A stretch of DNA of 60,650 nucleotides, the filler included, from Polymyxa betae A26-41 (taxonomy: Eukaryota; Protista; Endomyxa: Phytomyxea): assembly GCA_003693705.1 (NCBI GenBank). It is 7 parts of 7 records of this genome, joined end to end, with 100 filler letters (N's around TTAATTAATTAA, not from the genome) between each part and the next. Parts side by side here need not be neighbours in the genome. Positions count along the whole stretch, not along the records: positions 23,530 to 45,192 come from RBZT01000529.1; 6 more parts are not named here. One strand, given 5' to 3'. The notes under the pieces were generated by a model. It did no database searches, was not told the DNA's origin, and saw nothing but the letters and a program-made list of their open reading frames with translations. Position numbers and translations under genes: made by a program. Of this stretch, positions 1 to 60,650 are shown one piece after another. Positions within the stretch are counted from its first letter, which is position 1. The number at the start of each line of letters is the position of its first letter.

Positions 1-202
1 TCGATCGAAGCATATCGACATCAAATTCCACTACGTCCGTGAACAACTTGAATCGAAAGCGATTCATTTGGAGCACTGCCCGTCGGACGAGATGGTTGCC
101 GATATTTTCACGAAGGCTTTGGGTCCTTTGTTGTTCCTCAAACACCGTGCTGCTATATGTTCTGATGGCGTTCTGCGTTCGGGAGGGAGTGTTACTGCGT
201 GA
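1..202 (+). mobile_element. Ty1/Copia pol C-terminus (RNase H), partial
   Basis: Frame 2 reads RSKHIDIKFHYVRE...HCPSDEMVADIFTKAL, the canonical Copia RNase H end. Stop at 200-202. Confidence 0.93.
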
Positions 203-384
203 CGCTCGCCGAACTGCGCATTTGAGACTATTATGTTACTTCGAGATACTAGACCTAGATTCAGTGACTGTCATCTGGTCAAGATCAAGTACGGTCGTGT
301 TCTGTGTACCGCGATGCTTTAGATCAATACAGACCCACTCTTTGTTTGCCTCAGCTGCCTGCGTATCCCAGTAGATTCATAACA
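190..384 (+). repeat. Copia 3' LTR (195 bp)
   Basis: PPT GGGAGGGAG (181-189) is followed directly by TGTTA...TAACA inverted termini. Confidence 0.85.
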
Positions 385-454
385 AAAATCCGACACTGTG
401 GAGGTGACAGCATTCTGCTCATTCCAGCACTGTTCTATCGTGTTTTGATGGGTG

Positions 455-601
455 GTTTGGTAGGAAATAATTGACTGTTATTCGCATGCCTGCTGCAAAT
501 CCAAAATCATGATAATCTAACCTCTTGGAATCTGCACAACATAATACTTTCTGAGGCAGTAAAGCCCGCGGAATTGCTTTGAAAGATTTCTGTCACAAAT
601 T
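455..601 (+). repeat. Dispersed ~150-bp duplication, second copy at ~3205-3364
   Basis: Shared ttcgcatgcc...aatcatg...cctcttggaatc...gaaagatttctgtcacaaattc. Confidence 0.75.
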
Positions 602-1090
602 CCGGCGTAAGGTGCTGGGTCCGAATCAGTGTCAAGAGTCTTAAGGCATAGGGTTTTTGGCCATCCATCATCCCAAAGCGGGCGGACGACTAAGCAGAGC
701 GTACCACGTGCCGCGCAGCAGGCTGCGCTCTACCATGAAACATTACACTCTTGGTTCTTAGGGTCCGTGTGAAGGCGCCTGGCGTCTAAGTTAAACTGTC
801 ATATTGTTGGAAACTGGCAACGCCTTCATAAAGGTTGCCTGGATTTAGGCGAAAGCAAGATGCAAGCAAGCTCCCTGGCTGGTTGAACTGCATTTCAACA
901 TGGTCAGCACCCCAATGACTGAATCCCATCAAGGACACCGTATCCAAGAAGGCGCAATTTTTATGTTACATCAAACATATGACCTCGGATATTCCGTGAC
1001 AGGTCGGGCCCTGCGCAAGGGTAAATGCGTCGCCTACCACGCCCATCCGTATTTGGGCGTTATATCTAGATCTATCCAATGCAATCCAAT
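602..1090 (+). mobile_element. SINE, 5'-truncated copy related to 39388-39900
   Basis: Shares the B-box remnant, catcatcccaaagcgg, ggttgaactgcatttc, cccatcaagg..accgtatccaagaa, gcgcaagggt.aatgc.tcgcctacc and an (ATCCA)-like tail with the full copy. Confidence 0.8.
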
Positions 1091-3667
1091 ACTCCAAATC
1101 GGCCAAGACTTTTCGATTTAAAATGTGTCGCTTATCTTTGCGTGCTGATAGCAACATAAAACCCGACCTGATTGTATGATTCAGGATGTAGATGGGAGCG
1201 GGTTCGGGGCGTGAATTACCCCCCAAGCATATAGGGCAGTAATTTGCCATCCTGGAACAGATCGTAAAGACGAGGCAGGCAGTCTCGTATCTTCATTGGT
1301 TCGCTGGCAAAATCGGTAGAGCTGGATCGCGATTCTGCAACCGTCGAAGATTGCTGCGAAGATTCAGATGGCGGGAACTTTTCCGGTGACCCGCTCTGCT
1401 TCGCACGACGAGCCCGGATCAGGCACGAGCTTGGAGTCTCAGGCAGCGATAGAGAAATTTCCGGCCAATCCGCGCAATGCACCTTGAATAGTAAATTGAA
1501 TTCAATGTTGCCGGCGTTGGCACCGGCGGACGCGGAGTCGTATTGAAATTTACCTATAGATGCCCTAAAACACAGTCAGTGCACGAAAGATTCCGCCCCA
1601 ATTCTCGCTGACATAAAACGTGACAGTTTTGGTGAGTAATTGAAATCTGGTGATATGGGGTATCTAGCATTGCCCTCACAAGACACAATCGTCACACGGG
1701 CGTTGAATTGAGCGACAAAATCTTTGGCAGATCGAACAAAATTCTGCTAGATAGCGCCGCCTCTTCCATTGGACCAGCTTTGGCGGCGGCGTTCCTTCGC
1801 TTGCATCTTCTTGAACTTGATGAAATCGCGGAAGTCCGCCGAATTTTCGTTCGCGCTGTCGGATCGCCGTGGAATACGAGGCCTTCAACTCCTTTCTCCG
1901 CTAAAATCGTTGCCATAAATGTTCTGAATTGTGATTGAGCTGGCTAAGGTACCAAGATCTCTCGTATACATAAAACGGCCTTTTTGCTGCCCAACAGATC
2001 CAAGTGTTAATTGGCGATCCAAGATAGAAGTGATTTATTTTTAATGGTTGAATGTCTTTATATAGAGAGAGAGCATTAGCGCAGAACCGCGTACTTGAAA
2101 AAGTCTGCCGCGGAGTTTCCGCTCGTGAGTGTTGCATGGCTACCTTTGACAGAGAAGCACACTAGGTGCTGGTGCTCCGGTTTGCCTCTCTCTCGCCACC
2201 CCAGAGGACTAGGCCTTGCACTCTCCGTCTGCGCCTGCGAGATCGCCATGACTTGTTGAATCGATTTCAACAAAAGCTGGAAAACTGACAGAAATGTCTG
2301 ACCGGATCCTGAAGGTTCAGGTGCCCGAAGGGAAGTTACAGATGGGACATCCGTATCAAATACACGATTCATATAATTGATGAACAGTTGATTGTCGTAC
2401 GCCAAAACCTTTCAGAATTTCCATGATAAATTAACAGAAAAGATTCTGAGACTACCTGGTTAACAGACGGCAGTCCATGAGCATATTAAAGTGCAGATTT
2501 CACAACATTCATATTTTTATAGCGATGTGTAAGCAAGCAATCTGCGCCTCCATTCAAATCAGCTTCTGACCCAGCCTCTTCGCCAATACCATTCATATTT
2601 TGTCTGACTCGGTTTCTTACGAGCGTTAATGACTGCAGGTTCGATATCTTCGGACATCTCCAATTCTCGAGAAGTCTATTCAAAAATTATTATGCCATTC
2701 GGACGCACTTGCACTAAAAACGGATTAGAGAGTTAAACTAAAGATAAAGAAAGGAGATCAATTTCGAATAAAATTTCAAGCTGTGGACAAGATGAAAACA
2801 CACATTGATTTTATGAGCCACTGCAGCGATAGTTATTGAGACCAAACTCGAAGATGAAGTTTCCAAATTCGACACTATAACAAGAAGCTTCTCATCAGCT
2901 GACAAAAATTAAGGGGATGTAGCAGGCTATAACAAGACGGTAACATGGAGATGCTGGGCGAATGCCAGGCGGAGGTTGACGATGGGCAGACAGCACATGG
3001 CCGCATGCACAGCTATCCGATCGGATTAGGCTCCGGACGATGGTGATAACGATGACATTTGAGATATCTGAGCACTCTAATCAGTGTTTACGGACATTTG
3101 TGTCGGAGGTGGAGAAGCCAATCCCATCTATCATCAAGATCTGGTTATGAATGCTTAAAATGGAGAAGCCATCCCATCTCTCATCAAAATCTGGTTATAT
3201 AATGTTAGGGTGAGTAATATTGTCTACTGTTCGCATGCCCGCCTGCTGCGAAACGAAATCATGGCAATCTATCCTCTTGGAATCAACACCACATCATTCG
3301 TTCTGAGGCCGATTCTATGGATAACGCCAGAGAAATTGCTTCGAAAGATTTCTGTCACAAATTCTGCAGCTTCGTGATGCAACGCACATGTCGAGTTGAG
3401 GTTTGAATGTGAAAACCCTAAACCCTAATCTTCGCTTGGGCAATCTCGCGCTGCTCTTATGGAAGCTGACCGAGCCAATGGCACCAACACCATACAGAAT
3501 CATGATACATTATTCATTTCAATACATTTTTGTTCTAATTTAGACCCATTAGGTACATTTGGACTTCAGATTCAGCTGGAATCATCAACTGCCTCTCGAA
3601 AACGACGCGGTCATGATCCACGCGAGCCAGAACATCACTATCGCTTGATAGTATTTCACGGTCACGA

Positions 3668-3767
3668 NNNNNNNNNNNNNNNNNNNNNNNNNNNNNNNNN
3701 NNNNNNNNNNNTTAATTAATTAANNNNNNNNNNNNNNNNNNNNNNNNNNNNNNNNNNNNNNNNNNNN
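3668..3767. other. Artificial contig linker (N44-TTAATTAATTAA-N44); also at 12191-12290, 23430-23529, 45193-45292, 49114-49213, 57800-57899
   Basis: Identical 100-bp spacer with stops in all six frames. Confidence 0.97.
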
Positions 3768-5001
3768 TAACTCGTGTTTACATTACCTACCAACAAGAGG
3801 GGGAATACGTATGCCTAGGCCTCTAGGTACACAAATTCACGCATCCAAATGCAATAACCTGATCCATATGGACTGGATTTATGTATGGCCAACGAAGAAA
3901 AACGGGATTCACGAATATCAGTGGAACCTGATTTTGCGCGACGACCTTTCTGGCCTCGTGAAGATAACACCCGCAAAGATCCCTGATACAGAAGTCACGG
4001 TCGACGCACTTATGGAATGGCGTGTTTGGGACCCCGGAGATGTTGGTCTCAGACATGGCGTCGTACTTTGTGTCCGAAACCATGAAGAAATTTGCGCTGA
4101 AGTGTAATGTTACACAGCATCTCACTACAGCGTACGGGCACTATAATAACGGAAGCATCGAAGTGGTGAATAAGTGCTATCTATCGCTGATGAGAGCACT
4201 GCTTTCCGAGTTACGTTGGGACAAGGAATACAGGCCCTGGTTGAATTCCAACCCTGAGCATACGTTGAATCATAGACCGCAGAGCCGACTCAACGGAAAC
4301 GCTCCCATAACAGTGATGACTGGCTTACAGCCAGATAACCCATTAGAAGAAATTTTCAAAAATCCAAAAAATCTTAATTTTATTAAAATAAGAATGTCGA
4401 AAGACCAGATTCAAAAACTGGTAGATGACCTTGAAAGTTAGAAAAAATGCATAAAGAAGTAGAAGAAACGTTTCGGAAGCAACGAGATGCGAAGAAAAGG
4501 ACCGCAAACAAATACCGAAGAGAGCCGAATTTCAGTATCGGCGATTACGTGTTAGTTGGCATAGCGGAGCCCGCTAAAATGTCCGGACGCAAACTTTTCT
4601 TAAAGTGGCGCGGCCCGTACCGAATAGTCGCTACAGAAGACCACTACATATTCGAAGTCGAAAACATCGTGGATTCGCGCAGAAAGTGGATTCACGGAGA
4701 CAGGATACGATTCTACGCAGATGACAAACTTAACGTTACCGAAGAGATAAAAAGTCAGTTTGCACATGATAACGAAAGTTATCAAGTTGAAGACCTTAAC
4801 GGATGCCGTCTGAATGCAGACAGCAACCAGTTAGAATTTTTAGTCGAATGGAGAGGTTTCTCACATGACGAAGACTCATGGGAGCCACTTAAGACTCTAT
4901 ATGAAGATATTCCTGCGAAAGTAGAGAAATATATTAAAAAGTTGAAGTTAGAAGACCACGAACTGGCAGAAGAAGCAGCTGGGTTTCTGAAATCCAATTG
5001 A
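3768..5001 (+). pseudogene. Ty3/Gypsy integrase with GPY/F motif and chromodomain, degraded
   Basis: HMDWI / VSDMASYF / NGSIEVVN (DDE), KWRGPYRIV, FLVEWRGFSHDEDSWEP. Frameshift near 4020 and TAG at 4439-4441. Confidence 0.92.
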
Positions 5002-5394
5002 AAGTCAATAAATAAATTCATGCTTTTATCCCACTGGGTTTTAATGCGGATTATTTATGTAGACAAGTAAAGAATGGATAAATAGATGAGGTCCAGAAAA
5101 AATTGAAGATTGACCAATTGTTATAAAATAATTATTTTTTTATATAGAGAAAGAAGAAAGATGATGAAGGCTAGCCCGAAGACAGACGGCAGAAGACCGA
5201 TGACTGTAGATTGAAGACAGATGACTGATGACAGTAGACAGACGACCAGAGGACGGAAGGCTGAAGACTAGATGATCGAAGACATGAATGAAAACAGACA
5301 TTGACGAAACCCTAAAACCCTAAACCCTAACTGTGAAATTTTGGCACTGTATAAGAACGATTCAAGAGCCAGACGAGTTTTTCGAAGAGGGGAG

Positions 5395-5545
5395 TGTGTC
5401 AATATTTCCAGAATATTTCCAGAAAAAGACCCTAATTTTATTATATATATAAACGGCCCTATATTCAGGACGACTCCGCCACGGACTCAAATGGACTCCG
5501 TGACGGAATAACCGGACTGGAAATGGAAGCTGGAATGGAGAATTC
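5395..5545 (+). repeat. Start of the 3' LTR of the chromodomain Gypsy element, truncated
   Basis: PPT GAAGAGGGGAG then TGTGTCAA. Same layout as the element at 59592-60390. Right end not found. Confidence 0.6.
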
Positions 5546-5549
5546 ATTT

Positions 5550-8500
5550 TAGCCCCAAATCACGAAGATCTGAACCCGTAGATCTGCTACACGCTTTATC
5601 TTCCCCAGCATTATATTGACGGGTTCTATAGCTTCCAAGAACACCCGTCGTGACCATTTTTGTTCTCTGCTGGCGCCATTGCCTGTATCCTCGGCAGCTC
5701 TGTTTCCTCATCGTATGAGCAGCCGCAGTCCGGATCATGAATGGATCGATACCATTCTACAAAAGCCATAGGTGCTGGAGTGTCTCCGTTCATAATACAG
5801 AGGGAGGTAAACCATTTTACGGCGGCAAACCAAACGTCGGTTTTGTTGTGGTATGTCTTCACTCTGACTTGGACCATATGGTTGCTGGTCTTCAGAGTTC
5901 TCTTTCTCTCGTATTCACGAGATCGAAATATTTTGCCTCGATGCACAATACGGTTGGTGGTATTGAAGGTGCCTGATGCAGTTGTCGTTAGAAGGTAGGC
6001 AATGCTTCAAAGACGTCACAAGCGAAGTAAATGCATTGACTGTTAGTATTACAGTAATTTTTGTTTGGGTTCCAAATGCAAAAGATAAAGACCAGCTATG
6101 TATTTTACGATATAATAAATATATATTGGAGACAAACTAATCAAATGCTGGTAGTATACCATTAATGTTGTTTGGCTTTTGAAACGTACGAAAGTTAATT
6201 GAAGAGTTATAATTAAAGATATTTAAATCGAGGAAATCAATTTGCGAATGTGAGTGATTAAAACTTAATTTGATGCCAGGAATAAAAGAATTCATGCGAA
6301 CAAATAAGTTCTGTAAATCAGAAATTTGTCCTCGAAATATAATAAATAAATCATCAATGTATCTTCCATAGAATAAAAAGTTGGGTGCAAACTCATTATC
6401 AAAACAATCTAAATAAATATTCGCACAGTGAACTGCTGCGTTGAAACCCATAGCAATACCGTCAGTTTGACGAAAGACCGAAGAACCGTAAAGAAAGAAA
6501 TTATGATCACAAATGAATTGAAGAATTTTTAATTCGAAATGTGGTAAATTTCTGGCAGAAAGAGTTGAATATAAACGGTCTAAGGACATCATGGTGTAAA
6601 GGGAAGAAACGTCAGCAGTAACCAAGAAATCAGAATCGGAAATTGGCAAATTTTCAATTTTTTACAGCAATTAACTTACCGTTAAAGGCCTCCATTAGGG
6701 AATTGTCAAATTCTTTCTCCAACAAATATTGCTTCAGGTGATTCTGATTTTGCAGCCAAAAGTGAACCGGTTTCTGTTCGAGATATGCCATTTTGTGAGG
6801 CCGTGTGAGTTTGGAATTGAAATCAAGAATTGCTCGGCGATAACTTCCAACCTTATGGAACAAATCTTCGTGAAGTCTGCCTGATGGAAAGTGACTAGAT
6901 GCTAGGCTTCTGGCTAGAGAGAGAAGATACCGATCTGCCAATCGTTGATGTTGAAATGAACCTGAGTAATTTGGTCCCGATATTGATCATCATTGACATC
7001 TGCCTCTCCAGATTCGCCAAAAGTCCAGATTCTAGTTGAGCTCTGAGAGAACCGTTCATGAAGTTCTTACCTAAATGGCGGCGTCAGATGTGGCGATAAT
7101 TTGAAAGACGTTCCTGAACCTGAAGCAAGAGATTGCAACTTGTTCTGTGTAATTCCTCATAATGTTGATCGCTTGCCCACGAGTGGCGTGGTTCATCGAT
7201 TTGGCCGGCCTCATGAACCTTTCTCACCAGAAGTTCCAAGACGTGCCTGTTAACGGCCCTAAATCTTCAAATAGGTGGGAAACAATGGGAAGAGCAAAGT
7301 GCATAGGCAGAGTAAGCAGCATGCTTGGCGCTTGCTAAGAACCGATGAGCTGAGATTATTTTTTGTGAATTCTTTACCTCTTCAAACAACGTTAGCGCCT
7401 TAACCTGCATAATGGGCAGATCCGAACGTTTCAATGTGAGACTGAAACATTCAGAAAGCCTGTCAAACAACAAGTATAGAGTCTTTTGAAACCTTCTTGC
7501 AGCATCATCCGAAGCAAACAGTCCCCTAGTCATAAATTTAAACAAGCCGTGAAACAGCAGATGCCATTGAGCGTTTTTGATCAAAAAATTTGACGAGATG
7601 TATGGGTTAAACGGTTCTGGTGATCCTGAACTCATTTTAGGAGATGCAAACGAAGAAAAAGATCTCACTTTCTGGGGCTCTGAGATTTTTCAACCTTATA
7701 GAGATTTCTGCTCGGCTGCCACGCTCCAGAGCCCAAGGCAGGTGCGTGTGATAGTCCCAAATATGGGGAAGCCTACCCAGCTCCTTTTCAGCATCAAGAG
7801 CTTGGTTGTCAAATATTAACCCAGAACCTCCAGACTCAAAATCTAAAGCTATTATGGTTCTTGCAATGTTCTATCACAATTTCGAATAAGAAATATCACA
7901 ATGAGGTATATCATGATCACTTACACCTAGATGATGCATATAATCTGTTTTAAACTGTCAACTTGCATTCCATCCAAATTCAAGGTGATTTGACAAAGCG
8001 TCCACACCATAGACGCCAGATTGCTCGTAAGGATGATGAGGATCCTTTGTTCTGTCATACGGTTTGTATGTGACCACGTTGCGGTCCTGAGCTTTCAGAA
8101 ACGCTTGCATCTTTTCTGCATGCTTTTTCGACTCGTACATGTCTGAAACAACCCCTATGCATGTAATGTTATGTCAACGTCGATGGCGTTGGGTGAACCC
8201 TTTACCTGAGGAATGAATCTCTTCACTTGTGTAGAGACCCGGGGCCTTCGTCATTGAATTCCGCTCGAACAATGAGGGGATCTTCGTCTGGTGGCGCAAA
8301 GGGTTGCTTTCCGGTAAGAACCTGAAAGTACCCAGGCGGCACGAACGTCGGAAACATCTGACCCCTGCTATCTTGCAAATACATGCCCCAGTTTTACTTG
8401 TAGCACCCGTTTTTCTTACCGCTTTAGCCCAAGCGGGCAGATCAGCCATGCTAAACAGCAATTTCATTTTGACCTATGATTTTCTGATATCAAAAGGACA

Positions 8501-10072
8501 GACATAAGACCCAATTTCCAAGAACCTTGATTAACTTCGAGCGAGATGAATCGAAAACGACGAGGCCTTCACGATTGATAATGTTGAGTTCGTTTGCGAT
8601 TAGCTTGAAGAAAGCTTGGCTTGAGAAGTACGAACATGTAGTCATTACAACTAGTGACGGCTTGCACCGTGCGCTAGGGGGCAAGGTTAAATATGATAGC
8701 AGATGGGGCCAAACCGATGTTGATGAAGAGTTGTGCACTCTAGCTCCATCTTAGCAATGAGATAATGATATGATGAAGGGCTCTATATCTTGTCCAGAAT
8801 CTTATTAGAGTCTTTCGCCATCAAATGTACACAGGCCTTCCCGGAGAAGCCTTTTTCATCTTGTGAATTTCCGAATTATGGAAAGGAACATAGCAATCAT
8901 AAAAGAGATCGGCGTGCATCCAGTCGGTCATGTTTTCCACCTTGGTATTGCGTTCGGAATGCTGTCGTACAAGTTCGCAAATATCATCAAATCCTTCCGG
9001 AAACATCCTGGCGATTGAAGGAAACGCAAATCTCATCTGAACAACAATTTTCATTATGTTGCTGTGACAGGCAAGCATTACCTGAATGTCGTATGATTTG
9101 GGCCAGTATAAAAACGATTTAGCATCCTTCCTCGGACTGAGGCAAACAGGACATGCCGTTGAATTCTCTAGATCTAACTCGAAAATGCAATGACCATGAG
9201 CACAGGACTCCAAGCGAATCGGCTTAAGGGAAAGAAAGATATCCCTAATCAGAGACTGTTTCGCCTCATTCCAATTTGATGGGAACTTGTTATAAACAGG
9301 AATGGAAATTCCAGTAGCAGAATCAGGTTGGCTTGACCGCTCGTGAAGATACATGCTAAGAAGTTCGTCAAAGGCCTTGTTGTTAATACTGGATCGAAAT
9401 CTTTGTTCAGCAAACTGCATTATCTTGGTCTTGACAGATTCTAAATGTTGCATGCTGTTGGTCCCAAGATCTCTGAGTTGGTTTGATTGAATATCTTTCA
9501 ATGCTTGCAGCATGGCTCGAGCATTATTCAGACTGCTGACAATCTCGCGGTTGAGTTTATAAACGAACTCTTGAGCATCTTGAATATATCGTTCTTGTGT
9601 TGGAACAGGAGACGACATTCCTGAACTGATCTGCTCCGTTTCCGAAGCTTCCTCATCAACATCCACAAAGCTGTTACTGTTGGTGCTCAATTCGTCTATA
9701 TCAGAGAATCAGTAAACATACAATCAAATGCTGCACACCAAATCCTTGATCATTGAATTAATCGGGGACAAGGGACTGCTTGGGACAGTCGAGCTCTTCC
9801 ATGTCAGCATGTTGATGTACCTCAGCGAGCTGTGGCTCGTCACTTACAAAATCGTCTGATATAGGAATCTCTTTAGGGATTTCAAGCTGGAAACTGCTTT
9901 CATGTGGACTCACCGCGATCTCATCAAATTGTTGATCTTCCATCAGAAGGTCATCAATTTCATGCTTCTTGACAGTGGTACGGTATCTGAACCTTCCATG
10001 GCATCTATGTGATCGGCACCAGCAGCGCAGATGATCTCCATCTTTTCTCTTTTTGGTGTTTCGCGATGACAT
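5550..10072 (-). pseudogene. CACTA/EnSpm (Transposase_21/Tnp2-type) transposase, multi-exon, degraded
   Basis: N-terminal CWCRSHRC..TVKKH, CAHGHCIF..CPVCLSPR, SVWP..LPP, ADLPAWAK..GACICKIAG, DUF4218-like GPLTGTSWNFW*ERFM and C-terminal IFRSREY..AFVEWY. Several stops and frameshifts. Confidence 0.85.
6137..6655 (-). mobile_element. Penelope-like reverse transcriptase fragment
   Basis: LVTADVSSLYT, FRQTDGIAMG, YGRYIDDLFII, IDFLDLNI, FQKP. Much more AT-rich than the flanks. Confidence 0.85.
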
Positions 10073-10167
10073 TGAAATCAAAGCGTTAGGCTTAACACTA
10101 CAAGTACGAAAGTTCGATCCCAAAATCTGTAAACGCCGGTTGTGATTTGTATTGTTAGATTCTGAGA

Positions 10168-11350
10168 TTACGCTTTCGTGCGCTTTGATACTGTTGCATG
10201 ATCCGATTGGAGCAATCGCAGTACAGCCTTTGAAAGTCTTTGTCCCGTCGGCGTTTCGATATCGTATTTAAGCAAATCACATTCATTTTCTCGATCAAGG
10301 TCCGAATAGATCGAAGCCAGAATCACACCTAGAGGATTCGTGGGAAACTTCCAGTCTTCTTCTTCAGAGGCCGGCATCGCGTCTTTTGATGTCAGTTTTG
10401 ATTTTTTCTTTGCCTGCACGTCTGTGAACTTTTCTCTCAAATCTGTGTCAAGCTTGAGAGTCCGTGAACGTTCTTCATTTTTACTAACCTCGCTGAACTA
10501 TTTCAAGACCAGCTTCAGCTGCTGGGAATTTCTTCTGGTATTCACTCAAGAGAATTTCTGCCTCTGCGCTGATTGTTTCTTTGGACATTCTACGTCTATC
10601 AGCAAATAGAGAAGAGCGGGCAGCGGGATCTCACCTTCGTAACAATATCATATCTCGACGAAGCTGACACAGAGCTTTACGCTCTGGGGTTAAAGACTTT
10701 GGCGTCTGCATTCGAAACATTTTCAATATTGCAACATCTAAAAGTCCTTCTTTGGGGTGATCTCTCCAGTTCTGACGCGACCAATATGTGTCACGGATGG
10801 ACGACAGGCCTTCGACATGACTACGCTTTCTGGAATTGCCTGTACCACAATAAGATTGAGACGAAACACAATTTTCCGTTACCGTAACATGAGATTCCAG
10901 CCTTTACATCGTTTAGGGACGTGATGAAGCGTAATTTCGGGCACAGTCGTTCTTCGTTGGATTCGTCTGTTGTCACAAAAGGAGGTTCAACGTTCTTCAG
11001 TAAAGACGACACCCGAACTGCTCTTTGGGTCATAACATCAATTTCATGACAATGCAGTTGCTGGCGATGTTGATAAGCGTCGTCGTCTTTTGAAAGCAAC
11101 TAGACTCTCGCCACCGGCATTCCTTCTTTTATATACCACACGATTGATCCAGGAGCAGCTTTCTGAACCGGAAGATCATCGTCTTGTTCTGTTGTTGTTT
11201 CAATTGCGTTTTCCATGCCTAGTGATCGAGCTCAAGCTATGGGAGAAAGGTTGCGTTCTCGGAGAAATAAAGCTATACTCACAGCATTTTATCAGCAAAT
11301 TTACACAATTTTGGATTCCAGGTCTACAAGATTTTATGGTACCACCTTAA
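10168..11350 (-). pseudogene. Degraded accessory (TnpA-like?) ORF of the CACTA element
   Basis: Broken ORFs co-oriented with and just upstream of the transposase. No recognisable motif. Confidence 0.35.
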
Positions 11351-23529: not shown

Positions 23530-26500
23530 TTCTCGAGACGAAACCGCTACACCGTGGCGTTTTCATGACGGTATAAGACGCGCCAAGGGCCCGTATTGGG
23601 CGGAAGTAATCGTCTGGATTGGCGTTCCTCCATAACGGGTTCGGCAGCGGATCGGGCGACCCAAACGAGACGGCCTGGCTCCAACTGCAGGTCACGGCGT
23701 TTCACATTAGTCTGCTTTGCTTGCGCCTTGTACGTGGAGGCTGCATTACGCCTCGCCATCTCCCAAGTCGCCTTCAGCCGCGAATTTAGGTTCCGCAACA
23801 ACTGCCGGATTTCATCAGACATCCCGCTCGCCGGAATCTGGACGTTATATCGTGGTGGCCCGCGAAGGTCTCGACCATACTCCATGAAATGGGGCGTTTC
23901 CTTGGTCGTTTCGTTGATTCCCTGCCCGTAGGCAAACTCCAAATATGGAAGTGTACGGTCCCATCGGCGCTTATTATCCTCATCCAATGCCATAAGAAAC
24001 GCGTTCAAATAGCGGTGCGGACGTTCCGCCATGCCATTAGCAGCAGCCCTTTAGGAAACAGTGAAGGCGGTCCGAAATTGGAAGGCATCTCCAAGCGCGG
24101 TCCAAAGATTGTTGCGCCACGTAAGTCCTCGGTCACAAACGATTTTCTCAGGAAAACCCTTCTGTAGGAAGAGTTTTCGGATCAAGACGTCTGCTGCTTC
24201 ACGATCTCGATTTGACCGGAATGAAATGAGTTGCGTGCGTCAAACGGCAAGTAGCTGACAAAACGTGCCGATAACCCTTACTCGTTACAGGAAAATTCTC
24301 CACAAGGTCGACATAGATTACTTGCCAGGGCTCGCTTGCGGCATCCGGATCAAAGAGTTGCCGAAGTCCGTTTGAAGATGATGCAGTCGCCTTGACTTTC
24401 TGACAGGTCTCACAATTTCGGATGTAGTTCGCCACATCTCGCTATATTCCGGGCCAGTACGCCTCTTGTCGCAGGCGGTATAATGTTCGTTTCACTCCAA
24501 AATGGCCTCCTATCAAAGAATCATGAGCACCCTGAAGCCATTCGGTCACATTCGGAACGCAGATTTGTGGTCTCCTTGACTGGCCATTCGTTCGCGGGCG
24601 CCGGTTACGGATGAGGACACCGTTTTCATCGAACTCGAAGTCAGATCGGATGCCGTTCCCAGATCCGCGACTGAAAGCCTCCATAATATCGAACCACATA
24701 GGATCAGCACGTTGTCGATCAACAAGCGAGGCACCGCCCTGTTCGTGTACATCGCTGACGCAGACCACCATAACTCCGAGCTTCGGAACATAATCGTCGC
24801 CACTGTCCGAATCGTTGTCCGAAGTGAGCACGCCCGTCATAGAATGGTCCAGGTTCGGCTCGTCATCATGATGCACGAATTCACAGCGGCTGAGTGCGTC
24901 GGCATTAGAGTTGTCTTCTCATGGTCGGTATCGGATCGTGTAGGCAAAGGGCTCCAACTCTTCCCAGATGCGACAGAACTGCGGATCGTCGGTCTCCTTC
25001 CGAAGAAATTCCTGAGGCCGGTGGTCGGTCTCTATGATGAAAGGACCCCCTCTAGATAACATCGCCAGCGTCGTACTGCCAATCGAATGGCGACGGCCTC
25101 GCCGCGTCTTGCTGAATAATGACGTTCCCGTCCCCGACATTTCTTCGACAGGTACGCGATTGGGTGTTCTTCGCCGTCAGCCGTTCGCTGACTCAATACA
25201 GCACCGAATCCTGCCTGTGAATAATCAGCTTGGACAATAAAAGGTAATGAAAAGTCCGGGTGAGCCAGTACTGGACGTTCCGAGAGTTTTGTCGGAGCGT
25301 TTGGAATGCATGTTGATGGTCGTCCGTCCATTTCCATTCCGCTGTGTTTGCGCTCAGATTGGTCAGAGGAGCCGCGATCATCGCAAAATCGGGAATGAAA
25401 GAATGGTAGTATCCTGCTAGGCCGAGAAACGATTTGAGCTGCTTTTTGTCCGCAGGCACCGGATATTGTTCGACCGCATCAACGAGCCGCTTGTCCGGCC
25501 GAATTCCTTGGTCACTGACGCAATGGCCCAGGTACGTCACCTCCTTTTTTAGAATGAAAGTTTTCTTCGGATTCACCATCAGGTTATGTTCTCGCAACCG
25601 GTTAAAAACCCGGTCCAGTCGCTCCAAGTGATCTAAGAAGGTAGATGAAAACACCACAATATCGTCCATATAGACTAAACAGTCCTAGTTGATTCCTGAA
25701 AGCACTTTGTTCATCAGCCGGCAATAGGTTGCAGGCGCACATTTTAGGCCGAAGGGCATCCGAAAAGGCCGTCGCGCGTCACAAATGCTGTTTTCGGGCG
25801 ATCTTCTTCGGCGACAGAGACTTGCCAGTAGCCTGACGCCATGTCGAAAACCGAAAAATACCTCGTACCTGACATCGCTGCCAGCTGTATCAATCTATAT
25901 TTTCTCCGTTAGTCGCAATAAGTGCGCGACTGCGCTAAGAAGACTGTGGGCAGACTCTTGGACATTCCGTCGGAAGTGATCAGGTCCGGAAGTTGCGTCA
26001 CGGACTGCGGAACTACCTTGGGCCCTGACTCCCTGAAATAATACACAATCGATTCTCAGCACTATCACAGACTCGTTTATTACTACGTAGTGAAGTGCTC
26101 TACAGCGCGTCATCGACTCTCGGTATCGGGTGGGCGTCCATCTCCGTGAGGTCGTTGAGGCGACGGTAATCGATGGCGAACCGATATGTGCCGTCTTTCT
26201 TCTTTGTCAAGACGACTCCGGCGCCCCACGGACTTGTTGACGGTCGAATGTGCCCGTCCTTCAACAATTTTTGAAACAGTTTCCTTAACATACATCTCCA
26301 AGTCCGGATGGCGACGTCGCGGAGGTCCTGATACTGGCTGAGCACCAGGCATGAGCTTGATGACATGTCGTTCTGTAATAGTTTTTCCGAGGGGATTGTT
26401 TTCTGTGCAAAACCTGTCGGCATTCTTCATTAACCATTTCCGCACGAGCCCCTGTTGTTCCGGAGCCAGAGAATCCCAATCGACATTCACTGTTGACAAT

Positions 26501-26956
26501 ACAATTCTCAGATGTGGATCATTCACCCCCAACGTTGGGTCGAATTTCGCGCCTCCGATAGTGATTTCGCAGATCTCGCCGTTGTCTTCTCGAACGGCCT
26601 CCGCTATCACGTCTCCTGGAAGCAGAGTTATCGCCTCATCCGACATGTTCGCCAGCAGTAATCGACACTTCCGATTGCTGAGCTCAATGAGGCCCTCCGC
26701 CACTCTCCCCCTATGTTGACCAACTGCTCGCACTCTCATGACTCCTGTAGTCGCATCGTCAGCGAGGACGTTCGCCAAAACATGATAATTAGGCATCATT
26801 TCCAGTCTTTGTTGCAGTCGAAGACGTACTGGCCCCATAGTGTGGTCCGGTACGCACCACGGAATGAATGTCGGAGGATTGCCAATGTAAACCCCTTTGG
26901 CTACATCGACATGCGCCTGTACTTGCACCAATTTGTCTCGGCCAATGATGACCGGT
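23530..26956 (-). pseudogene. pol: Gypsy pol (RT-RH-IN) with frameshifts and stops
   Basis: Motifs are split over ORFs 26110-26931, 26100-26423, 25193-25669, 25032-25337, 24442-24876, 24199-24435 and 23547-24032. Confidence 0.92.
25886..26104. mobile_element. Solo-LTR-like 219-bp insertion interrupting RT
   Basis: TGTA...TACA termini. It splits the RT sequence VDDAL/AAMSGTRYFSVFD. TSD ambiguous. Confidence 0.7.
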
Positions 26957-27232
26957 NNNNNNNNNNNNNNNNNNNNNNNNNNNNNNNNNNNNNNNNNNNN
27001 NNNNNNNNNNNNNNNNNNNNNNNNNNNNNNNNNNNNNNNNNNNNNNNNNNNNNNNNNNNNNNNNNNNNNNNNNNNNNNNNNNNNNNNNNNNNNNNNNNNN
27101 NNNNNNNNNNNNNNNNNNNNNNGTGCCCCAAACCATCGCGGTCGAATTACAGCAACAGCGGGGAGTCACCGGTTCGTCTCAACAGCACCCTGGGTCCCAG
27201 GGGGTTGGGGCGGCTGTAGCCGTCCCGCGTCC

Positions 27233-28540
27233 TCAGGCCGACGACGACTTGGTCGTGTTGGCCGTGTTGGAAGATCTGGTCGTTGCCGGGCGGGTCGGAC
27301 ATTCGCTCTTGTAATGGCCATGTTCTCGACAGTGCCCGCAAAACGCCTTTTTACGAGCCTTCTCACAATCTCGGAAATCATGATCATTTGTCCGACAAGT
27401 ACGACACTTGTAATTGGACGGTTGAGAAGCCTGGCTCGTACCTTGAGATGCATCCGGAACGTTCGCGTTCACTTTGTGCCTTCGCTTGCCCTCCTGAACC
27501 CGCTCCGCGTAGATACATTCTCTCAAGATCCTGGTCTGATCCCGATAATCCATACCTCTTATACGGTTCTCGAACCCGTATTTACTGTCCAACACCAGTT
27601 TGACGTCCAGTCGTAAGCTTCCACGATAAATGAAATAAACCAGGTCCGGTGTGGCCTTATCCGGCTGATATGTCTGGAAATTATTCAGCGCGGCTTCGAG
27701 TCTAGGTAATAGATCCGTAAGAGTTTCGGTCGGTCCTTGTCTGATCGATAAAGCCGCCTCCTGCCATCGGCCGACCCGGTTAGCTTCAGTCACACCTGCA
27801 ATTCGGTCACGCACATCCACCAGTACAGATTCGTATGTCGAGTCCGGAAACTCGCGCGCGGACGCCTTAATCTGGTTCTGCAGGGTACCGACATGGACCT
27901 TAGTTAAAAGCCAGTGGTGAAGCTGTTGACGATCAATTGATGATTCGGCGCCACGGCAAAGCGCAATAGCCATCTCCAGCCAATCGAGTACAGCTTGGCG
28001 GCCTTTGTCGTCAAAGGGATCCGCTACGCACTGCGGTAATTTTAAAAACGAAATCGCCGACGACTGCGGCTGCACAGGCGATGGCCGGGGCGCGGCCTCC
28101 TCCAAAGCTGGAAGCAATGATCGCACTGAGTTCGGCTGCGGAGTTGAGACCCCGCGGTCCGATGATGACATTGCCGACCCGTCGAGACCGTGATTGCTGA
28201 CATCAGTCCTTTGTCCAGCGCCGTTGCCCGACGCGGGTGCTGGCGACACAACCTCCGATAAATTCGGACGGGCAGCATCTGGCGTTGAATCATTGCGAGC
28301 ATCATGGGCGCCATTCGCGTTCTCCAGTTCGGCTGACGAACCAGACGCCTGAGATACTTGCCTCATCTGTTGTAGCAGCCGTTCTGACAGCGACTCGCTG
28401 AGGGCTGTTATCGCACTCGTCACTGTCGACTGAACCATCTGTGTGACCTGTTCTTGTTGATCGGCTTGCTGTTGACGTAGCTGGTCGAGGTTCTCCTGTA
28501 GATTCGTAAACATATCCATAATATCCTGATTTCTGGTCAT
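27233..28540 (-). CDS. gag: Gypsy Gag, 435 aa
   Basis: Intact ORF with an N-terminal coiled coil, IRQGPTETL motif and CRTCRTNDHDFRDC / CGHCREHGHYKSEC zinc knuckles. Confidence 0.92.
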   Translation of the reverse strand: MTRNQDIMDMFTNLQENLDQLRQQQADQQEQVTQMVQSTVTSAITALSESLSERLLQQMRQVSQASGSSAELENANGAHDARNDSTPDAARPNLSEVVSPAPASGNGAGQRTDVSNHGLDGSAMSSSDRGVSTPQPNSVRSLLPALEEAAPRPSPVQPQSSAISFLKLPQCVADPFDDKGRQAVLDWLEMAIALCRGAESSIDRQQLHHWLLTKVHVGTLQNQIKASAREFPDSTYESVLVDVRDRIAGVTEANRVGRWQEAALSIRQGPTETLTDLLPRLEAALNNFQTYQPDKATPDLVYFIYRGSLRLDVKLVLDSKYGFENRIRGMDYRDQTRILRECIYAERVQEGKRRHKVNANVPDASQGTSQASQPSNYKCRTCRTNDHDFRDCEKARKKAFCGHCREHGHYKSECPTRPATTRSSNTANTTKSSSA

Positions 28541-28577
28541 GGTAATAGTTCACACCCCGATAATAGAATCGGATTTG

Positions 28578-28783
28578 TGTAACGTATTTCAGCTGGGGCT
28601 GGTAGGTTTTTAGCTGGAACACGAATTCCACTAGGAAAGTTGGTGAAATCGAATTGGTAGTAATAAATCCGATTCTATTATGAATAAACACAGCAGACAC
28701 ATTCTCGCTACGAACGCCGTGGATGTCGTGACTCAGCCTCGTTGATGGTCAGGTCGTACTGGACCGGACTGGGAGTCACGACA
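28578..28783 (-). repeat. 5' LTR (~206 bp) of the Gypsy element
   Basis: Minus strand TGTCGTG...GTTACA. Host-gene sequence resumes at 28784. The gag ATG lies 38 nt downstream. Confidence 0.8.
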
Positions 28784-29837
28784 GCAGCCAGTCAGAAAAG
28801 AGATACGCCTCATTGACTCTCTTAGTAAAATCCCCTCTAAAAACGGACGATTTCGGAGAGAGAGCTTGCAGCTCTTTGTCATTCGGTTCTTTGTGCTGAG
28901 GAACCATTCATTACACGCAGCATAATAACAAATAGGAGTTATGTTACCAGAAACTGACATAGACTATCATAGTCTGTAACATTAACAGCATCATGATGTA
29001 AAAAATTGTCCAAATTGGAAAACATTCGTGATACTCTGTATCGAGCTCGTTTCCTTTTCACACCTTTGTGAGAAGGTCCCTGATAGGAAACCATCAGTAA
29101 GAGCTCAGCAGATATTAATAATGGATGACATTATCTATTTCATTCTGCAGACAATATTCCGAAGCTGAAGCTGAAGCAGATCCCGGAATTACTTCTAAAA
29201 CTTGTTGATTTTCTGATAAAATAGCGGGCTGGAATGATATGTTAATAGGATCCAATAATGTTGGATTTTCAGAGCAGAACTCCTACATAAAAAGTTCAGT
29301 TTTGTAAAAGCAACGCATTGAATCACATCATACAATACGATTCGATAATGTATCATGGAACTCCTATATAGTTTGATTAGCCTGAGATATCATCAGAATA
29401 CAGCCGGTCTTACACTCAAAACAGAGGTTCCGCCTTCAGCACTATCATTCATCTCGCCTTCAGCCCCATCATTCATCTCGCCTTCAGCCCCATCATTCAT
29501 CTCGCCTTCAGCACCATCATTCATCTCGCCTTCAGCACCATCATTCATCTCCACTTCAGCACCATCATTCATCTCCAGGAAATTGCTGACTTCATTGTAA
29601 TGCTGATCTGGGTTTGATAAAAACATAAAAGAATCTTGAACGGGTCGGATATCAATGTCAATCAGCAGCTAAACATTTCCACTAAATAATCCGCTACTTG
29701 CGACAGATACAGACGGACGAGCTGACCTCTGACGGATGATCATCCGCACTGTTCATGAATCGCCCCATAATGGTCTCATCAGGGTTGGTGGCGTCGCATG
29801 TGACCAGTATCACGAGGAAGGTCCACGAAGAAAACAT
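28784..29837 (-). pseudogene. Secreted Cys-domain family, copy 1 (5' half, interrupted by Gypsy)
   Basis: MFSSWTFLVILVTCDA signal exon. Later VTDYDSLCQFL|HKEPNDKELQALS matches the copy at 35822-37983. Confidence 0.8.
29433..29576. repeat. Coding minisatellite, 6 x 24 bp (EMNDGAEG)
   Basis: ccttcagc(a/c)ccatcattcatctcg repeated in tandem. Confidence 0.95.
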
Positions 29838-30550
29838 CAATTCCAAAGCGACAAGAACGACACGAAAAGACAGAATCGATTCACAAAATTCCGAGGTCTG
29901 CGCAGTGCGAAAGCTCGTCCTGACTGGCCAGTGCTTTCGAAAAGTTTTTGAGATACACTGAATCAAAGAAGAAGCAAAATCATCGCTCCTATAGGTTTTT
30001 TGAAATTAAAGCCCATAACAGCTTCTCAAGGGTGAGCCCCAGTGTATAGGGATTGTGCGTCGGCAGCAAGGTCCACACGGTGACAGCGTAAAGCTTATCC
30101 CAAAATGAGCGATGAATTGTCGATGCCAGAATCTGCAGTGGGGGTTGTGCGCCCATATGATAGGCGAAACCAAACGTCTGAACTTGAGAAAGTGATCTTG
30201 ACAACGATGGAGATGCTCTACCAGTATCGGAATAAAAACTCCGTTATATATCGCTTTTATTGAACTCTTCATAAACTTTATAAAAACCTTTAAAGCCATA
30301 AAAGCTGTTTTATGACGCCATATCTCAACTTTAGAGAGTGATCTGTGACTTCAAACGCTTTATAAAGAGGTCAAGAGGTCCGTTCCCTCGCCACTTAAGC
30401 CGAAATTGGACGTCGCATCCAATCCTCGGAGGAGCCCTTACGTCGAATTTTGCGCTGAATGAGGTTGAACAGGATTTGAAGACAGAATTGGAGGAATCGG
30501 ATTTGTTGATGTGCGGTGACCACTTTATTGATTCGTTTGTATAATCCGAA

Positions 30551-32025
30551 TCCCTATATTATAAATAAAGTTTGTCGGGAACGCTGCGACTGGGGCCCAG
30601 TCGATGTTAAAGGGACGGCCTCCCGGGCCAGTCGCTGGCTAAAGTCGCGGCACGGCTCCGTCTGGCGCAGCCAGGCGGCCGACCCCCTTCCCTGCTTCCC
30701 AGTTACATATTTCAGGAACCGGTACGTCGGGAGGGAGGCTGCGGAGTCGTACTGGCCTCGGGACGTTTTCTGATCGCACATGTATCGTACAGTGCGACGA
30801 TCGGCAAAATTTCAACGGCGTCACGGCAATAGTGACCGAGTTGGCCCAGTGCGAAATACAAATATTGCAAATTAGGGTTTCGTCGGACAGAGGCAGTCAG
30901 GAAACCAGTCGTAAACCATTGACAGGACGCAGACCGTCACGGAACGCGCCACGGATTGGTCGTACTGGCCACACGACAAAATATTTCGCAATTGTATCAT
31001 AACGTGGGAAGATCTGGAAAATTTCGACGGCGTCACGCAAATATTGACGAAGTTGGGCCAGTACGAAAAACGAATATTGCGGATTAGGGTTTCCATCGAC
31101 TGTGCCAGTCAACGACCTGCCAATTTTGATAGCGAACGATTTTGCAATCACGTATTTCGCTCAAAAAACACTGAAAAAGTCCAGGTTTTTGCGAGCGGAT
31201 TCTGTCCATTTGGTACGTAAAGGACCTCGGACTTTACGTTACGCTGAAAATTGAAAATTCGTCAAATTTGAAGGGGATTTTCGCGTGGACAGTGGCTTCG
31301 CTGGGAGTGACAACTGTGAGCACATCACCGGGGCACCCGCGTCAGCGGGTCGGTGATCGAGCGAGGTAGGAGGCCCGCGAACTGTGGTCACATCGCATCG
31401 CGGAAACGCAAAACCCCCGGTCTCAGGTTGCAGCTAACCGTTCGCCAGCGCGGGTTTTGCGGTTCCGCTTGCTATCGTGACTGGCTTCGCTCCGACATTT
31501 AGGGGCTTTTTTAGGGGTCTTTTATAGGGGTGTTTATTAGGGGTCTTTATTAGGGATTTGAATTTGTTTTTTTTTCACGAGACGTTGTGACGACTGTCCG
31601 GCCGACGAAGGAGGCTGCCAGCGCGGCGAGCGCCGGGGGCTATGGGGGCTCCGCCCCCACACTATGGATCTGCTGAGAAGCCCGTTGCAGGCGGGCCGCG
31701 CGGCGAGCGCCGGCGTCGTGGGGGCAGAGCCCCCACCCATTGCGAAATCGGATTTGTCATCGATAAAAATCGAATCTGTCGTGTTCACAATTCATATAGC
31801 CTCAAAAAGCGGTCCTGAGGCGGAATGACAGGAACCTGGAACGGGGTCCGTGTGAGGTTTCGAATTTAATTTGTTATTGAGAATCGTGTCTTTCGACTTT
31901 ACAATAACACCAAACGCCTTCAATGTGAAACCAACAGCACCGCATCGTACAAGCCCGCCCAAACACAAAGCTGCTCACTAGGAACCCTAGAAGGACCGCT
32001 CTGCGGAGCGGTCTACGCACACTAG
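30551..32025 (+). mobile_element. Non-autonomous Helitron, copy 1
   Basis: Preceded by A, starts TC, ends with hairpin GACCGCTC-TGCG-GAGCGGTC 8 nt before CTAG. Internal TTTTAGGG-like tract. Confidence 0.88.
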
Positions 32026-34546
32026 TCCCTATATTATAAATAAAGTTTGTTGGGAAAGTCGTGACAGGGGCACAGTCGCGCAGCGACTGGGGCCCAGTCG
32101 AGCTATAAGGGCTTGGCCTCCTTGCCTGTCATTGCGCCAAGTCACGGTTCGGGAAAGTCGAGCCGCGAGGCCCCGGCGGAGGAGGCCGTCTGGCTGCGCC
32201 AGGCGGCCGACCCCCTTCCCAGGTCTGTATTTCAGGTACATACCAATAGGTCGGGGAGGGAGGCTACGCAGTCGTACTGGCCTCTGGACGTTGTTTTGTC
32301 GCACATGTATCGTAAAGTGCGACGATCGGAAAGATTTCACCGGCTTCACGGCAATATTGACCGAGTTGGCCCAGTGCGAAATAAGTATATTGCAAATTAG
32401 GGTTTCGTCGACTGTTTGCCAGTCAGGGGCCAGTCAGGGGCCAGTCAGAAACCATTGACAGGACGCAGACCGTCACGGAACGCGCCACGGAATGGTCGTA
32501 CTGGACACGCGACAAAATATTTCACAAATGTATCATAACGTGCTACCGTCGCGGACATCTTAACTGTCATAGATTACTAAGGGAGTAACTTGATTAAACA
32601 AGGCTTGCCCGGGTAACCCTTCTGTCAATATCAAAGGCCGTTTTCGAATAGATCTCGTCGAGAGGAACAAAACAACGGCCCCGGTTTTCAAAATTTCGAA
32701 ATTATCGCGCAGTTTTAATGATATTTAGTTGTAAGGAGACCGTCGGATTGCACCAATAGGCGCACATTTTAGGTTTTTCACCGAAAAAATAAAGTGCGCC
32801 GGTGAAGGGCAGAAATATGCGCAGTCAGAAAAGTCCGTGGACAGCGCATTTCATTTTGGACATGGTACAAATCATCCACGTGCGGTGCGGCTTACTTCAA
32901 TCGTTTGGCATGCCACGAAAACGAAAGCGTTTCGCTCACCTGGCTCGAATGAACGTGGCAAGAACCATCACGGCTTCTGTGGTCTTTGAGGGCGGCGTCG
33001 CTGCTGCTATTATTGCGAATTTGATTTCATTGCAATGTTTTGGGGTGCTGTTAAACTCTACACACGTTTGCATTGCAATTATTCTTTTAACGGTTTGGTC
33101 AAAAATTACCCTTTGCTTTATCTTCTGTTTCCATTATCCTGATTCGCCGATTTGCTCGAAAATGCTTTAGGTTGGAAATTTTTGGCATAATGATATTTGT
33201 TTGCTTAATTGTTCATAACTTTGATTTATGGATGCACATTGGGGAGAAAATGCAGAGTTTAACAGTTAAAGAGATGGAGCGTGCTGTCCTGAAGTTCAAA
33301 AGTCACCGAACGAATCCGTTGTGGTGATATAGAGAGAACAAATAGATAAAAAACTGGGATTTTGCGATCGCAAATTTAATGCGCACTCACGCAAAATGTT
33401 TTTTTGGGCATGCACTTTTGGATTCAATTTGCACCATCCCGGTCGGTTTATGACAGTTAAGATGTCCGCGACAGTAGGTTTTGGAAAATTTCGACGGCGT
33501 CACGCAAATATTGACGGAGTTGGGCCAGCACGAAAAACGATTATTGTAAATTAGGGTTTCCGCCGACTGTGCCAGTCAACGAGCTGCCAATCGTGACAGC
33601 GATCGGTTTTGCAATCACGAATTTCGCTCAAAAAACACTGAAAAAGTCCCGTTTTTTGCGAGCGGATTCTGCCCACTTGGTATGTACTGGCCCGCGGTCT
33701 TCACGTTACGCTGAAAAATTGCAATTTGCCAAATTTATTCGGGATTTACGAGTGGTCTGTGGCTTCGATGGGGCCGACCTGGTACATACAGGCCCGCGGA
33801 CTTTACGTTACATTGAAAAATGAAAATTCGCCAAATTTGAAGGGGATTTACGCGTGGACAGTGGCTTCGCTGGGGGTGGCAACTGTGAGCCCATCACCGG
33901 GGTACCCGCGTTAGCGGGTCGGTGATCGAGCGAAGTAGGAAGCCCGCGAACTGTGGTCACATCGCATCGCGGAAACGCAAAACCCGCGCTGGCGAACGGT
34001 TAGCCGCTACCGGGGGTTTTGCTGTTCCGCTTGCGATCGTGACTGGCTTCGCTCCGATTTAGGGGCTTTTTTAGGGGTCTTTTTAGGGGTGTTGTTTAGG
34101 ATGTTTTTTTACGGATCTTTTTTAGGGTGTTTTTTTAGGGGTCTTTATTAGGGATTTGAATTTGTTTTTTGTTTTTTTGAACAGACGTTATGACGATTGT
34201 CCAGCCGAAGAACGAGGCTGCCCGCGCGGCGAGCGCCGGGGTCGTGGAGGCAGAGCCCCCACCCATTGCGGAATCGGATTTGTCATCGATAGAAATCGAA
34301 TCTATAGTGTTCACAATTTATATATCCTCCGGTCCTGAGGCGGTATGACAGGTACAGTGGACTGTGGTCCGTGGGAGGTTTCGACTTGAATTTGTCATTG
34401 AGAAGCGGGTCTTTCGACTTTACAATAACACCAAACGCCTTCAAAGTGAAACCAACAGCACCGCCCAAGCACAAAGCTGCGCACTAGGAAAAGCTTAGCA
34501 CACTTCCCAAGAAGGACCGCTCTGCGGAGCGGTCTAAGCACACTAG
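32026..34546 (+). mobile_element. Non-autonomous Helitron, copy 2 (head-to-tail with copy 1)
   Basis: Same TCCCTATATTATAAATAAAG start, same hairpin plus CTAG end followed by T. Carries an internal duplication and a nested element. Confidence 0.88.
32546..33474 (+). mobile_element. Non-autonomous Tc1/mariner-type element nested in the Helitron
   Basis: ~26-bp TIRs CCGTCGCGGACATCTTAACTGTCATA / TATGACAGTTAAGATGTCCGCGACAG, TA duplication, transposase C-terminal relic FMDAH..ERAVLKFKSHR. Confidence 0.88.
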
Positions 34547-35821
34547 TCACCATAATTAGGATATTCACGCCCTTTATATATTCTAAAGGGTTGCGCCTGA
34601 TTCCTTGTTACAGTGAAATTTTAAAGGGTTGCGCCTGATTCTTCGTTACAGGCTTACAGTGTGATCATGTGGTGGCGCCTCCTTATCATTGACATTACAT
34701 AGATTGAGACACTCCTCTGTTTGCACTCCATTGGCATCATTAACATACACAGGTCAGGGCGAGCGCGGCTGCCGAACGAAGACACGGGTGGCGCCCAGAG
34801 CATACAGAGGCTCTTCGGCAATACCTCATCCAGAATGACCATTTGAAGGCGCTGACAGGCCGTGTCGTGAAATCGAATTGTCCGATCTTTGCAAATATAG
34901 ATATGAACATTTTAGGCGGACGTGTTCGCTCGATCAGAGAGAGACTTTCCAAGGATTAATAAAATTTGAAATTGTATTTATGACTTCTTTGAATGCAGTT
35001 TATAGAAAAGGGTTCGAATAACGCATCGATTTTAGCGTGGAGCTCCTGAATGTGACAATATAACAGAGCCAAATGTCCAGAAAAGGGCAACATTGATAGG
35101 GAGTAAGACCATAAAAATTGACCAACATTAAGATTTTCTCCTTCATCGGTCTGACGAATTCACCGACCGCAACGGAAAAGAAATAGTTTTGGTGGTGCTA
35201 TCACACGTTTGTCATACCTCAATGAAATTCAAGGTATCAGAAAGTGGCCACGAGCTGATCGTCACATTGGAAGATAAATTTTCCTCTGCTGCGTCGTAAA
35301 TCGATCCCAAAATCACAACGGTTGATGATCTCATCAATGATCCTGAGAGCAAGCTTTTGAAAGCCATGTTTGGTGAAGCTCAGAAACCTATGACTTACAC
35401 TATACAGCTGGGTATGACGGTTGCAACTAACCCTGTCAAACGAGCAATCAAGGGGCCCAATGGAGAAACCGTTCCAAACGTGATGTTACTCACAGTTCGA
35501 AACGATGATGCTGACTCAATGGAATCACTGTGATTTGAAATGTGTATGTAGTTGCAATATAAGTTTAATACATTTTCAGTTTTTGCAATGTTACTGTGTA
35601 ATGTAAATTTCACTTTTCCAGCGACAGCCATGGTACTTTACCTCACCTTCCTGGTAGAAAACGATCGAGCTTACAGTGGCTGGCAGCTCCATCGGATTGA
35701 TAAATTGCGCCATAAAGGTCTCATTGGTAGCGTCATCAATAAAAGCGTTTATGTAAATAACCGAATTTCAAAGATGCAAACAATTTGAGCTACTGACAGT
35801 GTTATCAGACTTAAGTGAAGA

Positions 35822-37983
35822 TTAGTTCATTTCTGGCATTTCAGTTGTCATTTGACATAGAGCTGGACATTGTTCTGACAATCCAGAACAATATTTCTGT
35901 CGGAATTGATCGTGGTCGATTTGATCTCCGAAAGTCTTGACAAAAAGCTCCACATCGTTATTAAAATGATATTGAAGGCAGCTCATTATGGGATTCACAA
36001 TATTAGTCATATAAGCGAGTAAACCGGAGGAACATTTCACCTTTTGTTGCTGAACTTGATCTGACAGGACTCGAATACAGTGAAGAAACGTCTTCTGAGA
36101 GATATTCAAAATCCAACAAAACCATTCGAAGTTATATCATACTGTTTGAAACCCTTTGATTTGATATCTAAGTAAACAATCATAGAGATTGTCGTGAACA
36201 GAATCTCGAACAAACTGGATACCACCAAGACCATTGGTCTCTGCAATTTGCTTTTCAAATCCACAAAGTGAACCTTCATTGATGTTGTGGGAACATTTGT
36301 CATGAAATTTGGAATGTGGAAATGGGCTTCTCCATCGAGACTGACAAGTTTTCAGATCTTTCTTGCAGCAGATAATGAGACAGCATAAAATCGGGACACA
36401 ACGAGCCTCCCATCCCAGTTACAACCATTTCTAGTCCATCCGTCCTCGCGAGCCCATACAAATTTCTTATATAAGCTGCAGATTAAAATGAGCTTCTGCA
36501 AAGTATTCGTAGCTTGAGAAATTTCACTGGTTTCTGTCAATTCCATCTCGACACCTTTAACTTGAATAATCAACGGATTGCTGGAGCCAGAAACCGCTTC
36601 ATTTCTACTTATGCAAAATGGCGGGTCTGTGAGGAACGCGCGTTCTTCGGCATCAGGCATTTTGTTCTGCAGAGAATTTAATAAGCACAAAGAAGAGCGA
36701 ATCCGAAACCTACCAGAAAGAAGCAGAGGCTGTCGTAGTCCGTGATATCGTTATCGAAGTTCAGTACCCTCTGCAAATATTGTTTTCGTTTTCGGCCTGA
36801 TTCAAAATGCAGCAATCGGCGGCGTTTCCGGGATTCTGTATCCGTGAGAGCAACATTCGTATCAGTTTCTGTAACAGGACGCTTTACAGGAAGCAGAGAT
36901 TTTAGAGGAGAGTGATTCTGGGTCTGGATATATCCACATTTACCTCCGGAGCATTTCACAATGAATTGAGAATGCGAGAACGGATTTCCCGAAATGGACT
37001 GGAACATCTCGAGATCTTTCGAGCAGCAATGTATGAGACAGCGAAATACTGGAACACAGACACCGTTCATCCAGTCATTCATAGATCGATTGCATTTCAA
37101 TAGGTCGCGACGAAGCGTCCGGATTGCGGTTAGTTTCCGATACAAACTGGCTATTAATATGAGCTTTTGTAATGTGCTCTTAGACAGAGCGATCTCCGTG
37201 ATTTCATGTATGAAAATATTGGTGCCATTCAGATCCACTGTTAATGGCTTCTTGACTCTTTTGGTATAATCCACTCTACAGCGGGAAGATTGCTGTGAGA
37301 GAGCTTGCAGCTCTTTGGCATTCGGCTCCTTGTTCTGAGAAACCATTTAATACAGCAGACTTCTGATAGAATTTGTTTTTACCAGAAACTGACATAGACT
37401 ATCATAGTCTGTAATATCAGCAATATTATGATTCAGAAGAAAGTCCAGATTCGATCGCGGAAATGATTCTGTTAATTGTTGCTCTGCAGGACGTGGAGCA
37501 GTTGATGTGTGAATAGAACCCCCTAAAGACAGATTTTCGTTGCAGAAATCCTGAAAAGAAAATTTCAGTCAAGAAATGGGCAACATGCTGCATCACATCA
37601 TACAGAGGAATTTGATAACGTCTCATATGGCTCCTGAACAGTATAATTTAGCCTGAGATATTCGCAGGATACAGCCCGTCTTACATTCAAATCGAAAGCG
37701 TGAGGGGAAGAACTTCGTCTTTCACTACCGATCTGGTCCAGGATATTCTGGACCTGATTGTGATGGAAAAGAGGCTGATTATCTGTATCTTGAGCTGGTC
37801 GGATATCAATGCCGCTCAATAACTATCCATTTCCCATTAATGACGAATCGACGGCTTATACAGAACGAACGAGCTTACCTCGGCTGGCTGCTCCATCGGA
37901 CTATTAATAAATTGCCCCATAAAGGTCTCATTGGTAGCGTCGCATATCAGCAGTATGACGAGGAAGATGCAGGAAGAAAGCAT
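35822..37983 (-). CDS. Secreted Cys-domain family, copy 2 (most complete, ~7 exons, one +1 frameshift near 36413)
   Basis: MLSSCIFLVILLICDA signal, ~50-nt phase-0 introns, two DYDSLCxFL|NKxP motifs, three LQKL..PV..CL..(C/H)..D...F...G..F.H..F...C units (third partial), RKRRR and RKRK motifs. Confidence 0.8.
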
Positions 37984-39387
37984 CTTGTGCATGACGACGT
38001 GTTTGACGAATCAACCATTCGATGAAGTCCGGGGCGGCGTATTGCGCAAATATCACAAAGAGACTGGTTCCAGTAGAAAATATCAGGAAAAAATCCCGGC
38101 TACAGACTAAGATTTTGACGGAGAAATTGTATCCGTAAAACTGCGAGATTCTCCGATTGACCATGTACCGGTAGGTAGATCAATATTTTACCATACGAAG
38201 TCACACGGAGAAATTTCCTGAAAGTGATGCAATTAATGAGATGGGTAAAAAGGCTGCTGATATCGGCGGCGAAATCGAGCATGACCCGGTGAAGTCATCA
38301 TACAAAGTCACACTGAACCAAGCTGAAAAACGTCTTAGTAAGAGATTTGTAATGGATAATGTCAAAAGAAGTCATTTTACAAACTATCCCGATAGAATCC
38401 CGCTCCGTGATGGATATCTGAGAGTCCGACAGAGACATGGAGTCACAGATATTCCTTTAAAATCGATAATGTGCTAGTAAATCGGACACGAGCAGGCCAT
38501 ACTCGATAGACGGTACATATTTAGAAACTTTGCATCGAAGAAAATACTACCTGTAGACACTGTAACGGAATAATAAAACAGATATCCTGAAACAATCGAT
38601 CATCTGCAGATTCTGTGCAAAAACCTCAAAACGCAATTCAGGAAATATAGACTCCAGTATAAAAGACGAGAAATCAGATTTAAACAATGCATTCTAAATA
38701 GAGAGAAATTCACGAGAACCATTCGGCAAGCAGCTCATAAGCACGGATGCTTCATACAGCAAGGTAGTGATGGAATCCAGTACGGATGTAATGTTAAACG
38801 AGTCCCAATCTGAAAATGAAAATCCCATGAGTGATGCTTCAAGTACGTTAACTCTGCTGAGCTATAATGCTGCAGTACTGGCCCTTCACAGCAGAATTGC
38901 GAATCTTGCTGTTGGAAGGGTTGCAAGAGCTTCCAGATTTGAACACGAACAACGTCACTGAATCTTTTTGTATGCACACGATAGACTGTGTAACATTCCA
39001 TCATTATAACAGGAAATCTACAACAAGCTGCCGATGGTATTTCATCTGTTTTCGTGCGAGTTGCGACTACTGCGATTGTTTGTGTCCACTTGTTCAACAT
39101 TGGTTGTTTTCTTGTATTCCACAATCGCTGTTTGTGGTGATTAATTATACAGTGCTAAACAGCTTGTTTTCTTCATATATTAACTAAATAACATCCACGT
39201 AGTCCGATATTGAGTGCCGAAAAATGTTTGTGGGACTTTTGCTCCCTGTCATGATGGAGCAGTTTTTGTTTGGTGAGCCTGAAGGCCGAAATGTAATCGC
39301 AGTGTCCAATCGTCATGAATCAGCAGACCCATCTCATGGAATCTGTAAGTTTTCGCAGCTCTTAGTTCTTGTTAACCCGATCCGGTT

Positions 39388-39900
39388 AGCCGCGTAGCGG
39401 CTGGTGTAGTTGGTTCATATGAGCGCAGCCACCGTGAGGTGCTGGGCTCGAATCAGGGTCAAGAATGGGTTTTTTGATCATATACATCATCCCAAAGCGG
39501 TACCAATTTGTGAAGCTAGTGGGGTACGGGGTGCAACTCCCCCTGTTTGGATTGGTCAAGTGACTACCCTATTCACATTGGCAGGTCTATACTCACTTCT
39601 ATAAGTGCTCTTAGAGGCCGTTGGACATTGGCAAACCCTTCATGAAAGTTGCAGGATTTGGGCGAAAAGCAAGCTGTGAGCAAGCTCCCCTGATGGTTGA
39701 ACTGCATTTCGACATGGTCAGGCGCCCCAGTGACTGAGTCCCATCAAGGTTACCGTATCCAAGAAAGATGTTATGTTACTGCAAAACATATGAACTCGAC
39801 AATTCCGTGAGTGGTCGAGCCCAGCGCAAGGGTTAATGCATCGCCTACCTCACTCATATCTATATATGGGTGTAACAAATAGATAAATCCAATCCAATCC
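39388..39900 (+). mobile_element. Full-length tRNA-derived SINE (513 bp)
   Basis: A box TGGTGTAGTTGG, B box GGCTCGAATC, (ATCCA)n tail, perfect 14-bp TSD AACCCGATCCGGTT (39374-39387 and 39901-39914). Confidence 0.9.
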
Positions 39901-40749
39901 AACCCGATCCGGTTCTGAGCGTTATGAAGAGTGTTAACACTAACAGGCAACACGGACAATCATCCGAGCAACCTCAGGACATGCTACACAAACGATTCAG
40001 CTGGCATTGAATCGTCCAATGTTAGGTCTACGGCTCCAACGAAGTGGGAAACACGTCCTGCGAATGGCTTGACGGATTCTCTCAGTTTGGAAGAACGTGC
40101 TGGAAACAACATCTTTTACTGGCGTTCAGGTGCAGTAGCCGCTCATGAAAGAAACGGCCGTCATGCTTGTAGACTTGAATGAAGTTTGATGTCCACTGAC
40201 AGCCAGAGAAGCTTTCTAGGCCTTTAGTGAAGGTGTATTCCGCGGCATTTGGATGCATTGGAAGGAATCTGATGTTTTCATCTGGCCTGAGGAAATGTGT
40301 CAGATTTTATAGATCCAACATTCAAGTGCCTTCAAACTCGCACAAAAAAAGCCATAGACGCACACCGTGGACCAAGGTTTAATCGAGGTGTTTTCAAAAT
40401 CGGCAAAAATGGCGTGCTGTATTGGGTTTTTAAGGCACTTTAAGCTTGTATTAAAGCATCGATCTAAAGCGTCGGAATGCGCAAATTTGATACCCATATT
40501 GTATCTTGAAGAAATTCTGTGATATATTCACATCATATTTATAATGACGAAACCACGGATTATATATTGTGTGAAGCTAAGCGATTACGATCAGGGTTTC
40601 CTTTCCACAAAGCACATTTTGTTATCCATTGAGACATCATCACAAGAATTGACACAATTTTCGCTTCGAAGCGATCTCCATTTTCAAATCAGATTTTCAG
40701 ACATTCGGTTCGCCATGTCCACGCAGTTTCGCAACCCCGACAATCAGAC

Positions 40750-43000
40750 TTCATTTGGTGTGGCCTAGCGATTGTCATCCTGATCCTGAGCCTATCTGAG
40801 TGCTTATCTACATACAGCTCTTCGCCTGGTAATGTTACATTCACTCTGGAACCGCCCCCTGATACGGTCTGTCCTCTCGCCCTCCCTACTACAGACACCA
40901 GAGTAACGTTATTCTGTCAGAAACATGTCACATCTCTTTATCATGCATTATAGGAACCGATACTCTATGATCCATATCCTATACATGATTTCTCGGATCT
41001 TCCCGATTTTAATAACCTCTTTGATCCCTTATTTGATCTGGATGTAGATTTTCTTGTATGAAATGATTATATAACTGGGATATTATGAAATTAATGAATA
41101 TTCAGATACTCAATGAGAATGAAATTCCTGAAACGATGGATATTCCACCTGATATGGGAAATTTATCATCATCAACATCTTTATTTCACCTTACAGATAA
41201 TGTTCCGGATTTACGTTCTATTCAGGAAACTACAAATGTAATGTTTCCTTATCAAGTCTCATGCCTTAGATTTCTCTAAGATTTTTCGTAATCAGAATGA
41301 TGAACCAGTTGAAACTATTTCCCGGAAACGTCCTCGTATTGAGGAGACATCATCGGCAGCCGACCTTCAGTATTCCTTCAATCATAATGTGAATGATATC
41401 AATGATTATAACAGTCTCTGCAAGTTTCTGGTGAGTTTTGAGCAGCCTTTCTGTCCGGCTGTATAATAACTGTAGATTAGATCAAAGAGCCGAATAATGA
41501 GGAACTTCAGTTTCTGTCTTCAGGGTTCAATGGTGATGCAGGTCAATGCTCCAAGATCAACTCTCAATTAGTTATTAATGTGAAAGGACATGATCTGGAT
41601 CTGAGCGAAATCAAACGAATCCGTTCTGCTCAGAGCACATTACAGAAACTGATTCTGATTGCGAATTTGTATCGGAAATTGATCTGGGCCTCCCGAAAGT
41701 ACGGATGGTTTTGGAACCAAGTTGATGGGAAAATACGAAATTGGATGTATATTGTGTGTCGTCCTGTATTGAGATGTGTCATGGAATGCTGTCAGAAAGA
41801 TCTCCGGAGATTTCAGATACTCTGGGGGAATCCCTTCAAACATTACCTTTACTTTGAGAAACGTTCCGGACATGAATGCCAATCCAAATTGTCCGCTGCC
41901 GATCACTCTACGAATCAGGTCCCAGATGGCTCTTTTGTCACTCCTCGTCTTCAGAGTGCCAACAAACCGTCCGTCAAACGGAGGAAATTGAGTTCTTCAT
42001 CAAAGAAGCTCGCTCAGTCCGTGTCTAACTATGTTCCTGATTTGATGAAATTGTGTGATTTTGGTGTGAACAAGATCACAGACTACACAACTCTGTGTGC
42101 TTTTCTGGTGAGATTTATTCTATTTAAATGCGGAATCTCACATTGAAACTTTCATTCAGAAAAAACAGCCTGATAATGACGAGTACGCATTTCTTACTTA
42201 TACGAACATATTTTTCCCATCAAAAGGGAGCAGAAAAAAGCCAAACGACCCCACTATTATCACAGTTCTCAATGATCAGATCATATTGACGGAAACCTCG
42301 GAATTTTCGGTTTCCAAGACCACTTTAGAGAAGTAGATATTGGCGGCCAGTTTATGTATGAAACTGGTTCGAGCCAAGATTACCGACCCGAAATTGAGTC
42401 TGAGACGTGAAGGCTGTGGTGATTGGCTCTATCGTGTGTGTTACCCTGTATTTTCATGTATTACAATATGCTGTAAGAATGATCTTCGAATTTTTCAATC
42501 TCGATGGGGAAATCCGTTTCCTCATAGCCGTTTCGTGGAGCTTTGTTCTAGGCAAAATGGCAAGAGTAATCAGTGCGGATTTGAGACTCTCATTGTCAGG
42601 GACAATGAGAGATATTCCATCGAATCACAACTAGTTCGTGATAGAAGAGACCCTTCTCATTGTGTATTGAGATATTCGATGATAGGATTCGAGACGGTAC
42701 TACTGTGTTCAAGGAAATTCGTATTTTCTAAATATATCACAGAAGCTCATATTGGAGTGTGTTCAGCGAATGTTTAATTCCCTGAAGAAGCAGAATTTGA
42801 TTCCATCATCTGATCTGAGTGAATATCTCGGAGATTCTCTAAATTCAATATTATACTGTCTTGAACATCATTGTAATAATGATGTTGAATATTTCACTCA
42901 TATATTTGGACATTATATAGATCATTATCAATTTCGGCAGAATCACTGTCCTGGACATTCTGGACACTGTCCTGCTCAATCTGCTCTTCATGCTGCTTAA
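40750..43000 (+). pseudogene. Secreted Cys-domain family, copy 3
   Basis: Hydrophobic leader LAIVILILSLSECLS, STLQKLILIANLYRKL..RPVLRCVMECCQKDL..WGNPF, second and third units to 43000. Damaged start and TAG near 42335. Confidence 0.8.
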
Positions 43001-43732
43001 ACAACACATTTCAAGAAATCTCTCTTAAACCATAAACAGCGTTGATATTTTGCACTAGTTGAAATAGTCGACTGATTTCCAGGAGTTTTCCTGCGGTTAG
43101 GGTTTTAAAAAACAATTATTTGTAGTGAGGGCTGGACCCTTGTGTATTGCGCTCAACTATGAATTGAATCACCAACAATTTTGCTGAACTCCATTTTATC
43201 CCGAGTCCCTCGATGGAAATCCCGGAATGGGATTTAATAGATAACTTGCAGAAAACTCTGCAAAAGCCGGCCACGAATGACCCACAGATATGGTCGTAAA
43301 TTCACATCTCATAGAATGCAAGGTCGAGGATTCTGAACACCTCTGTGACTGCAACTACCTTTCTTCTGAAAAGAGTTCGAACATGTCATAATCGGGGGAG
43401 ATCACATCTCAAGAACATAAAATTGAATCGGAAAAATCAAGGAGAATTTTAAAGGTATATAGGGCTGTAGAATATCAACTACGATGGAAAAAAGTTCAAA
43501 AAACAGCGAAAAAAATCGCATGCCCGAATTTGCACCACTTTCTGAATGCTTGTATGCTTAATGTATTATTAATGTTAAGAGCTATAATCACAATCCATTT
43601 TGCGAAACGCACGAATTTGAAATGCTCGTTGAAGCAAATTCGCGTTGGACAGTCAGTGAGTTTTTTGCGCAGATCTCGGATTTTTGAGAATCGATGATGT
43701 CTTTTCGTATCGGTCTTGTGGCTTTGGAATTG

Positions 43733-43939
43733 ATGTTTTCTTCGTGGATCTTCCTCGTGATACTGAGCACATGCGATGCCACCAACCCTGATGAGACCAT
43801 TATGGGGCGATTCATGAACAGTCCGGATAATCATCCGTCAGAGGTCAGCTCGTCCATCTGTATCTGTCGGTAGTAGCGGATTATTTAACGGAAATGTTTA
43901 GCTGCTGATTGACATTGATATCCGAACCCGTTCAAGATT
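43733..43939 (+). pseudogene. Secreted family, copy 4 (signal exon only, truncated at MULE)
   Basis: MFSSWIFLVILSTCDATNPDETIMGRFMNS. Near-identical to the reverse complement of 29633-29837. Confidence 0.85.
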
Positions 43940-45192
43940 TGTAGCGCGCAGATTACGGAGCGCGGCCTCCCAACCAACCCTAACCCTCGATAGTTGCGAG
44001 CCACGCCTGATCGCCGATCGAGAGCCGCCGCTGCACGAGTCAATACCGAGGCGTAATGACTCACCTGACCAGTACCAGTACTCTGACCCACCCGATTCTA
44101 TTTTTTAGTATTGAATCGGTTTTACATTACCGATTTACATAAACAGGGGAGATTCTCATTGGCTGGACGCCCGAGAACGTCTGCTGCTCAGGAGTCCCAA
44201 TCCTATCGCCATTCGACCCTGTGAGACGCGTTCCAGTTCCTGGACTAAACAAATGAGGTTACCGTAATCCAGGCTTGCGTTAGAATTCAAAGCGCATGCC
44301 TCTTCATTTAGGAGATGCACTTGCGCCAAGAATTCTGCACGCGTAGAGTCTTGCTTGGACGCCTCCTGCGCGATAGTCTCATGGAGTTCTTCATCAGCAA
44401 CAGCCTGGGCAGCGCAGTTGACACCAGCCACAATCTCCAGATCTGCTGGCGTCAGGAGTCCTTTCGAAGTTTTGAGGTTCTTCGGGTCAAACCATTTTTG
44501 GTGAAATGCAACTAAAAAAACGTTAGAAACAAGTCCAATGCGAATATTTCAATAGTTACCGGCAAACAAATGTTTGCAATGATGATCACAGCTTATGTAA
44601 TCGTGGCACGTACAACTCCAGCAATGCCGGCATGAACGACATAGCTGATACGCCATGCAGGGCAAGTCCCTTTTGAAGGTGTCGCTTACACCATTCTCCA
44701 GATCAGCTTCCTCGTACTCGTTGAAACAGACCTTATTGGCTTTCTGTGCAACAAAACACTTTTTCTGTCCGTCGTAATCAATAGAAACAGCGACTCCAAC
44801 ATCCATTGGAAACATTTTCGACGGTTGTTCCAGTAGATTTTTGACTGCTCTCTTGAACCTCTGTCTTTCACCGTCGTCGTTTGGCTCGTGGTGACACGAG
44901 TTTAACGATTTCGAGATGATGTTACGCTCCTCCACTATGAAACAGTTGCGGACCTTTTTTCAATAACATGCTCCGACAGTTTCAGAAAGCGCTGCTCTTG
45001 GAATGCTGTGGGTTTGTGTCCCGAATGCGCTGCGATGTGCTCGACGTCGACCTCGCCAGTGTGTAGTATGGTTGCCTCACATTAGAGACAAATAGACAAA
45101 CTGAGTCAATCGATGTCACTGATTGATCCAGTATATTAATCCATCTGAACGAGTCCGTGGAAAACCCTAGGGCCACTGTGAAAGACACCCAA
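43940..45192 (-). mobile_element. Internally deleted MULE-like transposase remnant
   Basis: WRKY/FLYWCH-like end TGEVDVEHIAAHSGH joined almost directly to a SWIM finger region CTCHDY..CKH. No DDE core seen. Confidence 0.65.
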
Positions 45193-45958
45193 NNNNNNNN
45201 NNNNNNNNNNNNNNNNNNNNNNNNNNNNNNNNNNNNTTAATTAATTAANNNNNNNNNNNNNNNNNNNNNNNNNNNNNNNNNNNNNNNNNNNNTAGTTCCT
45301 TTCGTCCCCTTCATCTAGCCTCAGTCACTCCCCTTACATAGAGGCAGTCAAAAAAGTGACGATGAATTCGAGACTAAACATCAGATCTCTAGGTTGCACA
45401 GATGAGTATTCCAACAAGCACACTGGATGACGTAAGCTATATGATATATATCTGACCTTGCAGCAGTGCCTGATGAGCGCAATGGAAGTCGATGGCGGGA
45501 ATATATGTAAAATCAAAAATACGCCGAAAGATCAACTCGACAGAGCCGACTCTCTGTTTCTGTCGATTTCGTGTGATCCTGTCCTGGTTGAAAATGTTAA
45601 ACAAAAACTTTTAAATCAACAATAAACAGCATTTTTCAGCAATTATGGAACTGGACATTTATTTTCGGACAACGCATAACCACGGAATCGGACATTTATT
45701 ACCGGACAGAAGGAGTAATAAACTCCGAAGGCCGAAACAAAAGAGGCCTGCCGTAGTGGTTCGGATGATTGGGGGTGCCTCAATCATCTCTCGTTATGCC
45801 TTGGATTCTTGTTTTATGGATATGGAGATAAAAAATTCGTTTGTATTATTGAGCAGAATTCGTCACAGCAGAGCAGCAAAAACTGCGCTCAGAATTTTTA
45901 TGAGCTTTAAAAACGCCAAAATTCGCACGATCGACTTTCAGACTTGACTGGCCTGGAG

Positions 45959-47069
45959 ATGGTTTTCCAAGCGGTTCCCTTCCTGATACTGTGCCTATCA
46001 CAGTGCTTGGCTACATTCAGTTCTAATGATGCAGACTGTCTCGAACAGACTCATGTTGGTGTCTCTCTTCCCGACCTTCAGATTATAGACACAGCAGTAA
46101 TATTGATCTGTTAGAACGAAAGCTTCATCTTTTCAACATGCATTATAGGAGCCCATTCACCATAATTCATATTCAATTGAATATAACTCGGATCTTCCCT
46201 ATTCCAATAACATCTTTGATCCCTCATATAATCTGGATGCAGATTTTAATGTATGAAATGATTATAACTTTCAGATTATGAAATTGATTTATTCTTCAGA
46301 TATTCACTGAGAATGACATGTTGGCCACTCCACCTGATGTTGGAACATTAACATCTTTATTACACCATTCAGATAATGTTACAGATTTACCTCATATTCA
46401 GGAATCTATCAATGTAATGTTTCATTTTCAAGTGTCCTCTCTTAGACCTCGCTGAGATTGTCATCATCAGATTGATGGACAAAATCTTCTTACAGACTAT
46501 ATGAATGAGACTCATGTTACTGTCTCTCCTCTCGGCTTCCACGTTACAGACACCACAGTAGCATTGTTTTGTCAGAAAGAAATCACATTTCTCTAACATG
46601 ATTATTATAGGAACCGATTCTCTATGATTCATATTTAATCCAAAATTACTCGGATCGTTCCGATATTAACAACTGCACAGATTTTACCTTTGATTTTAAC
46701 GTGGATGTAGATTTTAATGTATGGAATGATTATATATCTGTTATCGTATCAAATTCATTTCTTTTTCAGATATTCAATGAGAGTGAAATTCATGAAACAT
46801 CGGACACCCCGCCTCATATTGGAACGTTATCAACATCAGCATCTTTATTACATCATACAGATAATGTTTTGGATCTACCTTCTATTGAGGAAACTATACA
46901 TGTAATGTTTCATTATCAAGTTTTCATCTCTTCAAATTCTCTGAGACTTTCTTTATCAGAATGATGAGCCAATTGAAACTCCCAGAAACGTCCTCGTATT
47001 AACGAGACATTATCTCCAACCGACCTTCTGTATTCCTTCAATCAGGATGAGACTGATATTAATGATTAT
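45959..47069 (+). pseudogene. Secreted family, copy 5 (5' part with duplicated exon block, cut by the YR element)
   Basis: MVFQAVPFLILCLSQCLA signal. Exons homologous to 40800-41410. Homology stops at aatgattat (47069). Confidence 0.8.
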
Positions 47070-47108
47070 TTTCAACAACCTCGTCAGCGCGAAAAGTATA
47101 CAGCAAAA

Positions 47109-49113
47109 ATGATAGGTTCCACCACCTTTCCACCACGTTCCACCAGTTCCACCACCGCAATCCCGAGAGTGCGTGGGGGTGCCACTCAGGAGGCTGTGCC
47201 CGCGTCTGTGTCTCGTAGGCACGAAATTGAAATGCCGTTCAAAATGGAATCAATGCGTCGCAAGCGAGGTCGCGCTACCAGACTTGTGATTACCGAGGCC
47301 ATGCAGGAGAAAGCCCAAGAAGAAGTCGAAAAATTGCTGCAAATCATGCAGTTGGTGCATGGAGGGCGGCGCTCGTTGACTGGCCGTCGCGTTTTGAAAG
47401 ATCTGAGCAAAGCCCAATACTCGTGTCATTTCAAATCGCTTCAAGATTTTGTAATTATTATAGGTGATTGGCAATCGTTAATCATGCTATCCGAGGATGC
47501 ACCAGAAGGATTCTGCCCTTCAATTAGTGCGGATTCCATTTGTTCATTCATCAAATGGAAAACAGAACCTGCAGGAGAGCCCATAACATCACGATCCGGT
47601 AACCGCCTTTTAACTTGTTTTACTAACTGTGAGATCCTAGCAAGCTGCTCCTGGAAAGCTCCTATTAATTTAACCCCGTTCTTCTCCGCAATTTCATGCC
47701 TTCACCAGCATCGCTATCAAACCGGAGCGTATGAAGAACCATGCAGTAACTGTTGGGATTCTTTCCGACGTGATGAGAAGATAGGTTGCCTTCATCATCT
47801 TGGAAAGCCTCGTCTCTTCACGCAAGGTAATGTCTGCCTGTCTTTACAGGTTGTGGACTGTGTAAAATAGGGGCGAGCAGATCGTGAAGGGTACCGCGCT
47901 CAAGGAGACTCCCCATTGTCTCCTGATGAGCTGATGAGATTGCGAAAGCATTTATTGTCAGAAAATACATTAGATGGGTGGCAAGAATATGTGCATATTC
48001 TATTTGACATTAAGCTCTTCCTACGAGACGGAGAAGCAGCCGAATTCGGGATCGGCGAGTGCCGATTCATACGAGAATTGACTACTTTTGACATTGAAGG
48101 CGTGGCATCTATGGTAGCTGTTCGTGTGAAAGGAAAATCGGACAAAGAACCAGTCACATTATGCATTTGGAGAGATGATGATATTCCTGAACTGTGCCTT
48201 CTACGCCACCTTCTCGCGTATGTTCATCTTGCTGGAATTAAAGAAGGTCAGCTGTTATTTCCTGATTTAGACAACCGCGACATTCCGATCCCATATTCCA
48301 CTTTCAATTTTCGTTTGAAGAAGTTATTTCTTAAAGTGACCGGCCGCCATGGACCCTGGGGTACACATTCATTACGAAAAACTGCATACCTACTAGCATC
48401 ATGGTGTGGAGCCAGTGATTTAGAACTGATGGCGTCCACAAGACATAAATCTCATGACGTCAGTCTAAGATACAAGAAGGATTCACTTACGTTGCTGGAG
48501 ATCACCAAGAACAACGGGTAAATTTTTTGCAAAATATTTATGTGGGAGTTGATGGCTGATTCAATTTTCGTAGCAATCAGCTAATGATATCGCAACCAAC
48601 TTGGCGACCAATATTCGTTGAGCACCTACAGCTAGCTGTTTCGCTAAACATCAACTCGGGATCTAGTGACAAGCCGAATGAAAGGCTGGCTTCTGATTTT
48701 GTGAGATATATGACTCGTAAGAATGTTATCACCCAAAGTCAAACACATAATGCCGCTGCATTGGAAAATGCAATTTTACGTCACTTGTTTTCAAGGACGA
48801 TCGCTGCAGAGCTCACAAGTCTGATTTCTCAGATAGTTTGTCCAGATTTGCATCAAAAACTGCAGTGTGTGGTTGGGCGAGCTATTTCAGCCGCGCATGG
48901 TTCGGACATTGTATAGAACGACACAACAGAGAGTGCCCCGGCCCCGGCAATTCCAGAGCATCAACCAGAAGTCGTGACAGTAAGAATAAGGCGAACTATA
49001 TTTATATCATAATGTATTTAACACTATAATAAGCAGGATCGCCGGGAGAAGAGAATGCGCCGTGAAGGAGAGTTCGACGTTCAGGAAAGAGAACTGATCG
49101 GGAAATGTACCAA
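47109..49113 (+). mobile_element. Tyrosine-recombinase (Crypton-like) transposase gene, spliced, two in-frame TAGs, truncated by contig end
   Basis: FLRDGE (R), VKGKSD (K), HSLRK (HxxR), RHKS (H), LRYKKD (Y). Introns 48518-48573 and 48980-49036 restore the frame. Confidence 0.88.
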
Positions 49114-49289
49114 NNNNNNNNNNNNNNNNNNNNNNNNNNNNNNNNNNNNNNNNNNNNTTAATTAATTAANNNNNNNNNNNNNNNNNNNNNNNNNNNNNNN
49201 NNNNNNNNNNNNNAGTGGACAAAACGTTCGACCGATCTCTCGCTTACTCGATTCCGTTTGGTTCGTTTGTCCTTTTGGCCATTATGGAG

Positions 49290-49420
49290 CATTGCGGACT
49301 CCCCTTCACCGAATCTGGTTGCCAGAAGTCTTTTAAAACGAAGCATTCATTAAATCGACATATGAAAACTGTCATTGTCCTCCCAGCAAATTGAAATGCA
49401 ATTTTTGTGATAATGTTATT
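49290..49420 (+). pseudogene. C2H2 zinc-finger remnant
   Basis: SGCQKSFKTKHSLNRHMKTV followed by a frameshifted LKCNFC. Confidence 0.5.
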
Positions 49421-50472
49421 AAGTAGATTTTTTCTTCGGAAACACTTTTCGTCGCAGTATAAAGAAAGTCTTTTTTAACCTAACATCTGCAGCATTCTTT
49501 GCTGTTATCGTTCGGAATCGAATTACTTTGCTGATCCATTTGAATCCGGACAAATTGTCTCAATTTAGAAGATGACTTTTTTCAAATCAGATTCTGTTAG
49601 CTGTCCATTTTATTGATAATCGTGTCAAACTTTTCAAAGTTTCGGTTCCTCATTCAAATGGATTTGATTACCATTACGGCGAAATCTCTCTGTAAAGTCC
49701 TTATATCTCCAAAACGCATCAGTTATCATACTGTTCGATTGATTTTTATCGATTCCTGTTTTTTCTTCGTTCTTTTTGCTGCAGAACGGATTTCAAGAAT
49801 TCCATTTGGAGAGCGCATAGTGAATGGGTTCGTTTATAGCCGTTGCAAGATCCGTCGAATGCAATTAACAAAGCAAATTTCATTTGATGTATGAATAAAT
49901 TTAAATATTGTTTATATTTACTGTAATATCATTGTGAAATGCATTTCCAATTAATATTGTCTTGCCTAAAAGAAGAGCTTCTAAAAACAAGAGCACCGCC
50001 AATAACGCATAACAGGTAAGCAGCAAATTCTTCGTTGGAGTAAGTCAGTAAGCACAGGAAAAGTCCTATACTACAGCTCTTAAAGGCCGCACAACGCTGA
50101 ACAGTCCTCATCACGGCCAAGCACAAAAGAAGCCGTTGAGGGAGAAATTGTGAGCGTGAGATCCGTTGCAGACAACGGGCACCGGAGCTCTGGATGAGAG
50201 CAATTCCGCAGTATGCAGCGGCTGATATCGGATTTTTCGGTGGATTTTCCTATTGGGGCTTTGATTTTATCGCTTCGTTTGCTTCGTGATTTTGGAGCTT
50301 GAAATGACGCACTGTTTCAAGACCATCACGGAGTCCAATAAGACCGTGTAGCCAAACAAATTTAGGCAAGAAAAATAGGTTGAGATTAGAAGCTTCTGCA
50401 CAGGTTTTGTTGATGACGATTTCAATCTGTAACATTAGCTCATGTGGGCTTCCTTTCGATCTTGAAGAGTTC

Positions 50473-50544
50473 GGCTTAGTGGTCTAGTGGCATGATTCCC
50501 TGTTAGGGTCGGGGAGGTCCCGGTTTCGATTACCGGCTGAGCCC
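50473..50544 (+). tRNA. tRNA-Pro(AGG)
   Basis: Cloverleaf GGCTTAG/CTGAGCC, anticodon loop TTAGGGT, T-run terminator. Confidence 0.93.
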
Positions 50545-50765
50545 ATTTTTTTTGTTTTTGGAAAGGCTTCGTATTGTAAGAGGAAGTAATCAGGCGCATG
50601 ATCGTAGAATATATTAAGCTGTATGATTTGACAAAGCTGCAAAATGCTGATCGATCTGCGGACGCCTTTTTCCAGTTTGCATGAGCTGTCATCTGCCTGG
50701 ACGCTTGGATAATCTGCAGAAAACGGAGAGTGCGTGCAAATTTGATCATCGGGATTGTGTTCTGC

Positions 50766-51041
50766 TCAATACACTGAAGTCGGGTGTTTGCGAACGGATC
50801 GCGCCTGAAGCTCCGCACATTTCAACCGCTCGATAGAATGCAGAATGTTCTGGGGTGTTTTATCGGATTCAAGCAAATAATCCTGTATTGTGGCATCGGT
50901 CTGGAACAAATCGATCCTGGGGACATTTACCAGCAGAAAGGCGACATCGGGCGTTCTCTCCGCGATTGCCGTCTGAAGCAACATGAATCCGCGTTCATCT
51001 ATAACAACAATCAAACTGCGCAGGAACTCAGCGTCCATCAA
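50766..51041 (-). pseudogene. Ankyrin-repeat-like gene fragment
   Basis: DERGFMLLQTAIAERTPDVAFLLVNVPRIDL resembles one ankyrin repeat. Flanked by stops. Confidence 0.4.
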
Positions 51042-51614
51042 GGTTGAATTGAACTGGATCTATAATAGCACCCATTTGCATCAATTAGCGTTTTATAAAG
51101 CGCATAAACCCTTGACAAGGGTCCAATCCCTCACGGAATAGTCGAGTTCATATGCTTTGATTGACAATACAGCGAATCAACAATGGGGACAACGACATGG
51201 CGCAGGAGAAAAGAACACAATCTTACGTCCGCACTTTCTAAACACAATGAGGAAGCGCTCAATTCGTTCGGAATTGGAACGATTCAAAATTGGCGATAAC
51301 CGAGTATATCCGCACATGAAACAGATTGAGCAATCGATCAGGATGATGCTGATTCGAACATTGCGCTGCCGAAGACATTTGATGAGACCCGCGGAGCTGT
51401 ACAGTACGTATCATACCCGACATAGGATGAGGTTGAGACATGCCGCAGCACATGAATTTATTACATGCTTAACAGGTGCGCGTCCCCGGGGACCAGTACG
51501 ACCCGCGATAGATTAAACAGATCACTATTTTATGGTACAGAGGGGGTTCCGGGCGGAAGCCACGCAGTAGAGATGATAGGCACATCACGGAGTCCGGACG
51601 CGGTCTTTCGGGTC

Positions 51615-54475
51615 TCAGCGAATATGATCATCGTTGGAGACGTCGTCAAACACGCGGACGTGGTCCAGTGCGACCGGTTCTCGGAGGCGCAGCGCGGCCG
51701 CTATGCGCCGAATCTGGTCACGCTGCTTGACCGGCAGATAGTTCTGATACCAGACCAGAGTCCGTATGGCCGGGACGGACTGCGGAGGGCAGCGCTTGCA
51801 GAGCGCGGCCACATCCAGTCGCAGTTTCAGTTCGCGCAGGGTGCGCCCACGCACATCGACGCACTCCTCGAGCACGAGCAGCCGCTCACGGACCTCGGCG
51901 GAACACGAACGATACACGGCCGCGATCACTTCCACGACGTCGGCCAAGTCCGTGACGGACGCCGTCAAGGGGTCCGCCACCCGCTGGACATGCCACCACT
52001 GCTTCCGCAAAAGAAACACCGCCCTCACTTCCACCTGAATCTGCGCCATCAAATCCGCCGGCAGCAAGCCGGCCTCGGCCCGATGCGTGGACCAGTACGC
52101 CCGCCACGTGTCGTACTCGCCCGGAATCCGATCGTGACCGGCCTCGATCGCCGCAAACAGCGCCGCAATGGCGCGAGTGGCGACCAGCGTATAATCATAA
52201 CATGAACGAGCGAGGCGCAGCCTCTGCTCCGTGACGCCCGTCAGAGCGGCGCGTTTCCGCTCCGGGTCCAGTACGACGTCCAGGCGCTGCCTGTATTGTA
52301 GGAGGCGGCGTGTCCGCGCGGATTCCAAGCTGGAAGGCTGCAGCACAACACGGACACCGGGAAAGACGGAGAGTGCGGGGACGTACGAGAAAGTCCGGTC
52401 GATGGGGATCGGCTCGGTGTAGGCGGGCGGGATCCAGAGCGATTCCGTACGGAGAAGGATCTCGGCCCGGGCGAGGTCGAGGCCCTGGCGATGGGGGCCG
52501 CGCTGATCGTGGTCGAACAGAGTCTGAGTGGAGGGTTAAACCCTAGAAACCCTAGCGAGAGCGAAACAACGGTCGTACCTGGACGTGATTGACCCAGACG
52601 CGGAGGCCGCGCAGCACGGATTCGGTGTCCGTGTGCTGTGCGATGGTCTGTTCGAGAGACAGCCGGACCCGACGGTTGAGGCTGCGCGATATCCGTGGCA
52701 GTAACAGACTGAGAATGTCGTCGCTGTCCGTCACGGACCGCAGACGCCGATGCAGATCGCTGCGTTCCCGCAGCTGACGATACACGACGTACTGGACCGT
52801 CTCGGAGGTCATCAGATCGGCGCTTTCGGACGCTGTCGCGGACTCGAACAGGCTGCGCGCGATCGCAACCTGCGCAAGATAAGCACTCCGCACGGCCGCG
52901 ATGAACGGCTCATGATGCCGGACACGAAACTGGACATGATTGAAAAAGCGTCCGGCGTCCGACTCGTTGTAACGTTGCAGGAGGTAACATAATTGCGTCG
53001 GCGAGAAGCAACTCGGCGTGCGCGCGTGCCGCAGCGGCTCCAGACCCTGCTGAATCTGCTCCATCAGCCCGCAGACTTCGTCCATGTCCGCCAACGATTC
53101 CGAACCGCTCGTCGTCGTCATACTGGACCCGGACGACGCGTCGGAATCGCCATCGCCGTCCGTAACATGCGCAGCAGCAGCGGAAGTCACGGGTCGAGCG
53201 GCGCCTCGGCCGCGGCAGTCAGACGACACCACTCGTGGGCCAGTACGACGGTGCTGTTCAACGACCGGCAGCGGTGGCGATTGAATGCGTGCAGATGATG
53301 ATCGCGAAGAATTCTGCTGCGAGACGTTAGTTACGCTACCGGACGAATTGCGAGCCGATTCGGGCGATTCGGTAACGTCACCGTCGACGGTCTAAGTGAT
53401 GGAAACGTTAAATCAGTAACGGAAACGACACGACTCCAAGAAAAAAATGTCGAAAGTCCGAAGAATTAAGACAAAACATGCACTTACGTTAATGTAACAG
53501 GGAATAGATTGTTGCGAGCCTGCTCGCGAGACGGAAGTAACGTTACGGACAGGGTCAATAGTTTTCGTTACGAAAGACTGAAAATCAGGAGAACGTTCTG
53601 CGGAGAAGGAACTGTTGGCGACTTTCGGTGAGTCCGGGTCCGTCAGTGAGCTCAAGTCCGAGCCGTAGTGGCTTCCGTCGGTTTCGGACTGGCGCAGACT
53701 CGCATCCGGGTCCGAATCCAAAGACCCGCAGTCCGATGACCTCGGAGATTCGTCTACCTGAATACAGACGAAACAGATTCAGTTATGTTACTAAGATCGA
53801 CCGCGTTACAGAAACAATTATGAGAACCCATTCGCTAATGTAACATCATCAAATAACAGTTTGAGAAGCAAACCTTTTGTAAGCGAATACAAAAATTTGA
53901 AAAATTTGCTCAAAATTTGAGAAAAAATGCACGAAGGGATTATTCTGACATAAATCAACACAAAGTTTAGACAAAGATGATTCTGTGAAACCGACAAACA
54001 CGAGAGCATTTAGAGCCGAACAATTCTTCGAGATAAAAAAACGGATTCGAAAAATCGCTGTTCGTGACGAACACGTTATTGAAAACATCGGTTTTCTCGA
54101 CAATAGTTTCACAGAAAATCCCGGAAACGAAATCTTCAGCTACAAAACTGGAATACGGCAGCGTTTGAGCCGATGACAAAATCGATAAAAAACAAAGCGA
54201 AAACTCGTGATTCGTTTTACTGGATGGGCAGAGACTGGCGCTATAGTAATACAACATACCGTAGAATTGCAGATCAGCGATCTTCTCTGATCGTCGTCGT
54301 TGGAGTCGACAACGGGCGTGGGCAGCGCGGCGAATCGGACGTGGGTCTGCTGCTGGTCCCCGTTCGAGGCGCTTAAATGCCAGACCAGGACGCCGCACGC
54401 CGTCCCGGCGCCGAACGCCAGGACCAGGGCGGTCAGAGCCAGGACCCAGACGCGTCTCGGGCGTCGCAGCAGCAT
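51615..54475 (-). CDS. Orphan multi-exon protein (~750 aa) with N-terminal hydrophobic anchor, Ser-rich linker and helical C-terminal region
   Basis: ORFs 53413-53721, 52552-53232 and 51615-52346 join in frame through GT-AG introns (52524-52578, ~53392-53486). Link to the MLLRRPRRVWVLALTALVLAFG exon is less certain. Confidence 0.65.
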
Positions 54476-55265
54476 CGCATCCAGTGGCCAGCCAGCGACC
54501 AGCACGATCAGCGACGGGGGGGACCCGATCAATCGATAGACGGGGGGGCTGGCGGGGCGCGGACAGCGCACTTTTTCCGCCCTGGAGCGGCCTCTCACGG
54601 AAACCGTTCCAAGGCCAGGCTGATCGCTACGTTCGCCATGGGCTTGCACCGCCCGCCCAGGGCATTCTGGGTTCAGCACGACCACGTCCCTCGGGCTGGG
54701 GTCGTACTGCTCCGCGCATGCTGCAGCTTTGACCGGCTGGATTGAAATTGGGTCTTTGTTGCGAGGCGGATTCGATCCGCTGTGTCTCTCTCAATACGAT
54801 GATCATGACATAGACCGGGTTGCAGCGTGATTTTGTTTCAGATGGGATTCGAGAGATTGTTGCGCTCTTTTTGCTTTCGCCGGCCTGAGCTGAACTCAGG
54901 ATGATGTGGATGTCTGCTGAATTTTATGGAATCGCATAATTTCAGGTATTGTTTAGGAACTCTCCATTTCATCTGCGCTATTGACTGGATCAGCGTACAA
55001 TTTGCGGTCAGTATCATTGTAGAAGTCCGATCGCAGTCGAGGATCGAAAAAGTTAATGCTTGTGCACTTCATCAATTTCTACAACTAATAAAGTGATAAA
55101 CGATTGCGAGAAACTGAATCTTTCTATCACAATGCTTGGATAGGTCGTGGCAGTACAGTACCCAAAATGTTGGTTATGGGGGATCTAAAGAGCCTTCGCA
55201 CATAGTCTGCCGACGTGCCGACTAATATGGTCGTGCTGCGTGACCTCTTAGGGAAAAAAAATGAG

Positions 55266-55337
55266 AGGAGCCACTGGGATTTGAACCCAGGACCTGAGGA
55301 TCTGCAATCCTCCGCTCTGCCACTGAGCTATAACTCC
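55266..55337 (-). tRNA. tRNA-Cys(GCA)
   Basis: Minus-strand cloverleaf, anticodon arm GAGGA-TTGCAGA-TCCTC, T8 terminator. Confidence 0.95.
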
Positions 55338-56829
55338 TTGCTGATGTATCATTTCTTGATGGATTCAACTAACATGATTAAAAGCATTCTAAAAGCAGTT
55401 GATTGAAGAAAAAAAAATTTCATAAAGTAGATTCTTGTTAGGTTAGTATTGCGTAAAGAAATGTAATTCTCGTGCTCATTAATGAATCACGAGCAGCATA
55501 TCGAGTTGTATGTTTTTATCCACCTTTTTTTCCGTTCCAACAAAAATTCCCATACAAAAAAAACAATTTTCGAAATGACACGTTATTTGACCCTATATTA
55601 TATTGTGGAAAAAGACTTGATTTAAGGTCTAGCAGTAACTGGAAAATATCAATGACACTGACTTGAAATATGGCCTCGAATAAATCGGCCCATCTTCTTA
55701 TTGGGGTTTCTTTTTCGACTGTTACACCCCAGACCCCTGCGACCATTCCCAAACCGAACACAGAGACTGGCACAATAACATAAAGCCAATATAGCGGCTT
55801 AGTTGATGGAACTGTGCTATGCTTCTAAGAAGGACAGTGACAACATCAAGCAATGGGGAGCTACTCTGCGGGCGACGGTCATGCAGACCATACATTTTGC
55901 CGCAGGGGCAAACGCTTGCGCTTCGCTGAGCATCCACTGGCGGGGGCGCCCATGAGGTCGTCGAAAAAAAGGCCCTGCGAACAGAGAGGCATGAAAGGGA
56001 GTATGGTACCCGTTAAAGCATTTATGCCGGAAAACTTTTTGAACTTTCTGTACAGCATTTATCATCCCAAGTCGCGCGCTTTTGATGTATAAACATAGTG
56101 CGCAGTTGCGCATTATGATTCATCACAGAGGGCAAATTGAAACAGTGTCGGGTCACGATGGCGGGTACCATATGATTGAAACGGTCACAATCTGAACTTC
56201 TCGCACTTTTGGTTTCACAAAGCTCCACTGCCGATCATGGTTTTTCAGGGCGCTCCGCATCGTAAGGTCATCGCTCATTGGATTTAACATGAACTGTCAA
56301 AAACAGATGAAAGCGTGGCATTTTGAAGGCGATATTATAAACGGAGTATTCCAAATAAATGATTGTGATAATGGATATTGTACTACAACAAATTCAGAGC
56401 AAGGCAATACGATACAAGGCAAATATAATGTTTATGAATTTGATAATACTGTATGAGTTTTGAAGGTCAAAATACTGCATTAAGTAACTGCTCTGATACT
56501 AACGTAGATCCTCGGAATGTGCGATTTCGGTGGCCTCGTTAAGATCATCAAATATTATGATTGGGATTGATCCGTAACGGATTCCAGCCCTCTAGGCAGA
56601 AGAAGCCAGCCACAATATGCCCTGAGAGCAAGACATCAAGGCATAATTCGCTACTCGTAGTTGCAAACAATATTTCAGTTTAGTGTCATTATAGTTTCGC
56701 GAAACTGAGAATCAATATCCAACTATATTCTGCCAATCAACAGCATTAAGGAACCTTCAAAATGGTTATTGAAATTCTCCTTCCAGACGAGTGACCAGCC
56801 ATGGCTTTCTGGTCTTGAACAGAATCAGG

Positions 56830-57799
56830 TCTTAAAAACCGGTTCTCCTACTATATTGATTGCATGATTTCAGAGCTCAATCTTTCGCTAAGAGTTGCTG
56901 ATCGTTGATCCGATCCCCAAAAATCTCGATAAAACTGTCCACATCGTCATCACACAGATCTTGAAGGCATTTCAATAAGGGATTGACAACGTCATTAAGA
57001 TATTGCAGAAGATCTTTCGAACAATCCAACTTCATCAGCTGAACTTGATCTCGAAGGGCGCGAATGCAGACCAGAAATGATGTCTGTAACAATTTGAAAA
57101 AAGCCATCGAAATCAGTCATCCGATTACCGTCTGAAATCTCTGAATTTGATATTTAAGAAGGCAATCAAAAGCGCCGTCCGAATCTGGAACGAACTTTAA
57201 TGCTTTTGAGCCAATATGGCGCTCAATCGTTCGTTCAAAGCCGCAGATCGACACGGTCTCATCCTTACGATAACATTGAAGGTGAAACTTCGAATGGGAG
57301 AACGGACTTCCCCATCGCGAATGAAACATTCGCAGATCCTTCTTACAGCAGTTAGTGAGACATAATAGGACAGGCACGCAGGTATGAGACAGCAGATAGT
57401 AAAGGAGCGTTTTCCATCCCCGAAACCCGGCGTAAAAGGAACCTTGCTGTATATGCGGACCACGAGAATCAGTTTCTGCAGCGTGTTCGTGGCCTTCGCG
57501 AGCTCCGAAATCTCGTTCAAGACCACCGCGGTGTTATTCACGAAAACTGTTAAAGGTTCTTCATTGCGGCGATCAGTTCGGGTGATATTGGGCCGCGTCC
57601 AACGACTATCTGTGAGGAAATCGAACTCTTCCGGATTCGGTTTTTTGTTCTAAATTAAAAAAAAAAACTTATTAACGAGCTCAGCGCTGAACGAATAAAC
57701 TTACAAGAAACAGACAGAGGCTTTCGTAGCTATCAACGTCCACCTCGAAATTTAGCAAAGCGTTCAGATGTGTCATTTTCTGAATTAAGGAAAATCGCT
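56830..57799 (-). pseudogene. Secreted Cys-domain family, copy 6 (3' half)
   Basis: SYESLCLFL|NKKPNPEEFDFL, TNTLQKLILV, PVLLCLTNCCKKDLRMFHSRWGSPFSHSKF, VVNPLLKCLQ. Frameshifted. Confidence 0.82.
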
Positions 57800-58674
57800 N
57801 NNNNNNNNNNNNNNNNNNNNNNNNNNNNNNNNNNNNNNNNNNNTTAATTAATTAANNNNNNNNNNNNNNNNNNNNNNNNNNNNNNNNNNNNNNNNNNNNG
57901 TATTTAAAGATCAATTTTCACTTCTAGTACATCTCATTCTGTTATTGATTGTGTTCGGCTCACATCGTTCTGAATCGTAGCCGCTCACCGAGCGAGAAAA
58001 CCAACAATCCTGGCAAGACATGACTGCGTTGGCAACTTCGCGCGACTTTCGAAGAGTCGCCGCATGCGTCAGTACTTACGGAGACGGTACATCAGAACAC
58101 TTGGCACATCAGCGCTTACGCTACCAAAGTTACCGTGCTCTACGCTGTTCTCCTAGTCAATTTCGCAGAATTAAGCAACGACACCTTTTGTTGTTGCGGT
58201 ACTGTATTATTTAGAAAATGTGTTGAATATCATCATTGCCGCGTGAAGCCTACGCAAAAACCCTGACATTTGGCCCAACAAGACACGCTTGTGCTCATGA
58301 AGAATCTGCGAAATCTCTTCAAAATAGTTAACGAAACTGAATTGTGATCGATAAGATATAAGTTGGGTATTTAAATGCGCACATGATGTGGTCACTGCGC
58401 ATACGAAACTGTGAAATGCGCGAGTTTGCGCACATAGTTTTACTCTTTCACAGTTTGTAAAATCAGGTTTACCGCACCCGATGTCGTGAATCTTTTGGGT
58501 GGTGTAGAACAACACACTGTTTTTCGCGCAACCGCCCAAGCCTAACCCTAACATCAGGCTCTTGCAATTGCGCGCTGTCGGCAATGTGATGATACTTCTC
58601 CGTAAACTTGATAATTTTGGCGGTGCGTTGCATGCCATTGATGCATTTCTAGTTCTTGCAATAAGTAGCAACAA

Positions 58675-59572
58675 ATGCAACCAGACTTTCATCGCTTAGC
58701 AAGTACTATTATCACAGCTGGAAACCCTGGCACCCAGACCTTCAACACGGCCTATCGTGCGCACTTTGGCCTGTCAGCTGAAATATGTTTGCATCTCTGG
58801 CTCCTTATGGATGCCGAACAGGTTGGTTTATGCCAACGGATTCATCTTCTGTGGACATTGTTCTTCTTGAAAACATATCCTACGGAATATGTCGGAGCCA
58901 TTCGTAGAGGAGTTACTCCCAAGACTTTTAGGAAATGGATATAGATGATGATAAAAAAATCTCCAATTTGGAATTAGTATTCGAAATTGTTTGCGATTGC
59001 CAATCTTGAGTTCTGACTCTTTGCCTCAGATAAAGCCAGAGGAGAGGTGGGACGGTTGGCAAGTCCTAGATCCTTCGATGACCATTGACGGCGTTGACTG
59101 TTATCGCTCAGAACACAGGCCCTTGGATACAGCATATTTCTCCCACAAACTGAATCACGCTGGTTTACGATGCTTAATTGCTTTTTCCATAGGTCCTAGC
59201 AGAAAAAATATTGTTTGGTGGGGCGGAGGTGTCCCTTGCGGCGCAAACCCCGGCTTTAATCTGGCCCGAGAGATCCTTGTTCCTGTGCTGGAACCAGGAG
59301 AAAGAGTTTTTGCTGATTTAGGATTTCTGGATGCACGTTTCTTCAAAACACCAATCCCTCGTGCTGTCAATGATTGGGATAATGAGTTTAATAAGTAGCA
59401 CAAAGCAGATATGGCCTGCCATGAATCAATCAATAAGCGCTTTAAACAGTTTGCGATCCTTCGCGACTTCCGACATGTGGAGGATGCTAAGCACAAGCTA
59501 GTCTTTGCTGCAGTCATTAACATTACTCAGTTGTGCCTGGAGGACGATCATTTGTTCAAATCGTTTTTCTAA
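58675..59572 (+). pseudogene. PIF/Harbinger-ISL2EU (DDE_Tnp_4) transposase, degraded
   Basis: HLLWTLFFLKTYPTE HTH region, IDGVDC, FSHKLNHAGLR, ERVFADLGF, HESINKRFKQF. One intron, stops and a frameshift. Confidence 0.88.
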
Positions 59573-59591
59573 CTAAATAGAACCTGCCTTT

Positions 59592-60390
59592 AGTAGCAAT
59601 CGTCTCGATTCTACGATCAGATACACGAGAATGAAGGTAAAATCAATAATGAATCTGTATTTCTATCGTGGGAAATCCCAGGACCCAAATGTCGTCACGG
59701 TGTCCGTAGGACTCCGTGGGCGAATCTTAGCGCAGCTTCGTCGTAGCTTGAAAACTTGCAAACTATTCTTGTATTTTCTTATAATAAAGTAATAATTTGC
59801 TACACTCCCCTCCTCAAAATCTCGATAGTCTTTAGTATCTTTCTTGTACATAGGGTTTAGGGTTTCATGACTGGTCTTTATCATAGTTCATTATGTCTTC
59901 ACTTGTCATCAATTTTCATCTTCATCCAAAGGTCATCATTATCAGATCCGATCATCAAGTTCGTCATAAAAATTCATCTTTATTGTAAGTCATCGTAGCG
60001 CTATCATCGAGTTTCATCTATAATCATCTGTCATCAGTCATCAGTATCATTATATATTTATACATAATTTTATTTAAATTTATTTCATCATGTCATCTAA
60101 AAAATCGTACTTACTGATCACTATAGTTTCAGCATTAAAACCCCTTGGGATAAAAGCTTGAAAACAATAGTAGATTTTCAGTTTAACTTTTGAGTAAGGC
60201 TTCTAATACTGTCTTCTACACATTCTGCGTGCGCACTTTTTCGTCGCGCAGTTTCTTCGAATATTCCTTCACTAATTCAGGGACGTCTTCAAACAGGTTT
60301 TTCAGGGGTTCCCATGAATTTTCTTCTTTCGTGAATCCTTTCCACTCGACCAGCAACTCTAGCTGTCCAGTCTGTATCAGATTTATTAAA
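59592..60390 (-). mobile_element. 3' end of a second chromodomain Gypsy element (chromodomain, 3' UTR, PPT, LTR 59592-59804)
   Basis: LLVEWKGFTKEENSWEPL, PPT GAGGAGGGGAG, LTR TGTAGCAA...TTGCTAC(T). Confidence 0.88.
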
Positions 60391-60650
60391 ATAATAATAT
60401 AAAATTCTGAATTCCCAAAAAAACAACGTACGCAGTTTGACGAACTGCGCACGCAATGGCTCCTGATGACGGACGCATAAATCTGATGCATAACAAAGAT
60501 GCGAACCTGATGGAAGTATGACGACGTACCTTAATATTAATAGGCTCGACCCCCGAGAGGTCCGTACGGCATCCGTACGGACCGAGCTGGATTTGGGTCC
60601 TGGGATTCGAGCTGGACTAAATCAGAGTTGATAACGAGCTGTAATTCGTG

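What the first reader, a model, noticed from the sequence alone, without database searches (positions are those of the whole stretch)
28560..28681. Ty3/Gypsy element with a self-complementary primer site instead of a tRNA PBS
Seen: on the element strand the LTR end (..GTTACA) is followed after 1 nt by AAATCCGATTCTATTAT (28576-28560), not by TGG. This 17-mer is the perfect complement of ATAATAGAATCGGATTT in mid-LTR (28681-28665), whose first A sits in an initiator-like TTCA context. Established: Tf1/sushi-group elements prime by annealing the transcript's 5' end to the PBS. Inference: this element self-primes with a 17-bp duplex. Its two-knuckle Gag and long PR-RT spacer do not look Tf1-like, so this could be an independent origin.
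Basis: partly seen in the sequence, partly recalled or inferred. Interest (0 to 1): 0.75.

Follow-up and report, generated by a model that had tools for sequence, protein, structure and literature searches.

The report
Self-priming retrotransposon in a protist lineage
A broken jumping gene whose capsid protein has relatives in plant-parasitic protists lacks the usual tRNA landing site and instead carries 17 letters that pair perfectly with its own end-repeat, so it likely starts copying itself with a piece of its own RNA, as fission-yeast Tf1 does, although it appears not to belong to Tf1's group.

Summary
Observation confirmed. One base after the LTR end, 28576-28560 is the exact complement of 28681-28665; none of 5000 shuffles exceeded 13 bases. 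Contig ends in public runs fix the LTR at 28812-28578 (235 bp); one contig implies a 4-bp target duplication. The element is a dead Ty3/Gypsy copy; its named Gag relatives come from Plasmodiophora and Spongospora. Self-priming is the best reading (about 0.7) but inferred: no transcription start was mapped, no compensatory change seen, and the host tRNA set was unavailable. 'Independent origin' is unproven. Nesting in the sampled chromodomain group is rejected (p 5e-7), yet the best tree makes it an unsupported sister of core chromoviruses (72/70), with no named Tf1/sushi sequence present. The long PR-RT spacer also occurs in chromodomain elements. Self-priming outside Tf1/sushi is already predicted in print (copia TAR), and this scan noted it before on other DNA (animal Gypsy, BEL, diatom copia). 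New here: a probably rhizarian lineage, a 17-bp rather than 11-bp duplex, a 4-bp duplication.

The parts
28578..28812 (-). 5' LTR, 235 bp, TGAGGCGTAT...ATACGTTACA
   Evidence: Loose contig ends at 28578 and 28812 in runs X1, X4, X5, X12, X13; a 235-nt contig spanning exactly this stretch; sequence
28682..28812 (-). Predicted U3 (131 nt, 54% GC); holds most of the located differences of diverged copies
   Evidence: X12 record 1: 3 of 3 differences here; X13 record 9: 6 of 7 located differences here, 5 of its 12 not located. The boundary is inferred
28665..28681 (-). Predicted self-primer, 17 nt, at the predicted 5' end of the RNA; contains the LTR's only poly(A)-signal-like hexamer found (AATAGA, 28679)
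28624..28650 (-). Predicted hairpin inside the loop (8 bp)
   Evidence: prediction only
28583..28623 (-). Predicted U5 stem-loop (11 bp) ending 6 nt before the primer site
   Evidence: prediction only
28560..28576 (-). Primer-binding site, 17 nt, 1 nt after the LTR, no TGG
   Evidence: 0 differences over 28500-28607 in contigs of runs X5 and X8
27233..28540 (-). gag, 435 aa, open, two CCHC knuckles; its ATG is the first one after the predicted start, 20 nt after the primer site
   Evidence: Atlas look-alikes Retrotrans_gag/Ty3_capsid at 0.94; 26 relatives at E<=1e-3, three named from Plasmodiophora brassicae and Spongospora subterranea
23547..27468 (-). pol in the order (PR)-spacer-RT-RNase H-IN, in another frame than gag and overlapping its end; broken by several frameshifts and stops; protease region in an N gap (26957-27122); IN end cut by the gap at 23430-23529
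   Evidence: (RVT_1, RT_RNaseH, Integrase_H2C2)
25886..26104 (.). 219-bp insertion with TG...CA ends inside RT, probably a solo LTR of another family
   Evidence: gap in RT alignments; ends and flanks
28813..28816 (-). One copy of a 4-bp target-site duplication (TCAA on the element strand)
   Evidence: X13 record 10 carries the LTR 3' end followed by the same 4 bases and then the continuation of the host repeat (29 of 30 letters match the empty paralog); a 5-bp duplication does not fit
37252..37454 (-). Uninterrupted paralog of the host repeat into which the element inserted (77% identical to 28813-29019)

Best explanation
This is the 5' end of a dead Ty3/Gypsy LTR retrotransposon whose primer site pairs over 17 bases with its own LTR, and the family likely primes reverse transcription with the first 17 bases of its own RNA instead of a tRNA. 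Shown: the LTR ends, the 1-nt spacer, the absence of TGG, the perfect 17-bp complement, and gag followed by a broken pol. Inferred from Tf1: transcription would start at about 28681; the 5' end would fold back onto the primer site across an 88-nt loop holding two predicted hairpins; the element's RNase H would cut after base 17 to give a 3'-OH; RT would then copy U5 and R into minus-strand strong-stop DNA. The lineage is a deep Ty3/Gypsy branch, probably of phytomyxid protists (Rhizaria), judged from Gag relatives only. It is not nested in the chromodomain groups I could sample. Whether it invented self-priming or shares it by descent with chromoviruses is unresolved (about even).
For: 17 of 17 complement, 0 of 5000 shuffles above 13. 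Position 1 nt after an LTR end fixed independently by contig ends. Meets the published self-primer criterion. Both halves show no difference wherever contigs let me see them: primer in X5 record 10 and X1 record 2, site in X5 record 5 and X8 record 13; no listed variant row falls in either 17-mer. A 91-nt soil contig (X17, depth 3.8) is identical over 28646-28684 and diverges just upstream, 3 nt before the predicted start. GC drops from 54% to 38% at the same point, and the Gag ATG is the first ATG only for a start below 28702. A U5 stem next to the site is predicted. The Tf1 mechanism (first 11 bases pair with the PBS, RNase H cuts between 11 and 12) is from PMC7175516, passage.
Against: No transcription start was mapped. 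No compensatory change was seen: the visible copies are near-identical, so their agreement may be recent common descent. A second family differs at 5 of 45 letters over 28554-28598 and I cannot say whether any fall in the site. 15 variant rows were not shown. The outer duplex of the Tf1 'pretzel' is weak here (pairing probability 0.3-0.4). No TATA box, and the initiator match is of a kind found 4-10 times in this LTR. Only 3 host tRNAs could be compared (longest complement 5 nt). 17 bp is longer than Tf1's 11, so the cleavage step may differ.
Confidence: 0.72

Rival explanations
1. The duplex is regulatory rather than a primer. It would hide the poly(A)-signal-like AATAGA in the 5' LTR, or gate translation of gag, while priming happens some other way. 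This role could also coexist with self-priming.
For: The only poly(A)-signal-like hexamer found in the LTR lies inside the 17-mer, and only the 5' LTR has a partner for it downstream. The Gag ATG is 20 nt after the duplex. The lead came from scan note e1-7857539, which I did not check.
Against: It leaves the element without a primer: no TGG follows the LTR. The pairing begins exactly where minus-strand synthesis must start. Poly(A) signals of this host are unknown to me.
Confidence: 0.12
2. A host RNA is the primer (a tRNA fragment, or the oligo-U 3' end of a Pol III transcript), and the LTR copy is a captured or coincidental duplicate.
For: The primer strand ends in UUU, as Pol III transcripts do (recalled). 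Half-tRNA priming exists in Ty1/copia. The host tRNA set is not available.
Against: It needs a second explanation for a perfect 17-bp copy in the LTR. The three tRNAs in the window match 5 nt at most. No Rfam match at E<=5 in 28450-28850 (weak for 17 nt). None of 24 tRNA genes in 120 unrelated metagenome loci overlaps the 17-mer (weak).
Confidence: 0.07
3. The primer is the element's own 17-mer but comes from the 3' LTR copy (R region), or from a second RNA molecule, not from the capped 5' end.
For: Both LTRs carry the 17-mer, and the start site is not mapped.
Against: A 5'-end fold-back needs only an 88-nt loop and is the dominant predicted fold. It is the mechanism shown for Tf1.
Confidence: 0.08
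4. On origin (separate from mechanism): self-priming was inherited from an ancestor shared with chromoviruses, so this is an early-branching relative of Tf1/sushi and not an independent invention.
For: The best RT-RH-IN tree puts it sister to the core chromoviruses (72/70; 71/70). The LTR 3' end CGTTACA fits the sushi motif CNTNACA as well as the rGmr1 motif CGTNACA, and the same paper suggests hairpin priming may be ancestral (PMC3601003, passages). Long PR-RT spacers occur in chromodomain elements.
Against: That placement is unsupported and the branch is long. Grouping with the Gmr1-order pair is not rejected (p 0.089). The target duplication is 4 bp, against 5 bp in 100% of 1500 Tcn1 elements and in the Tosmo copies. 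Most plant chromovirus clades use tRNAs. The IN C-terminal piece has no SH3_Tf2-1 match.
Confidence: 0.45

Closest known systems
Tf1/Tf2 (Schizosaccharomyces pombe), Tj1, Tosmo1-3 and the Tf1/sushi chromoviruses, including plant Tcn1
   Same: Ty3/Gypsy domain order; no tRNA-type site; primer site right after the 5' LTR is complementary to mid-LTR sequence; predicted U5 stem beside it; LTR 3' motif fits CNTNACA.
   Different: 17-bp instead of Tf1's 11-bp duplex; weak outer pretzel duplex; 4-bp instead of 5-bp target duplication; two CCHC knuckles; not nested in the sampled chromodomain group; chromodomain untestable (gap).
TAR lineage of plant Ty1/copia (Houba, Osr-1)
   Same: Self-priming predicted from LTR-PBS complementarity outside Tf1/sushi: 89% of 203 elements. 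It is the published precedent for a separate origin.
   Different: Other superfamily (IN before RT), plant hosts, 5-bp duplication.
Dictyostelid Skipper and DGLT-A
   Same: Protist Ty3/Gypsy elements with CCHC Gag and no identified tRNA primer (PMC5006619, passages).
   Different: Skipper has a polypyrimidine tract with no complement in its LTR; DGLT-A has a TGG site.
Phytomyxid Gag-like proteins (P. brassicae CEO95364.1 and XXQ36609.1; S. subterranea CRZ03987.1)
   Same: 32-36% identity to this Gag; the XXQ36609.1 protein has the same paired knuckles.
   Different: Their LTRs and primer sites could not be read here.

Membership tests
Ty3/Gypsy LTR retrotransposons | LTR with TG...CA ends | tested here: met
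   235-bp LTR from contig ends; the 3' LTR itself is not in the window
Ty3/Gypsy LTR retrotransposons | gag, then pol with RT-RNase H before integrase | tested here: met
   nearest solved RT is Ty3 4ol8, E 9e-21
tRNA-primed LTR elements | TGG and complement to a tRNA 3' end 0-5 nt after the LTR | tested here: not met
   no TGG; only 3 host tRNAs compared
Tf1/sushi group | Primer site complementary (10 bp or more) to the 5' LTR | tested here: met
   17 of 17; criterion
Tf1/sushi group | Primer is the 5' end of the transcript | not testable with these tools
   no RNA holder listed; only contigs were laid; indirect hints
Tf1/sushi group | Three-duplex 'pretzel' around the primer site | tested here: inconclusive
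   U5 stem predicted; outer duplex probability 0.3-0.4; the folding model cannot draw the pseudoknot
Tf1/sushi group | Chromodomain at the integrase C-terminus | not testable with these tools
   the sequence ends in an N gap shortly after the GPY/F-like motif
Tf1/sushi group | 5-bp target-site duplication | tested here: not met
   4 bp from one contig of depth 3.6 (X13 record 10); 5 bp in Tcn1 and Tosmo
Tf1/sushi group | RT-RH-IN nests within the chromovirus clade | tested here: inconclusive
   nesting with sampled chromodomain elements rejected (p 3e-4; 5e-7); sister position unsupported 72/70; no named Tf1/sushi sequence in the trees
Gmr1-type Gypsy elements | Integrase before RT | tested here: not met
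   IN follows RNase H, although grouping with the Gmr1-order pair is not rejected

The most novel reading that the evidence does not exclude
A rhizarian Ty3/Gypsy lineage with no chromovirus ancestry invented self-priming on its own. It uses a 17-nt primer, close to the length of a retroviral tRNA site, that also masks its own poly(A) signal in the 5' LTR. With TAR copia and the scan's animal, BEL and diatom cases, this would make loss of tRNA priming a recurrent, easy transition in LTR elements.
Probability: 0.3. Interest if true: 0.68.

Novelty: new variant of a known kind. Interest (0 to 1): 0.45.

Why it matters
How LTR elements prime is used to classify them, and whether self-priming is ancestral or keeps re-evolving is open (PMC3601003 suggests ancestral; PMC6317226 finds it in two unrelated plant lineages). 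A deep branch from a poorly sampled eukaryote supergroup bears on that question either way. As sister to chromoviruses it would push self-priming back to their common ancestor; as a separate branch it would add an origin. A 17-bp duplex also asks whether RNase H cleavage can make primers longer than Tf1's 11 nt. The value is limited because this copy is dead, the mechanism is known from Tf1, and the evidence is one family without covariation.

Tried and rejected
No whole genome is held, so family copies and host tRNAs could not be mined. Word-index homologue searches with Gag found nothing. Viral-contig scans with the RT piece and six Gag alignments found no relative. The RT-alignment scan gave 8 distant circular elements (RT 35-42% identical), none close in the tree. 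Two of the 8 show a self-complement after a CA (L128 14 nt, largely a palindrome; L125 10 nt); their LTR ends are unknown, so I do not count them. The metagenome scan with Gag alignment A9 found none. The 17-mer scan returned 120 loci from 31 of 64 parts; none has a tblastn match to Gag or RT, so all were treated as chance. A structure model of the PR-RT spacer failed (pLDDT 35), so my recalled idea that it is dUTPase-like is untested; its Atlas look-alikes are unnamed oomycete and mollusc clusters. An AU test under the mixture model did not finish; AU results come from LG+G4 on 25 and 29 rows after dropping 16 and 20 of the 41 rows. My first guess that the LTR began near 28981 was rejected by contig ends. 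Similarity between this LTR and the nested insert is marginal (9 of 500 shuffles as good). Chance as the cause of the 17-mer was rejected. Scan look-ups by place and sequence gave nothing.

Full report
Observation. On the minus strand the window reads ..CGTTACA C AAATCCGATTCTATTAT CGGGG.. with the 17-mer at 28576-28560, and its exact complement at 28681-28665. These are the only exact copies in the window. In 5000 dinucleotide shuffles of the LTR the best complement starting 0-5 nt after the LTR end reached 13 once and never more. Using every gap-free window position on both strands as a mock LTR end, no other match exceeds 13. The region folds with z -4.8, 0 of 200 shuffles as good. The feature is real and not chance.

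LTR boundaries. The window holds no 3' LTR; the element runs into an N gap at 23430-23529, and no genome is held. I laid contigs of 8 of the 24 listed public runs. Contigs break away at 28578 and at 28812 into differing flanks, and run X1 has a 235-nt contig covering exactly 28578-28812. So the LTR is 235 bp and multi-copy, the spacer is 1 nt, and the 17-mer is at LTR position 132-148. The stretch above 28812 is a different host repeat, whose uninterrupted paralog lies at 37252-37454. One contig (X13 record 10, depth 3.6) joins the LTR 3' end to the continuation of that repeat, with 4 bases duplicated; 29 of the 30 letters shown match the empty paralog, and a 5-bp duplication does not fit. That contig also appears to share the window's rarer letter at 28644, so it is probably the other end of the same insertion. 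The 4-bp figure rests on this one contig.

The element. gag (28540-27233, 435 aa) is open and has two CCHC knuckles. Pfam does not name it, but Atlas look-alikes are Retrotrans_gag/Ty3 capsid clusters at 0.94. pol has RT, RNase H and integrase in Ty3/Gypsy order, broken by frameshifts, stops and a 219-bp TG...CA insertion in RT. This copy is dead. A full HMMER search gave 26 Gag relatives. I looked up 13 of them; three carry an organism name: two from Plasmodiophora brassicae and one from Spongospora subterranea. The lineage, and probably the host, is therefore phytomyxid (Rhizaria). This is an inference from Gag alone.

Mechanism. Tf1 pairs the first 11 bases of its RNA with the primer site, and RNase H cuts between bases 11 and 12 (PMC7175516, passage). 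Neumann et al. call a self-primer when 10 bp or more starting 0-5 bp after the LTR are complementary to it (PMC6317226, passage); this element has 17. Indirect support for a start near 28681: a soil contig of 91 nt is identical over 28646-28684 and diverges upstream (X17 record 4, depth 3.8); located differences of diverged copies fall mostly upstream (3 of 3 in X12 record 1; 6 of 7 located, of 12, in X13 record 9); GC falls from 54% to 38%; and the Gag ATG is the first ATG only for a start below 28702. Against, or missing: no TATA box, and the initiator-like context is common in this LTR. No RNA was examined. The outer duplex of the pretzel described for Tf1/sushi (bioRxiv 2022.12.06.519325, passages) is weak (0.3-0.4). 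No compensatory change was seen: visible copies are identical in both 17-mers, which recent descent would also give. A second family, seen in runs X1, X5 and X8, has another Gag start and 5 differences over 28554-28598 that the tool did not locate. Tables were cut (15 variant rows), and differences near contig ends are not listed. tRNA priming is unlikely (no TGG; 5 nt at most against the 3 tRNAs) but not excluded. The only poly(A)-signal-like hexamer found in the LTR lies in the 17-mer, so the duplex may also, or instead, mask it in the 5' LTR. I put 5'-end self-priming at 0.72.

Lineage. RT relatives are 53% identical at best (120 of 180 hits listed). In an RT-RH tree of 94 rows (quick tree) and RT-RH-IN trees of 41, 25 and 29 rows the element is a long branch in no strongly supported group. 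AU tests under LG+G4: nesting with chromodomain elements P0095/P0091 rejected (p 0.0003), and with the four-row group that adds L127 and L128 rejected (p 5e-7); grouping with animal-type non-chromodomain elements borderline (p 0.043); grouping with the Gmr1-order pair not rejected (p 0.089); sister to the eight core chromovirus rows is the best tree at 72/70. The groups were named after I had seen the trees, the mixture-model test did not finish, and no named Tf1/sushi sequence was available; chromovirus rows were recognised by Pfam domains and a few plant labels. The 4-bp duplication differs from the 5 bp of Tcn1 (100% of 1500) and Tosmo, but Galadriel chromoviruses have 4 bp in 38% of cases. 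The chromodomain cannot be tested. So it works like Tf1 but should not be filed as Tf1/sushi; independent origin and shared ancestry are about even.

Novelty. Self-priming is predicted in print for Tcn1 and, separately, for copia TAR. Eight literature searches listed no paper whose title or abstract start describes it in Rhizaria; the library lacks most subscription papers, and Repbase entries are not searchable. What I saw: passages of PMC6317226 plus its supplementary table file 3 whole; passages of PMC4600332, PMC5006619, PMC2864245, PMC3601003, PMC5341516, PMC7175516, PMC11042837 and bioRxiv 10.64898/2026.10.14.759018; passages and part 1 of 2 of section 28 of bioRxiv 2022.12.06.519325. 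[quoted passage not shown] Two of the seven PMC6317226 supplements were not among the five held as text, and bioRxiv supplements were not seen; per-element primer lengths there could show whether 17 bp is unusual. This scan has noted self-complementary primer sites before in animal Gypsy, BEL/Pao and diatom copia elements (unchecked notes, 61 findings hold the words). I could not test whether this element belongs to the animal Gypsy clade they describe.

Verdict. Real feature, probable self-priming, in a probably rhizarian Ty3/Gypsy branch, with a longer duplex and a shorter target duplication than Tf1. New variant of a known kind; interest 0.45.

Noticed in passing
window 25886-26104: 219-bp insertion in RT with TG...CA ends, probably a solo LTR of another family; the flanks fit only a 2-bp duplication, or 4 bp if the terminal TG is counted in it.
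   Followed up: partly
window 3770-5001 (+): Fragment of a second Gypsy family: integrase-like ORFs ending in a Pfam chromodomain (E 2.5e-11); its 5' part is behind a gap. So the host also carries chromodomain-bearing elements.
   Followed up: partly
window 6137-6661 (-): RT fragment (RVT_1) whose motifs look to me like Penelope or DIRS type (recalled).
   Followed up: no
window 46977-48916 (+): ORFs with a tyrosine-recombinase-like motif run (HSLRKT...RH...Y), possibly a Crypton-type transposon (recalled); no Pfam hit at E<=0.01.
   Followed up: no
window 36352-37454, 41481-42146, 42337-42777, 57117-57649, 28813-29020: A dispersed host gene or repeat family with related ORFs; no Pfam match for the member tested. 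The element inserted into one member.
   Followed up: partly
window 22013-22085, 50473-50544, 55265-55337: tRNA-Ile, -Pro and -Cys genes; tRNA-Ile lies about 1.4 kb beyond the gap that cuts the element, so targeting cannot be judged.
   Followed up: no
run X7 record 19, window 28528-28558: A copy with a 31-nt deletion that removes the Gag start but leaves the primer site in place.
   Followed up: no
runs X1, X4, X5, window 28694-28810: A related LTR (13 differences) that matches only the U3 part and then diverges, 13 nt before the predicted start: a truncated copy or a family with another R-U5.
   Followed up: no
window 15629-16766 (-) and 17849-18697 (-): Alpha/beta-hydrolase-type genes (PF09994 and DUF900).
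   Followed up: no
L128 about 209 nt before its Gag-like ORF; L125: Self-complement after a CA in two unrelated circular Gypsy contigs (14 nt, largely palindromic; 10 nt); L128 groups with chromodomain elements.
   Followed up: partly

Follow-up and report, generated by a model that had tools for sequence, protein, structure and literature searches.

The window considered here is a stretch of DNA of 60,650 nucleotides, and the analysis covered a 21.6 kb piece of it, with the family copies from 45959 onward set aside. Five copies of one gene family (A to E) were found in the piece, lying among pieces of mobile elements. The features, with coordinates counted along the window, are:

23550–28540, minus strand: decayed retroelement of gypsy type, in which gag-like, reverse transcriptase and integrase segments are recognisable (PF00078 relatives; Integrase_H2C2, E 4e-9).
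28785–29837, minus strand: copy C, 5' part of a paralog, ending early in the unit-1 exon beside the gypsy element.
30550–34554, plus strand: repeated non-coding elements with Helitron-like ends, the class being assigned from the ends only.
35660–35734, minus strand: copy E, a relic from the 3' half of exon 1, just beyond the copy A stop (87% identity to copy A).
35822–36094, minus strand: copy A exon 7, containing the stop and the divergent unit 3, in which the second putative ligand position is His.
36143–36666, minus strand: copy A exon 6, unit 2, frame-shifted near 36400.
36714–37334, minus strand: copy A exon 5, encoding 207 aa that comprise unit 1, a basic linker with RKRRR and RKRK, and the second YxxLCxFL motif.
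37383–37550, minus strand: copy A exon 4, with the first YxxLCxFL motif terminal, at the GT donor.
37604–37633, minus strand: copy A exon 3, putative 30-nt linker, its junctions as in copy C.
37685–37822, minus strand: copy A exon 2, variable linker; the start of this exon is coding in the intron-free relative L002.
37879–37983, minus strand: copy A exon 1, ATG at 37983 and hydrophobic signal-peptide-like leader; ATG and leader are common to copies C and D.
40741–43000, plus strand: copy B, full-length paralog of seven exons, the late introns as in copy A.
43733–43939, plus strand: copy D, exon 1, intron 1 and the start of exon 2 only (93% identity to copy C over 274 nt).

Copy A spans 37983 to 35822 on the minus strand and is split into seven exons by six GT-AG introns (56, 51, 53, 48, 47 and 48 nt); the linker exons 2 to 4 were placed from splice signals and comparison with paralogs rather than from RNA. 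Exons 1 to 5 and exon 7 each hold a whole number of codons and no internal stops. Exon 6, at 524 nt, is not divisible by three, and the two halves of its unit 2 match the family profile in two different frames, so that unit 2 is not intact; the initial annotation had not mentioned the break. The hydrophobic leader described there begins at the ATG, with a best 11-residue hydropathy of 3.28, and is rare by chance: values of at least 2.6 occurred in 2 of the 275 Met-started 30-mers of the piece. The two DYDSLCxFL motifs are likewise present, each ending exactly at a GT donor. Three units, the third of them divergent, were confirmed by a profile (HMM) of the unit, which gave 148 bits for unit 1, 47 and 50 bits for the two frames of unit 2, and 27 bits for unit 3, versus a maximum of 9.6 bits in 20 shuffles, unit 1 itself being included in the profile. 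The length of about 80 aa first given to the unit has to be revised, the repeat being about 130 residues with a YxxLCxFL motif upstream. The linker had been called acidic; in copy A (exons 2 to 4) it is only mildly so, with 16 D/E versus 5 K/R. As for the basic clusters ascribed to this locus, RKRRR does lie in copy A, together with RKRK and KRVKK, whereas KRRK and RKRPR are located in copy B. Short coding-like frames on the plus strand flank copy A at 38241–38813 and 35100–35533; they gave no Pfam matches and are possibly pieces of other orphan genes.

The related copies that had been noted nearby proved to be copies B, C, D and E. Copy B has an in-frame stop at 42334–42336, and a search for an in-frame start for its leader found none. 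The linker exon of copy C (29431–29575) contains a 24-nt unit repeated six times and encoding an acidic 8-residue repeat, which copy A does not have. None of the five copies in the piece is intact (0/5), and A to E are probably pseudogenes. For copy A itself, a dead gene is a good deal more probable than a misassembled one.

Coding constraint was assessed exon by exon. In all six informative comparisons dN/dS fell between 0.18 and 0.37, as expected of purifying selection: exon 5 of copy A gave 0.35 against the metagenome relative L001, 0.29 against copy B and 0.27 against L002; the part of exon 6 before the break gave 0.26, exon 7 against copy B 0.18, and exon 1 against copy C 0.34. That this is a real coding family is as good as certain. 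Purifying selection among the paralogs indicates that the family was protein-coding over a long time; the local copies then died later, or the break in copy A could be an assembly error.

The surroundings of these copies are rich in transposons. The gypsy-type retroelement abuts copy C; it has a gag-like open reading frame of 435 aa with a zinc knuckle, and an assembly N gap lies near 26960–27120. Between 30550 and 34554 are two to three related tandem elements in which a GC-rich hairpin is followed by CTAG and the next unit opens with TC, ends that would resemble those of non-autonomous Helitrons; their interior holds a 43-nt palindrome as well as tandem repeats with units of 13 and 102 nt. 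A 128-codon frame on the minus strand (44549–44935) has a terminal CxCxxxxxxxxxCKH that by eye is like the SWIM finger of a MULE transposase; it gave no Pfam match. A 200-nt stretch with TG...CA ends (43940–44139) starts exactly at the end of copy D and could be a solo LTR; a target-site duplication was looked for there and none was seen. With five broken copies lying among gypsy and Helitron-like elements, the earlier description of an expanded family in rapid turnover was borne out: the family undergoes repeated gene birth and death among transposons.

Such a setting raises the question of whether the family is itself carried or encoded by a mobile element (a Helitron capture or a transposon's own gene) and was copied with no gain to the organism. 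The company of gypsy, Helitron-like and MULE-like pieces and the breakage of five out of five local copies are what this explanation has in its favour. It is very improbable when set against an intron-rich, leader-bearing gene whose dN/dS stays in the purifying range across deep divergence, copies around which no shared terminal repeats were found, and searches that returned no transposase, Rep or helicase matches and (in pattern scans of low sensitivity) no relatives on viral or prokaryotic contigs.

The exon organisation of the repeat is regular. A pattern search found a GT donor directly after the YxxLCxFL motif in 12 of 12 genomic places, and the same holds for both places in L009; the intron is missing only in L002. 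In the loci read, the motif precedes the units and no motif follows the last one. L009 contains tandem exon modules of 82% DNA identity. The module begins and ends in phase 0, so duplication of such an exon would preserve the frame and yield a variable number of units, and the family appears, as judged from these junctions, to have grown by duplication of phase-0 exons. Copy B shows the exon structure of copy A, as does an independent contig from metagenome data.

Relatives were sought exon by exon; the word search was length-limited and may miss full-length annotated relatives, which a HMMER scan would not. Exon 5 of copy A matched 18 proteins among 1.84 billion representatives, none of the 18 with an informative name and none labelled Plasmodiophora, Spongospora or Polymyxa. 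The further unnamed relatives, seventeen in number, comprise metagenome sequences, one intron-free contig and two UniParc records (UPI0006B2D629 and UPI0006B2D107). Scanning contigs of metagenomes, viruses and prokaryotes by pattern, a method of low sensitivity, added no further relatives. The closest relative of exon 5, L001 (55%), lies on a 990-nt metagenome contig and has two introns as in copy A, and L004 (60% GC) carries leader, linker, motif and unit in that order. The intron-free contig L002 (Logan SRR18189690) lacks both introns, which makes it transcript-like, and has three breaks of its own; its positions 1–1501 look like a transcribed or processed pseudogene. Downstream of the family member on L007, positions 584–886 appear ankyrin-like by eye and gave no Pfam match. 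In the intron-free relatives P0038, P0043 and P0050 the motif runs straight into the unit, as predicted from the splice junctions, which suggests that these relatives are transcripts. P0043 and P0050 are the UniParc records, and P0043 is open across 369 residues with three units.

The lineage of the family is approached from several sides. One JGI sample contained five contigs, each with a different family paralog, and the same sample holds the nearest relative (71%) of the gypsy reverse transcriptase of the piece. The coding parts of these paralog contigs vary in GC content between 0.40 and 0.61, which probably reflects the presence of several species. UniParc identifiers of the P0043 and P0050 type presumably belong to the 2015 Spongospora subterranea transcriptome. 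The introns of the family (47–56 nt) are compatible with plasmodiophorids but also with other small eukaryotes; introns of this size, and the gypsy and Helitron-like elements, do not point to human DNA. On balance a plasmodiophorid source is somewhat more likely than not. Both that transcriptome data set and a mean intron length of 60 bp for P. brassicae are described in PMC4471660.

The unit was modelled with AlphaFold (pLDDT 80.7, pTM 0.71) as a short helix, a beta-hairpin, two long helices and two short helices, forming a globular, helical domain with a conserved hydrophobic core. In the model of a natural intron-free relative the motif forms a helix of pLDDT about 82 after a linker below 50; a confident helix following a disordered linker suggests that it packs on the domain. 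The initial annotation had recognised no named domain, and none was found: Pfam gave no match to the exons, the relatives or the members of the alignment, and a sequence-profile search of PDB gave none at E 10. Foldseek with two models returned nothing from PDB or BFVD at E 0.001. An ESM Atlas feature search yielded only matches below 0.9, under the threshold for recognition, and the fold search of that atlas with two models reached a TM of at most 0.34. The best VIA-align scores (Z 5.7 and 4.1) were to generic helix bundles such as the MIT and toxin membrane-localisation domains, and were not trusted. The repeat domain thus matches no named family or solved fold, although weak fold scores are no proof that the fold is new.

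Across the units a small set of residues is conserved. All 27 of the 27 units have Cys99; at position 103, 23 units carry Cys and 4 carry His; His121 is retained in 21 of 26, with one or two further Cys after it; and each unit has 6–9 Cys in total. No catalytic signature was seen in the repeat domain. An exchange of Cys for His speaks for a metal ligand over a disulfide. The four units of His type, however, fall into a single clade (support 98/96), and the change from Cys to His was maybe one old event; it counts as one line of evidence, not four. From this pattern we lean somewhat toward zinc, rather than disulfides, as what the cysteines of the domain would hold.

Disulfides are central to another explanation, namely an extracellular or structural protein of the organism itself (a spore wall, cyst coat, adhesive or parasite-host interface protein). 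Such a protein would have a leader and many cysteines, as the family does, and exon 5 of copy A carries three N-glycosylation sequons; cysteine-rich proteins of the apoplast are, moreover, mostly disulfide-bonded (bioRxiv 10.64898/2026.06.11.731755). The terminal units, however, have His in place of an otherwise invariant Cys while His121 is mostly retained, the domain is predicted to be globular and helical around a conserved hydrophobic core, and frequent gene death would suit arms-race genes better than structural ones. We regard this explanation as improbable.

The remaining reading is of a lineage-specific, secreted, modular effector-like family belonging to a protist-like eukaryotic parasite, with a root-infecting plasmodiophorid the likeliest candidate; taken as a whole, this reading has about even odds. 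Its parts differ in strength. The leader claimed for copy A has counterparts in copies B, C and D and in L004 (hydropathy 2.1–3.3 over these five), and the family proteins are, judging by it, very probably secreted. Action on the host is somewhat more likely than not, and effector status is plausible from the architecture. On this reading the leader would export the protein out of the parasite and into the host cell; for an intracellular parasite, delivery would need no extra uptake motif (PMC8358996). Each domain would be held by a structural zinc, bound by the Cys-x3-Cys/His on one helix together with later His/Cys residues, and would act as a non-enzymatic binding module for host proteins, with avidity or additional targets gained from the tandem repeats. 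Some members may be routed to the nucleus by the basic clusters of their disordered linkers. There is precedent for cysteine-rich effectors that bind zinc (bioRxiv 10.64898/2026.06.11.731755).

The initial annotation had gone further and proposed that these effectors target the host nucleus. In favour of entry through the basic clusters and action there (e.g. on transcription or the cell cycle) as the job of the family as a whole, clusters were seen in 7 of the 13 linkers lying ahead of the motif versus 3 of 20 domain cores, a rough comparison since the core pattern was stricter; copy A, moreover, has RKRRR and RKRK only 12 residues apart, and phytomyxids enlarge host nuclei by a mechanism that is unexplained (PMC11835965). 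Short basic runs are nevertheless commonplace in disordered linkers, those seen here vary in position and are missing from the matching linker of L001 and the first linker of copy A, and the fold searches gave no match to a DNA-binding or known nuclear fold. As the explanation of what the family does, host-nucleus entry is unlikely. Nuclear action of the family in any form is doubtful, given the shifting position of the clusters and their absence from the matching linker of the nearest relative.

Comparison with known effector systems gave likenesses of plan rather than sequence. The CCG (CHxC) effectors of Albugo are also secreted and expanded, with repeated cysteine-bearing helix-plus-sheet modules (PMC12503489), but their cysteines are modelled as disulfides and no sequence link to the family was found; the motif CxxCxxxxxG occurred in 0 of 29 rows, and that reading was rejected. 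The zinc-binding rust and blast effectors AvrP, AvrSr27, AvrSr13/22/33 and AVR-Pii are secreted and cysteine-rich with Cys/His ligands, and some have domain duplication; we propose that the present family works on the same principle (bioRxiv 10.64898/2026.06.11.731755); the domain described here differs in being larger and mainly helical, with no sequence or fold match to PDB chains. The RAYH / AvrSen1-like family of Synchytrium, a gall-forming biotroph, is similarly lineage-restricted, expanded, helical and secreted, yet has a different repeat and exon structure, and the RAYH motif is absent from our alignments, so this reading was likewise dropped. The plasmodiophorid ankyrin family and PBZF1, a secreted zinc-finger effector with a MYND finger and RxLR (PMC8358996), share the probable lineage; MYND or ankyrin Pfam matches in the family were none, and an RxLR reading was rejected. 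The spacing Cys...x16-His-x6-Cys at the unit end is like that of the BIR (IAP) domain, where the ligands would differ in placement, those of the family lying in a long helix of the model, not a beta-hairpin; no Pfam or fold match to BIR was obtained, and the pattern Cx2Cx16Hx6C was found in 0 of 29 rows, against a BIR reading.

In the accessible parts of the plasmodiophorid secretome surveys no description of the family was found. The survey tables give identifiers, not sequences, so family members may sit there as orphans; 49–69% of plasmodiophorid secretomes are orphan, and ankyrins, LRRs, kinases and RxLR-like proteins make up most of the effector families described. Should the family prove plasmodiophorid, these crop parasites would gain a well-delimited family of repeat-domain proteins, found in several species and with a fold so far unmatched. 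The unit profile and structural hypothesis can be tested immediately against public genomes and transcriptomes of infection. The boldest version, a new zinc-binding helical fold, duplicated by exon, in a conserved nucleus-entering effector family of root-parasitic protists that secretome surveys have overlooked, is a long shot; if true, such a nucleus-entering family could underlie the unexplained endoreduplication and cell enlargement of the host.
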